This document shows positions 1-64,000 of a DNA stretch of 64,000 nt, piece after piece (position 1 is the first letter of the stretch; each line of letters opens with the position of its first letter). The notes beneath the pieces are model-generated. The model was not told the DNA's origin and did not search any database. It saw only the letters and a program-made list of their open reading frames with translations. The DNA lies in assembly GCA_021792095.1 (NCBI GenBank), contig JAJYVH010000001.1:317324-381323 (forward strand), given 5' to 3'. The stretch is from Candidatus Micrarchaeota archaeon. Its GTDB lineage: Archaea > Micrarchaeota > Micrarchaeia > Micrarchaeales > CABMGC01. Both the position numbers and the translations under genes were made by a program.

Positions 1-658
1 ACGTGTCTGTCTCGATGCCCCTAATGACGGCCTCGGCCACCTCGACCGCCGAGCTGGTCCAGCCCGCCCTGTCGATAGGCTTCCCCTTCAGTTCTGTGTC
101 GTGCACCGTCGGAGGCACTATTTCAAAGACGCGGATGCCGACGGGCTTGAGCTGGTGCCTTAGCGACATTGTGAAAGAGTGCATCGCCGCCTTAGTGGCG
201 CAGTACACCGGAAACGTGGCGAGCGGGACAAAACCAAGGCCGGAGGAGACGTTAATTATGGCGGGGTCCTTTTGCTTTGACAGGAAGGGGATGAACGCTG
301 CAGAGAGATGCACCTGCGCCTTGAAGTTTATGTCTATCTCGTCATCGTTTCCCTCCAGGCCGCGCAGTCCAGACGTCATGTCTATGCGCCTCTGTACGCC
401 TGCGTTGTTGACAAGCATGTTGGTCTCCGGGAACTCCGAGGCTATAGTGTCGTAAAGCGCCCTGCGCTCGTTTTCCTTGGAAATGTCGCACCTTATCGCG
501 CTCAGCCCCTGGAGCCTGCTCCTGGCCTCAGCCAGTTTGCTCTCCCTCCTCCCGCAGATTATCACCTTGTTGCCTGCAGCCGCGAACCTTTCCGTCATGG
601 CGAACCCTATGCCAGTGGCACCGCCTGTTATGAGCACCGTGTTTCCGCTTGTTTTCAT
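1..658 (-). CDS. short-chain dehydrogenase/reductase (SDR); the 3' end of the gene lies beyond the window start
   Basis: Not in the ORF track because no stop falls in the window. My translation of the minus strand from ATG (656-658) gives MKTSGNTVLITGGATGIGFA... This shows the TGxxxGxG Rossmann motif, NNAG, and a YCATK (YxxxK) catalytic motif. Confidence 0.85.
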   Translation of the reverse strand, partial: MKTSGNTVLITGGATGIGFAMTERFAAAGNKVIICGRRESKLAEARSRLQGLSAIRCDISKENERRALYDTIASEFPETNMLVNNAGVQRRIDMTSGLRGLEGNDDEIDINFKAQVHLSAAFIPFLSKQKDPAIINVSSGLGFVPLATFPVYCATKAAMHSFTMSLRHQLKPVGIRVFEIVPPTVHDTELKGKPIDRAGWTSSAVEVAEAVIRGIETDT

Positions 659-698
659 TCTTTCACTCTTAGCGCCAAACCGTAAACAACGAATCGCG

Positions 699-1085
699 TC
701 AATGCGCAAGCAGCCCCGGCACAATGAACACGGCCACCATGAGGTCCACGAACACTATGAGCGTTATGGCTGCGTAGAGCCTGTTCCTCTCGTACGCGAA
801 CACAAGCACCGACATGAGCACGCGGACCACCGGCGTGGCTATCAGCACTATGAGCCCGAGCAGCACAAAATCGGCCCCCTGGAGCGCGAAAATGCCTTGG
901 CTTATTTCCGCAGCCGAGAACATTGACTGGCCAACCACAACATGTCCATTTGCGATCTCGCCCAGCGTAAATCCGTTGCTTCCGTTGTTTGCGAAAATAA
1001 GCGCGACCCCTGCAACCACGAACAGCAGGCTCGCAACAACCCCTGTGATCAGCACGTAAGAGATAGTGTCGTTAATCTCCATCAT
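699..1085 (-). CDS. small integral membrane protein, DUF1634-like
   Basis: 128-aa ORF with 3-4 hydrophobic helices. It overlaps the upstream TauE/SafE gene by 4 nt, which I recall as the usual DUF81-DUF1634 pairing. Confidence 0.6.
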   Translation of the reverse strand: MMEINDTISYVLITGVVASLLFVVAGVALIFANNGSNGFTLGEIANGHVVVGQSMFSAAEISQGIFALQGADFVLLGLIVLIATPVVRVLMSVLVFAYERNRLYAAITLIVFVDLMVAVFIVPGLLAH

Positions 1086-1936
1086 GCAACACCCAATCCT
1101 CTGAGCAGCATCTCGATGCCTATAATGCCGAGCAGCAGCAGGAACAGCAGCCGCACGCTCCTGCTTCCTGTCCTCTGGAGCATTTTGGAGCCGAGGTACG
1201 CCCCGAGCAGTATGCCTATGACCACCGGGGCCGTCACGAAAGGCTGTATGTATCCCAGCGCCCAGTACACTGCGCTGCCAGCTGCAGCAGTAACGCCTAT
1301 CATGAAATCGCTAGTGGAGGTTGTGACCTTGATAGGCAGCTTCATGCCCCAGTCCATGCCTATGACCTTTAGCACCCCTGATCCTATACCCAGCAGGCCT
1401 GACACCAATCCGGCGACGCCCATGACCGCCTCGCCCAGCCACCACCTGTAGCCCGAGTACCTTATCGCCTTCCCCTCCGCCTCGTCGTAGTAGCTGCCGG
1501 AGAGCTGGAAGAAGCTGGTGCTCCAGTCCTTGTGCATCCTGCTCCTGCGGTGCCGCTCATACGCGGCGAACGTGGGGTACAGCATCAGGAGCAGTATTAC
1601 GCCGAACAGCACGAACAGGTAGCTGCTTATGCCGTGCGTGTAAATGTATGCGGCGAGGAGCGCGCCGGCTATGGCGCCGAGCGTTGTGGCGACCTCCAGG
1701 GACATGCCTATCTTTATGTTGGCTAGCCTGTCCTTCACGTAGGCGCTCGCTGCTCCGCTCGACGTGGCTATCGTGGCTATGAGGCTGGCTCCGGCTGCGT
1801 ACTCGAGCGGCACGCCGAAAAGAAGCGTGAGCGCAGGTATCACCACCACCCCGCCGCCCAGTCCGCTCATCGCGCCCACTATGCCGGCCAGGAACCCGGC
1901 AAGCAGCAAGGCGACAAAATAGAGTATGAACAGCAT
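1082..1936 (-). CDS. TauE/SafE (DUF81) family anion/sulfite exporter permease
   Basis: 284-aa polytopic ORF. It has the N-terminal GxxGxxSGLGGGVVxIP motif and internal-repeat architecture typical of TauE/SafE. Confidence 0.8.
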   Translation of the reverse strand: MLFILYFVALLLAGFLAGIVGAMSGLGGGVVVIPALTLLFGVPLEYAAGASLIATIATSSGAASAYVKDRLANIKIGMSLEVATTLGAIAGALLAAYIYTHGISSYLFVLFGVILLLMLYPTFAAYERHRRSRMHKDWSTSFFQLSGSYYDEAEGKAIRYSGYRWWLGEAVMGVAGLVSGLLGIGSGVLKVIGMDWGMKLPIKVTTSTSDFMIGVTAAAGSAVYWALGYIQPFVTAPVVIGILLGAYLGSKMLQRTGSRSVRLLFLLLLGIIGIEMLLRGLGVA

Positions 1937-2011
1937 GCCTTTCAGTGATTATCAGCTGGAATAATTTATATAACAGGGATTTTTCGGCGTGCAGAGCGTC
2001 CTTACCAGCAT

Positions 2012-2575
2012 TCACTTCCAGATCTTGACTACCTCCACCTTGAATATCAGGGTGTCTCCTGCCAAGGGAGGATTGAAGTCTATGGTGGCGTTGGTCGCGT
2101 TCACGGCTGTCACTATCCCCGTGCTCCTGCCGTCCGACACCTGCCTGCCGACAACCGGCGTGCTGTTACCGAACGCGTTTATAGGGAACGAGACGAAAAG
2201 CGATGCGTTGACTTCTCCATAAGCCTCGGCTGGCGGAAGCGTAAGCGTCTTGTTCTCCCCGACCTTCATGCCTATCACGCCCTGGTCGAAGCCCGGTATC
2301 AGCTGCCCAGCCCCCACTGTGAAGTTGAGAGGCTGTCCGCCGAAGTTTGAGCTGAAAACTGTGCCGTTCGTGAAAGCGCCGGTATAGTAAACGCTCACGT
2401 TGTCGCCGATGGCCACCACCTGCGCCGTTCCGAACAGCAGGTAGGCCGCGGCAACAACCACTATGATTATGGTAGCCGCGCCTGCATACAGCCAGTTTGT
2501 TTTAGTGTTGCCTCTCTTCCTGCCTTCGGCAGGCGCCTGTTTGGATGGTGCGTTCGCCGTTGTTTTTTCGTCCAT
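2012..2575 (-). CDS. membrane-anchored FKBP-type peptidyl-prolyl cis-trans isomerase
   Basis: FKBP core sequence GDNVSVYYTGAFTNGTVFSSNFGGQPLNFTVGAGQLIPGFDQGVIGMKVGE. An N-terminal TM helix is present. Start chosen at the internal ATG (2573-2575, MDEKTT); the ORF extends to 2665. Confidence 0.85.
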   Translation of the reverse strand: MDEKTTANAPSKQAPAEGRKRGNTKTNWLYAGAATIIIVVVAAAYLLFGTAQVVAIGDNVSVYYTGAFTNGTVFSSNFGGQPLNFTVGAGQLIPGFDQGVIGMKVGENKTLTLPPAEAYGEVNASLFVSFPINAFGNSTPVVGRQVSDGRSTGIVTAVNATNATIDFNPPLAGDTLIFKVEVVKIWK

Positions 2576-2736
2576 AATTTCACGCGTGCCCTGTGGGTTT
2601 GTTATGGTATGCGCCTTTCGCCTTTTAAAGCATCCTGCTGTGCTTCGGGCCGGATCCAGATGCAAGCGCTAGGAGCGCAAGGTGTGTCCAAGCATATTAT
2701 AAAAAAACGTGTTCTGCGGGAGCAGAACCTGAAGCG

Positions 2737-2750
2737 CATCGCCCGAAGCA
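2737..2750 (+). repeat. att-like direct repeat, distal copy (CATCGCCCGAAGCA)
   Basis: Identical to 6655-6668. The extended alignment 2728-2750 vs 6646-6668 matches at 20/23 positions. Confidence 0.8.
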
Positions 2751-2894
2751 CAAGATGTGCGTGAGGCACATCTCCGACAAGAAGGATTTTTATACCGTCG
2801 ATTTTTAGCCTATTTTGGCATATAAGTGTGTATACCAGATATACATTCATTTAAATGAATTTACACGAGTGTATATCGTTTACATTCATGTATG

Positions 2895-3947
2895 TTATTT
2901 AAAGTATAGTGGGCGTGGGTGCTTGGGCGTGCGTGGTAGGTATGCGTATAGCACTATCGCACCCTTCTCAAGCCTTACGTTTATTCGTTTTATGGCATTT
3001 ACCTTTCCAGGAAGCTCGTTGTATATCTTGTTTCTAAGCGCCCTTGAAAAGGAATACTTGATGATGTCGTCGTCTTCGTAGCGCTCGGAGGTCTTCTTCA
3101 TTAAAGGTATTCTTTCCTTGTAGCTTATGCGTCCATTGGACTGCTTTAAGTTTAACACCTTCATGGCGTCTTTTGAGAGTTCCGCAGTATTTACACTGAT
3201 TTTTATTTTATGAGATGCAAGCTGAGGTTGTTTGAGAGGATGAGGCTTTCCATCCTTGAAGTTCATAAGTTTGTATTCAGTCTTCTTTTTGTTGTAGCTT
3301 GATCCCCAGTGCTCCAGTGACCAGATTGGCAGATGCTGGTCTAGCATGTATATCTTGCTCTTAATCCTGATTCCTGCTGCAACATGCCCAGGGGAGAAAG
3401 CAAAATATATCTCGTTCTTGACATACAGGTTTAAGAGCAGGCATGCTGTCAGCTTTGCATAATCTCTGCATACCCCTAGTTTATACTTTATAACCTTCTC
3501 AACAGGTAGGCTGGGCTGAAGGGAATACCAGACAAACCTGAATAATGTTACAACTTTGTTTTTATCTTCCAGGTTGAAGATATGCGTGTTCCATATTAGG
3601 AGCATGACGATTCCGATGAATGCTGACAAGAACATGCCAAATGTCAGGATAACTAGGTTCCTTATTAGATAGATATCTGCTGTTGAATAGATGGCAGGAT
3701 TAATCGGATGAAAAATTGTGAAGACAGCCCAGACGCAGAATATAAACAGGAACCCGAAGCTTATAATCAAAGACCAAGGAGCAAGGGGCCATCGCTCAGT
3801 CCAAAAGTATATGTTCTTGTCTTGCCACTCTAAAATATTAGTCAGTGTCTCTTTGTCTGAGTTACCTTTGAGCTTTTTGGCTAGGCGCATGACCTCCTTG
3901 TCCTTGAGTTCCTTTAAGGTTGGGTGATATCCAATATCCTTGTCCAT
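2895..3947 (-). CDS. transglutaminase-like (papain-fold Cys-His-Asp core) polytopic membrane protein
   Basis: 350-aa ORF in the AT-rich island. It has a central cluster of TM helices. GVCRDYAKLTACLLLN followed by PGHVAAGIRI resembles the transglutaminase-like core Cys and His. Confidence 0.55.
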   Translation of the reverse strand: MDKDIGYHPTLKELKDKEVMRLAKKLKGNSDKETLTNILEWQDKNIYFWTERWPLAPWSLIISFGFLFIFCVWAVFTIFHPINPAIYSTADIYLIRNLVILTFGMFLSAFIGIVMLLIWNTHIFNLEDKNKVVTLFRFVWYSLQPSLPVEKVIKYKLGVCRDYAKLTACLLLNLYVKNEIYFAFSPGHVAAGIRIKSKIYMLDQHLPIWSLEHWGSSYNKKKTEYKLMNFKDGKPHPLKQPQLASHKIKISVNTAELSKDAMKVLNLKQSNGRISYKERIPLMKKTSERYEDDDIIKYSFSRALRNKIYNELPGKVNAIKRINVRLEKGAIVLYAYLPRTPKHPRPLYFK

Positions 3948-4946
3948 TCATAACGCCCGTCTAATAAATTCGCATTTTTCTCCGAATACAGGATATCTAT
4001 CCATATCGACGAGGGTCTTTGAAATCTTACTAAACGATGTATCTATTTCTTTGTCCTTTTCTTTAATCTTACTAATTAAAGATTCGAGTTCTTTATTTTT
4101 GGCATTAGAAGGTTCCTTCTGTAAAGCCTCGAAGATCGCCGTATATTTCTCTGCCTTTTTCGGGTCGTTAGATATGGCTATCCCACCACTGAACGTGCCA
4201 TTATTTTTAGTTAAAGTGACTTGATATCCCTTTGCCATAGACTGAGTTTCTGGTATGCTCCAGTTCATTTCTTGAATTTTTATCTGTTGGCTCTTATCGA
4301 CGCCAGCCACATAACTAGAGAACAACGCATCAACAAACCAGAGATTTAATACATCTGTGCCTTTGTAGTTGTAATCGATTGTTGTTGACAGACCTGCTTT
4401 CTCGAGTTCTTTCATTGCAAGTTCTTCGATATACTTATGCAGGCCATTAAGCTGCTTCTCAAAATCGTTAACCGTTGTGCAGTAACTATTCCAGTCTCCT
4501 AACAGGTTTTTGTATTTCTCTCCTAGATGATTTTGTGTGAGGTCAGAGTATAGTATATCGTTATTGATATTTTCAGGAGCATACTGCGGTCTAGTAAAGT
4601 TTAATTCGTTTTTCTGGAACTGTGCGCCCATTAGCGGTATAATTTTATAATAAAACCCTTCATTTACACGTTTCCACTCGGCGATGAATTTATGCAGATC
4701 TTCAGAGTGCTTAATCTTAACATCCATAATCAAGGATTCGCTAGAGTAGTATATGCTGAAAGCCGCTATGATGAGCGCTGCCCAAGCAGGAATATCTGTG
4801 AACGGAATCAGACCTAGATACACAACTACTAGTAGTATGACAAAGGCGATAATGGCATAACTTATGTGTTTTGTTAAGAGTGTCATTGGTTTCTCACTTT
4901 TAAAGTAAAATGGTAGCCGCCATATTAATATGTGCACCCGAATCAT
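3948..4946 (-). CDS. hypothetical membrane-anchored protein (element cargo)
   Basis: 332-aa ORF with two N-terminal TM helices and a K/E-rich C-terminal coiled-coil-like tail. I recognise no family. Its ATG overlaps the PCNA stop (ATGA). An alternative start is at MTLLTK (4886). Confidence 0.5.
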   Translation of the reverse strand: MIRVHILIWRLPFYFKSEKPMTLLTKHISYAIIAFVILLVVVYLGLIPFTDIPAWAALIIAAFSIYYSSESLIMDVKIKHSEDLHKFIAEWKRVNEGFYYKIIPLMGAQFQKNELNFTRPQYAPENINNDILYSDLTQNHLGEKYKNLLGDWNSYCTTVNDFEKQLNGLHKYIEELAMKELEKAGLSTTIDYNYKGTDVLNLWFVDALFSSYVAGVDKSQQIKIQEMNWSIPETQSMAKGYQVTLTKNNGTFSGGIAISNDPKKAEKYTAIFEALQKEPSNAKNKELESLISKIKEKDKEIDTSFSKISKTLVDMDRYPVFGEKCEFIRRAL

Positions 4947-5700
4947 TCATCTTTGATGTATGGGGCTATGTAGTGTGCGAAGTCGACTCCGTCCATGTGA
5001 TAGCTGATTTTGAGGGGCTCTTTTGTAGTAAATTGGATGTTTACGGGCGTGTCCTTCTTCAGCACGGTGAGCATGCTTTCGATGAATCGGTGTTGTATCT
5101 AGAGGTTTGTTCCTGTGCGTCCGACTTCAGCTTTACCTCTATCCTATCGAATATCCTGCTGGACTCCTCTTCATCCCTTCCTATCGTTGTCAGCGTAAGA
5201 TTTTCCTTTGTTATTTGAAATGTTGTGTGTCCCTTTTTGCCTACCTTGATAAGTTCGTGGACGCTTTTCTGCAACAGCTTGCCATCAATCTCCGCTTCGG
5301 ACTTGAATGCAACACTCGGCTCCTTCTCCACATACCTTGTGACATTTTCTATTAGGACGCTGCCTACGTGTCCTCCGCATTTCAGATTTAATCTCCTTTT
5401 GCCGTCTTTTTCCAGCACGGTCGCAGTCAGTTCCTTGTCATTCGGCATACCTTCGATAAGCTTTGAAACCCTCTCCAAATCTATACCAAGCTCCTCAGGA
5501 CTGCCAAACCTGTACGAGATGAATTGCGCTTTTGGAATGCGAGCCACGATCATCGCTATTCCGCTTGACTCCATCTGCTTTATTTCGATGCCATTCATAT
5601 CGACCTTGATTAAGGCCTTCTTGTCCCTCCCATCATCTTTGAGGCTGACCGCTCCTTCGATCAGCTCCTTGAATGGCTGGGCGTTTATTACAAGGAACAC
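4943..5700 (-). pseudogene. PCNA-like DNA sliding clamp, interrupted by a 1-nt frameshift
   Basis: Frame A (5059-5700, GTG at 5698-5700) reads (M)FLVINAQPFKELIEGAVSLKDDG...IKVDMNGIEIKQMESSGIAMIVARIPKAQF...SRYNTD. A second frame (4943-~5086) reads FIESMLTVLKKDTPVNIQFTTKEPLKISYHMDGVDFAHYIAPYIKDE*. Together they match a full-length archaeal PCNA layout. Confidence 0.7.
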
Positions 5701-5713
5701 GGTGCCCGTATAA

Positions 5714-5787
5714 CTTATTCCATTCTCGGATTTTGAGGCTCTACTTATTCCATTTTGAGCAGGATTTTGGGCTGCGCTTATTCCATT
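5714..5787. repeat. three 11-bp direct repeats CTTATTCCATT (iteron/operator-like)
   Basis: Copies lie at 5714-5724, 5744-5754 and 5777-5787, spaced 30 and 33 bp apart. They sit between the integrase remnant and the PCNA GTG start. Confidence 0.7.
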
Positions 5788-5789
5788 TT

Positions 5790-6591
5790 TGGTAAGCTCG
5801 AAATAGCGGTTGGAGGTAGCTCCGTGGCCTATGACCCTAAGGAGCTTCCTTGCGGAGTCATCGGTCATAGGCTTATCCTTGCCCTTGCTACTGCCTATCT
5901 GCCTCTAGATTATCTGGTCGTCCCTTAAGTCCTTTATGGCATTCAGGTAGGTTACGGTCAGCGAGACTGACATAAGCAGCGGTACCTTCCTCCAGCCTGT
6001 CTTGCCCGTTATTGTGAGCTTCGCTGGCTGCACTGTCAGGTCTAAGTCTTTCTTCCTGACTCCCATTATCTCCCCTATCCTGCAGCCTGTTTCATATAAG
6101 AGGCTAAGGAAGAACTTGTCCCTGAGGTTTATGGCTGCGTCCAGCATCTTAACGATTTCCTGTTCCGTGAGTATGTTGTCTGGCATAAGGTTCTTTCTGG
6201 TTTTGTTCGTTATTTTCATCCAGGCTGTCACTGGGGGCTGATATACGCCCTCTCCCAACAGCTCCTTGTAGAAAACCTTCCAGACCGCCTGGAAATGGAG
6301 CCTGGATTCCATGCTATATGGCGGATCGCAGGAGTTTATGAACGCTGCGGCCTTTTCCATATCCCGTTTTGTTACCTCCTTTAGGTCTTTGTCATAACCT
6401 AGGGCCTCCATCAGCTTTAGAATGCCGTAAATATGCCGTATAACGCTACGTGGGTGCATATTCTTGGCCTTTAGCAGTGTTACGTGGTCTTCGATATAGC
6501 GCCTATTTTGCGCAATTATACGCACGTCAGCTAAAACCCTGTCATAGAGGCGGTTGGCCAGCCTTTGCCAATAGTCGATGTCGTTTGTCAT
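5790..6591 (-). pseudogene. tyrosine recombinase/integrase, decayed (in-frame TAG and missing catalytic region)
   Basis: ORF 5905-6591 carries the box I motif ETGCRIGEI and LTITGKTGWRKVPL, then stops at TAG. The same frame continues after 12 codons as ...DDSARKLLRVIGHGATSNRY, which resembles the LGH...Y C-terminal box. No HxxR box is present. Confidence 0.7.
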
Positions 6592-6654
6592 CGACGTGAC
6601 ATTGTGCCAGCGATGAATATTTATATCTTGTCCCGTAGGGGTCGTGCTTGAAGG

Positions 6655-6668
6655 CCATCGCCCGAAGC
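6655..6668 (+). repeat. att-like direct repeat, tRNA-proximal copy
   Basis: CATCGCCCGAAGCA. Positions 6658-6668 are the 3' end of tRNA-Asn. Confidence 0.8.
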
Positions 6669-6729
6669 AGGGATCGGACCTGCGACCTACTGGTTAACAG
6701 CCAGCCGCTCTACCGCTGAGCTATTCGGG
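6658..6729 (-). tRNA. tRNA-Asn(GTT)
   Basis: Manual cloverleaf: acceptor GCCCGAA/TTCGGGC, anticodon stem-loop GCTGG-CTGTTAA-CCAGT, T arm GCAGG-TCCGATC-CCTGC. No CCA is encoded. Confidence 0.9.
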
Positions 6730-6740
6730 CATGAAAAGGC

Positions 6741-7418
6741 TTAGCCTTTCAGGAAAGGAAATGGCTCTGCAAGATTAATTACCTTTGCGTATACGTAGGC
6801 GTGGCTCTCCATCGACCTCACGAAGCACAGCGAGTTGTCCTTGTAATCGTACCTCGCGAAGTTGCCCTCCGGCTTTGAGCCTAGCCTGGAGTAGTACACT
6901 GTAAGCTTGTCGTCGGCCAGCGCGCCAAGCGCGTTGAACGCCACTATTCTCTTCGCTCCCGCTCCTGTAGCGTACACGCACGCCATGCTCTCGTCCCTCA
7001 CCGATTTCCTGGCTATGGCCCCTACAAGGTCCTCGGGCTTCTCGACGTTTATCAGCACTATGCCTTTCTTGTCAGGTTCAGCGCTCTCGCGGTATGCGCT
7101 CAGGTCGGCGTGGACGACGTTTATGTAATGCTTGCCCGTTTGGTCTGCGCTGCCCACGAAGCGGGCGCTCTCCCCTGTTTCGCCGTTGCCCGGCTCGTAG
7201 AGCAGTATGGAGCCGTCGCCTCTGGATTCTACGTAGTACGCGAGCTGCGTATCGCCGATGTGCTCTCCGAGCGCGATGAGCCTGTTGCCAGATCTGTGCC
7301 TGTACATGATGAGGGGTTCAGCCGTGAAGTCGAAATTGCACGCATGCCTGCATATGTCCTCCAGCGACGCTGCCTTCACATAAAGCAGTCTGCCCTGTTC
7401 TTGCTTCTTCTTCGGCAT
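6741..7418 (-). CDS. hypothetical protein
   Basis: 225-aa ORF with host-like GC content. No motif recognised. Confidence 0.5.
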   Translation of the reverse strand: MPKKKQEQGRLLYVKAASLEDICRHACNFDFTAEPLIMYRHRSGNRLIALGEHIGDTQLAYYVESRGDGSILLYEPGNGETGESARFVGSADQTGKHYINVVHADLSAYRESAEPDKKGIVLINVEKPEDLVGAIARKSVRDESMACVYATGAGAKRIVAFNALGALADDKLTVYYSRLGSKPEGNFARYDYKDNSLCFVRSMESHAYVYAKVINLAEPFPFLKG

Positions 7419-7427
7419 CTATATCAG

Positions 7428-8279
7428 CTATCGGAATATGAGCCTGTAGGCGTAGTTCAGGGCCAGCATCACCGCGTAAGCAGGCTCGTATATGACCGGC
7501 GAGAGCACAACCCCCTGGCCTGTCGCCATGTAGTCGTTCATGAGGCTCGATTCAGCCACTAGCGTTATGTTGTACGTGTGCTGCAGCAGCGGGCTGGAGG
7601 AAGAGCTTATGGTGAAGTTGAAATGGTAGATGCCCGGCTCGTTTATCAGCACGGGGTACAGGTAGGTGCTGGACGTGGAGTGCTGGGATATGACCTCTAT
7701 GGGTTGGTACCAGCCCGGAATGTTCTGGGCGTTGAGCACGAACGGGTCGTCGGATGCGCCAGTGTTGTTTATCACCACGTTCAGGTTGGACGGCTGCCCC
7801 ACTCCGGCAACAAGGGTGGCCGGGGTTACGTTGGTGATGAACACGTTGGGCGTTACGCGTATGCTTGCGTTGAAAGTAAGGTTTCCGAGCCTAGAGTAGT
7901 TGCCTATGTTGACAGCGCGCAGCTCCATCGTGTATGTGCCGTTGGTCGCGTTCGGTGCTACTGTGACCTTGAGCTTCATCGGGTTCTCGTACGCCGGCGA
8001 GGCCTGCGAGGCCCAGCCTGGCGGCAGTCTGGCGGCCTCCAGCGTGTCCCAGCCTATGTTTATTATAGCCCCCGAAGCGTTGGCCGTGGTCGCCGATGCA
8101 AGCACGTAAAAGCTCTCTCCAGGCCCCACCTTGCCCAGGGCCAGCGTGCCGTTGCCGTAGACCAGCGAAGATACGGGCCCTTCGACTACCAGGTAGCTGG
8201 CGCTAGCGCCCACTATGAGCACCGACATGGCTATCGCGAAGACAGCGTATGCGGATCGCGCAGGAGCCATGCTACCCAA
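7428..8279 (-). CDS. exported, sequon-rich (NxS/T) surface protein with a C-terminal TM anchor
   Basis: 283-aa ORF. It has an N-terminal hydrophobic signal/anchor, more than 10 NxS/T sequons, and a C-terminal hydrophobic segment. Confidence 0.55.
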   Translation of the reverse strand: MGSMAPARSAYAVFAIAMSVLIVGASASYLVVEGPVSSLVYGNGTLALGKVGPGESFYVLASATTANASGAIINIGWDTLEAARLPPGWASQASPAYENPMKLKVTVAPNATNGTYTMELRAVNIGNYSRLGNLTFNASIRVTPNVFITNVTPATLVAGVGQPSNLNVVINNTGASDDPFVLNAQNIPGWYQPIEVISQHSTSSTYLYPVLINEPGIYHFNFTISSSSSPLLQHTYNITLVAESSLMNDYMATGQGVVLSPVIYEPAYAVMLALNYAYRLIFR

Positions 8280-8292
8280 ACGCTTGTTAAAC

Positions 8293-8856
8293 TTAAAATG
8301 CCTTCTCTTTCCCGCTTTCGATGGCTGAGAAGAGCATGCCCGCGTCCCTCTTAAGCTCGCCGAGGCTTCCGGCGCCAGATATTATGTAGTCCGCGCTAGC
8401 GATCGCGCCCCTCACGCCCCACCTCTCCTCCTTCCTGTCTGTATCCCTCACGAACGCGGCAAGGCTTTTCGGCGCGTCGGGCCTGTTCCTCTTCCTAGTG
8501 CGCTCGTACCTTGTCTTGGCCGGGGCGACCACGGCCACAGTGACTATCCTCTCCCTGCTCCCCAGCCGCTTCTTTATGTAATCGAGCTCCTTCCTGCTGC
8601 GGATCCCGACGATTGCCATGTTCTCGTTCCTTCGCACGCTGATCCTGCCCAGCAGCAGCCTCGGCGTCACCACATCGCCGTACCTTCTCCTAAGCCTTTC
8701 TGAGAACGCCCTGTTGCTCTCCGGAGTTATCCTCACCCCGGCCTCATGCATCAGCTGCCTCACTATGTCCCCGAGCTCGTAGACGCTGTAGCCGCGCCTT
8801 TTCAGGACCCTGCCGACCGTGCTCTTTCCGGCGCCGGCGGTGCCTGTTATGCACAC
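8293..8856 (-). CDS. P-loop nucleotide kinase-like protein (UPF0200 / dephospho-CoA-kinase-like family)
   Basis: GTG start. Walker A motif ITGTAGAGKST. The downstream pattern IVGIRS...RYERTRKRNRPDAP...RDTDRKEE resembles the archaeal UPF0200 family as I recall it. Confidence 0.6.
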   Translation of the reverse strand: MCITGTAGAGKSTVGRVLKRRGYSVYELGDIVRQLMHEAGVRITPESNRAFSERLRRRYGDVVTPRLLLGRISVRRNENMAIVGIRSRKELDYIKKRLGSRERIVTVAVVAPAKTRYERTRKRNRPDAPKSLAAFVRDTDRKEERWGVRGAIASADYIISGAGSLGELKRDAGMLFSAIESGKEKAF

Positions 8857-8862
8857 CAGCAG

Positions 8863-9192
8863 TCAATGCACCCTGCTTCCCTGCTCTATCTCGCGGTCCG
8901 GCACCAGTATGGCTAGCGCGCCCTCGTTCTCGGCGGCGAGCAGCATGCCGTTGGACTCCACGTTGCCTATCAGCTTCGGTTCCAGGTTCACTATGCACGC
9001 TATCTTCTTCCCGAGCAGCTCCTCCTGCGTGTACCTGTCCCTTATTCCGGCGACTATCGTGCGCTCGCCAAGCTCCTTGCCCAGGTCCAGCCTGAGTATG
9101 TACATCGGGCTCCGCGCCTTCTCGTGCGCCTGGACGCCGATTATCTTCGCTATCCTTATGTCCATGTTTTTGAATTCTTCTATACTAACCAT
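8863..9192 (-). CDS. stand-alone tRNA-binding domain protein (Trbp111/CsaA/MetRS C-terminal-like OB fold)
   Basis: 109 aa: FKNMDIRIAKIIGVQAHEKARSPMYILRLDLG...IVAGIRDRY...LLGKKIACIVNLEPKLIGNVESNGMLLAA. Confidence 0.8.
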   Translation of the reverse strand: MVSIEEFKNMDIRIAKIIGVQAHEKARSPMYILRLDLGKELGERTIVAGIRDRYTQEELLGKKIACIVNLEPKLIGNVESNGMLLAAENEGALAILVPDREIEQGSRVH

Positions 9193-9235
9193 ATTATCGG
9201 CTTACAATCGTATGTAAGCCTTATTAGTGTTGGTC

Positions 9236-9775
9236 ATGCGCGCATTCATAGCCGTAGACATTCCGGATGACATAAAGGTGAGGCTGCTCGCTGCTGCCGC
9301 CGACCTGCCCGGCGACGGCATCGTCCCGGTAAAAAAAGAGGCGATGCACATAACGCTCCATTTCCTCGGCGAGCTGGACGCGAAGGGCGTGGCATCGGCG
9401 AAGGAGGCGCTGCAGTGCTTGGAGACAAGGCCGTTCGAAGCGGCTCTCGCCGGCGTCTCGTGCTTCAATCCCGACTTCATAAAAATAGTATTCGCGAAGG
9501 TCTCGCAGGGAGCCGAGACGTTCTCCGCGGCGTACGCCTCCCTTGCCGAGGAGCTCTCCGGCCGCGGACTCGCTCTGGAGGGCAGGGCCTACACGCCCCA
9601 CGCGACTCTGGCGAGGGTGAAGTATGTGGCTGACAGGGATGCGCTGCTGGGAGCCATAAGCAGGCTCGACGGCACAGGGTTTGGCTCCTTCCATGTGGGT
9701 TCCATGGCCCTGAAGGAGAGCGTGCTCACCAGACAGGGGCCCGTGTACAACACGCTATACGAACTCCAGCTCTGA
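9236..9775 (+). CDS. thpR: RNA 2',3'-cyclic phosphodiesterase (2H phosphoesterase, ThpR/LigT)
   Basis: Two HxT motifs (HITLHF and HATLAR) at the expected spacing. ATG at 9236 lies within ORF 9227-9775. Confidence 0.85.
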   Translation: MRAFIAVDIPDDIKVRLLAAAADLPGDGIVPVKKEAMHITLHFLGELDAKGVASAKEALQCLETRPFEAALAGVSCFNPDFIKIVFAKVSQGAETFSAAYASLAEELSGRGLALEGRAYTPHATLARVKYVADRDALLGAISRLDGTGFGSFHVGSMALKESVLTRQGPVYNTLYELQL

Positions 9776-10342
9776 CCTCCTCTTCTCGAAATCCTCCGGC
9801 CTTTCCGCATTGGCGAGCTCGTGCGGCCTGTAGATGCGGTCCAGCAGCAGCAGGTCGTAGCACATGCCCTGCCTCGTGTCGAACGCTATGTGCCTCATTT
9901 CGTTCCCGAACAGGTCCACCTCCACGAGCTGCGCCTTCAGCAACGAGTGCAGCCTGCCGACGCATGCCAGCAGGCGGGCGTCGTTTTCCTGCAGGCCTAT
10001 GGCGCGCATCTCCAGGTTGCCCATCCTGCGCTTCCTGACGGTTTCGGCAATCCTCTTCTCCATAGCGCCGCCCAGCTCCTTGCTGGGCCTGAGCAGCACC
10101 GCCTGCGACGTGTTCACGTCGTATATAGTCAAGAGCATGTCTCTGGTTATGCCCTCGGCGAGCACATAGCGGCCTGCCTCGCCGTAGCCCACGGCTTTAA
10201 CCTGGTTCGTCTCTATACGTGTCGAGTAAGCGGCTATGCGCGACAGCGACGTATGGATGCGCTCCCTTGACGCGAGCCGCAGCCTGGACTTGCCGAAATC
10301 CTGGCTGCCCGCCATGCTGCTGTACTCGTTGAACAGCTCCAC
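9755..10342 (-). CDS. hypothetical protein
   Basis: 195-aa ORF with a GTG start. Its convergent 21-nt overlap with thpR is tolerated. No motif recognised. Confidence 0.45.
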   Translation of the reverse strand: MELFNEYSSMAGSQDFGKSRLRLASRERIHTSLSRIAAYSTRIETNQVKAVGYGEAGRYVLAEGITRDMLLTIYDVNTSQAVLLRPSKELGGAMEKRIAETVRKRRMGNLEMRAIGLQENDARLLACVGRLHSLLKAQLVEVDLFGNEMRHIAFDTRQGMCYDLLLLDRIYRPHELANAERPEDFEKRRSELEFV

Positions 10343-10418
10343 GCTCCCACATCGCTAGTTTTATTAAATACGCCAGCGCATGTATAAATAAGGCTGTTGC
10401 CTTATTCCTCCTGATTGG

Positions 10419-10988
10419 ATGAAGGTTAGCGTAATCGAGAACTCACCAATGGCAATGCGCGCCGACATAAGTGGCGTGGACTACAGCTTCGCCAACGCGC
10501 TGCGCAGAGCTGCCACTGCCCTTGTGGAGTGCTTCGCAGTGGACGTGGTCACGTTCTACGAGAACACGAGCGCGATGTTCGACGAGTACATAGCTGAGCG
10601 CATAGGCCTGGTTCCGCTCCTGACGCCGAAAGGCTATACGGAGAAGGACGAGATAGTGTTCTCCCTGGAGGGCGAGGGCCCGGTCACGCTCTACTCCAAG
10701 GACATGAAAAGCAGCGACAAGGAGGTCAAGGTGGCCAACGGCAGCATACCTATAATAAAGCTGGGCGGCGGCCAGAGGCTGCGCGCAGACTGCAAGGCGA
10801 TACTGGGCAACGGCAAGAGGAGCGCCAAGTTCCAGCCCGGGATAGTTAGCTACAAGACAGCGAACGGCAAGGACTTCGAGTTCTACACAGAGTCATTCGG
10901 CCAGATGCCGGCGAACGAGATAATGAAGAGGGCGCTGGGTATAATAAGTTCTGGCTTGAAAGATGCCTACAAGGAGCTGAAGAAGTAG
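10419..10988 (+). CDS. rpoD: DNA-directed RNA polymerase subunit D (Rpo3)
   Basis: 189 aa with the ANALRR motif of alpha-like subunits. It sits in the conserved position upstream of tRNA-Leu and uL13. Confidence 0.85.
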   Translation: MKVSVIENSPMAMRADISGVDYSFANALRRAATALVECFAVDVVTFYENTSAMFDEYIAERIGLVPLLTPKGYTEKDEIVFSLEGEGPVTLYSKDMKSSDKEVKVANGSIPIIKLGGGQRLRADCKAILGNGKRSAKFQPGIVSYKTANGKDFEFYTESFGQMPANEIMKRALGIISSGLKDAYKELKK

Positions 10989-10989
10989 C

Positions 10990-11076
10990 GCGGGGGTGGC
11001 AGAGCTTGGCCAAATGCGCAGGATTGAGGTTCCTGTGGTTTTAGTACCTGCAAGGGTTCAAATCCCTTCCCCCGCA
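10990..11076 (+). tRNA. tRNA-Leu(GAG), class II with long variable arm
   Basis: Acceptor GCGGGGG/CCCCCGC, anticodon stem-loop CAGGA-TTGAGGT-TCCTG, T arm AAGGG-TTCAAAT-CCCTT. Confidence 0.9.
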
Positions 11077-11128
11077 AGGTGCTAAAGGCAAGGAATAAGA
11101 ATGAAGAGCTGTGAAATAGTGAATCTGC

Positions 11129-11566
11129 ATGCAGACAAACGAGCAGGTTATTGACTGCGACTCCCAGATACTCGGGCGCATAGCCAGCAGGGCTGCGAAA
11201 CTGCTCCTCAAGGGATCGAGCGTCGTGCTCGTCAATGCGGAGAAGGCCGCGATAAGCGGGCACGCTGACGACATAGTCGCGGAGTACAAGCAGAAGGTTG
11301 AGTGGAAGGACAAGGCAAACCCGGACCACTCTCCGTACTGGTCGAGGAGGCCCGACATGCTGGTGAAGCGCACTGTGCGGGGCATGCTGCCCTACGACAA
11401 GGCGCGGGGCAGGGACGCTTTCAAGAGGCTCAGGGTGTACGTAGGCGTCCCGGAGGGCATCAGCCCTGCGAAAGCAGAGGAGCGCTCGAAGGGCAAGTTC
11501 GAAGTTTACGAGGGCACGCTGACAGTCAAGGAGCTGTGCGAAAGGCTGGGGTACAGGCTTGGTTGA
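11129..11566 (+). CDS. rpl13: 50S ribosomal protein uL13
   Basis: 145 aa: IDCDSQILGRIASRAAKLLLKG...VVLVNAEKAAISG...MLPY. Conserved cluster context. Confidence 0.95.
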   Translation: MQTNEQVIDCDSQILGRIASRAAKLLLKGSSVVLVNAEKAAISGHADDIVAEYKQKVEWKDKANPDHSPYWSRRPDMLVKRTVRGMLPYDKARGRDAFKRLRVYVGVPEGISPAKAEERSKGKFEVYEGTLTVKELCERLGYRLG

Positions 11567-12114
11567 TGCTTATGGCAGACGAAAAGACCGACAAGGCGCT
11601 CGAGAACCTGAACAAGGAGCTTGCGGGCGTAGTCAAGCAGACGCAGCAGGAAGCGAAGGCCGAGCCCAAGAGGGCGGCGCCGAAGAAAAGGGTGCAGAAG
11701 AAGAGGCTAGTCATAGAGAAGGCGAGGCGGAAGATGGCGATAGCCAGGGCCAGGCTCGTGCAGACCGACAGCAACGCTGCGATAACGATCAACGGGTTCG
11801 ACGTGGGCACCGTGAAGCCCAAGGAAGTGAGGGACTTCATACTGGAGCCGGTCAACATATCAGACGCCACTAAGGCGATAGCCGGCAAGGCGAACATAAG
11901 CATAATGGTCACCGGCGGCGGCTCGAGCGGGCAGGCGCAGGCGGCAAGGAGCGCCCTGGCCAAGGCGATAGCCTCCGCATCGGGCAGTGATTCCGTAAAG
12001 AAGCTCTACCTAGAGTACGACAGGATGCTGCTGGTCGACGACGTAAGGCAGGTCGAGCCGAAGAAGTACAAGGGACCGAAGGCGAGGGCCAGGTTCCAGA
12101 AGTCATACAGGTGA
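11566..12114 (+). CDS. rps9: 30S ribosomal protein uS9
   Basis: C-terminal part of ORF 11302-12114. The start ATG at 11566 overlaps the uL13 stop (TGATG); an alternative ATG is at 11572. The protein ends ...[13 protein letters not shown]. Confidence 0.9.
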
Positions 12115-12118
12115 TGCT

Positions 12119-12319
12119 ATGATGATACCAGTGCGTTGTTTCTCCTGCGGGCAGGTAGTGGCGGACAAGTGGGAGGAATTCAACAAGAGAGCGAACCAGA
12201 ACGGCGAGGACCCGGGCAAGGTGCTCGACGACCTAGGCGTAAAGAGGTACTGCTGCAGGCGCATGCTTATAAGTCACGTCGATCTAATAGACGAGATAAT
12301 CGGCTACGGAAGGAGCTGA
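12119..12319 (+). CDS. rpoN: DNA-directed RNA polymerase subunit N (Rpo10)
   Basis: 66 aa: [13 protein letters not shown]...YCCRRML zinc motif. Confidence 0.95.
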
Positions 12320-12363
12320 TTGGAAGATAGGAATAAGAACATCGTGTGCCTATAGGCTAGCGC

Positions 12364-12452
12364 GGGGCTGTCGGCTAGCTTGGTTAGGCTTTGTGCCTAG
12401 GGCGCACAAGACCCGAGTTCAAAAGTGAAAACTGAAAATCTCGGCGGCCCCG
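12364..12452 (+). tRNA. tRNA-Pro (anticodon reads AGG as sequenced) with a 15-nt intron in the T-loop
   Basis: Acceptor GGGGCTG/CGGCCCC. Anticodon stem-loop TGTGC-CTAGGGC-GCACA. T stem CCGAG/CTCGG encloses TTCAAAAGTGAAAACTGAAAAT. Removing 12424-12438 restores the canonical TTCAAAT loop. The position after rpoN matches the tRNA-Pro synteny I recall from other archaea. Confidence 0.7.
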
Positions 12453-12474
12453 AACGGAAACATGTGGTGAAGGA

Positions 12475-13089
12475 ATGGCTAAGGAAACGCTCATAGAAGA
12501 GACAGAGTATTCGTACTCGCACATACAGTCGGGCACCATGATACGCATGCCGGGCATGAAGAGGTTCATAAGCTCGAGGCGCGGCGACGGGCTGTACCTG
12601 CTTAAGCTCGACGTGATCGACGAAAGGATAAAGGCCGCGGCAAGGATGCTCGCCGCATACGACAGCAAGGGCGTGGTGGTCACAGCTTCCAGGATATACG
12701 CGATAACTCCGGCGAAGAAGTTCGCCGAGCTCACGGGCACGCGCCTGGTGGAGGGCAGGGTGATGCCGGGCACTTTCACGAACCCGAACAGGAAGGATTT
12801 CACCGAGCCGGAGCTCATACTGGTGAGCGACACCAGGAACGAGAGACAGGCGGTGAGGGAGGCCAGCAAGACGAACGTGCCCATAATAGCGCTCTGCGAC
12901 ACAGACAACTGGATAAAGTACGTCGACCTGGTGATACCGTGCAACAACAAGAGCAGGCGCTCGCTCGCGCTCGTCTACTGGCTGCTAGCCAGGGAGTACC
13001 TGAAGGAGAAAGGCCTGATAAAGGGCAACGACGAGTTCAAGCCCAGCATCTCCGACTTCGAGGCGAAGGTAGAGATAAGGATGAAGTAG
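12475..13089 (+). CDS. rps2: 30S ribosomal protein uS2
   Basis: 204 aa: ...EPELILVSDTRNERQAVREASKTNVPIIALCDTDN... Confidence 0.95.
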   Translation: MAKETLIEETEYSYSHIQSGTMIRMPGMKRFISSRRGDGLYLLKLDVIDERIKAAARMLAAYDSKGVVVTASRIYAITPAKKFAELTGTRLVEGRVMPGTFTNPNRKDFTEPELILVSDTRNERQAVREASKTNVPIIALCDTDNWIKYVDLVIPCNNKSRRSLALVYWLLAREYLKEKGLIKGNDEFKPSISDFEAKVEIRMK

Positions 13090-13162
13090 CGGTGCCGCGC
13101 AGCCCCTTGGCGCTTTCCCGGCTTTGTTGCAAGCTTTTTAGCTTTAACCTGGAAATAAGCGC

Positions 13163-13693
13163 ATGCCATCCAGGATGCGCGCGCAGGCTGCCGTAGACTT
13201 CATGGTCTCGTACGGCATAGCGCTGATCATAATAGTGATAGCTGTCGCAGTGATGTACAACATAGCCATAACCTCCCCGGTTCTCGCGACACAGTCGTGC
13301 ACCGCCTCCCCGGGCTTCGCATGCAGCTACTTCGCCCTTAACACCAACGGGCTCCTCACCATGGGCCTGTCGCAGGCGACTGGTGGCGAGATAGTGGTGC
13401 ACGGCATCTCGTGCTCCTCCCAGCAGAACACGACGGGCAGCAAGCCCGCTTACGGGAACATATACGTCACTGCTGCTTCGCAATACTACCTCAGCGGCGA
13501 CTCGCCCGGTTCCGGCGTAAGCATATACAGTGGAAGCAACGCCACGCTGTTCCCTTACTGCTTTAATTCCGGTGGCGCGGCGACGGGCCCGCTGGGCAAC
13601 GGGTTCAACGGCTTCGTCTGGCTGAACTATACAGTGCCCGGATACGGGAACGTGGTCCAGCAGGTGGCATCCCTGGACGTTAAGTACACGTAG
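13163..13693 (+). CDS. archaeal type IV pilin-like protein (class III signal peptide)
   Basis: The N-terminus is MPSRMRAQ|AAVDFMVSYGIALIIIVIAVAV: a short basic leader, a (A)Q cleavage-type motif and a hydrophobic helix. The rest is Cys- and sequon-containing. Confidence 0.7.
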   Translation: MPSRMRAQAAVDFMVSYGIALIIIVIAVAVMYNIAITSPVLATQSCTASPGFACSYFALNTNGLLTMGLSQATGGEIVVHGISCSSQQNTTGSKPAYGNIYVTAASQYYLSGDSPGSGVSIYSGSNATLFPYCFNSGGAATGPLGNGFNGFVWLNYTVPGYGNVVQQVASLDVKYT

Positions 13694-13695
13694 TG

Positions 13696-15342
13696 CTACG
13701 CGTACTTGCGCAGCTTCTCCATCTCATCGGCGGTGAGCTTCGAGAACAGCGGTTTGGGCTCGCGTTCCAGGTCGAGCTCCGTGGCGCCGCTGAGGAGCGC
13801 GAGCGTAGGCTCGGCGACCACCTTGAAATGCGCAAGCAGCTTCCTGCTCGCCTCAGGAGTGAACGGATACAGCATCACGCCGAGCGCGAAGGTTATTGCG
13901 ATCAGGCTTGAGAAGACGTCCTTGGCCTCCCCGGCCGCCTTTGCATCCGTCTTGGCCGCTTTCGCAAGGAGCCACGGCTCCTTCTCGCTCATTATCCTGT
14001 TGCCCTGTTCCGCGAGGCCGACCACCGCCGCTATTGCCTTCTTGAGCTGCAGCTTGCCGAACGCCGCAGTATATTTTTCCAACTCCGCCTTGACCCTCTT
14101 CTCGGATTCGGGGACTATCCCTTGCTCCACCAGCTGCCTGTTGGCGGCGGCCAGCTTCAGCACCCGCTGCGCGAAGTTGCCTATCTTGTCGTTCATTATG
14201 GTGTCAACGGCGTCCGCGAACCCGCGCCGCGTGAAATCGCTGTCTGCCGTTTCTGGATACGCGTACATCAGCGCGAACCTCCAGTAGTCGGCCGGCATTA
14301 TGCGTAACGCCTCGTCGAGCCATATGCCTACCTTGTTGCTCTTCGAGAACTTCTTGCCCTCGAAGTTCAAGAACTGCGATTCCTTTATGGTGTGCGGCAG
14401 CACAAACCCGAGCTTCGAGCCTATGATCATCGCCGGCCAGATTATAGTGTGGAACAGTGTGTTGTCCTTGCCGAGGAACTGCACGAGCTGCGTGTGCTCG
14501 TTCTGCCAGTAGTCGCGCCATTTTCTCGAGTCCCACTCTTTGGTTATTCCTATGTAGCCTCCGACGGCATCGAACCAGACGTAAATCCTGGAATTCTCAT
14601 AGCCAGAGAGCGGAACCTGGAAGCCCCAGTTCATGTTCCTGGTTATGTCCCTGGGCCTGAGCCCCTCCTTTATCATGCTGAGCGACTTGTTCACCGCATC
14701 CCTGCTCCAGTTGTACTTCCCGTTCCTCTTTATGAAATCCCTGAGTTCATCCTGGAGCTTGTTCAGATCGAAGGCGAGGTTCTTCGTCTTCTTGAACGTT
14801 ATGTCGCTTTTGCCGCAGATGGCGCAGAACGGGTCTATTATCTGGGAGGGTTCGAGGAGCCTGTTGCAGCTGTCGCACTGGTCCCCGCGCGCGCTCTTCT
14901 TGTGGCAGTAGGGGCACGTGCCCTGTATAAACCTGTCGGTAAGGAACCTCTTGTCTATGTTGCAGTATGCCTGCATGTCCTCATGTTCCGATATATAGCC
15001 GTTGTTGTAGAGTTCGTTGAAGAAGCTGTACGCCACCTCCTTGTTCTCTTCCGTGTGCGTCTTACCGTAGTAGGTGAATGTGCACTCGTACCTCTCGAAG
15101 AGCGTCTTGATCGTTTGGTGCATCTCATCGGCGAGCACTGCGGGCTCCACTCCTTTCTTCACCGCGGCGAGCTCTATCGGCGTGCCATGCTGGTCCGAGC
15201 CGCAGACGAATATGGCGTCGTCACCGTTCATGCGCAGGTACTTGTAGTATACGTCGGCGGGCAGCACTGAGCCCACGAAGTTGCCGAGATGTGGCACAGA
15301 GTATGCGTACGGCAGCGCAGATGTGACAATGACTCTGGCCAT
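13696..15342 (-). CDS. metG: methionyl-tRNA synthetase (core enzyme, no C-terminal tRNA-binding domain)
   Basis: 548 aa. It has a HIGH-type motif (PHLGN), a zinc knuckle (CPYC...CDSC) and a KFSKS (KMSKS) motif. Confidence 0.95.
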   Translation of the reverse strand: MARVIVTSALPYAYSVPHLGNFVGSVLPADVYYKYLRMNGDDAIFVCGSDQHGTPIELAAVKKGVEPAVLADEMHQTIKTLFERYECTFTYYGKTHTEENKEVAYSFFNELYNNGYISEHEDMQAYCNIDKRFLTDRFIQGTCPYCHKKSARGDQCDSCNRLLEPSQIIDPFCAICGKSDITFKKTKNLAFDLNKLQDELRDFIKRNGKYNWSRDAVNKSLSMIKEGLRPRDITRNMNWGFQVPLSGYENSRIYVWFDAVGGYIGITKEWDSRKWRDYWQNEHTQLVQFLGKDNTLFHTIIWPAMIIGSKLGFVLPHTIKESQFLNFEGKKFSKSNKVGIWLDEALRIMPADYWRFALMYAYPETADSDFTRRGFADAVDTIMNDKIGNFAQRVLKLAAANRQLVEQGIVPESEKRVKAELEKYTAAFGKLQLKKAIAAVVGLAEQGNRIMSEKEPWLLAKAAKTDAKAAGEAKDVFSSLIAITFALGVMLYPFTPEASRKLLAHFKVVAEPTLALLSGATELDLEREPKPLFSKLTADEMEKLRKYA

Positions 15343-15607
15343 TCCCTAGCCTCGTTGTGTGCATATTGCGCGTGCAGGGATTTAAAAATGCGCCGGGCGC
15401 AGCCGCAGCTTGTGCCCATGCTCTCGCTGTTAAGCAGAAGTGGGTGTTAGGTGTGGTGGGTGGGGATCTAAAATAGCACCTAACACGCGAGACAAATTTG
15501 CGCATGAAAGGTTTAAATATTTAACTAACGTCGTCGGTGCTTCCCATAACCCGGTTGTAGCGCTGTTTTATGATGCGTTTAAAGCCTTGAGGCTTCCAAA
15601 GAACCGC

Positions 15608-16186
15608 ATGCAAACTGCAAACGACGCTATGCCCGCCTGGCTGGTGTGCGATGGCATACTGTCCAAGGCGAGGGACGAGCTGCTGTCGCAGGCTATCCGC
15701 ACTATGTACGAGCAGGTAGAGAGGAAAAGGCTGTCGCTCGAGGGCGAACCGCTCAGCGTGAACGAGAGCACCTCGCAGCACGAAAAGGACATGTATTTCC
15801 TCGAGCAGCTCTTGCAGGAACGCGAGCGCATGGAGAAGCGGTTCGCCGAGTACATAGAGGGCGCGAGCATAGGCGAGAAGGACAGGGCGCGCATAGACGA
15901 GCTCCAGCAGTTCCTGCTCGCGCTCAAGCAGATCTCGCTGCTTTACACATACAGCGGCGTGTGCGACGCATGGCTTGTGGACGCCGAGAAGGGGCTGCGG
16001 GAGACGGAGCCGGCAGCCCTGCTCGCAAGCACCGCGGCCCTGGGCGCCCCGGAGAGGAAGGACGTGCTCGCCTATCTTGCCTCAAGCAGGGAGCTGGAGG
16101 GCGAGGGAATATTCACCGACCAAGAAAAGGGCATAATCAAGAAAGCGCTCGGGCTATGCGAAGAGCCTACCAGGGCACATCCTTGA
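15608..16186 (+). CDS. hypothetical protein
   Basis: In-frame ATG within ORF 15440-16186; the start is uncertain. The protein is acidic/helical and no motif was recognised. A TTTAAATA box lies at 15512-15519 upstream. Confidence 0.4.
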   Translation: MQTANDAMPAWLVCDGILSKARDELLSQAIRTMYEQVERKRLSLEGEPLSVNESTSQHEKDMYFLEQLLQERERMEKRFAEYIEGASIGEKDRARIDELQQFLLALKQISLLYTYSGVCDAWLVDAEKGLRETEPAALLASTAALGAPERKDVLAYLASSRELEGEGIFTDQEKGIIKKALGLCEEPTRAHP

Positions 16187-16676
16187 GCCTGGCCCTGTGG
16201 GCTGCCACGTTCGTGAGCCTGTGGAGCACTCCGGTCAGCACCACTATCACCACCAGTCCTATCAACGAGGGGAAATAGGAAAGGCCCAACGGCAGGGCGA
16301 ATAGCAGGGCGAAGATAAAGAACAGGTATTGGTCCATTATTGGCACGTTGGAGCCCTCCTTCGCTCCGGCCCGCCTTTTCACGAAACTGCCGAAGAGGTC
16401 GCCGGCTATGGCACCCGTGGTTAGCGCGGCGCCTAGCGCTAGCGGAACGCCTATGAGCGAGTACTCCAGGCCAGCCACCACAATGCCTCCTGCTATGCCT
16501 GCGGCGGTGCCGCGCACTGTCTTGTGGTCGCCGAAGATGCGCTTGCCCCATAGCCTGCCCCCGAGATCCAGGGGCATCCTGCCCGCGAAGAGCACCGGTG
16601 TTCCGTTCGCCACCCACGCAGGGAGTATGAACAGGATAGGGTAGAAGATGAGCGAGTACAACAGGTTAGTGACCAT
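16167..16676 (-). CDS. carS: CDP-archaeol synthase (CarS, DUF46 family)
   Basis: 169-aa polytopic protein. FGDHKTVRGT and GDLFGSFVKRR motifs match the CarS family as I recall it. Confidence 0.8.
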   Translation of the reverse strand: MVTNLLYSLIFYPILFILPAWVANGTPVLFAGRMPLDLGGRLWGKRIFGDHKTVRGTAAGIAGGIVVAGLEYSLIGVPLALGAALTTGAIAGDLFGSFVKRRAGAKEGSNVPIMDQYLFFIFALLFALPLGLSYFPSLIGLVVIVVLTGVLHRLTNVAAHRARLKDVPW

Positions 16677-16695
16677 GGAACCAGCCGACCGGCAG

Positions 16696-19368
16696 CTACG
16701 CCTGTATCCTCGCTTCTGCGAATTTCATAGAGCCGCCCCCGTTGAACCTGATTCCCTTAAGCTTCGCGTTCATGAAATCCACCGCGCTCCTCTTAGCCGA
16801 AACGCCTGACATGCACACCACGTTGCCCTCCCTGTTGCGGAGCAGCACTGTGCTGCTCTCGTTCCTCTTGACGAGCAGGTCGGCTATCTTTATCAGCATC
16901 TTCCTGTCTACATCGAGCTCCTTCTCCACCAGCTCCTCGTCCTGTATCGCTGCAGCTATGCTTGTCACGAGCGCCTCGCTCCCCTTCGCGCCCGCCTTGC
17001 GCATCTCTGCCAGCTCCTTCTGCAGCTCTTCCACGCGTGCGGGCAACGCGTCCGCGCCCACGTTCAGGGACTTCGACATGCTGTCTATCTGGCTGTGCAT
17101 TGCCTCGAATCTCTTCAGCGCCGCAGGGCCGGCCACGAACTCTATCCTGTCTATGCCGTCGCTTATCCTGGATGTGCCCGTTATGCTCACTATGCCGAGC
17201 AGGCTCTCCCTGCCAACAGCGTGTATGCCTCCGCACGCCTCCGCGTCTATGAGATTGCCCTCCCTGTCCCTGATGGTTATTATGCGCATGCGCTTAGCCG
17301 GCACCCCGTGGCCCTGGTATATTGCAAAGCCGTACCTGCCTTCAGCCTGCCCCCTGGTCAGCTCGTCAGCGCTCACCTTTATGCCGCCGAACAGCCACGC
17401 GTTGACTGTGCCCTCTATCGCCATTACGTCGCGTTCGCTCAGCTTTTCGTAGTGCGCTATGTCTATGTGCGCCTTGTGCGCCTCCTTCTTGGCGCCCTCC
17501 TGCCAGGCGTGCTCGCCGAGCACCTTCCTCGCCGCCGCGCTTATCAGGTGGGTGGCCGTGTGGTGGGCTATTATCGCGTTCCTTCTCTCCCCATCCACTA
17601 CCGCCTCTACGGCGGCGCCCTTCTTCAGCCTGCTGTCCTTCTCGGTGAAGTGCACTATGTGATCGCCGAGCTTCTGCACGTCCACTACCCTGATCCCGTT
17701 TACTGTGCCAGTGTCGGCGGCCTGGCCCCCGCCCTCCGGGTAGAACGGGGTCCTGTCGAGCACCAGGTGCTTGCCCTTCGCGAACAGGACCTTAGCCTTA
17801 GCCCTTACCGTGAAATCGTAGTACAGCCCCTTGGTGGCAGGCAGGCCCTTCGGCAGCGCTATGCCCAATTCCTTCTGTTTCTCCTTCTCCACCAGGTCCC
17901 CTTTCACCATGTCGGTATACGTCCTTTCCGGAAGCTCCAGCTTCACTTTCTTCTCTGCCGCCACCTTTTCTATAAGCTCCGGCGTGGCGCCATTGCTTTC
18001 ATACAGTGTTCGCACCTGCTTCTCGGTCAGCGCGCCGCCCTTCTCCAGCAGGAGCTCCACTGCGCGTTTCGCGCTCTCCCTGGAATGCCTGTACCTGTCG
18101 CTCTCAACGTCCACCACCTTGGCGAAGATGTCTGTTTTCTCGGAGAGCTCAGGATACATGCGCTTGAATTCGCGCGCGACCAGGTCGCCGAGCGTCTTGA
18201 TGTCCAGCGCGAAGCCGTACTGGTCTATGAAATCGAAGGAGCGCCTCAGGAGCAGCCTCAGGTTGTAGCCGCCGCCGACGTTGGAGGGCAGCGAACCGTC
18301 AGATACGGCGAAAAGAAGCGTCCTCGTGTGGTCGAGCAGCGCGTAGGCCGCCTGCATGGGCATTACCCTCTTCCTGTACTCCTCGTGCGTCAGCTTCGCG
18401 CTCTGCAGCACCTTCCTCTCTGATTCCGACAGGTTCTTTACCTCGTCCCTGTTCAGGGCGCCTCCGTACTTGTAGACCCGCGCGAGCAGCTCCTGGTCCT
18501 GGTCGACCCTCAGCTCATCGCGTATCTTGTCGAGCGTCTCCCTGAATACCGCCTCGTACGCGTTGCTGTAGCCGGTGTAGTACCAGAGATTCTTCTCGAA
18601 CGACCAGCCTACGTCCACCACCTTGGAATTCAGCTCTGCCACCTTGCCCTTGGACAGCCCGAACTGCGTGAACACGTTGTTGACGATCTCCAGCCCCCTT
18701 GGGAACGCCTCTATGCTCGGCCCGAAGCCCGAGAAGTCGGGCATGCTCCAGACCTCCTCGTGGTAAATGACATCCTCTTCGGCGACCCCCAGAAGCTTGG
18801 TGAGCAGCTCGAAGTTAAGCGCGATGGTCCTGTCCCTCCAATAGCCCTCCTTCGGGTAGTTGAAGGCGGTCTGGTTCGCCATCATGAACGCAGTGAAATG
18901 GCCGCCCGTGACCCCGACGTTCTCGATATCGTTGAACCTCAGGCAGGGCTGCGGGACCAGAAGGGGATTGGCGCTGTACTCGAAGTTCATGACCCCATTC
19001 TCTATCCTCTGGAAGTCCTGTATGCCCGCTATTGTGAAGTAGAGGTCGGGGCGCCACCTGCTCACTACGGGATAGCGGCCTATTATCTTGTGCCCCCTGC
19101 TCCTGAAGAAATCGGAAAACTTCTCCCAGAATGCGCTGTAGCTTATCGTGCGCGGCTTTTCCCTGAAAAAGCCGTACGGTGTGTGCGCCGAATCGCCGCA
19201 ATTGTCCTTCTCCTGCATGCTCCAGAAATACATGCCGCAAATCTTGCAGCGCTGCCTCTTGAAGCCCTTCTCCTCAAAGAGCTCTGTCGAGTAGTACTCC
19301 TTCGGGTTCTTCCCGAACTCTGCGCGCAGCGCCGGCACGCTCAGTTTGCTTGGGTCTACGCTGAGCAC
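16696..19368 (-). CDS. alaS: alanyl-tRNA synthetase
   Basis: Archaeal AlaRS N-terminus YYSTELFEEKGFKRQRCKICGMYFWS, plus HHTATHL and CGGIH editing motifs. Start placed at GTG 19366-19368, 1 nt after the upstream gene's stop. The R-rich extension to 19470 overlaps that gene and was rejected. Confidence 0.9.
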   Translation of the reverse strand: MLSVDPSKLSVPALRAEFGKNPKEYYSTELFEEKGFKRQRCKICGMYFWSMQEKDNCGDSAHTPYGFFREKPRTISYSAFWEKFSDFFRSRGHKIIGRYPVVSRWRPDLYFTIAGIQDFQRIENGVMNFEYSANPLLVPQPCLRFNDIENVGVTGGHFTAFMMANQTAFNYPKEGYWRDRTIALNFELLTKLLGVAEEDVIYHEEVWSMPDFSGFGPSIEAFPRGLEIVNNVFTQFGLSKGKVAELNSKVVDVGWSFEKNLWYYTGYSNAYEAVFRETLDKIRDELRVDQDQELLARVYKYGGALNRDEVKNLSESERKVLQSAKLTHEEYRKRVMPMQAAYALLDHTRTLLFAVSDGSLPSNVGGGYNLRLLLRRSFDFIDQYGFALDIKTLGDLVAREFKRMYPELSEKTDIFAKVVDVESDRYRHSRESAKRAVELLLEKGGALTEKQVRTLYESNGATPELIEKVAAEKKVKLELPERTYTDMVKGDLVEKEKQKELGIALPKGLPATKGLYYDFTVRAKAKVLFAKGKHLVLDRTPFYPEGGGQAADTGTVNGIRVVDVQKLGDHIVHFTEKDSRLKKGAAVEAVVDGERRNAIIAHHTATHLISAAARKVLGEHAWQEGAKKEAHKAHIDIAHYEKLSERDVMAIEGTVNAWLFGGIKVSADELTRGQAEGRYGFAIYQGHGVPAKRMRIITIRDREGNLIDAEACGGIHAVGRESLLGIVSITGTSRISDGIDRIEFVAGPAALKRFEAMHSQIDSMSKSLNVGADALPARVEELQKELAEMRKAGAKGSEALVTSIAAAIQDEELVEKELDVDRKMLIKIADLLVKRNESSTVLLRNREGNVVCMSGVSAKRSAVDFMNAKLKGIRFNGGGSMKFAEARIQA

Positions 19369-19369
19369 G

Positions 19370-20251
19370 CTACCTACCCTCCCACCACGCCTTGCACTCG
19401 TTGCCGAAGAACTTGCAGAAGTTGCACTTCCATTTCTCCGCCTCCGGCACAGGCTCGGCATGGCGTTCACCCCTCCAGAAGCCCATTGCCTGCATAAGCA
19501 TTCCCTGCATCATACTTGCATCGTAATCTATTTTTATCCTGCTTATCTCCTTGCCGCTGAAGCGGTCCATGTATATTACCTCAAGCCTGTCGCTCAATCC
19601 TGGTATCTTACGGAACATCTCGAAGACCAGGCCCGAAATGGAATACGCGTCCAGGAGTTCATCCTTTACCCCCATGGCCCTGAGTTCGCGCTTGAAAGTA
19701 TCAGATATGCCGTCGTGGCCTATGCCGTACGACTTGACGAAGTTGGAGTGCCCGTATGCGCCGCTCGTTATGTCGCCGAGCAGCTTCCTGTAGAGCATTA
19801 CCTGCACGCGGTGCGGCCTGGTGTACGCCTCGCTGAGCTGCCTCCTTGCGTCGGTGGTCTTCCTCTCTATCACCACCGACCTGCCGGCCTCGACGCGCAT
19901 CTCGTCAATCTTGCCGGATATCTTGTAGCCGTTCACCGACCCGTGGACAGACAGCTCCCTGCAGACCCCCTTCTGAACCAGCGAGAGCAGCGAGCCGTAG
20001 TTCTCGTAGGATATCTTGTACATCACGTCCGCGTACGTCACAGGCTCTATCGTGAGCGGCACATAGACCTCGTTCTGGAGCATCTCGTGGAGCTGTTTGC
20101 CGCGCTCCATGTACTTGGTGTACTTCTTCCCGTACATGTAGTTGTACTCCATCTGGCGTTCGCACCAGAACTGGTTGGCGATGTCCGTAACCGAGATAGA
20201 GCTCTTCCTAAGCTTCTGGAGCACACCACCGTTCTCAGGCATCAAAAACAC
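19370..20251 (-). CDS. Cas4-like PD-(D/E)xK exonuclease with a 4-Cys cluster (DUF83/RecB-family)
   Basis: 293 aa. FWCERQ supplies the first Cys. GKIDEM...VVIERKT supplies D and ExK. The C-terminal KCNFCKFFGNEC supplies CxxCx5C. Confidence 0.7.
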   Translation of the reverse strand: MFLMPENGGVLQKLRKSSISVTDIANQFWCERQMEYNYMYGKKYTKYMERGKQLHEMLQNEVYVPLTIEPVTYADVMYKISYENYGSLLSLVQKGVCRELSVHGSVNGYKISGKIDEMRVEAGRSVVIERKTTDARRQLSEAYTRPHRVQVMLYRKLLGDITSGAYGHSNFVKSYGIGHDGISDTFKRELRAMGVKDELLDAYSISGLVFEMFRKIPGLSDRLEVIYMDRFSGKEISRIKIDYDASMMQGMLMQAMGFWRGERHAEPVPEAEKWKCNFCKFFGNECKAWWEGR

Positions 20252-20347
20252 AGCAATACAACATCAGACCGCCTATCTTTCGTCATCGCAATAGCTCGGC
20301 GATCACCTTTGTCATCACGCAGCTTTTTATTCGCCGAACATTATTAT

Positions 20348-20989
20348 ATGCATATGCGCATACTCGACGCCTACGACGCCTTCATATTCGACTGGGACGG
20401 CACTCTCGTGACTTCCACGCCGCTTGTGGCGCTCGACCAGATCAGGAAGAGGGAGGGCAGGCTGCGCCTTGCAAGGCGGCTCAAGCCGGTGAAGCCGAGC
20501 GCGCGGAGCCTCCGCAGCATGGCCGTGGCCACCGAGACGGGCAGGCTCTATTCGGCGCTAGGAGACCTCTACTGCGCGCTCTTCAAGCCGGTGCTCAAGG
20601 AGGGCAGCGACACTGCGCTCGCGTTCCTCAAAAGCAGAGGCAAGAGGGTGGCGATATTCAGCGACTCCAGGTACTACAGGCTGTTCAGGGAAGTAAGGCA
20701 GCTCAGGATCGCGGCGCGCACCGACTTCGTGCTAAGCGCGCAGTCGATAGGCTACTACAAGCCGGATCCCACGGGCCTGTTTGCCGTCGCGCGCAGGTTC
20801 AGGGTGCCCGCAAGGCGGTGCCTGTACGTCTGCGACATGGCTAGCGACGTGATAACCGCCAGGCTGGCCGGCATGGATGCATGCGCCATCGCTGACGGCA
20901 TAGATTCCGCGGGCGCACTGGAAAAGGAGAGGCCAAGGTATGCGTTCAGGGACATGCGTTCCTTTGCCGAGGCCCTGAGCCGCATATGA
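20348..20989 (+). CDS. HAD-superfamily hydrolase (phosphoglycolate phosphatase-like)
   Basis: The real start is MHMRILDAYDAFIFDWDGTL (DxDGT motif I) within the long chimeric ORF 19346-20989. It also has YKPDP and DMASDV motifs. Confidence 0.8.
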   Translation: MHMRILDAYDAFIFDWDGTLVTSTPLVALDQIRKREGRLRLARRLKPVKPSARSLRSMAVATETGRLYSALGDLYCALFKPVLKEGSDTALAFLKSRGKRVAIFSDSRYYRLFREVRQLRIAARTDFVLSAQSIGYYKPDPTGLFAVARRFRVPARRCLYVCDMASDVITARLAGMDACAIADGIDSAGALEKERPRYAFRDMRSFAEALSRI

Positions 20990-21020
20990 GCCGTACGGGC
21001 CGGGATTCGCAGGATGGGGT

Positions 21021-21611
21021 GTGACGATGCCGCTTTTGGAATACCAGGTCGTGCTCGGCGCGATGGCCGCGTTCATAGGCCTGGCAGGCTATGCGCCCTA
21101 CCTGATTAACGTAGTCAGGAGGCAGACAAAGCCGCACGCGTTCTCCTGGCTGATCTGGGGCCTGCTGCAGTCAATAGTGTTCTTCGCCTCCACTAGCAAG
21201 GGAGGAGGGGCCGGCGCCTGGGCCATAGGCGCTCCGGCGGCCCTGAACCTGCTGATCTTCGCCATCGCGCTGTTCGTAGGGGAGAAGGAGATAACACGGA
21301 TGGACAAGGCCAGCCTGGCGCTCGCGTTCCTTGGAATGGCGCTGTGGGTCGCCACTACTGATCCTGTCTGGAGCGTGATAATACTCACCGGGGTCGACGT
21401 GCTCGGCCTAGTGCCGACCCTGAGGAAGGCCTACGCCAGGCCGGGGGAGGAGTCGATAAGCGTCTTTGCGTTCAGCGCAGTGTCGTTCTTCATTTCGCTG
21501 TTCGCGGTGCAGTCGGTGAGCCTGACCACGGTGCTGTACCCCAGCGCTGTGGCGATCGGCGCCACGGTGCTTGTGGTGATGGTGCTGGCGAGGAGGAGAA
21601 TGCTGTCGTGA
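21021..21611 (+). CDS. hypothetical polytopic membrane protein
   Basis: 196-aa ORF with about 6 hydrophobic helices. Its stop codon lies inside the putative target duplication of the adjacent insertion. Confidence 0.55.
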   Translation: MTMPLLEYQVVLGAMAAFIGLAGYAPYLINVVRRQTKPHAFSWLIWGLLQSIVFFASTSKGGGAGAWAIGAPAALNLLIFAIALFVGEKEITRMDKASLALAFLGMALWVATTDPVWSVIILTGVDVLGLVPTLRKAYARPGEESISVFAFSAVSFFISLFAVQSVSLTTVLYPSAVAIGATVLVVMVLARRRMLS

Positions 21612-21624
21612 GAAGCTTTGTAGT

Positions 21625-21936
21625 TTAAATACCTATAAAACTACAGGTTGAGGAATAAAAATACATCACGCACCGACCATTTGCTTGAAGGCTTCCCAAT
21701 AGGCTCGTTCTTCCGACGCTATCCATATAGTCCTCGTCAAGGTCTCCGTTGTCTTTCAGAGGAACATAGACTTTGGCTTTCTGGAAAGTCTCCTTGTAAC
21801 ATTGCCTGCCATAAGAGTATCTCCATTTAATCTCGTTGATTGCCGACTGCATAAACAGCAGGGTAGTGAGTTTGAACTGACGTTTGGGTATGCACATCAG
21901 CACATTGTCTGTGGCTATGAAGGAAGTTATCTGCAA
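21625..21936 (-). CDS. hypothetical protein (possible gene fragment; TTG start)
   Basis: 103-aa ORF inside the AT-rich insertion. The frame stays open upstream to the stop of the preceding ORF with no ATG. No confident family. Confidence 0.35.
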   Translation of the reverse strand: MQITSFIATDNVLMCIPKRQFKLTTLLFMQSAINEIKWRYSYGRQCYKETFQKAKVYVPLKDNGDLDEDYMDSVGRTSLLGSLQANGRCVMYFYSSTCSFIGI

Positions 21937-22002
21937 GAAGGCATCGCCACTAACAGTAGAAACAGTTATCGTAAGTTTTGGATAGACCTTTGCTCTGTCT
22001 CC

Positions 22003-22317
22003 CTAATCTTCAAATATCTCTCCCACCAGCTCATCTCTTGTCGTATTGTAGGGACTACTAAAAGTGCCATTAGAAGGGTCTTTTAGTGCTGGTTCTAAAA
22101 CAGGTCTATATTTTTTGAGACAGTGTTTGCAAAGATGGAGTTCAATATGCTGTCCGTCTGCAAAATGCATATCTGCAAACAAGCCGTTCTTTCCTTTGTG
22201 TTCATCAGGCCTTCCGCATAAAGAGCATTTGTAGGTTTTCTTGAGTATTCTATCATAGAGATTGATGCTTGTGCTACCTATAGTTAATGCACCAGCTATT
22301 TCCCCAAGCAGGCTCAT
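22003..22317 (-). CDS. hypothetical small zinc-ribbon-like protein
   Basis: 104 aa with CSLCGRP...HLCKHC (CxxC...CxxC). Lies inside the AT-rich insertion. Confidence 0.45.
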   Translation of the reverse strand: MSLLGEIAGALTIGSTSINLYDRILKKTYKCSLCGRPDEHKGKNGLFADMHFADGQHIELHLCKHCLKKYRPVLEPALKDPSNGTFSSPYNTTRDELVGEIFED

Positions 22318-22413
22318 AACAACCTAAAATAAAACTACACAAAGGCTAATAAAACTATAGAAAATCAATTAAACTACAAAGCCGTCGTTAGACATAGCTT
22401 TAAATAGTGGTGA

Positions 22414-22758
22414 ATGTCTAATTCCTCTGCAGTCTTTAAAGCTGCAGAGAAGTATGAAATGTCAGACGAAGATGAAACAGGCGGATATGGAAGAAGAGGC
22501 GGAGGAGACAGGGGAGACAGAGGAGAGAGAAGGGGCATGAACCCTAACTATTTCCTTCCCAAGCCCGTGAAGGTCGGGGATGTTCTGGAGGTTACCATAG
22601 AAGGGTCTGCTTCCAGGGGAGACGGCATAGCAAAGAAGGACGGTTTCGTCATCTTTGTGAAGGGCGCGAAGCCTGGCGACAAGCTGACAGTCAGGGTGAC
22701 TGATGTCAGGACAAGGTTCGCCATAGGAGAGCCCACAAGCGAAGCCCCGAGCGCCTAG
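22414..22758 (+). CDS. TRAM domain-containing (RNA-binding OB) protein with an acidic/RG-rich N-terminus
   Basis: KPVKVGDVLEVTIEGSASRGDGIAKKDGFVIFVKGAKPGDKLTVRVTDVRTRFAIGE. A possible alternative start is at 22459. Confidence 0.8.
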   Translation: MSNSSAVFKAAEKYEMSDEDETGGYGRRGGGDRGDRGERRGMNPNYFLPKPVKVGDVLEVTIEGSASRGDGIAKKDGFVIFVKGAKPGDKLTVRVTDVRTRFAIGEPTSEAPSA

Positions 22759-22894
22759 AAAGCAGAGCACTTTTCCTTATGCGGAAAGTGGTTAGCCTTG
22801 GCTTTGCGCGCGGTTGCGTGACGCACGCGCCATGCGCGCGTTATGGCTGTGGATGACGCCTAGGCCGGGCTGCGGGCCTTGACCGCCTTTATGC

Positions 22895-24433
22895 TCAGGT
22901 GCCCGTAGCCGTGGCGTTCAGGGACGCAGACGCGCCTTCCTGCCCCTGCACAGATATCTTGTAGCTGCCGCTGGCGACAGGGGCGAGCACTATGTGCCCC
23001 TGTGCCATCTGTATTGTGCCGTTGAAGCTCAGCGTTGCAGACTGGCCTGCGCCGAGGCTCAAGCCCTGCCCCTCGAAATCGGCCTCCCCCGAAGGCACGT
23101 ACATTGTGCCGTTGCCCCGCACCAGGAATACTACCATCCTGTAGCTGTGCTGCTCGCTGCCGAACTGCTGCGTCATGTTTGCGAACTCGTTGTTTATTCG
23201 CGAAGTTATGCGCGAGGCGTTGATGTTGTTGCATATGGATGCGTTCAGCGCTATCCCCGCGTTCTCGGCTATGTCGAGCGCGTCGCTTTCGGCCCCGAAC
23301 TGGCCGGATGCGTTCACGCCCCCTCCGGCGCGCGTGCTTATGAGCAGGTTGCCGTTGTCAGTTGACGTGTTGTACTGGCCGCCCAGTGACGTGTTGCCCT
23401 CGGTCTCCGCGAAAACCTGGGGCCTGACGTGCATCATCGATCCCGATGCGCCCCCGCCTCCCGCCCTGATCATAGCGCCATTCATGTCCCCTATCTTGAT
23501 GTTTGTGTAGTTGCCCGAGTTCTCGCCTTCTGGCATGCGTATGTTTGTGTCGTTTATTATGTTGGAGGCGTTGAAGCCGCTGCCGTGGTTCAGCTGCAGG
23601 CAGAAGTTGTACATGTGGGATGCCATTGCCTGCGTGAGCTGCACCTCCCTGTCGCGTAGCGCTGTCAGGTTGAGCTTCACGCTTTCGTTGCCGAAGAGCG
23701 CCACGTTCCTGAGCACGACGCTCCTGTTGGCATTGTTCCTCACTGTTATGGAGATACTGGTCGCGTTGCCCGACGATACTGATAGCGAGGCGCCTGTTAT
23801 GCTTATGTTCGCTGCGGTGGCCTCGAGCTCAAGCCTGTGTCTTTCGGTGAGCGCCACCCTGGCCCCAAGGTTGAGCGTTGTAGAGTTGCTTGCCCCGGCC
23901 ACCACCACTCCCTTCAGCGAAGGTACCATCACGAACACTGTGCTCGTGTTTGTTATTATGCTGGCCACAACAGGCGACAGCTCCAGAAGTATGCTCGAGT
24001 TGCTGCCCAGCGTTGTGCCGCCGTTTATGTGCGCTGTTATCTGGCTGCTCGGCACAGTGACGTTGTATGTCGTGCCGTTTACTGTTATGCTCGCCGATGT
24101 GACGTTGAACCTGACAAGGTTGACGCTGGCGTTTGAAGGCACAGCGGCTGTGCCTATCGTCTGGCTCAGGTTCAGCAGTTCGAGGAGATTCACGCTTCCG
24201 GAGCCGCTTGCCTGGATCCAGCCCGAAGCGTTGTTAGCATTAGAGAGATGCACCTGCAGCGACGAGTAGTTTATTATGAGCGCATGAGTGCCGTTTGGGA
24301 CCTGGGGCGGATCGGTGGGCTGCAGTGCCAGCATGCCGCTCGCGCCGTAAGCGTGGGCCGATTCCAAATACAGGGCTGCTGCAAGTACTACTATTACCGC
24401 TATTATTCCGAGTGCTGCTATTTTGCCTACCAT
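22895..24433 (-). CDS. large exported sequon-rich surface protein (DUF4382-like N-terminal region; S-layer-like candidate)
   Basis: 512 aa with an N-terminal TM/signal and very many NxS/T sequons. It is S/T/N-rich and predicted to be beta-rich. Confidence 0.5.
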   Translation of the reverse strand: MVGKIAALGIIAVIVVLAAALYLESAHAYGASGMLALQPTDPPQVPNGTHALIINYSSLQVHLSNANNASGWIQASGSGSVNLLELLNLSQTIGTAAVPSNASVNLVRFNVTSASITVNGTTYNVTVPSSQITAHINGGTTLGSNSSILLELSPVVASIITNTSTVFVMVPSLKGVVVAGASNSTTLNLGARVALTERHRLELEATAANISITGASLSVSSGNATSISITVRNNANRSVVLRNVALFGNESVKLNLTALRDREVQLTQAMASHMYNFCLQLNHGSGFNASNIINDTNIRMPEGENSGNYTNIKIGDMNGAMIRAGGGGASGSMMHVRPQVFAETEGNTSLGGQYNTSTDNGNLLISTRAGGGVNASGQFGAESDALDIAENAGIALNASICNNINASRITSRINNEFANMTQQFGSEQHSYRMVVFLVRGNGTMYVPSGEADFEGQGLSLGAGQSATLSFNGTIQMAQGHIVLAPVASGSYKISVQGQEGASASLNATATGT

Positions 24434-24517
24434 CCGACCACCCGTGACCTTTCCGTATTGTCCTGCGGCAATTTATAAAGAGTGTGCAACGCTTAGGGTT
24501 CCTGCAGGCTAAGGAGA

Positions 24518-24603
24518 CGCTGGGTGCGAGAATCGAACTCGCGAAGGCCATTTCTAGCCAAACAGCTTAGCAGGCTGCCGCCCTGCCACTAGGCGAACCC
24601 AGC
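24518..24603 (-). tRNA. tRNA-Ser(GCT)
   Basis: Acceptor GCTGGGT/ACCCAGC, anticodon stem-loop GCAGC-CTGCTAA-GCTGT, long variable arm, T arm GCGAG-TTCGATT-CTCGC. Confidence 0.9.
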
Positions 24604-24640
24604 GCGATAACCATTGGCATGCACAAAATAAAAGTCTACG

Positions 24641-25528
24641 CTATTTGCAGGACGCCGCAAACCTGCACACTTCTTTTGCTACCCTGCCTTCCACGCCTTC
24701 GAAGCCGTGGTCTGCGCCATCTAGCACGAGTCCCTCGAACAGTTTGCTCCGCGTTGTGTTTCGCATGCGCTCTATGTAGTGCGATACGCGCTTGTGCGCA
24801 TACTGGTCGTTCGTGCCGAAGACGGCAAGAATCGGCACTGTTATGCTTCCGAACTCGGATAACCCGCCCTCGTATTCGAACAGCCTGGCTTCGACGTTCC
24901 CCAGGTCAGCGATCGAGAGAAACCTGTTCGGCGAGTAGCGCATCGACAGCTTAGTGCAGAACAGGTCGCCGTTCCCGTTTGAAGCTACAGCCTTCGCCAC
25001 CCTGACCTTTTTATTAAATTCCTTTCCCAGAGTCTTCATTTCGTCCTCGTAATCGCTCACAGGGGCGAGCAGCACTATGCCTGACACGCTCTTGTTCCTC
25101 CTTGCGTACTGGTAGTATGCCGCCTTCTGGCAGCCCGTGCTGTGGCCGCAGAGGATGAAGGAGCTGAAGCCCATGCCTTTAAGCGCCTTTATAGCGGCGT
25201 CCACGTCGAGCACAGAATCCTCGAACCTCTCCACGGCCGTGCCCCCGATGTAGTAGCTCTGCCTGCCGTCGGCGACCCGCGTTATGTTGGCGAGCACATC
25301 GTGGCCCCTGGTGTCCATGGAGAATAGCGCCATGCCTGCCTTCTTGGCGCGCTCGGCTATGACCATTGGCATAGGGCTCTCGTGGAAGTTGCCCTCCATG
25401 CCGTGCAGGAATATGATGCACCTGCTCGCCCCTTTCGGAGAGACCAGGAAACCCTCGAGCTCCAGCCCGTCGCCTGTCCTGAACTGCACAAGCTTGCCAT
25501 CTATCGGATCGTACACGTTACCACGCAT
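24641..25528 (-). CDS. alpha/beta-fold hydrolase
   Basis: GHSTG nucleophile elbow and FLHGMEGNF. Start at the internal ATG 25526-25528 (MRGNVYD); the ORF extends to 25606. Confidence 0.75.
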   Translation of the reverse strand: MRGNVYDPIDGKLVQFRTGDGLELEGFLVSPKGASRCIIFLHGMEGNFHESPMPMVIAERAKKAGMALFSMDTRGHDVLANITRVADGRQSYYIGGTAVERFEDSVLDVDAAIKALKGMGFSSFILCGHSTGCQKAAYYQYARRNKSVSGIVLLAPVSDYEDEMKTLGKEFNKKVRVAKAVASNGNGDLFCTKLSMRYSPNRFLSIADLGNVEARLFEYEGGLSEFGSITVPILAVFGTNDQYAHKRVSHYIERMRNTTRSKLFEGLVLDGADHGFEGVEGRVAKEVCRFAASCK

Positions 25529-25791
25529 GCAGCAGGAGCCCGCTTTGCCACGCGCATATGCGCAAGGTTGTCTACGCTTCTGCTCCGCCCTGTATCTACA
25601 GAGCACAGCGACATATATTTAGGGTTGCTCCTTCCGGCCTGGCCCGGTTCGTACATGATACCGCCACTGTAGGCAGGGCATCGACGCTTCGGCGCAGGTC
25701 TCGCGCACGTGCGCGCGACGCCGTTGGCATCCGGCCCGCCTGAAGGGGATTTGCGGAAAGGGAAACCCCTAGCTTCCCGCCTTCCTGCTGC
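25529..25791 (-). ncRNA. candidate signal recognition particle RNA (7S/SRP RNA)
   Basis: The minus strand of 25622-25645 reads GGGCCAGGCCGGAAGGAGCAACCC: a GGAA tetraloop with AGG/AGCA flanks, like SRP helix 8. A 9-bp terminal helix pairs GCAGCAGGA (25783-25791) with UCCUGCUGC (25529-37). Nested long-range pairing is present. A TATA-like TTCTTAAA lies ~26 nt upstream of the predicted 5' end. Confidence 0.55.
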
Positions 25792-25843
25792 GGGTATAAT
25801 GGGCGCCAAGAGTTTAAGAAAGGGCGCCCCGGCTCCGAATGCC

Positions 25844-25851
25844 TTTATTAA
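25844..25851 (+). promoter_or_regulatory. TATA-box-like element (TTTATTAA) for aIF2-beta
   Basis: Its centre lies 26-27 nt upstream of ATG 25874, which implies a leaderless mRNA. Confidence 0.45.
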
Positions 25852-25873
25852 CCTGCTAAGCCAATGCTACAGC

Positions 25874-26293
25874 ATGCCACAGGATTACAACTACGAGCGG
25901 CTGCTGGACAGGGCCTTCGCCTCTGTGCCTGAGCTCGCTAACGAGAACGTGGATTTCAAGATACCCGAGGCGGACTCCATAGTGCAGGGCAACAAGACAA
26001 TACTGAGGAACTTCTCGCAGATAGCAGACGTGGCTAGGCGGGATCCGGCGGACATAGCCAAGTACCTGAGCAAGGAGTTCGCGGCCCCCACGAGCACCGA
26101 CGACCAGAAGCTAACCATAAGCGCAAAGGTGCAGCAGCAGGTCCTGAACGAGCGCATAAGGAAGTATTTCGAGGTTTATGTGATATGCAGGGAGTGCCGC
26201 AAGCCGGACACTCGGATAGAGGAGACGTCAAGGGGCTACGTAACAATTGTCTGCGAGGCGTGCGGTGCCAGGTACACTATAAAGAGGTCATGA
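25874..26293 (+). CDS. eif2b: translation initiation factor aIF2 beta subunit
   Basis: MPQDYNYERLLDRAF... with a C-terminal zinc ribbon (CRECRKPDT...CEACG). Confidence 0.9.
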   Translation: MPQDYNYERLLDRAFASVPELANENVDFKIPEADSIVQGNKTILRNFSQIADVARRDPADIAKYLSKEFAAPTSTDDQKLTISAKVQQQVLNERIRKYFEVYVICRECRKPDTRIEETSRGYVTIVCEACGARYTIKRS

Positions 26294-26294
26294 G

Positions 26295-26630
26295 ATGGCG
26301 TTCAGGAGGAAGAACAATCCGGGAAGGCGCGGCCACGTGCGCGGGGTGAGCGAGCAGTATGCGCTCCGCATGCCGCAGCCTGGAGAGATAGTGGGTGTTG
26401 TTGTGCACGTGCAGGGGGCGTCGCTCTTCAAAATCAGGTGCGCAGACAACTTCGAGCGCGTCTGCGCGATACCAGGGAGGCTCAGGAGGAGGTTCTGGAT
26501 AAAGGAGAAGGACATAGTGCTCGTCAAGCCGTGGGTGGTGCAGAGCAACGAGCGCGGTGACATAGTCTGGCGCTACAGCATAGGGGACAGGGACAGGCTC
26601 ACTGCCAGGGGCATAACAGTGCCGCTGTAG
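26295..26630 (+). CDS. eif1a: translation initiation factor aIF1A
   Basis: 111 aa with an S1-like OB fold: GEIVGVVVHVQGASLFKIRCADNFERVCAIPGRLRRRFWIKEKDIVLVKPW. Confidence 0.9.
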   Translation: MAFRRKNNPGRRGHVRGVSEQYALRMPQPGEIVGVVVHVQGASLFKIRCADNFERVCAIPGRLRRRFWIKEKDIVLVKPWVVQSNERGDIVWRYSIGDRDRLTARGITVPL

Positions 26631-26634
26631 GCAG

Positions 26635-27411
26635 TCATGCAGTGAACTCGCTCAGCTTCCTTGCGGCTTCGAACGCGGTCTCTGCATCGGCGCCGAGCGC
26701 GTATCTTTTGTTGAAGAAAGAGGTTATGTTACCTATGTCCCTGCGCAGCAGGTCCGTGGCGTTCGGGTGCTCCACGCTCACTGCCTGGCCGAAGTCGATC
26801 AGGTACGGGACATCGCCCTTCATCAGGACGTTGTATTCGCTAAGGTCGGCGTGCACTAGCCCGGTTTCCAGCAGCCTTCCCACGTCCTCCATTATCGCTC
26901 GCAAGGTCGATGCCGGGTTGCCCAATTCGGTTTCGCGCAGCCTCGCGGAAGGCTTGCCGCCGGTGCCAACGAACTCCATGGCGAGCACGTTGCCGCTGAA
27001 CGCATAGGGTTTTGGCGCGTGCACACCTCCGGCGTTCGCGAGCTGCAGGTTCGCGTACTCCTTCTTGCACCACTCTCCCACTATGCCTGTCAGGGTCTCC
27101 CTGACCTTGCCGAAACGGGGATCGCCGTGTATGTAGGCCACGCGCCTGCGGAAGTTGGACGTCTCGATCCTGAATATTTTCAGCGCGACCACATCCGAGT
27201 CGACCCTGTCGCCCGGCATCGCTGCGTATATGTCTGCCTCCTTCCCCCTGGCTATTATGAATTCCATGCTGGATATTATGCCCGCGTTGAAGAGCTTGCC
27301 AAGCCTCAGCATAGTGCGAGGCTCGAATACGCCCTCCTCTATCTTGAGCTTCTCCTTCAGCCTGTAGTCCTCCCTGCTCGGCTGCTTCTCCCTGCTCCTG
27401 CGTCTTGCCAT
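26635..27411 (-). CDS. rio1: RIO-type serine/threonine protein kinase (Rio1-like)
   Basis: GKEADIY, VALKIFR, LVHADLSEYNVL and IDFGQAV. No N-terminal wHTH domain. Confidence 0.85.
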   Translation of the reverse strand: MARRRSREKQPSREDYRLKEKLKIEEGVFEPRTMLRLGKLFNAGIISSMEFIIARGKEADIYAAMPGDRVDSDVVALKIFRIETSNFRRRVAYIHGDPRFGKVRETLTGIVGEWCKKEYANLQLANAGGVHAPKPYAFSGNVLAMEFVGTGGKPSARLRETELGNPASTLRAIMEDVGRLLETGLVHADLSEYNVLMKGDVPYLIDFGQAVSVEHPNATDLLRRDIGNITSFFNKRYALGADAETAFEAARKLSEFTA

Positions 27412-27535
27412 GCAGTATTTTATTCATGGCAGCTATATCAATATTCTGCAAGTGCCCGCTTGCCGCTTGCGTTCCGCAGGGCAACGGGTCGTGAGCTGGG
27501 AAGTGGGGCAGATGGCAATCCCTTGGGCGCTGTAG

Positions 27536-28183
27536 GTGGACGAAATCAAGATAATAGCAGACAACAGGGAACGCAACCTCGACATACTGGAGGGCCTTTC
27601 GGGCTCGGGCATACTGCTGAGCTTCGCCCAGCTGCCAGTGGGCGACTACGTGCTTTCCGAACGGATGTGTGTGGAGCGCAAGACGGTACGCGATTTCGAG
27701 AGCTCAATAATCAGCGCCAGGCTCTTCGACCAGCTGGAGCGGCTCGGCGGAGCGTACGGTAAGCCCATACTCCTGCTCGAGGGAGACGACTCAGAGTTCA
27801 CGATGGGCCGGAACGTTATACTCGGCGCCATAATAAGCGTATACAGCGACTACAACGTGCAGGTGATAAGGTCCAAGGATTCCAAGGAGACAGTGAGCGT
27901 CCTGGCCAGGCTTGCGGAGAGGGAGCAGGGGGAGAAGCGTGTCCCGCGCATGCTGGGCTCGAAGAGGGCGTTCACGAACTCGCAGTGGCAGGTGCTCATC
28001 CTAAGCTCCATACCCGGCATAGGCCCGAAGCTTGCGAAATCGCTGATAAGCCGCTTCAAGACTATAAAGAACGTGGTGTCCGCGGAGCCGGACGAGCTTA
28101 TGAAAGTCGACAAGATAGGCGAGAAGAAGGCTGAGAAGATATACGAAATATTAAACGCTGAGTTCAGCGAAAGCGATGGTTGA
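27536..28183 (+). CDS. short XPF/ERCC4-type structure-specific endonuclease (nuclease domain + HhH2)
   Basis: GTG start. IIADNRE...GDYVL...VERKT ERCC4 motif, and a C-terminal IPGIGPKLAKSLI helix-hairpin-helix. Confidence 0.85.
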   Translation: MDEIKIIADNRERNLDILEGLSGSGILLSFAQLPVGDYVLSERMCVERKTVRDFESSIISARLFDQLERLGGAYGKPILLLEGDDSEFTMGRNVILGAIISVYSDYNVQVIRSKDSKETVSVLARLAEREQGEKRVPRMLGSKRAFTNSQWQVLILSSIPGIGPKLAKSLISRFKTIKNVVSAEPDELMKVDKIGEKKAEKIYEILNAEFSESDG

Positions 28184-28672
28184 TGTGCAATACCTCGACG
28201 GGAATGGGGAGAGAGAGGCGATGCGTCGTTTCCAGGAGGCCGCGGGGGCCGCCTCCAACGCCACCTGCGAAAGGCACAGGTACGGGAGTGTAATAGTCAG
28301 CGGGGTGAAGTGATAGGCAGCGGGTTCAATTCCCCTCCTGCGAACAGGGAGGACCAGAGGCGGTGCTCGGTTCCGAAGGAGACATACAACAAAAAAGTCA
28401 CAGACAAGACGTGTTGCATGCACGCCGAACAGAGGGCCATAATGGACGCTCTCAGGAACAATCCTGCGAAGCTGCCCGGCTCCATGATGTATGTCGCAAG
28501 GCTGGACGGCGAAGGCCACCAGGAAAGGCTGCTGGGCAAGCCGTACTGCACCTTATGCAGCAAGATGGCGCTGGATGCCGGCATAGGTGAGTTCGCGCTC
28601 CTGTGCGAGGATGGCGTCAGGGTGTACGACACCGCCGAGTACAACAAGCTCTCTTTCCAGTACAGTGGGTAA
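28176..28672 (+). pseudogene. CMP/dCMP-type cytidine/deoxycytidylate deaminase interrupted by a frameshift in a G4 run
   Basis: Frame 1 (28176-28313) reads MVDV...ATCERHRYGSVIVSGVK*. Frame 2 (from 28304) reads GEVIGSGFNS...CMHAEQRA...PYCTLCSKM (HAE and PCxxC zinc motifs). Adding one G at 28302-28305 fuses them. Confidence 0.75.
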
Positions 28673-28686
28673 TTGCAGCCAGCAAG

Positions 28687-29133
28687 TTATCGTGCGTCCA
28701 GTTCTGTGGCAGCCACGCTGCCCGCCTCCCCGAAGTCGAGCTTCAGCTCGATCCTTTTCTTTACGCTTAGCCCCGCTTCCTTGGAGAACGCGGCGAACAG
28801 CTTCCTGCTCGACGCGAACACCACAAACCCCTTCTCGCTCTTGGCACCGCACGACGCCAGTGCGGCGCCTATGTTCATCGTGCCGCACACGAACAGCAGC
28901 ATCTCCATCTGCAGGCTCCTGCTCCTTGACACCTTTCCCCTGACCCTTACGGTGGCGTTGGCGAAAGCGGGCAGCAGCCGTTTCTCTATCCCGGGCTTCG
29001 GCGCAAGAAGGAGCACCACATCGCCGTGCGCGGGCAGCTCCTTGCTGAGTTCGACGAGCCTCCCGATGTCGAACCCGCTGGAGCAGAGCGCGGCTACAGG
29101 CTGGCCCACTAATCCTATCGTGTCCCTGCGCAT
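28687..29133 (-). CDS. hypothetical protein, possibly KEOPS subunit Cgi121-like
   Basis: 148 aa. The segment SLQMEMLLFVCGTMNIGAALASCGAKSEKGFVVFA resembles my recollection of archaeal Cgi121. This is a weak, memory-based call. Confidence 0.35.
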   Translation of the reverse strand: MRRDTIGLVGQPVAALCSSGFDIGRLVELSKELPAHGDVVLLLAPKPGIEKRLLPAFANATVRVRGKVSRSRSLQMEMLLFVCGTMNIGAALASCGAKSEKGFVVFASSRKLFAAFSKEAGLSVKKRIELKLDFGEAGSVAATELDAR

Positions 29134-29197
29134 GCAGTAGTCATCGACGGATAAAGCTTTATAAGCAGCAAGCAGCCTAATAGTGAGCTGTGATGCT

Positions 29198-29596
29198 ATG
29201 AGTCAATTCGGTGCGCAGCTGCACGGCAAGCCCGACAGGGCCGCTAGCGGCAGCGGCAAGCTAAAGAACAAGTTCAGGGACAAGCGCAGGAGCGAGATGG
29301 GAGGCTATTTCGCCGAGGCCAAGGCAGGGCCCGAGCAGCAGGTCAACGCCACCAGGGCCAGGGGCGGCAACGTCAAGAACGTGCTCAAGCACGCCGCTTT
29401 CGCCAATGTGCTGACGAAGCAGGGCTACAGGAAGGCGAAGATAACCAGGGTGGAGGAGTCCAGGGACAACAGGAACTTCGCGAGGCTGGGCATAATGACC
29501 AAGGGTACAGTCATAAGCACAGAGCTGGGCAAGGCGCGAGTGGTGAACAGGCCGGGGCAGGAAGGCTGCATAAACGCTGTGCTGATAGAGGCCTGA
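29198..29596 (+). CDS. rps8e: 30S ribosomal protein eS8
   Basis: MSQFGAQLHGKP...RARGGNVKN...NRPGQEGCINAVL. ATG 29198 lies within ORF 29183-29596. Confidence 0.9.
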   Translation: MSQFGAQLHGKPDRAASGSGKLKNKFRDKRRSEMGGYFAEAKAGPEQQVNATRARGGNVKNVLKHAAFANVLTKQGYRKAKITRVEESRDNRNFARLGIMTKGTVISTELGKARVVNRPGQEGCINAVLIEA

Positions 29597-29600
29597 GCGC

Positions 29601-30065
29601 ATGCCTGCCAGGGTGTACGTGCTGGACGCCGCTGAGGCTCCGGCGCTGAAGAAGATGCTCGAGTACGACCCCTACCTTGACCAGAACGCGATACCCAAGA
29701 TGCCCAAGGAATGGGGTGACGCGAAGTACAGGGGCGCGCACCCCGAGCTCGCGCAGCAGATAGAGGCCAAGGAGAAGGAGATAGCGCAGGCGCTGGGCAG
29801 GCTCAAGAACGACAGGGAGATGAACATAATCTTCGCCAGGCAGGATTACCAACTCAAGGACGGCATAAGCCTCGGCCTGGACAGGGAGAAGAGCTACCTC
29901 TACCTCTCCGCCAACGACCAATTCCTCGACGGGGCTGACGCGAAGCTGAGGAAGAACTTCAAGAGCATACAGCGGGCCGACGCGGCCACGGAGCAGAAAA
30001 TTATAGGCATGATAGACGAGGAGAAGAGCCGCGCGGACGCCGGGATGGGCCTGATATTCGGATAG
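29601..30065 (+). CDS. hypothetical protein with a ribosomal-stalk-like C-terminal tail
   Basis: 154-aa ORF ending ...EEKSRADAGMGLIFG. No family recognised for the body of the protein. Confidence 0.5.
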   Translation: MPARVYVLDAAEAPALKKMLEYDPYLDQNAIPKMPKEWGDAKYRGAHPELAQQIEAKEKEIAQALGRLKNDREMNIIFARQDYQLKDGISLGLDREKSYLYLSANDQFLDGADAKLRKNFKSIQRADAATEQKIIGMIDEEKSRADAGMGLIFG

Positions 30066-30066
30066 C

Positions 30067-30957
30067 ATGCATTTCCTGAGCGCTGCCGATTTCTCGAAGC
30101 AGCAGTACGAGGGCGTTTTCGGCATAGCAGACACGATAAACTCGGGCACGCACCTGTCGCTCGGCAGGCTCAGCACCCTTGCGATACTCTTCGAGGGTTC
30201 CAACCCTCGCGAACGCATATCCTTGGAGAACGCCGCCGCGCTGCTCGGCAGCAAGAGTGTGTACGTGGATGCATGCGGCTCCGGCGGCGATCCGGCAGCG
30301 GCGCTCGCGAGAGCGGAGAAGCAGTTCGGAGTTAGCGCAGACGTCGTGGCTGCGGTTACGCTGCGCCACTCCGACCTTGTAGATTTCGCGCGCTCGTCCA
30401 AGGTACCTGTCATAAACGTGCTCACCGATTTGGAGAGGCCGGTGCAGGCGCTGAACGACGCCTACACGATAGCTGGCTTCAAGGGAGGCCTGGGCCGGCT
30501 CAGGATCGCCTGCATAGGCAACGGGGCCAAGAATTCGGTAAGCTCTTTCATGCTTGCAGCGACGAGATTGGGTGCTGACATTGTGCTTGTGGGACCCGGC
30601 TCCGAGGTTCCGGGAAGCAAATACCTAAAGGCAGCCAGGAGGTACGGCTCGGTGGAGATATGCGATGACATGGCCGAAGGTCTCGCGGAGGCGGATGTCG
30701 TGTATGTGGCCGCCCAGGGTCCCGGAGGGGCACGCCAGGGCAAGCAGCCCAACGAATTTTCGCGCTACCAGATTAACGGCAAGACGCTACGCTACGCAGG
30801 CAAGGACGCCATAATCGTGCACCCTATGCCGGCCTTCAGGGGCGTGGAGATAACGGCCGATGTTATCGACGGCCCCAGGAGCGTGGTCTGGATGGAGACC
30901 AAGAACAAGGTGCGGGTGGAGCAGGCGCTGATAAAGTACGTTGTGGACGGCGCCTAG
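30067..30957 (+). CDS. aspartate/ornithine carbamoyltransferase-fold protein with degenerate carbamoyl-phosphate motifs
   Basis: 296 aa, colinear with ATCase/OTCase. It has SNPRER in place of STRTR, ERPVQ in place of HPxQ, and VHPMPAFRG (ATCase-like HPLPR). Confidence 0.65.
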   Translation: MHFLSAADFSKQQYEGVFGIADTINSGTHLSLGRLSTLAILFEGSNPRERISLENAAALLGSKSVYVDACGSGGDPAAALARAEKQFGVSADVVAAVTLRHSDLVDFARSSKVPVINVLTDLERPVQALNDAYTIAGFKGGLGRLRIACIGNGAKNSVSSFMLAATRLGADIVLVGPGSEVPGSKYLKAARRYGSVEICDDMAEGLAEADVVYVAAQGPGGARQGKQPNEFSRYQINGKTLRYAGKDAIIVHPMPAFRGVEITADVIDGPRSVVWMETKNKVRVEQALIKYVVDGA

Positions 30958-30960
30958 TGA

Positions 30961-31332
30961 TCACGTTCGCGAGACGTACGCTGTGCCGTTCATTTCCTCT
31001 ATGTTTATGCCGGCAGTGACTCCGTCCGGGCAGAAGGCGTTGCCCGCAAGCGCGACGGGGGCCACAAGCGCGAATGCGCCGTAGGCAGTCTCAAGCTGCC
31101 CGTGCTGCGCCCCGGTGGGGCAGAGCCCAGTGGGCAGATACATGCTGCCGTTCCCGTAGGCCCCCGAAACAAGCCTCCCGTTCAGCTGCTCCACGAACTG
31201 CGATATCCCGTACGCCCTTATGGCGTAGCCAGCCTTTGCAAGCGGCGCGCTCGCTGCGTGCAGCACGATGGCCAGCGAGACGCAGGCGAGCGCAAGGTAC
31301 ACGAGCAGCTCCAGCGAGAGCTGTGCCCTCAT
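30961..31332 (-). CDS. archaeal type IV pilin-like protein
   Basis: MRAQ|LSLELLVYLALACVSLAIVL class III signal peptide. Last gene of the pilus operon. Confidence 0.65.
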   Translation of the reverse strand: MRAQLSLELLVYLALACVSLAIVLHAASAPLAKAGYAIRAYGISQFVEQLNGRLVSGAYGNGSMYLPTGLCPTGAQHGQLETAYGAFALVAPVALAGNAFCPDGVTAGINIEEMNGTAYVSRT

Positions 31333-31599
31333 CTATACGCCGTTGGCTGTGAGCGAACCCAGTTCGCTGCCTATGGCGTTGGCTATCCCAGTGCTTGTGC
31401 CGTTTATGCTCACATTGCTCACTACTGCACCCTTCAGTTTCACCACCATGGCCAGCGCGAGCACTATCACGATGCTGGCGGCGGCCACCATCATTATGTA
31501 CTCCAGCGAGCCCTGCGCCTTTTTGCTCCTCGCGAGCGCGAGGAACGCTGCCGCGTGCGCAGGCAGCAGCCTGTCGGTTATTTTTCCTATTCTTTGCAT
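31333..31599 (-). CDS. small type IV pilin-like protein with a long leader
   Basis: Its ATG is preceded by GGTGA. ...SKKAQG|SLEYIMMVAAASIVIVLALAMV follows a 29-aa leader. This is an internal start within ORF 31333-31749. Confidence 0.6.
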   Translation of the reverse strand: MQRIGKITDRLLPAHAAAFLALARSKKAQGSLEYIMMVAAASIVIVLALAMVVKLKGAVVSNVSINGTSTGIANAIGSELGSLTANGV

Positions 31600-31607
31600 T
31601 TTTTCAC

Positions 31608-32171
31608 CTAAAGCGTGTTGGCGATGAGCGCCCATGAGGATAGCGCAGTGATTACGGATGCGGCGAAATAAGGTATGGACCGGAGCGCGTTGGACGCCGT
31701 GCTGCGCTCCGGGTGCGCGAACGATGCCGAGATCAGCAGTATGATGCACGAGTATGCGAGCGCCATGGCGACCATCCTGAAAGATGCCACCTGCGCCTGC
31801 CCCGGCATCGCCCCGAAGGTGCTCGAGACTATGCTGGCGCTTATGCTCGCGAAGAGCGGGAAGAAGAAGGACATGCCTATGTATGTTAGGGTCTGCATGC
31901 TGCCCATCCTGGCCCTTATGCTGTCCGCTATCTCGTGCTCGTTCTCGAGCCTCGCCAGCAGCATCCTGAGCGAGTGCTTCGCGCTCGCGCCGCTCTCTAC
32001 GGCGAAGCCGACTATGCCGAGCATATCTCCATCCCCGCAGCCTTCGCGCGCTCCGCCCATCCGCAGCCTCTTCGCCGCGCGCTCGTAGACCTTGCTTCCC
32101 TTGGCCGCACCCGCAAGCGATTTCATAAGCAGGCCGCTCTCCTCGTAGGCAGCGAGCAGCCGGCCTGCCAT
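31608..32171 (-). CDS. TadC/FlaJ/PilC-like (T2SS-F-type) pilus platform membrane protein, half-size
   Basis: A helical cytoplasmic part followed by TM helices. Positioned downstream of the secretion ATPase. Start at internal ATG 32169-32171. Confidence 0.55.
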   Translation of the reverse strand: MAGRLLAAYEESGLLMKSLAGAAKGSKVYERAAKRLRMGGAREGCGDGDMLGIVGFAVESGASAKHSLRMLLARLENEHEIADSIRARMGSMQTLTYIGMSFFFPLFASISASIVSSTFGAMPGQAQVASFRMVAMALAYSCIILLISASFAHPERSTASNALRSIPYFAASVITALSSWALIANTL

Positions 32172-32220
32172 TAGCAGCTCCCGCGGGCCCTGCGCGGCGT
32201 CGGCCTTTGGCAGTAAAAAA

Positions 32221-32922
32221 CTAGCCAAGCAATCTCCTCCACATGAGACCGGTGCCGAGCGAGTATGCAATGGGCACCACGGAAAGCAGGCCTACCGAAA
32301 GGAGGAGCAGCCCGCTCGCGGATTGCGCCAGCACGTAGTCCCCTATGAATGCGAATATCATGAAGCTCGGGAGTATGGTGGACACGAACATGCCGAGCGT
32401 TGCGTACCGCTGCGCAGCTTCGTCTATCCTGCTCCTGCGCGATTTCTCGGCTAGCATGTAAGCCGCGACCCTGGATTCAGCGTCCCGCTTCGTGGAGCAG
32501 CCGCCCAGGACCCCGGCCTCCTGCTCGCTGCCGAAGCCCGAGTACATGAAGCGCATCCTCAGTTCCTTCGCGATCCTGCCCCTCAGTTCCCTGCTGGCTA
32601 CGCTTCCCAGCGCCCTGCGCATGGCCAGCGCGAACGAGCCCGACTTGCTCTTGCCGTACACGGAGCGGTAGAGGTAGTCGACGAGCTGCGTCCTGGATGC
32701 CCTTTCAGCGTGGAGCTCCGCGTTCCTGGAGAGCACCGCGCCTATCGCCAGCATCTCCGTCGCCGAGAGCGCGAAGAAGGCTGCAGCCAATTCGGCGTTC
32801 CATGCGCCGTTCACGAAGCAGAGCAGTGCCGTGAGCGCTCCGGCCGCGGCAAGCAAGACCAGCTTTCCTGCCGCCTTCCCGGCAGCCCCTGCATGCCTAG
32901 GATCAGGCGCAGCCATGCTCAT
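32221..32922 (-). CDS. TadC/FlaJ/PilC-like pilus platform membrane protein, half-size
   Basis: Only the C-terminal 233 codons of ORF 32221-33684 are credible. The ATG at 32920-32922 overlaps the ATPase stop (ATGA). TM helices are present at both ends. Confidence 0.55.
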   Translation of the reverse strand: MSMAAPDPRHAGAAGKAAGKLVLLAAAGALTALLCFVNGAWNAELAAAFFALSATEMLAIGAVLSRNAELHAERASRTQLVDYLYRSVYGKSKSGSFALAMRRALGSVASRELRGRIAKELRMRFMYSGFGSEQEAGVLGGCSTKRDAESRVAAYMLAEKSRRSRIDEAAQRYATLGMFVSTILPSFMIFAFIGDYVLAQSASGLLLLSVGLLSVVPIAYSLGTGLMWRRLLG

Positions 32923-34466
32923 TTCCACCCGTACGTCTGTATCGCCTCTGCGAGCGCGGCCGCATCGCCGTTGGAGGCGTAGAGCTCCTCGAGGTACGAG
33001 GCGCGCTTGTCCAGCTCCTTCAACGCCAGCCTCGCGGAGATGCCGCTCTTCCTGGAGAACGCTTCGATGACCTTGGATTTCTGGAGCGCCGCCCTGTCGA
33101 GCTCGCCGTTCCTCACGACAGTGGAAACATCCACCGAATCTGATTCTGCTACGACGCTGCCCAGCTCCATGGTCTCGGCATTGCTCAGCCATCTGTACTC
33201 GTATACGGCCGACAGCAGCCTCCTTGACAGGTCGGCGTGCCTCATATACAACGCAATGTCCAGGGCGCCTATCGCCCCGGCCTGGACCGCCATGGGCTTT
33301 ATCATGAGCTTCTTCACTATGTCGGTGCCCTCCTCGTTGCTGTGCATTGTCGTCATGAAAGGCACGCCGAGGCTGGCGCCGGCGAACAGTTCCTGCGCCT
33401 CGGCGCCGCGCAGCTCGCCGACAACGATCCTGTCGGGTCGCATGCGGAGCGCGTTTATCACCTGTTCGCGCGTGGTGGTTACGGCGCCCATGTACCTGGA
33501 GCCGTAGAGCTCGACAGTGTTGTTTATGTCTATCTTGGCCTTGAGCTCGTTCACGTCCTCCTCTATTGTTATCAGCCGCTCGGATCTCGGTATGAACGAG
33601 AACAGGGCGCTCATCAGCGTCGTCTTCCCGCTCGCCGGAGAGCCTGCTACGAGCACGTTCATGCCCGCGTCCATGACCATCCACAGGTACGCAAGCGTAT
33701 CGAAGCTAGTGGTGCGCTTCCTGATCAGGTAGTCGAAGCACACAGTCTTCTGGTCGCCTATTCGTATCGATGCGGCGGCCCCGCTGAGCGCGTAGGGCCG
33801 CATCTGAGCGTGTACCCTCGCATCCTCCACCTGCGCGTCTATTATGGGGCTGTCATCGCTCAGCTCCTTGTCGGCCTCGTAGATCATCCTGTTTATGCAG
33901 TGCCTGAACTCGCGCTCTCCCCTGAAGCTCAGGTTCGTCTCGCACCTCCCGTAGTCCACATGGAAGACGCTTATGCTGGCGTCAGGCGCGTTTATCTCTA
34001 TCTCTTCGAGCTTCTGCTTGTCCTCCAGGAGCATGCTTATGGGCCCATAGCCTACGGTATCGTGGGCCACGATGTATGAAACGAGGTTCGAGCGCTCGGG
34101 AGCCATGCGCGCTGCCAGGAAGCCCTGCGCCGTCTCCTTCGCCCTGCCGAAGAGGCGCATGCCAATTTCCTCGGCGCCCTCCGCCAGGCTCTCCACGACC
34201 AGAGCCTTCGCCTCCTCCGCGTAATCTTCCTCCTGCCGTGTCAGGCGCGCCAGGTCCCCGGCCACCACGTAGAGCATCTTGCTGCCCCTCTTGCCTATCG
34301 CCCTGGGCACGATGCCGAAGGATCTGGAAACTGTCTCGTATTCCATGGCGAGGTCCATGGAGAAGCCGAGCTTCGCTCTGCGCTGTTCCTGGCGCGCAGC
34401 CGGGTCAAGGCGCGTGCCCGCGACTCTATTTACTATGCTACTTATTCTTTTACTTAAGTATAACAT
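32919..34466 (-). CDS. type II/IV secretion system ATPase (archaeal FlaI/PilB/TadA-like)
   Basis: 515 aa with Walker A VAGSPASGKTT, RPDRIVVGELRG, and a His-box region. Confidence 0.9.
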   Translation of the reverse strand: MLYLSKRISSIVNRVAGTRLDPAARQEQRRAKLGFSMDLAMEYETVSRSFGIVPRAIGKRGSKMLYVVAGDLARLTRQEEDYAEEAKALVVESLAEGAEEIGMRLFGRAKETAQGFLAARMAPERSNLVSYIVAHDTVGYGPISMLLEDKQKLEEIEINAPDASISVFHVDYGRCETNLSFRGEREFRHCINRMIYEADKELSDDSPIIDAQVEDARVHAQMRPYALSGAAASIRIGDQKTVCFDYLIRKRTTSFDTLAYLWMVMDAGMNVLVAGSPASGKTTLMSALFSFIPRSERLITIEEDVNELKAKIDINNTVELYGSRYMGAVTTTREQVINALRMRPDRIVVGELRGAEAQELFAGASLGVPFMTTMHSNEEGTDIVKKLMIKPMAVQAGAIGALDIALYMRHADLSRRLLSAVYEYRWLSNAETMELGSVVAESDSVDVSTVVRNGELDRAALQKSKVIEAFSRKSGISARLALKELDKRASYLEELYASNGDAAALAEAIQTYGWK

Positions 34467-34550
34467 ATTGTAGTTTGTGTACGCAATAGGTTATTATTAC
34501 TTTCTGAATGAACGCACATACAAAGGAGAGGCGCCTGCTTCCTGCTCACA

Positions 34551-34558
34551 TTTAAATA
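34551..34558 (+). promoter_or_regulatory. TATA box TTTAAATA
   Basis: Its centre lies 26-27 nt upstream of ATG 34581 (leaderless pattern). Confidence 0.5.
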
Positions 34559-34580
34559 GTTTGAGATAGGATTAAGTCTG

Positions 34581-34919
34581 ATGGCCAGGAGGGAAAAGGG
34601 AGAGGACAAAATCTGGATGATCAGGAAGCTCATGAGCAGGCCCAACTTCGCGGTGCTCAAGCTGCTCATGGAGAAGTCCCCGAGGACCACCAGGGAGCTC
34701 TACGCCATGCTGGGCAAGAGCTTCACAAGGAAGACGCTCATAATAACGCTCAGGAACCTCTCAATGAACCTGAACGTGCTCCAGCCGACGCACATAAGGA
34801 CGGAGCACGGCTATGACCTGGGCTACGGCATAAACCCGAGGCTCAAGGACGTTATAAAGATGGTAGAGAAGAGCGAGAGCATAGTGGAGAACATAGCCTC
34901 CAACCCCAAGAGCGGCTGA
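34581..34919 (+). CDS. winged-helix (ArsR/MarR-like) DNA-binding protein
   Basis: 112 aa. NFAVLKLLMEKSPRTTRELYAMLGKSFTRKTLIITLRNL shows an HTH pattern. It is divergent from the pilus operon. Confidence 0.55.
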   Translation: MARREKGEDKIWMIRKLMSRPNFAVLKLLMEKSPRTTRELYAMLGKSFTRKTLIITLRNLSMNLNVLQPTHIRTEHGYDLGYGINPRLKDVIKMVEKSESIVENIASNPKSG

Positions 34920-34961
34920 CCAGGCAGGCAGCGGCCGCTGCGCAGCGGCTAAGGTCGTTTG

Positions 34962-35675
34962 ATGATAATAAAGAAGGAGTACGTTCTAGCGGGCATAAAC
35001 CACAGCACTAAGGACGTTACTGTCTTCTCATTCAAGTCCGCCGACGGGACGAAGGTGGACTTCGTGCCAGGCATGTTCGCCATGCTGTTCTACAAGAACC
35101 AGGCCACGGGCGAGGAGATAGGCAGGGCGTTCTCGATAGCCAACGCGCCGCCCTCGGACAGCTTCGAGTTCATGATCGCGATGGTGCACGGCAGGCTAAC
35201 CTCCAAGCTCGAGGAGGCGAAAGTGGGCGACGTGTACAGGATATCCGCCCCCTACGGGGCGCTGAAGCTGGATCTCGGCACAGGTAGCAAGTTCCTGTTC
35301 CTCGCCGGAGGCACCGGGGTGGCGCCTTTCTTCTCCATGATAAGGTACATGCGGGCCAACAACGACAGGATCGATGTGAACATGCTCTACAGCGTAAGGT
35401 ACCCGTACGAGATAATAGAGAAGCAGGAGCTGGAGGAATTCGGGGCCGAGGGCTGCAAGGTCACAGTGACTGTCACGAGGCCCCAGCCTGGCGACGGCTG
35501 GAGCGGGCAGACGGGGCACATAGACGCGGAGATGATAAAGAGGTATGCGCCTGACTTCGCGGAGCGCGTGCCGTACATATGCGGCCCCCCGAAGTTCGTG
35601 CAGGCCATGAAGGATGCGCTGGTAAGCCTGGGCGTACAGGAGCGCGCCATAAAGGCGGAGATGTGGGGGGAGTAG
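34962..35675 (+). CDS. ferredoxin-NADP reductase-like FAD/NAD(P)-binding oxidoreductase
   Basis: RAFSIAN (RxYS-type FAD motif) and LFLAGGTGVAPFFSMI (NAD-binding motif). ATG 34962 lies within ORF 34959-35675. Confidence 0.75.
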   Translation: MIIKKEYVLAGINHSTKDVTVFSFKSADGTKVDFVPGMFAMLFYKNQATGEEIGRAFSIANAPPSDSFEFMIAMVHGRLTSKLEEAKVGDVYRISAPYGALKLDLGTGSKFLFLAGGTGVAPFFSMIRYMRANNDRIDVNMLYSVRYPYEIIEKQELEEFGAEGCKVTVTVTRPQPGDGWSGQTGHIDAEMIKRYAPDFAERVPYICGPPKFVQAMKDALVSLGVQERAIKAEMWGE

Positions 35676-35745
35676 CGCCGGCCCGCAAAACAGCAGCGTA
35701 TGCCAATCTTTTTAATATCAGCCAGCGTAAATGTAGAGTGATGGC

Positions 35746-36414
35746 GTGTCAACCCTGCTAGATGCCGCTGCGATTGTCGTTATAATAATAGTTGCCGCGA
35801 TAGTGCTCACCTTCAACATGCTCATAGGGAAGCGCAACCGCGTCCAGGACGCGTGGGCGCAGATAGACGTGCAGCTCAAGCGGCGCTACGACCTGATACC
35901 CAACCTCGTGGAGACGGTGAAGGGCTACATGAAGTACGAGCGGGACGTGCTCACGAAGGTGACGCAGCTTAGGGCATCCATAGTTTCGGGCTCTGTGCAG
36001 GACAAGGCCCAGGCGAACAACATGCTCAGCCAGGCGCTTAAGAGCCTGTTTGCTGTGGCAGAGAACTACCCCGACCTTAAGGCGTCGCAGACATACCAGA
36101 ACCTCCAGGCCGAGCTCGAGAACACAGAGAACAAGATATCGTTCGTGCGCACCTCGTACAACGACTACGTGCTTGACTACAACAACGCAATACAGCAGTT
36201 CCCAGGCAACCTGCTCGCCGGGCCGATGGGCATGAAGCGCCAGGACTTCTTCCAGGCGCCCGAGGAGGAGAAGGCAGCGATCAAAGTGGACCTGACCAGC
36301 GATTCGGCCACTGGCGCAACGCCGCAGGCTCCGGCCTCAGGCGGCAAGCCGGCTGGGTCCGGCAGCTCAGCCAAGCCCAAGCCGAAGGCGCCCAAGGGCG
36401 CAGGCAAGCAGTAG
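35746..36414 (+). CDS. lemA: LemA family protein
   Basis: N-terminal TM helix, then NRVQDAWAQIDVQLKRRYDLIPNLVETVKGY...NYPDLKASQ. The C-terminus is an A/G/K/P-rich tail. Confidence 0.85.
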   Translation: MSTLLDAAAIVVIIIVAAIVLTFNMLIGKRNRVQDAWAQIDVQLKRRYDLIPNLVETVKGYMKYERDVLTKVTQLRASIVSGSVQDKAQANNMLSQALKSLFAVAENYPDLKASQTYQNLQAELENTENKISFVRTSYNDYVLDYNNAIQQFPGNLLAGPMGMKRQDFFQAPEEEKAAIKVDLTSDSATGATPQAPASGGKPAGSGSSAKPKPKAPKGAGKQ

Positions 36415-36420
36415 ATTCCG

Positions 36421-37320
36421 ATGGCCAGTTTCTTCGATGAGATAGCGGCCAACAGGCTGAAGTCCTTCGTCCTCATGCTGGTCTTTGCCCTTTTCTTCAT
36501 CGCCATAGTCTACGCGGTGGTGCTCCTGCTCGGCGGCGGCCTGATAGCGTTCGCCGTAGGCGTGCTGTTGGTCCTTCTCTACGCCGCCTTCACCTACTTC
36601 AAGGGCGCGAGCGTGGTGCTCGCCGTCTCAAGGGCCAAGCCTGCCGACGAAAAGCAGTACGCCAACCTCTACGCCTCCGTCGAGGGCCTGTCTTCGGCGA
36701 TGCAGATCAGGATGCCCAAGGTTTATGTGATAGACGATCCCAACCCTAACGCGTTCGCTACGGGCAGGAGGAAGCAGCCGTCGATAGCGTTCACGAGCGG
36801 TCTCCTTGCGACAATGAACAGGGACGAACTCGACGGCGTAATAGCGCACGAGCTGTCGCACGTGTACGACAACGACATACTGCTCATGACGCTCGCCATA
36901 GCGTTCGCCGGAGCGATAGGACTGGTGGCCGCATACCTCCGCATGTCGCTCTTCTTCGGCTTCGGCTTCGGCAGGCGCGGAGGCGGCAGCTCCGGCATAC
37001 TGCTTCTTGTGGCCCTCGTCGTGGGCCTGCTCGCCCCGCTCTTCGCCCTGCTGATAAGGCTTGCCATATCCAGGAAGCGCGAGTACATGGCGGACGCGAA
37101 CGGCGCAAGGGTGACCAGGAACCCCGCGGGGCTGGCCTCGGCGCTGAAGAAGATACAGGCGTACGCGGCCAAGCCAGATTCAAAGCCAGTGGCGAGCGCC
37201 AGCGAGGTCACAGCTTCGCTCTACTTCGCCAACCCATTCAAGAAGGGCAGCCTCGCCAACCTCTTCTCCACGCACCCGCCTATAGAGGAGAGGATAAAAA
37301 GGTTGCAATCCATGTACTAG
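36421..37320 (+). CDS. htpX: zinc metalloprotease HtpX (M48)
   Basis: HELSHV zinc motif, 4 TM helices, and a C-terminal THPPIEERI. Confidence 0.9.
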   Translation: MASFFDEIAANRLKSFVLMLVFALFFIAIVYAVVLLLGGGLIAFAVGVLLVLLYAAFTYFKGASVVLAVSRAKPADEKQYANLYASVEGLSSAMQIRMPKVYVIDDPNPNAFATGRRKQPSIAFTSGLLATMNRDELDGVIAHELSHVYDNDILLMTLAIAFAGAIGLVAAYLRMSLFFGFGFGRRGGGSSGILLLVALVVGLLAPLFALLIRLAISRKREYMADANGARVTRNPAGLASALKKIQAYAAKPDSKPVASASEVTASLYFANPFKKGSLANLFSTHPPIEERIKRLQSMY

Positions 37321-37321
37321 C

Positions 37322-37720
37322 ATGGCAGGCGCGGAGTTTCACGCAAACCTACTGAGCAGCGAGTTCGTCAGCACAGATTTCCTTGCGAAATACAGGATAC
37401 TGGCCAAGCGAATCAACGGCGACTGGACGCACTATATAGTCTCGATACCCGAGGAGCAGCTGGAAGCCGCTGTAGAGGAGATCAAGTCAAACCTCATCCC
37501 GCTGATGTTCTACGCCCACGTGTACAACGAGGACGGCAGCAGGGTGATAGTAATATTTCCCAACAAGGTGTTCGAGCTGCCCTTCGACGACAGGATCGGA
37601 TGGGAGAATGTGAACTCCTACATGGAGGAGTGCCAGATACCGCGCAGCCAGCGGGACCCAAATCCAAAGAAGTTCAGCGACGAGGAGGCTTATTATTCTG
37701 ACAAGCCGCCTGTCGGCTAG
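37322..37720 (+). CDS. hypothetical protein
   Basis: 132-aa ORF with host-like composition. No motif recognised. Confidence 0.45.
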   Translation: MAGAEFHANLLSSEFVSTDFLAKYRILAKRINGDWTHYIVSIPEEQLEAAVEEIKSNLIPLMFYAHVYNEDGSRVIVIFPNKVFELPFDDRIGWENVNSYMEECQIPRSQRDPNPKKFSDEEAYYSDKPPVG

Positions 37721-37730
37721 GCGCGTTGCC

Positions 37731-37952
37731 ATGCAGCTCAGCGTGCGTGTCACGCCGAACGCCGCCCGTGCTGAGGTGACCGGGACCGGAGCCGGGGCGT
37801 ACAGGGTCAGGGTGGACGCCAGACCTGAGAGAGGCAGGGCGAACGAGCGGCTCATAGAGATACTCGCGGAGCATTTTTCCGTGCCCAGATCCTCGGTGCG
37901 CATCCTGCGCGGAGCGCGCGGCAGGGACAAGGTGGTGAGCATAAGCCCGTAG
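37731..37952 (+). CDS. DUF167/YggU-family protein
   Basis: 73 aa: VRVTPNAARAEV...RVRVDARPERGRANERLIEILAEHFSVPRSSVRILRGARGRDK. Confidence 0.75.
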   Translation: MQLSVRVTPNAARAEVTGTGAGAYRVRVDARPERGRANERLIEILAEHFSVPRSSVRILRGARGRDKVVSISP

Positions 37953-37977
37953 CCAGCCATGAGCATGTTGTATTAAT

Positions 37978-38946
37978 ATGATCGGTCCAATTTTACAGGA
38001 TGGTGGTAGCCTGGAGAAATCCATAGTCTCTTTCGCCGACATATCCCTCGGCGAGTTCTATCCTTTGATCGAAAGCGCAGCGAGGCTGAAGGCCGCAATA
38101 AAGTCTGGCAGGCAGCTGCACACGCTTGACGGCAAGATAGTGGGCCTGCTCTTCGAGAAGCCCTCGACAAGGACGAGCACCTCTTTCGAGGTGGCGACGA
38201 TAAGGCTGGGGGGCAAGCCTCTCTACTTCTCAGCCGGCGAGCTGCAGCTGAAGCGCGGTGAGCCCATAAAGGACACGGCCAGGATACTCGGCAGCTACCT
38301 GGACGCCATAGTGGCAAGGGTGTTCTCCAACGACACTGTCGAGCAGTTCGCCAAGGAGTCGGGAGTGCCCGTGATAAACGCGCTCAGCGACCTGGAGCAC
38401 CCGACGCAGATGATATCAGACATGCTGACTGTGTACGAGGCGAAGGGGAGGATCAAGGGCATAAACATGGCCTATATAGGCGACGGCAACAATGTCGCCA
38501 ACAGCCTGCTGCTGGCGTGCGCTACCGGGGGCGCGAACCTCACGATCGCGTGCCCAAAGGGCTACGAGCCCGGCCCTGCTTTCGTGTCCAAGGCGAGGAA
38601 GCTGGCCGACAAGACTGGCTCAAGGATAAGCGTCGTGCGCGACCCGCAGGGCGCCGCTTTCGGCGCCGACGTGCTGTACACTGACGTATGGGTGAGCATG
38701 GGCGAGGAGGACGAGGCCGAGAAGCGCATGGCTGCGTTCGAGGGCTACCAGATAAACTCGAAGCTCGTGCGCATGGCCAAGAAGGACGCGATAGTGATGC
38801 ACTGCCTGCCGGCGCACAGGGGCCTGGAGATAACAAACGAGGCGCTAGAAGGCAAGCAGTCTGTGGTTTGGCAGCAAGGGGAGAACAAGCTCTACGGCGC
38901 GGCGGCCGCGCTGGAGTTCGTGCTTGCAGCTAAGAAGCAGCAGTGA
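37978..38946 (+). CDS. argF: ornithine carbamoyltransferase
   Basis: FEKPSTRTSTSFE, SDLEHPTQ, DVWVSMG and HCLPAHRGLEIT. Confidence 0.85.
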   Translation: MIGPILQDGGSLEKSIVSFADISLGEFYPLIESAARLKAAIKSGRQLHTLDGKIVGLLFEKPSTRTSTSFEVATIRLGGKPLYFSAGELQLKRGEPIKDTARILGSYLDAIVARVFSNDTVEQFAKESGVPVINALSDLEHPTQMISDMLTVYEAKGRIKGINMAYIGDGNNVANSLLLACATGGANLTIACPKGYEPGPAFVSKARKLADKTGSRISVVRDPQGAAFGADVLYTDVWVSMGEEDEAEKRMAAFEGYQINSKLVRMAKKDAIVMHCLPAHRGLEITNEALEGKQSVVWQQGENKLYGAAAALEFVLAAKKQQ

Positions 38947-38950
38947 CCCG

Positions 38951-39919
38951 ATGAGACTGCTGCTCGCTCTGGGGGGTAATGCGATACTGAGAGAGGGGGA
39001 GCGCGGCACCTACGAGCAGCAGGAACGCAACATAGGGCGCACGGCAAGCAGGATAGCCGCCATAGTGGGCATGGGGCACGACGTGATACTGACACACGGC
39101 AACGGGCCGCAGGTGGGCGACATACTGCTGCGGAACGAGCTGGCCAGGAAGCGCCTGCCCGCGATGCCGCTGCATGTCTGCGGCGGCGAGAGCCAGGGCA
39201 TGCTCGGCTACATGCTGGCCCAATCGCTCGCGAACAGCCTGCGCAGGCGGGGCATCGGCAAGGAGGTGGCGTGCGTGCTTACGCAGACTGTAGTGGACAG
39301 GAGCGACCCGGGCTTCAGGAAGCAGTCGAAACCGATAGGGCCCTTCTACGGCGCCAGCGCAGCCAGACGACTGGCCAAAGAGTATGGCTGGCACATGGTC
39401 AGGGAGCAGGGAAAGTACAGGCGCGCGGTTGCTTCGCCTTCCCCCGTGGCTGTGGTGGAGCTGGACGCTATACGCGACCTGTCGTCGCTGGGCAGGGTTG
39501 TGGTGTGCGCGGGCGGCGGGGGAGTGCCCGTGGTGAAGCGGGGCAGGTCGCTGAGCGGCGTCGACGCGGTCGTGGACAAGGACCTCACGTCCTCGCTGCT
39601 GGCCGTGCAGCTGAAGGCCGACAGACTGGTCATACTTACTGATGTGAGCGGCGTGTTCCTCAACTACGGCAAGAGGGGGCAGCGCAGGCTTTCCACGCTA
39701 ACGGCATCGGAGTGCGAACGCTACCTGGCCGACAGGCAGTTCGGCGAAGGAACCATGAGGCCGAAGATCGAGGCGTCGCTGCAGTATGTGCGCGCCACGG
39801 GCAGGGATGCTGTCATCGCCCCGCTCGAGCAGGCGGAGGCCGCTGTGCTGGGCAAAGCTGGAACTAGGATAACAGCAAACGGGCGCCGGGCAGCCCCGCG
39901 TAAGGCCAGTGCAGCCTAG
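38951..39919 (+). CDS. arcC: carbamate kinase
   Basis: MRLLLALGGNA..., THGNGPQVG and CAGGGGVPV. The internal ATG of ORF 38924-39919 is used. Confidence 0.85.
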   Translation: MRLLLALGGNAILREGERGTYEQQERNIGRTASRIAAIVGMGHDVILTHGNGPQVGDILLRNELARKRLPAMPLHVCGGESQGMLGYMLAQSLANSLRRRGIGKEVACVLTQTVVDRSDPGFRKQSKPIGPFYGASAARRLAKEYGWHMVREQGKYRRAVASPSPVAVVELDAIRDLSSLGRVVVCAGGGGVPVVKRGRSLSGVDAVVDKDLTSSLLAVQLKADRLVILTDVSGVFLNYGKRGQRRLSTLTASECERYLADRQFGEGTMRPKIEASLQYVRATGRDAVIAPLEQAEAAVLGKAGTRITANGRRAAPRKASAA

Positions 39920-40056
39920 CCGCCGATCTTGAACATCTTCGTGCCGCAGACGGGGCAGACGCCGGTCGCAGCCTTCTTTCCGTTCTTCATAGTTACCTGC
40001 TTCGCGTCCTTCATCTCCCGCTTCTGCTTGCACTTAACACAATACGCTTCTACCAT
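39916..40056 (-). CDS. small zinc-ribbon protein (DUF5679-like)
   Basis: Not in the ORF track (46 aa). My translation: MVEAYCVKCKQKREMKDAKQVTMKNGKKAATGVCPVCGTKMFKIGG*. Confidence 0.65.
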   Translation of the reverse strand: MVEAYCVKCKQKREMKDAKQVTMKNGKKAATGVCPVCGTKMFKIGG

Positions 40057-40168
40057 GCAACCACAGACTAAAGGCGTAGAACAGCAATAAAAACCCCTCG
40101 CCTACGCTTAGGCCGGCCGCCACGCGCCGCTCGCAGGGGCTAATAAGCTTTTTTGCGGAAAGAAATCA

Positions 40169-40243
40169 GGGCCCGTAACTCAGTTTGGCCAGAGTAGCGG
40201 CCTTTTAAGCCGACAGTCGTGGGTTCAAATCCCACCGGGCCCG
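40169..40243 (+). tRNA. tRNA-Lys(TTT)
   Basis: Acceptor GGGCCCG/CGGGCCC, anticodon loop CTTTTAA, T arm GTGGG-TTCAAAT-CCCAC. Confidence 0.9.
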
Positions 40244-40269
40244 CCTGAACTATCGCTGCGCGCGCCGGT

Positions 40270-41550
40270 TCATGCGCCTGCGCCCTGCTTCTTGAGCATT
40301 CGCGCCTCGTACCTCGCGTAGTTCTTCACGTCGCGCTTCGTGTCTGCCTCTACGGCGCCCGGGTCCTTCCTTACCGTAGCTATCCCCATGTCCACGGCCG
40401 TCCTGGCCACGGCCCCTGCAACCTTCGCCGCCAGCGTCATCGCCGCCTTCCTGTCCGTGGGGTCCGGGACTATCATGTCAACGCCGGCCTTCCTGCCTAC
40501 GAATCTGGCTATGGCCTTGGCGGCCGCTATGCTCATCTCAGGCTCAGCGCGCGTTGGCCTGGTCTCGAGCAGCCCCCTTATCATACCTGGGAACGCGAGC
40601 AGGTTGTTGACCTGGTTCGGCCTGTCGCTCCTTCCTGTGGCCACTATGAACGCGCCAGCCGCCTTCGCCTCCTCGTAGTCTATCTCGGGCTCGGGGTTGG
40701 CGAGTGCGAACACGATAGGCTTCCCGGCCATGGATTTTACCATCTCCGCAGTGAATGCGCCCCTGGCCGACACGCCTATGAGCACGTCGGCGCCCCTTGC
40801 GAGTTCCTGCAGCGTGCCCTTTTCCATCCTTGGGTTGGTCTCCGCCGCTATCTCCTCCTTCGCGCCGTTCATGCGCTCCGCCCTTCCCTTATAGAGCGCC
40901 CCCGCCGTGTCCACGAGCACCATGTTCTCAGCGCCGGCGCGCGCAAGCAACCTCGCTATGCCTATGCCAGCGGCGCCTGCGCCGTTTATCACTATCTTGG
41001 CCTCCCCCATCGCCTTTCCGGCCAGCTTGAGCGCGTTGATGAGCCCCGCAAGCGTTACTATGGCGACGCCCTCGCTGTCGTCGTGGAATACCGGTATGCC
41101 CATACTGCTCCTGAGCCTCGCCACTATGTTCAGGCACTTCGGCGTCTCTATGTCCTCTATGTTCACAGCTCCGAACGTGGGCTCCATCGCCTCGACTATG
41201 CGCACTATCTCGTCCTCTCCGTGCGCTGAGAGGCAGACCGGTATGGCGTCGACGCCGGCGAACTTCTTGAGAAGCAGCGCCTTGCCTTCCATGACGGGCA
41301 TGCCGGCCTCCGGCCCGATATTGCCAAGCCCGAGGATGCGCGTACCGTCAGTTATTATCGCCGCAGTCCTTCCCCTGAGCGTGTACTCGAACGACTTTTC
41401 CTTGTCCTCCTTTATGGCCAGGCACGGATACGCCACTCCGGGCGTGTAGTATGTGGAAAGCTGCTCCTTCGTGGCCACAGGAACCAGTCCCGTTATCTGT
41501 ATCTTCCCGTTCTTCTCCCTGTGCGCCTCTATGGCTGTTTGTTTGTCCAT
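40270..41550 (-). CDS. NAD(P)-dependent malic enzyme
   Basis: YYTPGVAYPC, DGTRILGLGNIGPEAGMPVMEGKALL and INGAGAAGIGIA. ATG at 41548-41550; the ORF extends to a TTG at 41580. Confidence 0.9.
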   Translation of the reverse strand: MDKQTAIEAHREKNGKIQITGLVPVATKEQLSTYYTPGVAYPCLAIKEDKEKSFEYTLRGRTAAIITDGTRILGLGNIGPEAGMPVMEGKALLLKKFAGVDAIPVCLSAHGEDEIVRIVEAMEPTFGAVNIEDIETPKCLNIVARLRSSMGIPVFHDDSEGVAIVTLAGLINALKLAGKAMGEAKIVINGAGAAGIGIARLLARAGAENMVLVDTAGALYKGRAERMNGAKEEIAAETNPRMEKGTLQELARGADVLIGVSARGAFTAEMVKSMAGKPIVFALANPEPEIDYEEAKAAGAFIVATGRSDRPNQVNNLLAFPGMIRGLLETRPTRAEPEMSIAAAKAIARFVGRKAGVDMIVPDPTDRKAAMTLAAKVAGAVARTAVDMGIATVRKDPGAVEADTKRDVKNYARYEARMLKKQGAGA

Positions 41551-41672
41551 GAACTCACGTGCGGTTGTATTTGCGACCAAATATCTTATGCTTTACTGCG
41601 CAAGCGCCGTGTTTGCGCTGCGCCAGAGCAAAACAATATTATAGGAAACGTTGAAAATATGCCGGATACCTG

Positions 41673-43226
41673 ATGGAGCAGCATAATAAGAGCGAACTGA
41701 GGGACAAGCACTGGTCGGAGCTGCTGGCCGATCGCGTCATAAGCGAGAAGAAGCCGCCCTACATCGTGACGGGAGGCATGACGACGAGTGGGCCCGCGCA
41801 CCTTGGCACCGTCTGCGAATTTCTCTACCCTGCGATGCTTGGAGATGTGCTGAAAGGCAAGGGCCATGGCGTCAAAGTGTTCTTCGTGGCGGACATACTG
41901 GATGCCTTTGACGGAATACCTGTTGAGATGCAAGAGTATGCGAAAGAGCTGGAGCCCGAATTGGGCAAGCCGCTGTCCGATGTGCGCGACCCGTTGGGGT
42001 GCCACCAGTCTTTCGGGGAGCACTACCTGTCGCAGGCGCTGGAGATAATGAAGCTGATGCGGCTCGAGCTTACCGTAGTCAGGGCGCCAGAGCTCTACAC
42101 CAGCGGTGCTTTTGACGGCTACACAAGGCTATTCTTGACGGAGGAGAAAAAGACCAAGGAGGTGGTGGCGCGGACCTCCTTCAGGAAGGTCGAGGACTTC
42201 AAGGACTGGAGCCCGATAATGCCTGTTTGCGAGAAATGCGGCAAGATAGCCACTACTAGAGTGACGTGGCATTCCGAAGACGAGTACGAGTATGTCTGCG
42301 ACCGCGACGTGAAGTACACCAAGGGCTGCGGCTACAGGGGCAGGGCGAGGATAAGCGACCACAGGTACAAGCTGCAATGGAGGCTGCACTGGCCGTGCTG
42401 GCAGGCGCACTTCGAGTCCAGCATCGAGGGCAGCGGTGTCGACCACATGACGCGCGGAGGGAGCGCGGACACAGCGATCGCAGTCCACAGGGAGCTGTTC
42501 AACAGGGAGCCGCTGATACTGTTCAAGTACGGCTTCGTGCTCTTCGAGGGCAAAAAATTCTCCAAGTCCAAGGGCATAGGCATGGGTGCCCTCGAACTCC
42601 TGCGCTTCCTGCCACCCGAACTGCTGAAGTACCTGCTCGTGGTGCCCAACGTGCAGCAGAACAAGGACATCAACCCCACCGGCGACAGCATGCTCAGGCT
42701 CTACGAAGACGCGGAGCGCATAAGCAGGCTCGAGAAGCCCGAGGACAGGGCCGACGAGAAGAAGATGCAGGCTTTCGGGTTCGCGGTGAAGAGGCTGGCG
42801 TGGCGTGCGCCCTTTGTCGACATGCTGCTCAACTACCAGATCTACAGGGACTGGGGCAAGGTGGGAGAACTGCTCGGCGACAGGGAGGGTGTTGCGTATC
42901 TAGCGCCGTACATAACAGAATGGCTCTCGCGCGGCATGGCGCCCGAGCAGTACAACTTCGCGCTCAAGCAGGGCAGGGTGGACGCTGACGAGCAGAAAAT
43001 CGCAATAGCCGTGCTGATAGGCAAGCTCAAGGACGGGATGGATGCGGTGCAGGTGCACAATCTCATATACGAGGCCGCAGAGGAGAGCGGCGTCGGCGCC
43101 GAAGTGCTGTTCGCCGCTGTTTACAAGGCCATGATAGGCAAGGAAAAGGGCCCGAGGCTGGGAAAACTCATAGTTGCCGTCGGCGTTTCGAAAACAAAAG
43201 ACATGCTTGCGACTGCGACTGCCTAG
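41673..43226 (+). CDS. lysK: lysyl-tRNA synthetase, class I
   Basis: HWSELLADRV...SGPAHLGT (HIGH-type motif), KFSKSKGIG (KMSKS motif), and the zinc site CEKCGK. Confidence 0.9.
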   Translation: MEQHNKSELRDKHWSELLADRVISEKKPPYIVTGGMTTSGPAHLGTVCEFLYPAMLGDVLKGKGHGVKVFFVADILDAFDGIPVEMQEYAKELEPELGKPLSDVRDPLGCHQSFGEHYLSQALEIMKLMRLELTVVRAPELYTSGAFDGYTRLFLTEEKKTKEVVARTSFRKVEDFKDWSPIMPVCEKCGKIATTRVTWHSEDEYEYVCDRDVKYTKGCGYRGRARISDHRYKLQWRLHWPCWQAHFESSIEGSGVDHMTRGGSADTAIAVHRELFNREPLILFKYGFVLFEGKKFSKSKGIGMGALELLRFLPPELLKYLLVVPNVQQNKDINPTGDSMLRLYEDAERISRLEKPEDRADEKKMQAFGFAVKRLAWRAPFVDMLLNYQIYRDWGKVGELLGDREGVAYLAPYITEWLSRGMAPEQYNFALKQGRVDADEQKIAIAVLIGKLKDGMDAVQVHNLIYEAAEESGVGAEVLFAAVYKAMIGKEKGPRLGKLIVAVGVSKTKDMLATATA

Positions 43227-43284
43227 TCTCAGCTACGCTGTTCCACAACTCAATGCTTATAAAAGAGCTGTGCAAAAGCACATC

Positions 43285-43941
43285 ATGGGAGTTGTGGAGG
43301 AGGAAAGGGCGTTTAGTCTCATTTGCGGTCAGTTCGGTAAAGTAGCAAAGGGCAGGAGGCTGAAGATAGGTATAGATGTAGACGATACTGCTGCTGATGT
43401 TACCGGGCTGCTTGGACCTATGCTCGCGAAGCGCCACGGTGCTGCTTTCTCAAGTCTCAGGAACAGGTTTGACCTGTCCGGTTTGGGGATAAGCAGAGTG
43501 GACGGCCAAGGTGCATACGCTAGTGTATGGAACGAGAAGCGCAACGAGATAAAGCCGCTGCTCAGCAGGCGTGCTTTCATGATGCTCAAAGAGATTGCTG
43601 TGCCTTCGTTCGTTGCCGCCAGACCCAAGGGTGCGGAGGGAGCGCTCAGGGAGTGGGTGGAGCACCACTACGGCGGGGACGCAAGGGTTGATGTCCTGCC
43701 TCCTGGCCCGACCAGCGCGCACGGAGCAAAGAAGCTAGGAAAGGGCTACGATATACTAATAGACGACGCGCCGCATGTGGCGGCAAGCATGAAGCTGCCG
43801 ATCGCACGTGACCGCGCCCTGCTGCTTGTAGATAAGTGGAAGGAGGCGAAGGCTAACGTCAACAAGGCCAATACTGCCATAGTTGCGAACGCCGAGCACG
43901 CGGCTGACCTCATCTTCGAGGCGCACGAGCTCGCCGAGTGA
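43285..43941 (+). CDS. HAD-fold 5'(3')-deoxyribonucleotidase-like (NT5C-like) protein
   Basis: The internal ATG of ORF 43174-43941 is used. IGIDVDDTAAD (DxDxT motif) and ILIDDAP. Confidence 0.5.
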   Translation: MGVVEEERAFSLICGQFGKVAKGRRLKIGIDVDDTAADVTGLLGPMLAKRHGAAFSSLRNRFDLSGLGISRVDGQGAYASVWNEKRNEIKPLLSRRAFMMLKEIAVPSFVAARPKGAEGALREWVEHHYGGDARVDVLPPGPTSAHGAKKLGKGYDILIDDAPHVAASMKLPIARDRALLLVDKWKEAKANVNKANTAIVANAEHAADLIFEAHELAE

Positions 43942-43967
43942 GAGGCTGCGTTTACCAGCGCCAACTT

Positions 43968-43989
43968 TTCCCAACGCAATCATTAAATA
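43968..43989 (+). promoter_or_regulatory. duplicated promoter module, copy 1 (TTCCCAACGCAAT-CA-TTAAATA)
   Basis: 20/22 identical to 44415-44436. The TATA-like TTAAATA is centred ~27 nt upstream of the ORF start at 44013. Confidence 0.5.
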
Positions 43990-44012
43990 CGCCCTAGACG
44001 CATGGCAGGTCG

Positions 44013-44393
44013 GTGCGTTCTATGGTCATGGGATTTGGGGGTGCGCTTGAAGCAAATGGTTCTGTTTTGGCAGACATCGCAGACGATTCGGGTCTCCTGA
44101 AATTCAGGAAAGTTCAGAAAGCAATAGACGATGCTGGTTTTGTCGAAGGCCTTGGGTTTCAGGAGTGGGTGCAGTTCGCAAAAGACAGCGGTCCATTAAT
44201 CGAGCTAAAACGGCCTGGATGCGGAAAACTGCTCGATGCCTCCACGAAAAGCGAATTGCGCCAGCATGTCGGAGATGCGATCAGCGTATTGGATAACGAG
44301 ATAGTTGTTCGCCCTTTTGAAAGCTCAAAGGCAGTAGGGGGCGTGTGGCTTGCTGCCGATCTTGTGAGAAGCGCCCTGTCCAGACAGAAGTAA
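44013..44393 (+). CDS. hypothetical protein, paralog A
   Basis: 126-aa ORF (GTG start; ATG at 44022). KAIDDAGFVEGLGFQEW is similar to EAVKDAGLERMGFRTEW of the next ORF. Confidence 0.45.
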   Translation: MRSMVMGFGGALEANGSVLADIADDSGLLKFRKVQKAIDDAGFVEGLGFQEWVQFAKDSGPLIELKRPGCGKLLDASTKSELRQHVGDAISVLDNEIVVRPFESSKAVGGVWLAADLVRSALSRQK

Positions 44394-44414
44394 GGGTAGC
44401 GCGCTGCATCGCCG

Positions 44415-44436
44415 TTCCCAACGCAATTGTTAAATA
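44415..44436 (+). promoter_or_regulatory. duplicated promoter module, copy 2
   Basis: TTCCCAACGCAAT-TG-TTAAATA upstream of ORF 44466. Confidence 0.5.
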
Positions 44437-44465
44437 AGTCGAAATGCATGACGTAATGGTGTATT

Positions 44466-44960
44466 GTGATGAACGGGCACGTGTGTATTGATGAGAAAGA
44501 GAGGGAGCTGCAGAGTGCGATAAAGCCCAACGACAGGAATACGTTCGTTGCGCTAAGGCGCGAGGATTTGATAAGGGAGGCCGTGAAAGATGCCGGATTG
44601 GAGAGAATGGGCTTCAGGACCGAATGGGGCGGCGGCAGGACTGGAGATAACGGCTTGGTGATATGGAGAAGGAATGCGGAGCAGATACTGAGCGATAAGG
44701 CTAGGGAAGAACTGGGCCTAGACATAATCGAGGACGACGCATACTACCTAGAAAAGAGAGAGGATCTGACCGGCGATTCGCTGTTCATGATTAAGAGAAG
44801 CGCGACCCACGAGAATGTGCTCGGCCTGGAACGCAACCAGTTTACCGTGTACGCACCGTTTGAAACAGATGTTGCTGACTGGATGCAGCTGCTGGCTGAC
44901 GCGATCGATGCTCAAGGCGAGCTGCACGGCGCCGCCTCGAAAAGCAAACGTGTTGGCTAA
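44466..44960 (+). CDS. hypothetical protein, paralog B
   Basis: 164-aa ORF that shares an N-terminal region with paralog A. Confidence 0.45.
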   Translation: MMNGHVCIDEKERELQSAIKPNDRNTFVALRREDLIREAVKDAGLERMGFRTEWGGGRTGDNGLVIWRRNAEQILSDKAREELGLDIIEDDAYYLEKREDLTGDSLFMIKRSATHENVLGLERNQFTVYAPFETDVADWMQLLADAIDAQGELHGAASKSKRVG

Positions 44961-45061
44961 CGTAAGTGGCCGACCCCGCTCTTTCGGCTAAAGATTCGGC
45001 GCCATACGTTGGCGGAGTGGACGCGACCAGCGGTATAAAGATATATAAATGTCATTTGAGA

Positions 45062-45254
45062 TGGATGCCCAAACAGGAGGCGCACCGACAGTGCGGGCAT
45101 ATAGTGTGCGGGTGCCAATGGGTTGTGTTCCTGTTCGCTATAACCCGTGCGAAATGTCCCGGAAGGGACGGTCGCGTTTACATGCCCTGCAACCGCGGAA
45201 CCCACGCACTTTAGACGCGTGGGATGTCGCATAAGCTGCTGCATTATTGGTATG
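45062..45254 (+). ncRNA. candidate structured RNA / long leader directly abutting tRNA-Ser(GGA)
   Basis: A TATA-rich box (TATAAAGATATATAAAT, 45034-45050) is followed by ~190 nt of GC-rich sequence with nested hairpins: CGCAC-CGACA-GTGCG, GGGTT...AACCC, GTCCC-GGAA-GGGAC and CCCACGC...GCGTGGG. A long-range GGGCAT/ATGCCC pairing is also present. Only spurious ORFs fall here. Confidence 0.3.
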
Positions 45255-45350
45255 AGCCAGGGTGGCGGAATCCGGTAACGCGCGCGCCTGGAAAGCATTC
45301 CCGCAAGCGCGTGCCCTTCGGGGCTTTTGGGTTCAAATCCCAACCCTGGC
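45255..45350 (+). tRNA. tRNA-Ser(GGA) with a 12-nt intron after position 37
   Basis: Acceptor GCCAGGG/CCCTGGC. Anticodon stem CGCGC/GCGCG encloses CTGGAA-[AGCATTCCCGCA]-A, and the anticodon GGAA pairs with intron TTCC. Variable arm GCCC-TTCG-GGGC. T arm TTGGG-TTCAAAT-CCCAA. Confidence 0.85.
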
Positions 45351-45496
45351 GTTTTTATTCGTGAGGCAAGAAAACGCATATAAACACCAACTGCCAATTA
45401 CTGCCTTGCTTAAGAAACAGGCGCTTCAGGCTGTGCTCGGGTGCACGCTTGTCCTGAGCTCATGTTCTTAAATGGTTGAAAAGATAGAGTGTACGC

Positions 45497-46156
45497 ATGG
45501 CGGAAGAGCAGCAGGCAAAGCCAAAGGGCCAAGAAGGCAGGAAGGCCAGCGAAGCGATAAGCATAGTCAGGCTCGCGGGCAGGGACATAGACGGCAGGCT
45601 GCCAGTCTTCAGGGCGCTCCGCCAGATAAAGGGCATAGGGCAAGGCATGGCGAATGCGATGGCCGAGGCTACCGAGAGAAGCCAGGGCATAAGCAGGGTC
45701 AAGCAGATAGGCGCGCTGAGCGAGGAGGAGATGGCGAAGCTGGAGTCGGTCATAAGGAGCCCGGAGAAGTTCGGAGTGCCGCAGTTCATGCTCAACAGGC
45801 AGAAGGACGCGGAGGCGAACGCCAGCATACACGTGGTTGGCACGGATCTGGTGATAAAGACAAGGCAGGACATGGACAATTCTATTAAGCAGCAGACCTG
45901 GATAGGCTTCAGGAGGCAGTACGGCCAGAAAGTGAGGGGCCAGAGAACCAGGGCGACGGGCAGGACCGGCGAGACCGTGGGAGTGGCCAAGAAGAAGGTG
46001 GAGGAGGCAGAGAAGGCGGCCAGGGCGCCGAAGGGCGCCGCAGGGCCGGCGAAGCCTGGGACCGCTCCGGCAGGGGCTGCGCCAGGCGCGCCTGCGGCAG
46101 GGGCCCCGGCTGCCGAAGCAGCGCCGAAGGCGGCTGCGAAGCAGGAGCAGAAGTGA
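45497..46156 (+). CDS. rps13: 30S ribosomal protein uS13 with an A/P/G/K-rich C-terminal extension
   Basis: IVRLAGRDIDGRLPVFRALRQIKGIG...RGQRTRATGRTG. A ~55-aa low-complexity tail follows. Confidence 0.9.
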   Translation: MAEEQQAKPKGQEGRKASEAISIVRLAGRDIDGRLPVFRALRQIKGIGQGMANAMAEATERSQGISRVKQIGALSEEEMAKLESVIRSPEKFGVPQFMLNRQKDAEANASIHVVGTDLVIKTRQDMDNSIKQQTWIGFRRQYGQKVRGQRTRATGRTGETVGVAKKKVEEAEKAARAPKGAAGPAKPGTAPAGAAPGAPAAGAPAAEAAPKAAAKQEQK

Positions 46157-46165
46157 GGTGTTTGA

Positions 46166-46780
46166 ACGGGCGCGCCTAAGAGGACAAGGAAGAAGTACGA
46201 AACGCCCACCATAATGTGGGATTCAGCAAGGATACAGAAGGAGCACGGGCTCAAGGAGAAGTACGGGCTCAAGAACCTGAGGGAGCTGTGGATGCTTGAT
46301 AGCGAGCTCAGGAGGGTGAAGCAGAACGTAAGGAACGTTCTTTCGGGCAAGGCCAGCGAGGAGACAGGAAGCAGTATAATGTCGAGGCTCGCAAGGTACA
46401 ACGTGGTCGGCCGGGACGCGAAGCTCGACGACCTTCTCGTGCTCGATGTGGAGAGCCTGCTGGAGAGGCGCCTCGAGACCGTAGTGCTCAGGAAGGGGCT
46501 GTCGAGGACGATGAAGCAGGCCAGGCAGTTCGTGGCCCACGGTCTCATAACTGTCGCGGGCAGGCGTATGACTTCCCCTGGCTATCTGGTCAAGGCCAAC
46601 GAGGAGGATTCGGTGGCGTACTACAAGCTCATAAAGCTCAATGAGCCGGAGCAGCAGGTGCAGGTCTTGGCCACCCAGGCGGGGCACGCCGCGGCCACAG
46701 AGACAGTGACCGCGCAGCAGGAGACCGAAACAAAGCAGGAGCAGCAGGCGGGCGCAGAGCGGAAGGAAGGGGGTGCTTGA
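46166..46780 (+). CDS. rps4: 30S ribosomal protein uS4 (conserved N-terminus begins at an ACG codon; first ATG is at 46214)
   Basis: In-frame translation from 46166 reads (ACG)GAPKRTRKKYETPTIMWDSARI..., matching the archaeal S4 N-terminus MGDPKRxRKKYETP as I recall it. TGA lies immediately upstream. The ORF-track version starts at 46214. Confidence 0.85.
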   Translation, partial: TGAPKRTRKKYETPTIMWDSARIQKEHGLKEKYGLKNLRELWMLDSELRRVKQNVRNVLSGKASEETGSSIMSRLARYNVVGRDAKLDDLLVLDVESLLERRLETVVLRKGLSRTMKQARQFVAHGLITVAGRRMTSPGYLVKANEEDSVAYYKLIKLNEPEQQVQVLATQAGHAAATETVTAQQETETKQEQQAGAERKEGGA

Positions 46781-47284
46781 TTGGCTAAGGGCAAGAAGGA
46801 GAAGAGCGCGGAAGTGAAGGTCGAGCAGCCGAGCAAGAAGCAGGAAGAGACCTCTTACGAGGCCGCAGTGCAGGAGGCCGCGCAGAAGTACAAGCCGAAG
46901 GGCATAAGGTGGGGCGTCGCCCACATATTGTCTTCAAAGAACGACACAATAATAACGCTCACAGACCTTACTGGCGCCGAGACGATAGCGATAGGCAGCG
47001 GCGGCATGATAGTGGACGCGGACCGCGAGGAAGGCTCTCCCTATGCGGCTACGCAGGCCACGTACAAGGTTGCTGCCATAGCGGTGGAGAAGGGCATAAC
47101 GCACATCAACATAAAGATAAGGGCGCCGGGAGGCCATGGGCCTAAGACGCCGGGCCCTGGCGCGCAGGCAGTGGTGAGGGCCCTGGCAAGGAGCGGCTTC
47201 ACGATAGGGAGCATAGAGGACGTGACGCCTGTGCCCACCGACACCACGAAGAGGCCGGGCGGCAGGAGGGGCAGGAGGGTATAG
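46781..47284 (+). CDS. rps11: 30S ribosomal protein uS11 with a ~40-aa K/E-rich N-terminal extension (TTG start)
   Basis: [23 protein letters not shown]...[12 protein letters not shown] immediately follows the uS4 stop. Confidence 0.9.
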
Positions 47285-47407
47285 GCCCGTCTACCTCCTG
47301 GTTTTTAGCAATTCTGTAGGGTACAGGCAGAGGCCCTGCCTGATTTTCTCCATCACGAGTCTCTCTTGGCTTCAAGCGGAAGTTTCAGGCGAGAATCTGC
47401 CATTCTG

Positions 47408-48304
47408 TTAGGCTATCAACGCCAGCACTGCGGTAAGTACGACCGAGGTGTCAAAGTTGTCGTCGAGGTGCAGGGGCAGGCTCTCCACTATGGCGCCCAG
47501 CGCCGCAACGAGCAGCCCCAACATGCCAACGAACGGCACGGAGACTGCCGCCGCAGCGGCGAAATACGCCAGCGTGCCTGTCACGCTCTTGTCCTTGTTG
47601 TACGGGAGCGCCATGGGGTAGCGCGTGCCCGCCAGGGTCGCTACAGCGTCGCCCAGTATTATGGCGGCAAGCACCGGCAGCACTAGCTCCGCCGGCAGGA
47701 ACGAGACTGCGACAAGGGTGCCTGTCGCGAGCCACATGGCCCCCTGCCCGAAGGCCGCTCCCTCGCGCTCGAGCGAGCGCAGGAAAGCGGAGACTCTGCT
47801 CTTGCGTCCGCTGGCAGCGTAGTTGGCCAGCAGCGATGCCGCCAGTATCGCGTACACTGCCGCATACTCGGCAGCAGAGGCTCCTGTGATCGCGAATATG
47901 GCCACGAAGCAGATTCCCAGCGCCGCCTGCGCTATGTCCCTGTTCGTCTCCAGCGCAGGGTTCGACCTGTGCGCGCGCCTCGCGAAGAGGTACGCGCTGC
48001 TGAGGAAGCCGAGCAGCATCGCCTGCGCGGCAAGCTGTGCTGCGCTCTGCATGAACAGGACGAACATGGCTGCTAGAGCGAGGTAGAGATAATTGTTCCT
48101 GGTTCCGTAGCTGTGTGCCAGGCCGTTGAATATTAGCAGACCCAGCAGCATAGTAACTATGCTCGTTCCCTCCACGTATGCGAGCCCGGCGGCGGCTATG
48201 CCCGCAGCGAGCAGGAAAAGCAGCTCCCTACGCTTTGCGCAGCCAACCCTGTACGCCAGCAGCAGGATAGCGATCGCGCCAAGTATTATTCCGCTCGCCA
48301 GCAT
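47408..48304 (-). CDS. polytopic membrane protein, dolichol/polyprenol kinase-like (CdsA superfamily)
   Basis: The C-terminal GDAVATLAGTRYPMALPYNKDKSVTGTLAYF resembles the CTP-dependent kinase/cytidylyltransferase motif. Its ATG overlaps the upstream stop (TGATG). Confidence 0.5.
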   Translation of the reverse strand: MLASGIILGAIAILLLAYRVGCAKRRELLFLLAAGIAAAGLAYVEGTSIVTMLLGLLIFNGLAHSYGTRNNYLYLALAAMFVLFMQSAAQLAAQAMLLGFLSSAYLFARRAHRSNPALETNRDIAQAALGICFVAIFAITGASAAEYAAVYAILAASLLANYAASGRKSRVSAFLRSLEREGAAFGQGAMWLATGTLVAVSFLPAELVLPVLAAIILGDAVATLAGTRYPMALPYNKDKSVTGTLAYFAAAAAVSVPFVGMLGLLVAALGAIVESLPLHLDDNFDTSVVLTAVLALIA

Positions 48305-50148
48305 CAAACCACGTATATTACCCACGCAGCTATAACGAACGCAGCCAGCACAAGGCCCGGGGTTGCGTACTTTATCCTTGTCCTGACTTCCTTGCTCGCG
48401 CGCTCGATTATCGCTCCGGCGTCCTCCCCCCACACGGCGAAGTCCTTCATCAGCGTGCGCTTGTAGGCGTAGCTCACGGGCTCCATTCCGCGCAGCGCGT
48501 CGTCTATCAGCTGGTCGAGCGCCGGCATTATGCTGCCCGCGTGCGTCTGCCTGCCGAGGCAGTTGCTGGCCGACGAGTTTATGGCGTTTACCGAGTGCGT
48601 GTCGGTGGTGCAGACCTCCACATCCATCCTGTACTTCTTCTTAATATGTGTCATGACCTCGTCCCTGAAGCCGGGCAGCATGTTGTTAGCGTCGAAGTAT
48701 ACCAGGCAGAACCTCCGCCCGCCGTAGCCGAAAACGCCCACGCTCGTGTAGCCGTCGCCCAGATCGCCGGGCCAGCCCAGCGCGCTCGCGAGCACTCTGT
48801 GCGCGGCGCCGAAGGACAGCGGATGCTTCCTGCCGTTCCTGCCGGCCGCCTCCAGTATCGCGCGCTCGTACATGCCTGCGTATGCGCTGCCTATGCCCAC
48901 TCCCTTGAGCTCGTTCGGTCCGGCCGACTCGAACCTTGTGTTGTGCGCGTCCACGATTATAGCCCTGCCGCCGGTCCCGCGCTCCGCCACCTCCTTCAGC
49001 CTTGTGCCTACGCGCTTGTCTATGTCTTCGGTGACCAGCGGTGCCTTGCTCAGCAGGAACAGGTTCGCGCCGCCCATAGATATGTCTATGGCATTGCATG
49101 CGCCTTCGCCTCCGAAAGAGACGGCCCCGTAAGCCCTGCTGAAACGCCCCATGTTCTCGAGCCATGCGGATATGCTGTTGGAGAGCGCGTACACCTGCCC
49201 TGTGCTTACCGGGTTGTCCCTTAGGTCCAGCGCGCCGTGCAGCACGAACGGGGACGCCGAGTACTTGCCCGCTATCATCCTGCCTATCTGCCGCGTGGCT
49301 ATGCTGCCCCCGGCCCCATGGAACGGGCCGAAGTGTATGTCCGGGTTCACGAATATGCCCTTGTAGCCGTCCTTGCCCCTCAGCGCAAGCATCTCCACCT
49401 CAAGGTCCCGTTTGCCGCTGGCGCCGCTCCCTATCACGCTCACGTCGCTCTCGATGTCGAAGAGCCACTCGCTGACCAGGTTCATGAATATGCCCACGCC
49501 GCTCGCCGCCATGTGCCTCTTGGCCGGCCTGTCCACCATGAACAGGAACAGGTAGCTCGCCACCAGGAAGACGAGCATGCCGGACGCGAGCTTCACCATG
49601 GTCAGGGTCAGCGGCTCGCCGAGGCCGAGGATATACTTGCCGAGCGGCAGGTAGAAGAGCATGTTAAGCACCGGCTGCACTGCCGCGATCACCACTATGC
49701 TTCTCTTCATGCCTGTCACGAACCTGCCTATGACGAGCCAGTAGCCGTAGATGCCCGCGTTCACCAGGAGCAGGAACACGTAGGCGAGTGAGGCGTAACC
49801 TATGAGCGCGAACGCAGAGGAGCCCAGTGCGAGCAGCGCCGCGTACGGCACTGTTATTAGCAGCGTTGCCATGAGCGCGTGCTTGAGCAGCATGCGCCTC
49901 TTCACCATCTTCAATGCCGCTGCGGTGAGAAGCGCCGGCAGGCTTATGACTATGGCTCCGGCGGCCACTCCGCTGACCACCACCTGCAGGTACGCTGAGG
50001 CTAGTGAGCTCGCGTGTATTATTACGCTTGCCAGCCCGCCGGCCGCCGCACCAAGGAAGAGCAGCACCAGCGCCTGCAGGGCGGCGCTGGGCGCCTGTAT
50101 GGTGAAATATTTCGCATAACGCATAAGACGGAACTTGCGCTTGGGCAT
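48304..50148 (-). CDS. large membrane protein with a C-terminal soluble domain (DUF2070-like)
   Basis: 614 aa with ~7 N-terminal TM helices, a soluble domain, and a terminal TM helix. The family assignment is from memory only. Confidence 0.45.
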   Translation of the reverse strand: MPKRKFRLMRYAKYFTIQAPSAALQALVLLFLGAAAGGLASVIIHASSLASAYLQVVVSGVAAGAIVISLPALLTAAALKMVKRRMLLKHALMATLLITVPYAALLALGSSAFALIGYASLAYVFLLLVNAGIYGYWLVIGRFVTGMKRSIVVIAAVQPVLNMLFYLPLGKYILGLGEPLTLTMVKLASGMLVFLVASYLFLFMVDRPAKRHMAASGVGIFMNLVSEWLFDIESDVSVIGSGASGKRDLEVEMLALRGKDGYKGIFVNPDIHFGPFHGAGGSIATRQIGRMIAGKYSASPFVLHGALDLRDNPVSTGQVYALSNSISAWLENMGRFSRAYGAVSFGGEGACNAIDISMGGANLFLLSKAPLVTEDIDKRVGTRLKEVAERGTGGRAIIVDAHNTRFESAGPNELKGVGIGSAYAGMYERAILEAAGRNGRKHPLSFGAAHRVLASALGWPGDLGDGYTSVGVFGYGGRRFCLVYFDANNMLPGFRDEVMTHIKKKYRMDVEVCTTDTHSVNAINSSASNCLGRQTHAGSIMPALDQLIDDALRGMEPVSYAYKRTLMKDFAVWGEDAGAIIERASKEVRTRIKYATPGLVLAAFVIAAWVIYVV

Positions 50149-50159
50149 GCAAACACAGT

Positions 50160-50888
50160 TCAGGTGCCGAAACGCCGCTGCCTGTTGGCGTACTCGACAA
50201 GCGCCCTATCGAGGTCGCGCTTGGTGAAATCCGGCCAGAGCTTCTTTGTGAAGTAGAGCTCTGCGTATGTGCTCTGCCAGGGCATGAAGCCAGACAGCCT
50301 CTCCTCTCCGGAAGTCCTTATTATGAGGTCTATGTCAGGCACCTGGTTGGAGAAGAGGTATGTCCTGAAGAGTGCGTCGCTAACATTCCTGAGCCTGCTC
50401 TTTACCGCCTGCTTTACAAGCAGTTTCGCGGCATGGAGTATGTCGTCCTTGCCTCCGTACGCTATGAGCATGTTTATCACGCGCTCCTTGTAGGCGCCAG
50501 TCTCCTCCTCCACCCTGTGGAGCGCGCTCGCCAGGTCCTTCGGCAGGAGCGCCTTGTTGCCTATCACGTTGAACCTAGTCTTGTTGCTGTGCAGCCTGTC
50601 TATTATGCTCTTGTCAGTGGCGACGCGCCTGTAAATGCCGAACAGCGTGTTCATCTCGGCCGCGGGCCTGCTGAAGTTCTCTGTGGAAAAGGCCCACACC
50701 GTTATGTTATCAACCCCGTAATCCTTGCACCACTCTGCAAAGTCTATGAACTTCTCGACGCCCCTGCTGTAGCCCCTGAAGAAGTTGAGCGCGTGGTGCT
50801 TCGCCCATCGCCTGTTGCCATCGGGGATAAGTGCCAGGCTCTTGGGCGCCTTGTCTATTCTCATGCAATCCGTGCCGTTGGTTAGCAT
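50160..50888 (-). CDS. uppS: cis-prenyltransferase (undecaprenyl/di-trans,poly-cis-polyprenyl diphosphate synthase)
   Basis: LALIPDGNRRWAK, AFSTENFSR and DLIIRTSGEERLSGFMPWQ. Confidence 0.9.
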   Translation of the reverse strand: MLTNGTDCMRIDKAPKSLALIPDGNRRWAKHHALNFFRGYSRGVEKFIDFAEWCKDYGVDNITVWAFSTENFSRPAAEMNTLFGIYRRVATDKSIIDRLHSNKTRFNVIGNKALLPKDLASALHRVEEETGAYKERVINMLIAYGGKDDILHAAKLLVKQAVKSRLRNVSDALFRTYLFSNQVPDIDLIIRTSGEERLSGFMPWQSTYAELYFTKKLWPDFTKRDLDRALVEYANRQRRFGT

Positions 50889-51058
50889 AAGCTAAGCATC
50901 TAAGCTTTATAAAAGAATTCTTTACTGTGGCAACCGCTCCGCATAGGGCTTTCGGCTCAGGCACCCGCAGGTAGGAGTGCAGGAGGCGCATCTGTTTGTT
51001 CGCAGAGCAGTGCCTTGTCCCGACCCGCCTGGGCTTGGTCGACCCGCCTCCAGCAACG

Positions 51059-51066
51059 TATATAAA
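51059..51066 (+). promoter_or_regulatory. TATA box TATATAAA, candidate 23S rRNA promoter
   Basis: The only strong TATA-like element between uppS and the 23S processing stem. It lies ~180 nt upstream of the stem. Confidence 0.4.
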
Positions 51067-51264
51067 CCTGTTGCAACAGATACTATGCTGGTGCTTTGAT
51101 GAGCACACAGAGTCTTTAAAGGCGCCTTTTCGAGAGCAGGCTCTGCGCTTTTGCTTGATGAAAACTGGTCTGTTAGGTTTAACAATCTAACGCTGCCTTT
51201 ACTCTGCCCGTGAGATTGCACTTGATGCAATTGATTTGAGGAGAAGCAAGCTTGTAATGTATGT

Positions 51265-54073
51265 ATATAAACCATCTAGGGGATGACTTGGCTCTAGCAG
51301 CGACGAAAGTCGTGGCAAGCTGCGATAAGCCCAGGGTAGGCGCATGTCAACCCTTGAACCTGGGATTACTGAATTGTGCGCCTTGAATAGAGGCGCACGC
51401 AGACGCGGGGAATTGAAGCATCTTAGTACCCGCAGGAGAAGAAAGCAAACGCGATGCTATTAGTAACGGCGAGTGAAAGTAGCACAGGGCGAGCCGAATT
51501 CCCGCTTGCAAAAGCGGGTAGATGTGGCGCAGGGGCACCTCCATGCCATTAGCCGAAGGCGCTGGGAAGCGCCGCCAAAGAGAGTTACAGCCTCGTAGGC
51601 GGAAGCGGCATGGAATTCCTTGCAGGAGAGTAGCACGGCCTCAATACGTCGTGCGAATACGGGGGCACTGAACCCCAACCCTAAATATGGGCTAGAGACC
51701 GATAGCGAACAAGTAGTGCGAACGAAAGTTGAAAAGAACCCGCACGTGCGGGTGTGAAAAGACCTGAAACTAGGTGGTTACAAGAAGGTAGTGGCGCGAG
51801 GAGATGACGCACGCAAGTGCTAATCAGCGTTCTATCTTTCTTCTAAAAGCAAGAGCCAGGGAGTGTACGGTAGTGGCAAGTATCAAAGCGTAGCGAAAGC
51901 GAGTGCGTCCGCAAGGGCGCCGGGTATGAAAATGCCCCAGCCACTATTGTACGACCCGAAGCCATTGTGAACTACTCGCGGGCAAGGCGAAGCCGAGTTT
52001 ACGCTCGGTGGAGGCCTGCAACCTGTCATGGTATATCCTGTTGGGTGACCTGCGAGTAGGGGCGATAGACCATTCGAACATGGCAATAACGGGTCCCCTT
52101 CGAAGTATCTTTAGGATAGCCTTAGGTAGCTTGCGCGCGCGGTAGAGCGACCGATTCTTTGGTGCGTTCCGAAAGGAACGGCCTTGGAGTCAAACTCCGA
52201 ATGTGCGCGCTGCATAGCCTGGGAGTCGGCTGCACTGGGTAAGCTAGTGCAACGAGACTCGAAGAAGAGTGACTGGTGTTAAGGTCCCAAAATCGCTGTT
52301 GAGTGCTATTGAAAGAGGATAGTGCCATAGACACCCGGGAGGTAGGCTTAGAAGCAGCCATCCTTCAAAAAACGCGTAACAGCGTACCGGTTGAGGCACA
52401 ATTCTCTGAAGATGGACGGGGCTAAACAGCGTACCGAGACACCGGAGGCGCTAGCAATAGCGTCTGGTAGGAGGGCGAGCTGCATAGCAAGAAGTGCCGC
52501 TTTGAGGCGGCATCGACCATGCAGCGGTGAAAATCCTGGTGTAAGTAACAGCAAATACTGGTGAGAATCCAGTACGCCTGAAGCACACGGTTTTCCCTGT
52601 CATAATCGTTAGCGGGGAGTTAGCCGGTCCTAAGTCGGGAGCCAATCACTACCCGACAAAAGGGAAGCATGTCAAAATTCATGCGCCCGATATGTAGGTG
52701 TGGCGACACAAGGTATATTCCTGACGCTTGGGGATAGGTCACTAGAAACGTGCAAATGGCTGCAGAGTCTCGTTGTGAGGAGAAGCAGCTAAATGAACTT
52801 TGACCAAATTCCTGAGCCCGTGAAAAGGGAATATGCAGCGATCATATCGGACCGTACCTAGAACTAGTACAAGTGCTGCTGGCTGAGAAGGCCAAGGCGT
52901 GCCGGGGTTAAACCGGGTTAGGGAAATCGGCAAGTTAGTAGCGTAAGTTATCGACAAGCTATGTCTGTGCCTGGCTAGGCGCAGATTGCAATAACAAGGA
53001 GGGAGCGACTGTTTCGTTAAGACACAACTCACCGCAAAGCCGAAAGGCCTAGTACAGTGGGTGACGCCTGCTCACCGCTAGTACGCGAAACCCCGTTTCA
53101 ACGGGACTAAGCGCTAGCAAAGAGCGGGTCTAACTCTGAGACTCTTTAGGTAGCGTAATACCTCGTCGCTTAATAGGCGACTTGCATGAATGGCGTAACG
53201 ACTCCCACACTGTCCCAACCTGGTGCCTGGTGAACTCACTGCGCGGTGAACATGCCGCGTACTCTCAGTGGGAAATGAAGTCTCCATGAAGCTTGACTAC
53301 AGTCTGTTGTTGTTGTGCGGCGGATGCTGCAGAGCGTAAGTGGGAGCGTCGATGCGCCGGCTCCGGCCGGCGCGGAGCGAAAGTGTAACACCACTCTACG
53401 TTCGCTACGCAACTTACCATCATATGGGACAGCTGCAGATGGGTAGTTAGACTGGGCGGTTGCTTTCGATAAGGAAACGAAAGTGACTAATGCTCTGCTT
53501 ATCCGGGTTGGAAACCCGGAGTGAAGCTTAAAGGCAAATGCAGGGCTGACTGTGCAGCGAAAAGCGGGCTGCGCAGACTGGAAACAGGAGCTTACCGAGC
53601 TTTGGAAGTCCTTTTAGTGGGACTCCAAACTGTCAGAAAAGTTACTCTGGAGGTAACCGGTTCGTGGCTGGTGAGAGTTCACATCGACCCAGCCGTTTGA
53701 TACACCGATATGGGCTTAGGTCATCCCGGCGGCGCAGGAACCGCCAAGGGTCGGGCTGCTCGCCCGTTAAAGACCTACATGAGCTGAGTTAAGTCCGCCG
53801 CGAGGCAGGACGGTGATATCTACTGGGAGTGTTAATGTCAGAGGATAAGGTGCCGTTAGTACGAGAGGAATATGGCATCGGCGCCACTAGTTTACCGGTT
53901 GTCAATGCATTGCCGGGTAGCCACGCGCTAAGGGATAAGTCCTGAAAGCATCTAAGGACGAAGCCCGATCCGAAACGAGACATTATGGCGATCCTAATAC
54001 AGGATCTTGATAGGGCAGGGGTGTAAGCGGAGAGCGCAAGCGATCCGTGAGCCCACTGCTACTAACGCATGAC
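51265..54073 (+). rRNA. 23S ribosomal RNA (approximate mature ends), unlinked to 16S/5S
   Basis: 5' region GGGGATGACTTGGCTCTAGCAGCGACGAAAGTCGTGGCAAGCTGCGATAAGCC. Sarcin-ricin loop AGTACGAGAGGAA at 53858-53870. Flanked by a complementary ~26-bp stem (51238-51264 / 54074-54099). Confidence 0.9.
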
Positions 54074-55303
54074 ACGTATGTTGCAAGCTGCTTCTCTTCC
54101 TCCTTTCCTGAAATGCCTGGGGTCAGCCACGCTCGTGCCAGGCTTGAGCACAAGCAGCTCACGCCCAACGACCTGGTCGGGGCGCAGGTATACGAGTTGC
54201 TCGTTTTTAACGTGAGAGAAGCCCACTCTGGCGTAGCCCATGCCGGCGAGTTCCCCGACCACAGGCAGGTGCACCAGCCCCTGCCGCGATTTCCAGACGG
54301 GCACGGCCAGGCAGCAGCGCGCGTCGGGTCCAAGCTGGCCCCTCAGGTTGCTCAGGAACCTCTTAGCGACGTAGTCGCAGTCGGCCACTATCTTCTTCAT
54401 GCGCTCCTCCTCAGGTGGCTTGGTGAGCGAAGGCCCGAGGAATGTTTCGCTGACCACGCGCTCGACCCTTTTCCAACTGTATTTCGTGGAGTCGGCGCAG
54501 ACGAGCTTGTACGATATGCCGATGCCGTACTCCTTCGCAAGCCAGTCGAGGTTGGCTTTCGTCGCCGATACCATCTCCGGCCTTATGTCTATGCCCATAA
54601 CCCTGCAGTGCCTCAGTGCGGCCTCCATCAGGATCATGCCTGTGCCGCAGAACGGGTCTGTGACATTCGAGCCCGGCGTGACCTTGGCCAGGTTCAGCAT
54701 CATCTGCGCCAGTTTCGGGGGCAGCATGCCTATCCACGCATCCCTCCGTGGCCTGCCGTAGTCGCGCTTGGAGTAGCTGTCTATATCTTGCACCGATACC
54801 GTCCTGGCTATGTATGTCATTCCCCTGCCCGCTATTACTAGGAACTCGAACCCGTTCCCGCCGGTGAGCTTGTTGTTGATCACCTGTGCGCTGTTCAGCA
54901 CAGGGTCCTTGCCGGTCACTACCCTGACCTGTATCCCTCTTTCCTTCAGCCTCCTCTTGATCGCGAACCCGAGCAGCAGCACCTCCTTCTGGCTTGCGTG
55001 CACGCCATACAGGCTTACGCCGATGGCGACCTTGTGCGCCGGCGTGCCCTGCCCGGCCGTCGCGCTGTCAATCGCCCTGTCGAAGACAGCCGCTGAAACC
55101 TTGTTCCACTTGTAAGTGGGCACTGTGCCCACCACTTCGGCCATCTTGATCACACCACCGAGATCGCTTTGCTGAGGCATGTCTGGGCCGTCAGTTATGA
55201 TTGCGTATCCGTTGCCTGTAGGCACGACCCGTTCAGGACCCACAACCGCTTCGAGCTCGGCGATTCCAAGCTCGGGCTGGCGCCCGAGTATGCAGATTAG
55301 CAT
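54062..55303 (-). CDS. SAM-dependent methyltransferase, Trm11/UPF0020-like (putative RNA guanine-N2 MTase)
   Basis: 413 aa with the motif I sequence VTDPFCGTGMILMEAAL and an N-terminal THUMP-like region. The last ~12 codons overlap the 23S 3' stem. Confidence 0.55.
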   Translation of the reverse strand: MLICILGRQPELGIAELEAVVGPERVVPTGNGYAIITDGPDMPQQSDLGGVIKMAEVVGTVPTYKWNKVSAAVFDRAIDSATAGQGTPAHKVAIGVSLYGVHASQKEVLLLGFAIKRRLKERGIQVRVVTGKDPVLNSAQVINNKLTGGNGFEFLVIAGRGMTYIARTVSVQDIDSYSKRDYGRPRRDAWIGMLPPKLAQMMLNLAKVTPGSNVTDPFCGTGMILMEAALRHCRVMGIDIRPEMVSATKANLDWLAKEYGIGISYKLVCADSTKYSWKRVERVVSETFLGPSLTKPPEEERMKKIVADCDYVAKRFLSNLRGQLGPDARCCLAVPVWKSRQGLVHLPVVGELAGMGYARVGFSHVKNEQLVYLRPDQVVGRELLVLKPGTSVADPRHFRKGGREAACNIRVMR

Positions 55304-55337
55304 AGTATGCTTTGGTCCCGGCTCTTTTTATATCCAA

Positions 55338-56060
55338 TCAGAGCTCTTTCATGCGCCTGTAACTGGCCATCAGGGATTTCATGCGCCTATCTGCAGGCAC
55401 CTTGGGCGCTATGCGCTCCAGCATTTCCTCCTTGTCCATGCCTTTAGAGCAAAGCAGCACAACTGTATCGGCATGGTCTGTCTGGACCTTGTACACGTTG
55501 AAGTTTCTTTTCAGCCTGCGCCCGAAGCCGAGCCAGTGCAGCAGGCCCTGCGGGCTCATCGTGTAGTTTACTGCCAGCACGCCTTTCGCGTGTAGTATCC
55601 TTTTGGCGTTCCCCACGAAGCTCCCGCTGAAGAAGCCGCCCGGCACCGAAGCGTTCCTCCAGTATGCGTCCAGCACGATCATGTCGTACCCGGACCTTGT
55701 TTCCGCAACGTAATCGCAGCCGTCCGCGATGATTAGCCTGTCCGGCATTGCTTCTGGCGCATTGCGCCTTGCAAGGTCCGCCACTTTCCCATCTATCTCG
55801 ACAGCATCAACTTTCGTCTTCCTGCCGAGCAGCCTGTGCAGCTGGTATGAGGTGGTGCCAAGGCCGAGACCTATCATGAGCACCCTCGGCTGCGTGTACG
55901 CATAGGCCATCGGTATGAAGTAATCCCAGTAGCCGTTGGCGTACACAGATCTCTTGCCGATTACCGAATGGGTGGCGCCGTCAAGCTTGAACATCTTCTT
56001 CTGCCGCGTCTCCGATACCTGCAGCTTCATAAAATGCGTGTAGGCTGTCTCTTGCCTCAT
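55338..56060 (-). CDS. spermidine synthase-like (polyamine aminopropyltransferase fold) protein
   Basis: VLMIGLGLGTTSYQL...VDAVEIDGKVADLAR...YDMIVLDAY. Confidence 0.6.
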   Translation of the reverse strand: MRQETAYTHFMKLQVSETRQKKMFKLDGATHSVIGKRSVYANGYWDYFIPMAYAYTQPRVLMIGLGLGTTSYQLHRLLGRKTKVDAVEIDGKVADLARRNAPEAMPDRLIIADGCDYVAETRSGYDMIVLDAYWRNASVPGGFFSGSFVGNAKRILHAKGVLAVNYTMSPQGLLHWLGFGRRLKRNFNVYKVQTDHADTVVLLCSKGMDKEEMLERIAPKVPADRRMKSLMASYRRMKEL

Positions 56061-56068
56061 GGTAAGCG

Positions 56069-57382
56069 CTAGGGCAGGAGCCTGTCAGGAGTGCGCGGGA
56101 ATGCTGTGGTTTCCTTTATGTTTTCAATGTTCAGCAGCTGCGCTGTGAAGCGCTCTATGCCTATGCTGAAGCCGCCGTGCGGCGGCGCGCCGTATTTGAA
56201 GAAGTCGGTGAACCACCTTAGCTTCTCCGCGTCGAGCTGCTTCTCGCCTATCTGGCTTATTATCTTCTCGTACCTGTGCTCCCTCTGGCCCCCGCTGCTG
56301 AGCTCCAGGCCCCTGTATATTAGGTCTATGCTCCTCGCCCACTGCGGGCTGTCGTCGACTTTCATCACGTAGAACGGCTTGACTGCGAACGGGAACCTGT
56401 CCACGAAGAAGAAGTCGCTGCCGTACTTCTCCTTGACGTACCTGCCCAGCGCCTCCTCGCCGCTCCTGTCGTAATCGCCGCCCCTCTCCGCCTTCACGCC
56501 GAGCTCCTCCAGTATGTCGTATATCTTCGGGAACTTCAGCACAGGGAACGGCACCTTCGGCGCATCGAGCTCTACGCCAAGAGTCTTCAGCTCCTCGCCG
56601 CATCTCCTTATCACGTTCTTCACTACTGCTACGGCGACATTCTGCTCGGCCTTGATCACATCCCGCTCGTCCTTTATGAAGGAGAGCTCGGCCGCGCACG
56701 TCCTGTGCTCCGTCAGGTGCCTCGGCGTGTTGCTGCGCTCCGCCCTCCAGCTCGGCCCCACCTCGTATACCTTCTCGAAGCCGGCGAGCATGAGGAGCTG
56801 CCTGTGCAGCTGCGGGTCCTGCCTCAGGTATGCAGTCTTGCCGAAGTGCTCCAGCGAGAATACCTCGGAGCCTCCCTCCGAGGGCATGCCCATCAGGCTG
56901 GGCGTGAATACCTGCATGAAGCCGTGGGACGAGAGGTACCTGTGCATTCCCTCGAGCACCGCCGATTCGACAAGGAATATCGCGGTCTGCGACTGGTTCC
57001 TGAGGTCCAGGGCGCGCCAGTCGAGCCTCTTGTCGAAGCTGCTCTCCGTGTGCCCCTCTATGTCTATGGGAGACGGCTCGAGCGCCTTGCCCACCACCAT
57101 TATGCTCTCCGGAATCAGCTCGGGGTACTGCTTGCTCTCCCTCGTTCCCGGCACGGTGCCTTCCACCACCACAAAATCGTTGGGCGAGAGCGCGTTGGCA
57201 GCGCCCATCGCCTGCTCGGGCGCCTTCCCCTTGATCGCAGTTACCTGGATGGTGCCCGTGATGTCGCGCACCCAGACGAACCTGCCTATCTTGAGCTCGC
57301 TTATCCTGATCACCCTGCCGCCTATCCTGAGCCTGCTTCCCGGCTCGGTCGCGGCGTCCCTTATGTATGTTACTCTTAACAT
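56069..57382 (-). CDS. aspS: aspartyl-tRNA synthetase (archaeal type)
   Basis: An N-terminal OB fold, then WRAERSNTPRHLTEH (motif 2) and GAPPHGGFSIGIERF (motif 3). Confidence 0.9.
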   Translation of the reverse strand: MLRVTYIRDAATEPGSRLRIGGRVIRISELKIGRFVWVRDITGTIQVTAIKGKAPEQAMGAANALSPNDFVVVEGTVPGTRESKQYPELIPESIMVVGKALEPSPIDIEGHTESSFDKRLDWRALDLRNQSQTAIFLVESAVLEGMHRYLSSHGFMQVFTPSLMGMPSEGGSEVFSLEHFGKTAYLRQDPQLHRQLLMLAGFEKVYEVGPSWRAERSNTPRHLTEHRTCAAELSFIKDERDVIKAEQNVAVAVVKNVIRRCGEELKTLGVELDAPKVPFPVLKFPKIYDILEELGVKAERGGDYDRSGEEALGRYVKEKYGSDFFFVDRFPFAVKPFYVMKVDDSPQWARSIDLIYRGLELSSGGQREHRYEKIISQIGEKQLDAEKLRWFTDFFKYGAPPHGGFSIGIERFTAQLLNIENIKETTAFPRTPDRLLP

Positions 57383-57391
57383 TCAACCCCT

Positions 57392-58690
57392 CTATGGGTA
57401 GAGCCTGTTGCTCATCCTAGGGAACGGTATGGCGTCGCGTATGTGGTCCAGGTTCAGCAGCCACTTTATCACGCGCTCCATGCCCATTCCGAAGCCGGAA
57501 TGCGGCACAGAGCCGTACCTCCGCAGGTCAAGCCACCACTCGTAGTTGGCCATGTTGAACTTCACGCCAGTGCTCTTCTCCACGTCGCGCATTCGCTGCA
57601 TAAGCACATCGAGCCTCCACTCCCTCTGCGTGCCGCCTATTATCTCCCCGTGCCCGTGCGGGGCCTGCATGTCATCGGACAGCACGGTGCGCGTATCCTT
57701 CGGGTTCACGTACGCGTAGAACGCCTTTATCTCCTTGGCCCAGTCTGTTATGAATATCGGCTTCTTCTCGTCCTCGGTGAGCATCATCTCCTCCTTGACG
57801 CCGAAGTCGTCGCCCCACTTCAGCTTGGCTCCCTTGCTGTTCAGCAGCTCTATCGCCTGCTCGTAGCTCATCCTTTTGAAGGGCGGCTTTATGCCGGCGA
57901 GTTCCTTCCTGTCCAGCCCCAGGAGCTCTATTATATCGGCTTCTTCCTTCACGAACCTTTGGGCTATGTGGCTTACCATGCGCTCCTGCAGCTTCATGCT
58001 CTGCTCGCTGTCGTAGTACGCCATCTCCGGCTCGAGCATCCAGAGCTCGGCGAGGTGCTTGGTGGTCCTCGACTGCTCCGCCCTGTAAGCGGGCACGAGG
58101 CTGTACACGTTCTCGAGCACAGGCACCATGGCCTCGGCGTAGAGCTGCGATGACTCTGTCAGGTACGCCTTCCTGCCGAAGTATGACACCTCGAAGAGGT
58201 TGGAGCCCGTCTCCCCCCCGGCCAGCGTTATAGTGGGCGGCGTAATCTCGAAGAAGCCCTCTCCGTCAAGGAACTCGCGCGCGTACCTGAATATGTGCGC
58301 CCTTGCTATCATCACTCCTGTCATCTTCCTGCTCCTGAGCCAGAGGTGCCGCTTGTCCAGCAAAAGCTCAGTGCTCTGGTACTCGGTTATCGGGAACGGC
58401 TCCGAGACCTGCACGTTCTCGAGTGCCGTGGCCTCCAGCTCGTAGCCCGAGGGGGCCCTGGGGTCCTTCTTCACCACTCCCTCCACCTTGACGCTGGACT
58501 CTACCGTGGTGTTTTCCGCGGCCTGCCACGAGCGAGCGTCCACGTTGTTCTTCTTCACGGCTACCTGCAGTATGCCCGTCCTGTCCCTTATTATCACGAA
58601 CACTATGCCTCCGCTGGATCGCTTCCTGTGCACCCAACCGGCGAGCTCTACCCTTTTGCCCGTTTCCTTTTCGGCCTCCTTGATGTGCAT
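57392..58690 (-). CDS. asnS: asparaginyl-tRNA synthetase
   Basis: YRAEQSRTTKHLAELWMLEPEMAY, YEWWLDLRRYGSVPHSGFGMGMERV. Internal ATG 58688-58690 is used (MHIKEAE). Confidence 0.9.
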   Translation of the reverse strand: MHIKEAEKETGKRVELAGWVHRKRSSGGIVFVIIRDRTGILQVAVKKNNVDARSWQAAENTTVESSVKVEGVVKKDPRAPSGYELEATALENVQVSEPFPITEYQSTELLLDKRHLWLRSRKMTGVMIARAHIFRYAREFLDGEGFFEITPPTITLAGGETGSNLFEVSYFGRKAYLTESSQLYAEAMVPVLENVYSLVPAYRAEQSRTTKHLAELWMLEPEMAYYDSEQSMKLQERMVSHIAQRFVKEEADIIELLGLDRKELAGIKPPFKRMSYEQAIELLNSKGAKLKWGDDFGVKEEMMLTEDEKKPIFITDWAKEIKAFYAYVNPKDTRTVLSDDMQAPHGHGEIIGGTQREWRLDVLMQRMRDVEKSTGVKFNMANYEWWLDLRRYGSVPHSGFGMGMERVIKWLLNLDHIRDAIPFPRMSNRLYP

Positions 58691-58829
58691 GGTGTACCTG
58701 TCTGCTTTGCGCTGCGCAAGCTTATCTATTTTTTGTCTCTGCCCCAGGGCCCGAAAGCGCCTTGTATGCGCAGGCAAGATGCCGAGAGCAAATGGTAATA
58801 GGATATGCGTGCCAATACGTTATCTGTAT

Positions 58830-59414
58830 ATGGTCATGGAGGAAGATGAGCTGCTAAAGAAGTACAACACGCTCTACCTAGAGATACTGATGCGCTACAA
58901 GGATGAGATAGAGAAAGGCGAGACGCTCTACGTCGCGGAGCTGCCCAAGCTCGTCACGCCCCAGGACGAGTCCGTGCTCGCCGTTGTGAACAACATAAAG
59001 AGCAGCTTCGCCGCTTATTCGTTAGATGACAACTTCTACGACGCCGCTATGAAGGCCCAAGCCTACATCAACACCTCGGTGTCCGGCATCTCGGTCCCGG
59101 TGCAGTTCTGGCTTACGCCCAGCGAGGTCATAAGGATGGGGGCCGGCGACGTCTTCGACAAGACGGTGCTGTTGTGCAGCATTCTGATAGGCCTCGGCAA
59201 CCTCACGGCAAGGATAGTCACCGTAGTGAAGGGGTCGGGCAGCGAATCGGCAGTGTACTGCGAGTTCCACAGCAAGCTGCTGCTCCTCAGGGCCGACGGC
59301 CGGATGGGCGAGTTCGACGGGAAGCAGGGGCTGCTGGCTGCAATGGGCTTCTCAGACGACCCCGGCACTACTGCCTACGAGTTCAACGACAAGATGTACA
59401 GCAGCATTGCCTGA
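58830..59414 (+). CDS. hypothetical protein (transglutaminase-like fold lacking the catalytic Cys); its 3' end is remodelled by a cassette insertion
   Basis: Internal ATG of ORF 58488-59414. GAGDVFDKTVLLCSILIGLGN resembles a transglutaminase core with Cys replaced by Val/Phe. An ancestral-looking C-terminus copy lies at 60014-60057. Confidence 0.5.
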   Translation: MVMEEDELLKKYNTLYLEILMRYKDEIEKGETLYVAELPKLVTPQDESVLAVVNNIKSSFAAYSLDDNFYDAAMKAQAYINTSVSGISVPVQFWLTPSEVIRMGAGDVFDKTVLLCSILIGLGNLTARIVTVVKGSGSESAVYCEFHSKLLLLRADGRMGEFDGKQGLLAAMGFSDDPGTTAYEFNDKMYSSIA

Positions 59415-59506
59415 AGGAACTATAATCATATTATGTACATAAATGATACACAAATGAAACATATTTAAATCACCCTACTGTAATGTAATAGCAATGGTGA
59501 GATTTA

Positions 59507-59749
59507 GTGAACGTTAATCTAAGGGGCAGAGCCAGGCAGATCCTTGAGGTAATGGTCAAAGAGGGGTATGCCAACACAAGATCAGAGGCCGTAAGACTTG
59601 CAATAATTAATTTTGGAGACAAACATGCTGAAGACCTCTTGGTGGAGAAGAAACTCGATAAGATTGACGCACTGATAAAAGGAGGGAAAAGGAAGCTATT
59701 GGATTCTCATGATGCTCTGGGTGAATACGCTAAATATCTCAAGGGATAG
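59507..59749 (+). CDS. ribbon-helix-helix (CopG/ParD-like) antitoxin
   Basis: 80 aa with a GTG start. VNLRGRARQILEVMVKEGYANTRSEAVRLAIINF shows the RHH pattern. Confidence 0.6.
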   Translation: MNVNLRGRARQILEVMVKEGYANTRSEAVRLAIINFGDKHAEDLLVEKKLDKIDALIKGGKRKLLDSHDALGEYAKYLKG

Positions 59750-59751
59750 GT

Positions 59752-60009
59752 ACGTACACCGCAGAGTTCGACCAAGGATGGCCAGAGTATTTTCAGTCGT
59801 TAGACAAAGGTATCAGAGCAAGAATCGCGAAGAAAATAGAGAAGATCCTGATGCATCCTGAAAAGAGGCATCTGATGAGGAGCTCGTTCTTCGTTGACGA
59901 AGTAGGGCAGTACAGACTCGTTTACAGGATCTTCGAAGAAAATAAAGTCAGGTTCTATTTTGTCGGGGCTCATAAAGAGTATGAGAAGTGGTACAAGCAA
60001 GGATTCTGA
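59752..60009 (+). CDS. RelE/ParE-family toxin (no canonical start; ACG at the Met position)
   Basis: Not in the ORF track. My translation: (ACG)YTAEFDQGWPEYFQSLDKGIRARIAKKIEKILMHPEKRHLMRSSFFVDEVGQYRLVYRIFEENKVRFYFVGAHKEYEKWYKQGF*. It begins 2 nt after the antitoxin stop. Confidence 0.6.
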   Translation, partial: TYTAEFDQGWPEYFQSLDKGIRARIAKKIEKILMHPEKRHLMRSSFFVDEVGQYRLVYRIFEENKVRFYFVGAHKEYEKWYKQGF

Positions 60010-60060
60010 CACCTTGATGTACGAGTTCAACGACAAGATGTACGGCAGCCTGGCGTAGCT

Positions 60061-61119
60061 CTAGACCCAGGAGCTCATTCCTTTCTGCCCCGCTGCAGAC
60101 CTGTATCCTACCAGCATGTCTGCGAACTTCGCGACCCTTTCCTTGGAGAAGCCGTGCTCCGTGCACATGAACCTGAGGAGCGCCTCCCTGTCTGGCTTTG
60201 CGTCCTTGAGCAGCGAGTTGAACTCGCCCTGCTCCATCTCCCTCACTTCGGGGTTCAGGAAAATTGACTCTATCTCCTCGGGGTCCGCCTCGAACGATGC
60301 GCCGTACTTGGCTTCCGCAGCGCTCACCACTTCCTGCAGGCTGCTCTTGTCCCTGACCAGCTTCAGCGCTGTCTTGGCCCCAACGCCAGGCACGCCTTCG
60401 TTGAAGTCTGTGCCGACGAGCATGCCGAGCCACACCAGCTGCTCGTGCGTTATGCCCAGGCCGGAGAGCAGCCTCTTCAGCTCTATGCGCTCCGGGCGTA
60501 TTTCTACGAACACGTTCTTCCTGGGCAGCTTGCGCCTGCCCGTTATCGTAAGGTTCCTCACCGCTATCGGCGAACCGAACAGGAAAAGGTCGTAGTCCTG
60601 GCTGGCGCTCGCATAGACGCGGCCGTCCGCAGCCAGCCTGGACGCCTGGGCCTCGCCCTCGCTGGGCGCCTGTATGTGCGCTATGCCCATAAGGTCCAGC
60701 AGCCTCTTCGAGCTCTCCACTATCTCCTTGTTTATCCTTGTGCTGGCCATGGCGTGCTGCCTCGCCTCCTCCAGCATGCCCTTCTTCAGCGCCTCGCTCC
60801 ACTCCTTTGCCGCCTCCTCGCGCCTCCGGACCCTGGCCTCTATTGTGCGCTGCTTGAGCGCTGGCGGCATGCCGTCGAATACGAAGACGGGCGTTATCTT
60901 GTGCTCGAGGAGGCTCGCGGTGCGGTAGAACAGGCCAGACAGGTGGCTGGTTGTGGCGCCGTTCTGGTCCCTGAGCGGCATGCCGTCCGGCCCCCTTATT
61001 ATCGACAGGAACTGGTAGATTGTGTTGTAAGCGTCGACAGCGATGATCCTGTTCGACAGCTGGTCGAGCGATATCTCCTCCTTGGCTCCTGCGACAAGGG
61101 GCCCGAGCTCTACGGCCAC
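60061..61119 (-). CDS. fen: flap endonuclease 1 (FEN-1)
   Basis: IAVDAYNTIYQFLSIIRG...TSHLSGLFYRT...PVFVFDG and H3TH GVPGVGAKTALKLV. Confidence 0.95.
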   Translation of the reverse strand: MAVELGPLVAGAKEEISLDQLSNRIIAVDAYNTIYQFLSIIRGPDGMPLRDQNGATTSHLSGLFYRTASLLEHKITPVFVFDGMPPALKQRTIEARVRRREEAAKEWSEALKKGMLEEARQHAMASTRINKEIVESSKRLLDLMGIAHIQAPSEGEAQASRLAADGRVYASASQDYDLFLFGSPIAVRNLTITGRRKLPRKNVFVEIRPERIELKRLLSGLGITHEQLVWLGMLVGTDFNEGVPGVGAKTALKLVRDKSSLQEVVSAAEAKYGASFEADPEEIESIFLNPEVREMEQGEFNSLLKDAKPDREALLRFMCTEHGFSKERVAKFADMLVGYRSAAGQKGMSSWV

Positions 61120-61602
61120 TTACTCGTCCCCGCCTTTCTCCGGCTTTATCATGTCCCCGAGCGTTATCCTGTCAGGTTCGCGCTGCGGCTGCCTGGCGCT
61201 CGCGGGCACCTTGACTATCAGCCTTATGCCCAGCTCCCTCTCCAGCTTCTTCCTGGTCTTTTCGCTGGGCAGAGTCTCCTGTTTCTCGACCTTGGCGAGC
61301 GTGCTCTCCTTCTCGCTTATGCGCTCCGCGAGCACCTTCAGCGGAAGGGACATGCGCTCCCTGGCGCTCCTGATGAGCTCCCCGTAGTTCTCCGCAAGCT
61401 CCTCGCTCATCGCCTCCTGCTCCTGCTGCGCAGCCTGCCTCCCGCCTTGGGGCGTGGGCTGCTTCTTCTGCCCGAGCACGCCTATGACCTGCCTGCCCCT
61501 GGCGCACTTCTCGCAGGCCAGCGTCCGCACTCCCTCGAAATCTATCTCGTAGACTACCTCGGCTCGCTTGCCGCAAATCTCGCACTCCTGCATTCCCGAC
61601 AC
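61120..61602 (-). CDS. mbf1: archaeal multiprotein bridging factor 1 (zinc ribbon + XRE-type HTH)
   Basis: CEICGKRA...CEKC, followed by an HTH segment IRSARERMSLPLKVLAERISEKESTLAKVE. Confidence 0.8.
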   Translation of the reverse strand: MSGMQECEICGKRAEVVYEIDFEGVRTLACEKCARGRQVIGVLGQKKQPTPQGGRQAAQQEQEAMSEELAENYGELIRSARERMSLPLKVLAERISEKESTLAKVEKQETLPSEKTRKKLERELGIRLIVKVPASARQPQREPDRITLGDMIKPEKGGDE

Positions 61603-61644
61603 ACCTAGCCTAATATACCTGAGCTAAGATAAAAAGGTGATGCT

Positions 61645-63108
61645 ATGGCCAGGAGCGGCGATGCCAGAAAGGTGGGCAAACCGGGCGCAGCTCAGAAGGC
61701 TGCGGTGACTGTGTCGGTGGCCGCGGCCTCGGTCCTGGCGCTGGCGTTCCTGGCACTTTACAACGGAGACCTGGTGGTCAGGGTGCTGGCCGCCCTGCTG
61801 GTGCTGGTCGTTTCCGGAAGGATGATAGCCAGGGCGAATGGAGTAAAGGATTCCTATGGTGCATACATGCTCGGCGGTAGGCGCGGCATAAGGGCGATAG
61901 AGTCGCTGTCCAAATGGAGGCCTAGAGCATGGCTGGCTTTTGCGGACTGGGGGCTCGCATTCAGCTTCGGCGCAGCCTCGCTGCTCATGTTCAGGAACAG
62001 GCTGAGCAGGAAGGCGATACTCGCCGGCATCATAAGCATAGTGCTCATACTCGTGTTCGTCTTCCCATACCTGTCGCTCGTGCTAGATTTCATCACAATA
62101 CCGCAGATAACATCGCATCTGTCTGCAGCCTCGGCGAGCGCAGGGCCCAGCGTAGTTTTCTACCTGCTCGTGCTCATCAGCGTGCTCGGCGGGTTCAGCG
62201 CCGCGACCATATTCCTGATATTCTACAGCGGCGTGTCCATACTCTACGAAACGCTCCTCTTCGTCTTCGGCCTGCTGACGCAGCACCCCAATCCATCGCT
62301 GCTCACGAGCCAGGTGCCCGGCGTAGCGCCGCTCATACCCGGACTGACGATACCGCTCTTCGCAGGCCTGGCGACGCTGATAATACTGCTCGTGGTGCAC
62401 GAGTTCTCGCACGGCGTCCTCGCGAAGATAGCCAGGATAAGGATAAAGTCTATAGGCGCCATACTCTTCGGGATAGTGCCCCTTGGCGCTTTCGTGGAGC
62501 CTGACGAGAAGCAGGTGAAGAGGCTGGGCAAGCAGGCGCAGGACCGCATCTCCGTAGCCGGTGTCTCGGCCAACATGCTAGTGTGCCTGTTCTTCTTCGT
62601 CCTCTCGCTTGCCACGATCTACTTCGTGCTCCCTGGCATAAGCACCGACGGCGTGCTTGTCACGCAGACCGTGAAGGGCTACCCCGCATACGGCGTCATA
62701 CCGAACGGCACTGTGATAACAGGCTGGAACAACGTGAGCATAGCCAACTCGTACGACCTCGCCCGCGTGGAGGCCGCGTACGTGGCAGGCGCGCACGTGG
62801 TCCTGCGCACGGGCAGCGGCGCCATAGGCATAGTCCCCGAAAGCACGGGCGAGCTGGGCATACTCACCGCGCCAGCGGTGCAGACCGCCGGCTATCAGGT
62901 GGCCGACTTCTTCTTTGCTGTTTTCGCGCTGTCCTTCGGCCTCAACTTCTTCGTGGCAATCTTCAACCTGCTGCCGCTCCCGCTCTTCGATGGCTGGCGC
63001 ATCTACCAGAACAGCATAAGGAACAAGCGCGCTCTCAACGCGCTCGCCGCGCTTGTGATAGTGTCGATACTGCTCAACATACTGCCCTGGTTCTGGAGCG
63101 CCGCCTGA
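61645..63108 (+). CDS. site-2 protease family (M50) membrane metalloprotease
   Basis: HEFSHGVLAK (HExxH) and NLLPLPLFDGWRIY (NxxPxxxLDG). Polytopic, with a central PDZ-like insert. Confidence 0.85.
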   Translation: MARSGDARKVGKPGAAQKAAVTVSVAAASVLALAFLALYNGDLVVRVLAALLVLVVSGRMIARANGVKDSYGAYMLGGRRGIRAIESLSKWRPRAWLAFADWGLAFSFGAASLLMFRNRLSRKAILAGIISIVLILVFVFPYLSLVLDFITIPQITSHLSAASASAGPSVVFYLLVLISVLGGFSAATIFLIFYSGVSILYETLLFVFGLLTQHPNPSLLTSQVPGVAPLIPGLTIPLFAGLATLIILLVVHEFSHGVLAKIARIRIKSIGAILFGIVPLGAFVEPDEKQVKRLGKQAQDRISVAGVSANMLVCLFFFVLSLATIYFVLPGISTDGVLVTQTVKGYPAYGVIPNGTVITGWNNVSIANSYDLARVEAAYVAGAHVVLRTGSGAIGIVPESTGELGILTAPAVQTAGYQVADFFFAVFALSFGLNFFVAIFNLLPLPLFDGWRIYQNSIRNKRALNALAALVIVSILLNILPWFWSAA

Positions 63109-63185
63109 ACCTCCTGCGCCCTCGCCCCGCAGCCAAATGTCTTTTAATCTTTCTTGCGCATAGAGAACAGGCGACCGGGAATTTC

Positions 63186-64000
63186 ATGGCGGAGGAATTT
63201 GTTTCGCAGGACGACGAGGAACTACTTAAGTTCATAGAGTCGTCAAAGCCGAAGATATACATAGTCGGTGCAGGGGGCAGCGGCTCCAACACAATAACCA
63301 GGATGGCGGAGTCCAACATAGAGGGAGCTACGCTGGTCGCGGCCAACACAGACGCGCAGCACCTCCTCAGGACAAGGTCGCAGCGCAAGCTGCTTATAGG
63401 TAAGAAGACCACGCGGGGCCTCGGGGCGGGCAGCGACCCGAGAGTGGGCGAGGAGGCGGCCCACGAGACCAAGGACGAGATAAGGCACGCGATAGGCGAC
63501 GCCCAGCTCGTTTTCGTTACATGCGGGCTCGGAGGCGGCACTGGCACAGGCGCAGCGCCGATAATAGCGCACGAGGCCAAGGAGACGGGCGCGCTCACAA
63601 TCGGCATAGTCACGCTCCCGTTCTCGACCGAGGGCAGGGCGCGGATGCGCGTCGCCGTGGAAGGCCTGCAGAAGCTCAGGCGCGCCACGGACACGACCAT
63701 AATAATACCCAACGACAAGCTGCTCAACATAGCGCCCGACCTGCCGCTCAACATGGCGTTCAAGGTCAGCGACGAGGTGCTCGCCAGCGCGGCCAAGGGG
63801 ATAGTGGAGATGGTCACGAAGCCGGGCATGGTGAACATAGACTTCGCCGATCTCAGGAGCGTGCTAAAGGACTCCGGCTACGCAGTGATAGGCGTGGGCG
63901 AGAGCAGCAACATGCAGAGCAAGGACAGGGCAGTTATAGCCGTGGAGAACACGCTGAAGAGCCCGCTGCTCGACGTTGACCTCACCACTGCCAAGAAGGC
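63186..64000 (+). CDS. ftsZ: cell division protein FtsZ (3' end beyond window)
   Basis: Not in the ORF track because no stop falls in the window. My translation from ATG 63186: ...IYIVGAGGSGSNTI...NTDAQHL...GLGAGSDP...CGLGGGTGTGAAP (tubulin signature). Confidence 0.95.
   Translation, partial: MAEEFVSQDDEELLKFIESSKPKIYIVGAGGSGSNTITRMAESNIEGATLVAANTDAQHLLRTRSQRKLLIGKKTTRGLGAGSDPRVGEEAAHETKDEIRHAIGDAQLVFVTCGLGGGTGTGAAPIIAHEAKETGALTIGIVTLPFSTEGRARMRVAVEGLQKLRRATDTTIIIPNDKLLNIAPDLPLNMAFKVSDEVLASAAKGIVEMVTKPGMVNIDFADLRSVLKDSGYAVIGVGESSNMQSKDRAVIAVENTLKSPLLDVDLTTAKK

Follow-up and report, generated by a model that had tools for sequence, protein, structure and literature searches.

Features of the locus

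The 64-kb stretch of DNA analysed here (the window) carries a short toxin-antitoxin (TA) cassette between two convergent genes, gene X and the flap endonuclease gene fen, with a direct repeat on either side of the cassette (Table 1). Gene X was weakly similar to CEP76-peptidase/transglutaminase proteins (Pfam PF24656, E=1.9e-5, below the cut-off). Homologs of gene X numbered 145, with YEFNDKMY nearly invariant, and synteny was retained in 76 genomes.

Table 1. Features between gene X and fen, with positions in the window
Feature	Position	Strand	Description
Gene X (target gene)	58830..59414	+	194 aa, ends in YEFNDKMYSSIA before the stop; conserved across Micrarchaeota
Direct repeat copy 1 (attL-like)	59376..59414	+	24-nt invariant core (59376-59399), 12-nt tail AGCAGCATTGCC, stop TGA
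Cassette left arm	59415..59506	+	AT-rich leader; TATA-like box ACATATTTAAATCA at 59459-59472; GGTGA motif just 5' of the GTG start
Antitoxin gene	59507..59749	+	80 aa, GTG start; putative ribbon-helix-helix DNA-binding protein
RelE-like toxin gene	59746..60009	+	about 86 codons, stop TGA at 60007-60009
Cassette right arm	60010..60019	+	10 nt, CACCTTGATG, from toxin stop to repeat copy 2
Direct repeat copy 2 (attR-like)	60020..60058	+	same 24-nt core, tail GGCAGCCTGGCG, stop TAG at 60056-60058; non-genic
fen (convergent flap endonuclease gene)	60061..61119	-	352 aa; Pfam XPG_N and XPG_I; syntenic in relatives; right flank of the insertion site

The direct repeat

The 24-nt sequence TACGAGTTCAACGACAAGATGTAC was found exactly twice in the window, at 59376-59399 and 60020-60043, bracketing the cassette at the positions given in the initial annotation. 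No such repeat was expected from 100 dinucleotide-preserving shuffles, even with 3 mismatches tolerated, and a chance origin was thereby ruled out. The 29/30 identity reported earlier over 30 nt was reproduced, and a repeat search of the window extended the pair to 35 nt (32/35 identical). With the stop codons included (59376-59414 against 60020-60058) the copies matched at 33/39 positions, 24/24 in the core and 9/15 thereafter. The start-to-start spacing of the copies is 644 bp and the DNA between them amounts to 605 bp, rather than the approximately 620 bp estimated earlier; the TAG of copy 2, placed before at 60055-57 and 3 nt from the fen stop, lies one position further on and is 2 nt from that stop (CTA, 60061-63). 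Copy 2 has the potential to encode (M)YEFNDKMYGSLA followed by a stop. It does not belong to any conserved small ORF; membership of such an ORF would, according to the initial annotation, have counted against an insertion.

Ten or more contigs, assembled independently from several samples, showed the identical arrangement, which ruled out an assembly artefact (samples with the window's population include ERZ27236928, SRR13188941 and SRR22746116); among these contigs of the window's population no polymorphism or empty allele was seen, all being identical. The exactness of the 24-mer says nothing on the age of the duplication, because the codon string is unchanged in many orthologous gene ends: it was identical in 23 of the 76 scored, 21 of these 23 lying outside the window's population. 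The exact match was therefore rejected as evidence of a recent duplication, the same codons being identical in orthologs only 55-80% identical as proteins.

All six mismatches between the copies fall within the last 15 nt and none within the first 24, a skew with p about 0.0015 (hypergeometric), or about 0.03 if only the core of copy 2 is taken as free to change. This placement departs from what decay would predict and, judged from the two tails, fits two gene ends of different origin that share a core invariant across lineages. The tail of copy 1 has 1 mismatch to each of L001/L079, L078 and L007. That of copy 2 is nearest to L006 (1 mismatch in 12) and then to L011, two members of the small clade to which L008 belongs, and its TAG with the 2-nt junction to fen is the native gene-end geometry of L002. 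The spacer of L001 has an 8-mer in common with the tail of copy 2 (p about 0.004-0.006, uncorrected for post hoc choice). A possible deletion scar was noted in L001, ctatGCAGCCTGcattggg.

The insertion site in related genomes

The cassette was absent from 75 of the 76 orthologous loci, each of which has one copy of the gene end, and a second terminal copy was found at none of the 76. In the closest syntenic relatives (L001/L079 and L002) gene X abuts fen, the gene end occurs once and no cassette intervenes. Since nearly all orthologous loci are empty in this way, comparison of the loci indicates that the cassette is inserted at the 3' end of gene X; the initial description of the TA pair as a discrete insert in a gene end was thus upheld. 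The prediction that cassette-free relatives would end in GSLA next to fen failed: the four nearest cassette-free genes end in SSIA (L001 and L079), NSIA (L078) and SSIV (L002), and all are copy-1-like. A cassette without a repeat, which if found throughout the orthologous loci would have told against the insertion, occurs at only 1 of the 76, L008, the sole other carrier. A candidate remnant of copy 2 in L008 (GCGTAA, 5' of the fen stop) was too short to judge.

The X-fen junction is a hotspot, since L078, L004 and L007 carry a different gene there (282 aa; low-GC in L078). Near the junction, neither X nor fen showed a recombination tract in its 3' part. Between the window and L001 fen diverges by 15% nt, and between the window and L008 the cassette diverges by about 19% nt.

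The toxin-antitoxin genes

The low GC content noted earlier across the insert was borne out by a GC profile, which dropped from about 0.60 to 0.39-0.46 over 59400-60000. The GC content of the cassette is 0.44 in the window, where the values compared are 0.58-0.62, and 0.41 in L008, where they are 0.51-0.54; its composition is foreign in both hosts. Homology between the two cassettes begins about 25 nt 3' of the stop of X. The assignment of a promoter to the cassette itself gained support from its relatives, 56 of 64 of which keep a ATATTTAAAT-type box 38-45 nt 5' of the antitoxin start.

The two genes have the layout of RelBE/ParDE-like type II systems: small, adjacent and co-oriented, with the antitoxin first and the genes abutting or overlapping. 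The pairing is fixed in 71 of 82 loci. Homologs of the antitoxin numbered 23, always with the toxin partner present, and a JGI source labels the antitoxin as an Arc/MetJ-type RHH regulator. The antitoxin of the window had no Pfam match and no match among PDB sequences; a marginal RHH_1 match was obtained for 3 of the 23 family members (best E=0.021). Its AF2 monomer was all-helical (pLDDT 84), and the top Foldseek match was the ParD-type antitoxin PrpA, at a weak score (E=2.6, TM 0.37).

The earlier call of a RelE-like toxin held. The family profile reached E. coli RelE (E=2.6e-4, positions 2-78 of 86), with weak HigB matches, and the window toxin matched the Pfam families ParE_toxin (3.6e-4, 21.5 bits against a cut-off of 23) and HigB_toxin (8.2e-4, 20 bits against a cut-off of 27), both just below the curated cut-offs. 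Homologs carry precomputed PF05016 or PF09907, and the profile and Pfam evidence together place the toxin in the RelE/ParE superfamily. Its N-terminus has no ATG, GTG or TTG, GGG replacing in the window (AAGGGATAG) the ancestral GTG start that overlapped the antitoxin stop (AAGTGA) as it does in relatives (start codons compared in 71 cassettes). Translation of the toxin may begin at the ATA at 59746, at the ACG at 59752 or by reinitiation past the TAG. The window toxin is uncalled or shortened by gene callers. Both genes appear to be under purifying selection, with dN/dS values against L008 of 0.20 for the antitoxin, 0.10 for the toxin overall and 0.16 for the 34 toxin codons before the first ATG; toxicity and its neutralisation are putative. 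No recombinase or integrase was present among the ORFs of the window that lie between the repeat copies, as the initial annotation had stated.

The cassette family

A search for further copies, which had been proposed together with the GC profile, recovered at least 75 copies of a family of TA-only cassettes, each about 0.6 kb long, from Micrarchaeota and further archaea labelled as DPANN. Repeats of 12-65 nt, specific to each locus, bracketed the cassette at 13 of 49 independent sites at a score of 12 or more and at 9 of 49 at a score of 16 or more, in a scan that reached 300/160 nt around the cassette and would miss larger forms. None was found in 290 between-locus control pairs (maximum score 11) or in 58 comparisons in inverted orientation. 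About three quarters of the sites (roughly 36), L008 among them, have no close repeat. Bracketing repeats are thus a property of the family and are att-like in position.

In the window the repeat consists of the last 12 codons and the stop of X. At L115, where the target is a 378-aa gene, it comprises the last 3 codons, the stop and a further 13 nt; at L116 and L117 it is the last 11 nt of tRNA-Val(CAC) and tRNA-Val(TAC), respectively, followed by TTCCT (16 nt in all). A perfect repeat of 33 nt at L162, an additional case, is made of the last 30 nt of tRNA-Pro(CGG) and 3 nt. At each of these loci one of the flanking repeats lies over the 3' end of the target, a tRNA or protein gene, which stays intact. 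The likeness to tRNA-type integrative elements proposed in the initial annotation is thereby strengthened, family members occupying the 3' ends of three tRNA genes with repeats of 16-33 nt. Empty sites are known for gene X (L001/L079, L002 and 70+ other loci) and for tRNA-Val(CAC) (L017, L020 and L074). L088 was dropped as a second gene-end case, the translation of its upstream "ORF" being low-complexity and non-genic.

The arms of the cassettes at repeat-bearing sites measure 4-130 nt, the right arms 4-83 nt. Cassette ends have no fixed position relative to the conserved promoter and share no junction motif. Terminal inverted repeats were found in no cassette copy. No integrase was annotated within +/-2.5 kb of six other cassette copies, and the cassette lacks the integrase of its own that would define a site-specific integrative element.

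Within cassette lineages the choice of target is retained. Between the window and L008, gene X is 55% identical in aa, fen 71% in nt and the TA genes about 81% in nt. L115 and L147 both use the gene that ends in TCIG, 31% identical in aa between the two, with cassettes 76% identical in nt. The cassettes of L116 and L117 are 91% identical in nt, with nearly identical left arms and homologous right arms, and stand in unrelated flanks at different isoacceptors. In both L162 and L160 the target is a tRNA-Pro gene. Across these four lineages the target choice is inherited with the cassette over distant hosts. Empty tRNA-Val(CAC) genes are followed by TCTGT, CATAG or GACTG, and the right copies of L116 and L117 both carry TTCCT, which probably forms part of a core defined by the element. 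The targets kept within lineages, together with TTCCT, suggest that the element carries its own attP and that specificity is inherited with it.

Comparison with known systems

The closest counterparts are the CIMEs (cis-mobilizable elements) of Firmicutes, which are att-flanked and have lost their integration and transfer genes (PMC5704250). The cassette likewise has attL/attR-like repeats in which the target gene's 3' end is contained, has no integrase of its own and presumably uses the recombinase of another element. It retains both att-like ends and lacks integration and transfer genes, in line with the definition of a CIME; its decay from a larger element would be hypothetical, and a repeat scan reaching 300/160 nt around the cassette turned up no parental element that shares its att site. 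It differs in its size (only 0.64 kb), in consisting of a TA pair alone and in being archaeal (DPANN). The same TA cargo also recurs with many different att-like repeats, and related cassettes stand at different tRNA genes in unrelated flanks; by implication, it is the minimal form that moves.

The known archaeal elements that use tyrosine integrases are kilobase-scale, and the cassette is far smaller. Their att sites measure 29-69 bp and their targets are tRNA genes, 3'-distal parts of protein genes and intergenic DNA (PMC6563490). The cassette resembles SSV-type and pNOB8-type elements and thaumarchaeal iMGEs in having repeats of tens of bp with the target gene left intact, and in both repeat lengths and targets; unlike them it has no integrase in or beside it, and its ends are not fixed relative to the cargo.

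Restriction-modification (RM) units flanked by target duplications of 46-47 bp and longer, over gene 3' ends or tRNAs, have been reported with no other mobile element and with the mechanism unknown (PMC2853133, and likewise PMC2875022). Like the cassette they are addiction modules with no linked mobility gene, with long site-specific direct repeats over a gene 3' end or tRNA and a GC content below that of the host. The RM units were reported in bacteria, no archaeal case survived the repeat-flank screen, and the term "toxin-antitoxin" is absent from that paper (PMC2853133). Both repeat copies of an RM unit match the empty site, whereas the targets of the cassettes are lineage-specific and the copies in the window differ distally.

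Two further identities were rejected. The gene cassettes of integrons (e.g. the Vibrio superintegron) are small and promoter-proximal, often carry TA pairs and depend on a recombinase encoded elsewhere. The cassette described here has no attC-like imperfect palindrome, no IntI/attI platform and no array, its flanking repeats copy the local target, and its right arm (10 nt in the window, 4-83 nt elsewhere) is mostly too short for attC. MITEs and other non-autonomous transposons are similarly small, non-autonomous, dispersed and flanked by direct repeats, but the cassettes have no inverted termini and no conserved junction, and their repeats (12-65 nt) far exceed transposase target duplications in length and variability and coincide with tRNA or gene 3' ends. 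An origin from a phage or plasmid found no support, the antitoxin family having no relative in the viral contig collection and the two circle-junction patterns being absent from it.

Proposed mechanism and alternatives

The 644-bp unit is best read, with a probability of about 0.55, as an integrase-less, att-flanked, non-autonomous mini integrative element of CIME-like type that enters by a single crossover and is mobilised in trans. Each cassette lineage would bear a short copy of a highly conserved target spanning its circular junction, the target being either a tRNA 3' end or the final, invariant codons of a protein gene. Entry into the chromosome would occur by one reciprocal crossover within the stretch of identity (Campbell-type, attP x attB), leaving the target duplicated on either side (attL and attR) and the target gene intact. 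Because the cassette encodes no recombinase, the crossover would be made in trans, most likely by the tyrosine integrase of a co-resident element and less likely by host recombination; the two routes named in the initial annotation, a trans-acting integrase and homologous recombination, thus stay the leading candidates. TA addiction may then guard the insert against loss. The predicted circle junction would run from CACCTTGATG through the 24-nt core and either tail to AGGAACTATAATC, and the predicted precise empty site would have the core, tail and stop of X directly before CTAGACCCA.

Integrase-type integration operates in the genome of the window, as seen in a 3.9-kb island at tRNA-Asn with a 21-nt repeat and a truncated Phage_integrase gene (5908-6591). 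This gene is the only integrase-family ORF in the low-GC islands examined. It found no support as the helper of the cassette: it is truncated and belongs to another att site, with no match of specificity, and no homolog stands beside other cassette copies (by a crude regex screen of the flanks, which is weak). Several points tell against a mini integrative element. Neither of two patterns for a circular or tandem cassette junction was present in the viral/MGE contig collection scanned. The variable cassette ends and the lack of a junction motif fit a dedicated site-specific enzyme poorly, and the many att specificities within one TA family are hard to account for. The large share of sites with no close repeat, among them L008 at the very site used in the window, is a further such point. 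A simple crossover in the core predicts that the tail of copy 1 is element-derived and that of copy 2 native, yet the tail of copy 1 resembles the window's own clade. Neither that tail nor the left arm over its first ~25 nt is shared by the window and L008, although a common attP would predict sharing. A wider form of the idea, in which the cassettes are minimal selfish elements with a promoter, an addiction module and a short target mimic, moved by machinery that is neither self-encoded nor a dedicated partner integrase (e.g. host XerA, RadA or the TA proteins' own activity), is considered quite unlikely.

Insertion with a long, variable target duplication would dispense with att sites and integrase altogether: as for the RM units, themselves addiction modules (PMC2853133; PMC2875022), the cassette would be ligated into a staggered double-strand break and the overhangs filled, so that both repeat copies derive from the target. 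The long repeats of variable length and site-specific sequence agree with this, as do cassettes without mobility genes, inverted terminal repeats or fixed ends. Non-specific breakage, however, does not predict that tRNA-Val, tRNA-Pro, gene X and the TCIG gene should each be used twice in distant hosts, or that L116 and L117 should share a 16-nt repeat of which 5 nt are not conserved 3' of empty tRNA-Val genes. In the window the copies differ at 6 positions, all in the last 15 of 39 nt, and the two resemble the gene ends of different clades; the other repeat-bearing loci have near-perfect repeats, with no empty site for comparison. This explanation is accordingly held to be unlikely. The same weight is given to an in situ remnant (a dead CIME), in which an integrase-bearing plasmid or provirus at the end of X has lost all but the TA pair, retained because loss of an addiction module is counter-selected, and left an immobile attL-TA-attR structure. 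In favour are the origin of bacterial CIMEs in exactly this way (PMC5704250), the streamlining of DPANN genomes, the decaying tRNA-Asn island of the window with its truncated integrase and the hotspot character of the X-fen site; larger forms would also escape a scan of 300/160 nt. Independent decay would nevertheless not yield the same tight unit, from promoter to stop codon, at 13 or more unrelated sites, nor the near-identical left and homologous right arms at two tRNA-Val genes in unrelated flanks, nor one minimal cassette at a shared site in the window and L008 with DNA more conserved than fen.

The repeat-flanked block may alternatively have arisen once in another Micrarchaeon and reached this genome by homologous recombination through X and fen, or be ancient and lost in L001, L002 and L078, with no insertion in this genome in either case. 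The affinity of the copy 2 tail to the clade of L008 points in this direction, as does L002, which joins a copy-1-like tail to the TAG and 2-nt junction of copy 2; this junction and the 8-mer in L001 could be deletion scars. The divergence of the cassette between the window and L008 is moreover similar to or above that of fen between the window and L001. Allelic transfer is nonetheless thought improbable, given the lack of a recombination tract in the 3' parts of X and fen and a cassette GC content still about 15 points under that of the flanks. It explains the history of the locus and leaves out the first formation of the repeat-flanked structure, and so complements the other models.

Significance

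Type II TA operons have been credited with "remarkable horizontal mobility" in a survey in which flanking repeats and integrons are not mentioned (PMC2701414), and a literature search returned no description of att-flanked bare TA pairs. In the family described here a two-gene unit with its own promoter is the unit of insertion, leaving att-like scars at tRNA and gene 3' ends and keeping its target across distant hosts. The family thereby suggests how bare TA modules move and makes the question testable through the recombinase that acts on cassette sites and the circular intermediate. Conserved genes have their C-termini rewritten or duplicated by such inserts, which also give rise to small ORFs that go unannotated and to toxins missed by gene callers, and mark integration hotspots in poorly known DPANN genomes. 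If the cassettes are minimal selfish elements that use non-dedicated machinery, they would represent a general route for the spread of bare TA modules through DPANN genomes.

Direct repeat and insertion site

The initial annotation had placed a 24-mer repeat (TACGAGTTCAACGACAAGATGTAC) on either side of the cassette, and both positions were confirmed (Table). The 24-mer occurred exactly twice in the window, which belongs to a Micrarchaeota (DPANN) genome, the chance expectation from shuffled sequence being none even with 3 mismatches allowed. A repeat search of the window extended the match to 35 nt (32/35 identical); compared through both stop codons the copies agreed at 33/39 positions, with all six differences within the last 15 nt. 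Copy 1 is the genuine end of the target gene (gene X), and copy 2 encodes (M)YEFNDKMYGSLA*, its stop lying 2 nt from that of the convergent flap endonuclease gene (fen). The same 6.6 kb was found with zero differences in ENA contig ERZ27236928:k141_1249296, and the arrangement was identical in at least 10 independently assembled contigs from several samples; an assembly artefact was therefore ruled out.

Gene X was conserved across the Micrarchaeota (145 homologs) with an almost invariant C-terminal YEFNDKMY, and its 24-nt terminal codon string was kept across the phylum, synonymous sites included. Some 37 codons before YEFNDKMY, a weaker version of the terminal motif within the gene read CEFHSKLLLL in the window and YYEFNNRIYV in some orthologs (L047 1256, L049 3604, L050 1949), a hint that the protein has a structural repeat inside it.

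In the sister genome (loci L001/L079) the locus was fully syntenic and fen was 89% aa identical, without the cassette; X ended ...SSIA*, followed by 19 nt and the fen stop. At L002, X ended ...SSIV* (TAG), followed by 2 nt and the fen stop. In 76 fetched orthologous loci the motif was never duplicated at the gene end, and beyond the window only one other locus, L008, carried the cassette in the interval between X and fen. The proposed insertion of a toxin-antitoxin (TA) cassette at a gene end was thus upheld by the closest relatives, which have a single X end and no cassette; judged by these comparisons, the cassette is an insertion at the end of gene X.

Amino acid identities between L008 and the window were 55% for X, 70% for fen and 71% for aaRS, against 76% for the antitoxin and 78% for the toxin; at the nucleotide level the two TA coding regions were 81–82% identical and fen 71%. 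The cassette was low in GC in L008 as well, with homology running from ~25 nt after the X stop through the toxin stop, and a second copy of the X gene end was absent there. Because the cassette is more conserved than its housekeeping flanks, the comparison points to lateral transfer of the cassette into this one position between X and fen.

A 282-aa minus-strand gene with a HELLH (HExxH) motif was located at the X-fen junction of three further Micrarchaeota, L078 (803-1651), L004 and L007. Its GC in L078 was ~0.44 versus 0.55–0.60 in the flanks, and no flanking repeat was seen at this gene. This junction is an apparent hotspot of foreign or dispensable DNA.

Table. Features of the window and repeats at related cassettes
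Feature	Position	Strand	Remarks
Low-GC island, ~3.9 kb	2730-6669		minimum GC 0.36; flanked by 21-nt direct repeat
Island repeat copies	2730-2750; 6649-6669		19/21
Truncated Phage_integrase	5908-6591		tyrosine integrase
tRNA-Asn(GTT)	6658-6731	-	3' end overlapped by right repeat copy
Second low-GC island	21551-22650		minimum GC 0.37
Weak 29-nt direct repeat	21635; 22329		72%
Gene X	58830-59414	+	194 aa
Internal motif of gene X	59259-59293
24-mer, copies 1 and 2	59376-59399; 60020-60043
TATA-like box	59459-59472		ACATATTTAAATCA
Antitoxin ORF	59507-59749	+	80 aa, GTG start; ORF call
Lost toxin start, GTG to GGG	59743-59752		AAGGGATAG; also L008 4908-4917, L088
Toxin ORF	ends 60009	+	~86 codons; ORF after antitoxin ORF
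Copy 2 stop (TAG)	60056-60058
fen	60061-61119	-
L125 repeat			45 nt (43/45)
L108 repeat			44 nt
L094 repeat			~65 nt, imperfect
L162 repeat			33 nt, perfect
L115 repeat			25 nt
L083 repeat			21 nt, perfect
L112 repeat			17 nt
L116, L117 repeat			16 nt

Content of the cassette

GC fell from ~0.60 to 0.39–0.46 between the copies. The toxin had been called RelE-like, and its family profile matched E. coli RelE over nearly the full length (E=2.6e-4); scores against Pfam ParE_toxin and HigB_toxin were slightly below the cut-offs. The first protein was antitoxin-like by position and size and was paired with the toxin in 71/82 loci. The ribbon-helix-helix (RHH) fold proposed for it stays putative: RHH_1 matches to its family were marginal (3/23 members), no match was found among PDB sequences, and the confident monomer model was all-helical, with the ParD-type antitoxin PrpA as best structural neighbour at E=2.6. 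The annotated TATA-like box in the leader had an equivalent 38–45 nt upstream of the antitoxin start in 56/64 related cassettes, and 53/64 carried a GGTG-type motif beside the start codon; with the box conserved in this place, the cassette brings its own predicted promoter. As initially reported, no recombinase was present among the ORFs between the two copies.

When starts were compared across cassettes, relatives read AAGTGA, in which the toxin's GTG start overlaps the stop of the antitoxin; AAGGGATA(G/A) was read instead in the window, L008 and L088. This single T-to-G change removes the toxin start codon and adds one Gly to the antitoxin. The toxin lacks a canonical start yet its ORF stays intact, and gene callers skip or truncate it because of the lost start. 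For the whole toxin, omega between the window and L008 was 0.10, and for the 34 codons that precede the first ATG it was 0.16, values indicating purifying selection; since this persists without a canonical start, the toxin is probably still translated, via a non-canonical start or reinitiation.

Related cassettes and their repeats

A search for further cassette copies, as the initial annotation had advised, recovered the antitoxin family at 72 metagenomic loci and on further contigs, in unrelated contexts (among others, between Archease and RtcB and downstream of a GmrSD gene or a hydrolase). The repeat scan matched, at each locus, the 300 nt ahead of the antitoxin start against the 160 nt that follow the toxin stop. 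A score of at least 12 was obtained in direct orientation in 15/58 loci and in inverted orientation in 0/58. After loci with similar flanks were collapsed (58 loci to 49 independent sites), 13/49 scored at least 12 and 9 of 49 at least 16; among between-locus control pairs 0/290 reached 12, the maximum being 11. The repeat sequence differed from site to site. Left copies ended 60–130 nt before the antitoxin start and right copies began 4–83 nt after the toxin stop, bracketing the cassette unit closely.

At L108 both copies (198-241 and 887-930) included the element's right arm (GAACCGAAC...TGCTGAA) and a tRNA-Val-like core, CCGCGGGCCCA, with no tRNA present at either. More GAACTC(W)GA...CTGCT motifs followed each copy, in the ~25 nt beyond it, and may reflect tandem accretion or arm-type binding sites. 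The repeats of three AT-rich hosts shared GGGATTTA(T/A)AA (L083 2410-2430, L101 1922-1933, L121 1901-1915, the last in opposite orientation), a possible sign of a shared intergenic target or of a regulatory motif.

Several repeats coincided with gene ends. At L116 the left copy consisted of the terminal 11 nt of tRNA-Val(CAC) followed by TTCCT, and at L117 of the terminal 11 nt of tRNA-Val(TAC), again followed by TTCCT; these cassettes were 91% identical to each other, with nearly identical left arms, right arms homologous at ~60%, and unrelated flanks. Empty tRNA-Val(CAC) genes (L017, L020, L074) shared this 3' end and continued with TCTGT, CATAG or GACTG, so the TTCCT found in both right copies is not general to the target. 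The L162 repeat consisted of the final 30 nt of tRNA-Pro(CGG) and a further 3 nt, and in its relative L160 the cassette lay 110 nt after tRNA-Pro(TGG). The L115 repeat extended from the final three codons of a 378-aa gene (C-terminus ...TCIG*) through its stop to 13 nt beyond; the L147 cassette, 76% identical to that of L115, followed a homolog (31% identical) of this gene, also ending ...TCIG*. Related cassettes thus had the same type of target in four lineages (gene X, the ...TCIG* gene, tRNA-Val and tRNA-Pro), a pattern by which target choice is inherited with the cassette.

Reported att sites of archaeal tyrosine-integrase elements measure 29–69 bp and lie in tRNA genes, in the 3'-distal part of protein genes or between genes (PMC6563490). 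The cassette repeats resemble these in length and target, and look like att sites. The integrative-element geometry first seen for a bare TA module was therefore supported and extended to the family, at tRNA and protein-gene ends.

Proposed mode of integration

On the best-supported reading, the cassette is a mini integrative element that is not autonomous. In circular form it would carry a short copy of the conserved target, and a single crossover with the chromosomal target would yield attL and attR and regenerate the gene end, the recombinase being provided in trans. A trans-acting recombinase fits the finding of no integrase within +/-2.5 kb of six other cassette copies. Integrase-type integration evidently occurs in the window's genome, as shown by the island at tRNA-Asn, which encodes only the N-terminal part of the integrase catalytic domain together with PCNA-like, unknown 332-aa and DUF553 transglutaminase-like proteins, and has the appearance of an integrated plasmid or provirus in decay. 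A further small insertion of foreign DNA may be represented by the second low-GC island, whose two small ORFs lie on the minus strand (103 and 104 aa) and include one with many CxxC motifs.

The mini-element reading fits less neatly with cassette ends that are not fixed relative to the promoter, with the lack of a close repeat at most sites in the 300/160-nt scan, and with a tail and first ~25 nt of the left arm that are not common to the window and L008. No junction motif was found at cassette ends across the compared loci, and no excised-circle junction patterns were seen in a viral/MGE contig collection. Insertion with a long variable target duplication, as for restriction-modification units, would account for the variable repeat lengths and the missing mobility genes but leaves the lineage-specific targets unexplained. 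Minimal units that match each other, yet lie within unrelated flanks at different tRNA genes, cannot be explained by in situ decay of larger elements (dead cis-mobilizable elements, CIMEs; PMC5704250). The history of the window itself may have been one of allelic transfer, or of ancient insertion with subsequent loss, but neither accounts for the first formation of the structure. No prior description of an integrase-less att-flanked arrangement was found for TA pairs or DPANN archaea in the available literature searched.

Origin of the two gene ends

Copy 2 had been taken as the ancestral end, with ...GSLA* predicted as the terminus of cassette-free relatives. That prediction failed, the termini of the four closest being ...SSIA*, ...SSIA*, ...NSIA* and ...SSIV*, and the claim was not established. 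In the 12 nt after the 24-nt core (the tail), copy 1 was 1 mismatch from L001, L079, L078 and L007, and copy 2 was 4–5 mismatches from them. Exactness of the 24-mer is uninformative on age because the codon string was identical in 23/76 orthologous gene ends scored, 21 of those outside the window's population. Differences between the copies were clustered, 0/24 in the core versus 6/15 after it (p ~0.0015, or ~0.03 if only the core of copy 2 is free to change, by our arithmetic). This distal clustering suggests two gene ends of different origin; duplication followed by decay is an unlikely source.

On whether copy 2 is native or foreign the evidence conflicts. A native copy 2 is predicted by a crossover inside the core, its TAG and 2-nt junction with fen are those of the native junction in L002, and the 8-mer GCAGCCTG is common to its tail and the L001 spacer (p ~0.004–0.006, uncorrected for post hoc choice). 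A foreign origin is favoured by the orthologs nearest its tail, L006 (1/12 mismatches) and L011, both in the four-member clade containing L008. No recombination tract was visible in X or fen. The 19-nt L001 spacer (4580-4598, ctatGCAGCCTGcattggg; identical in L079), which contains the 8-mer, could be the scar of a lost second copy, in which case the sister lineage would once have held the cassette.
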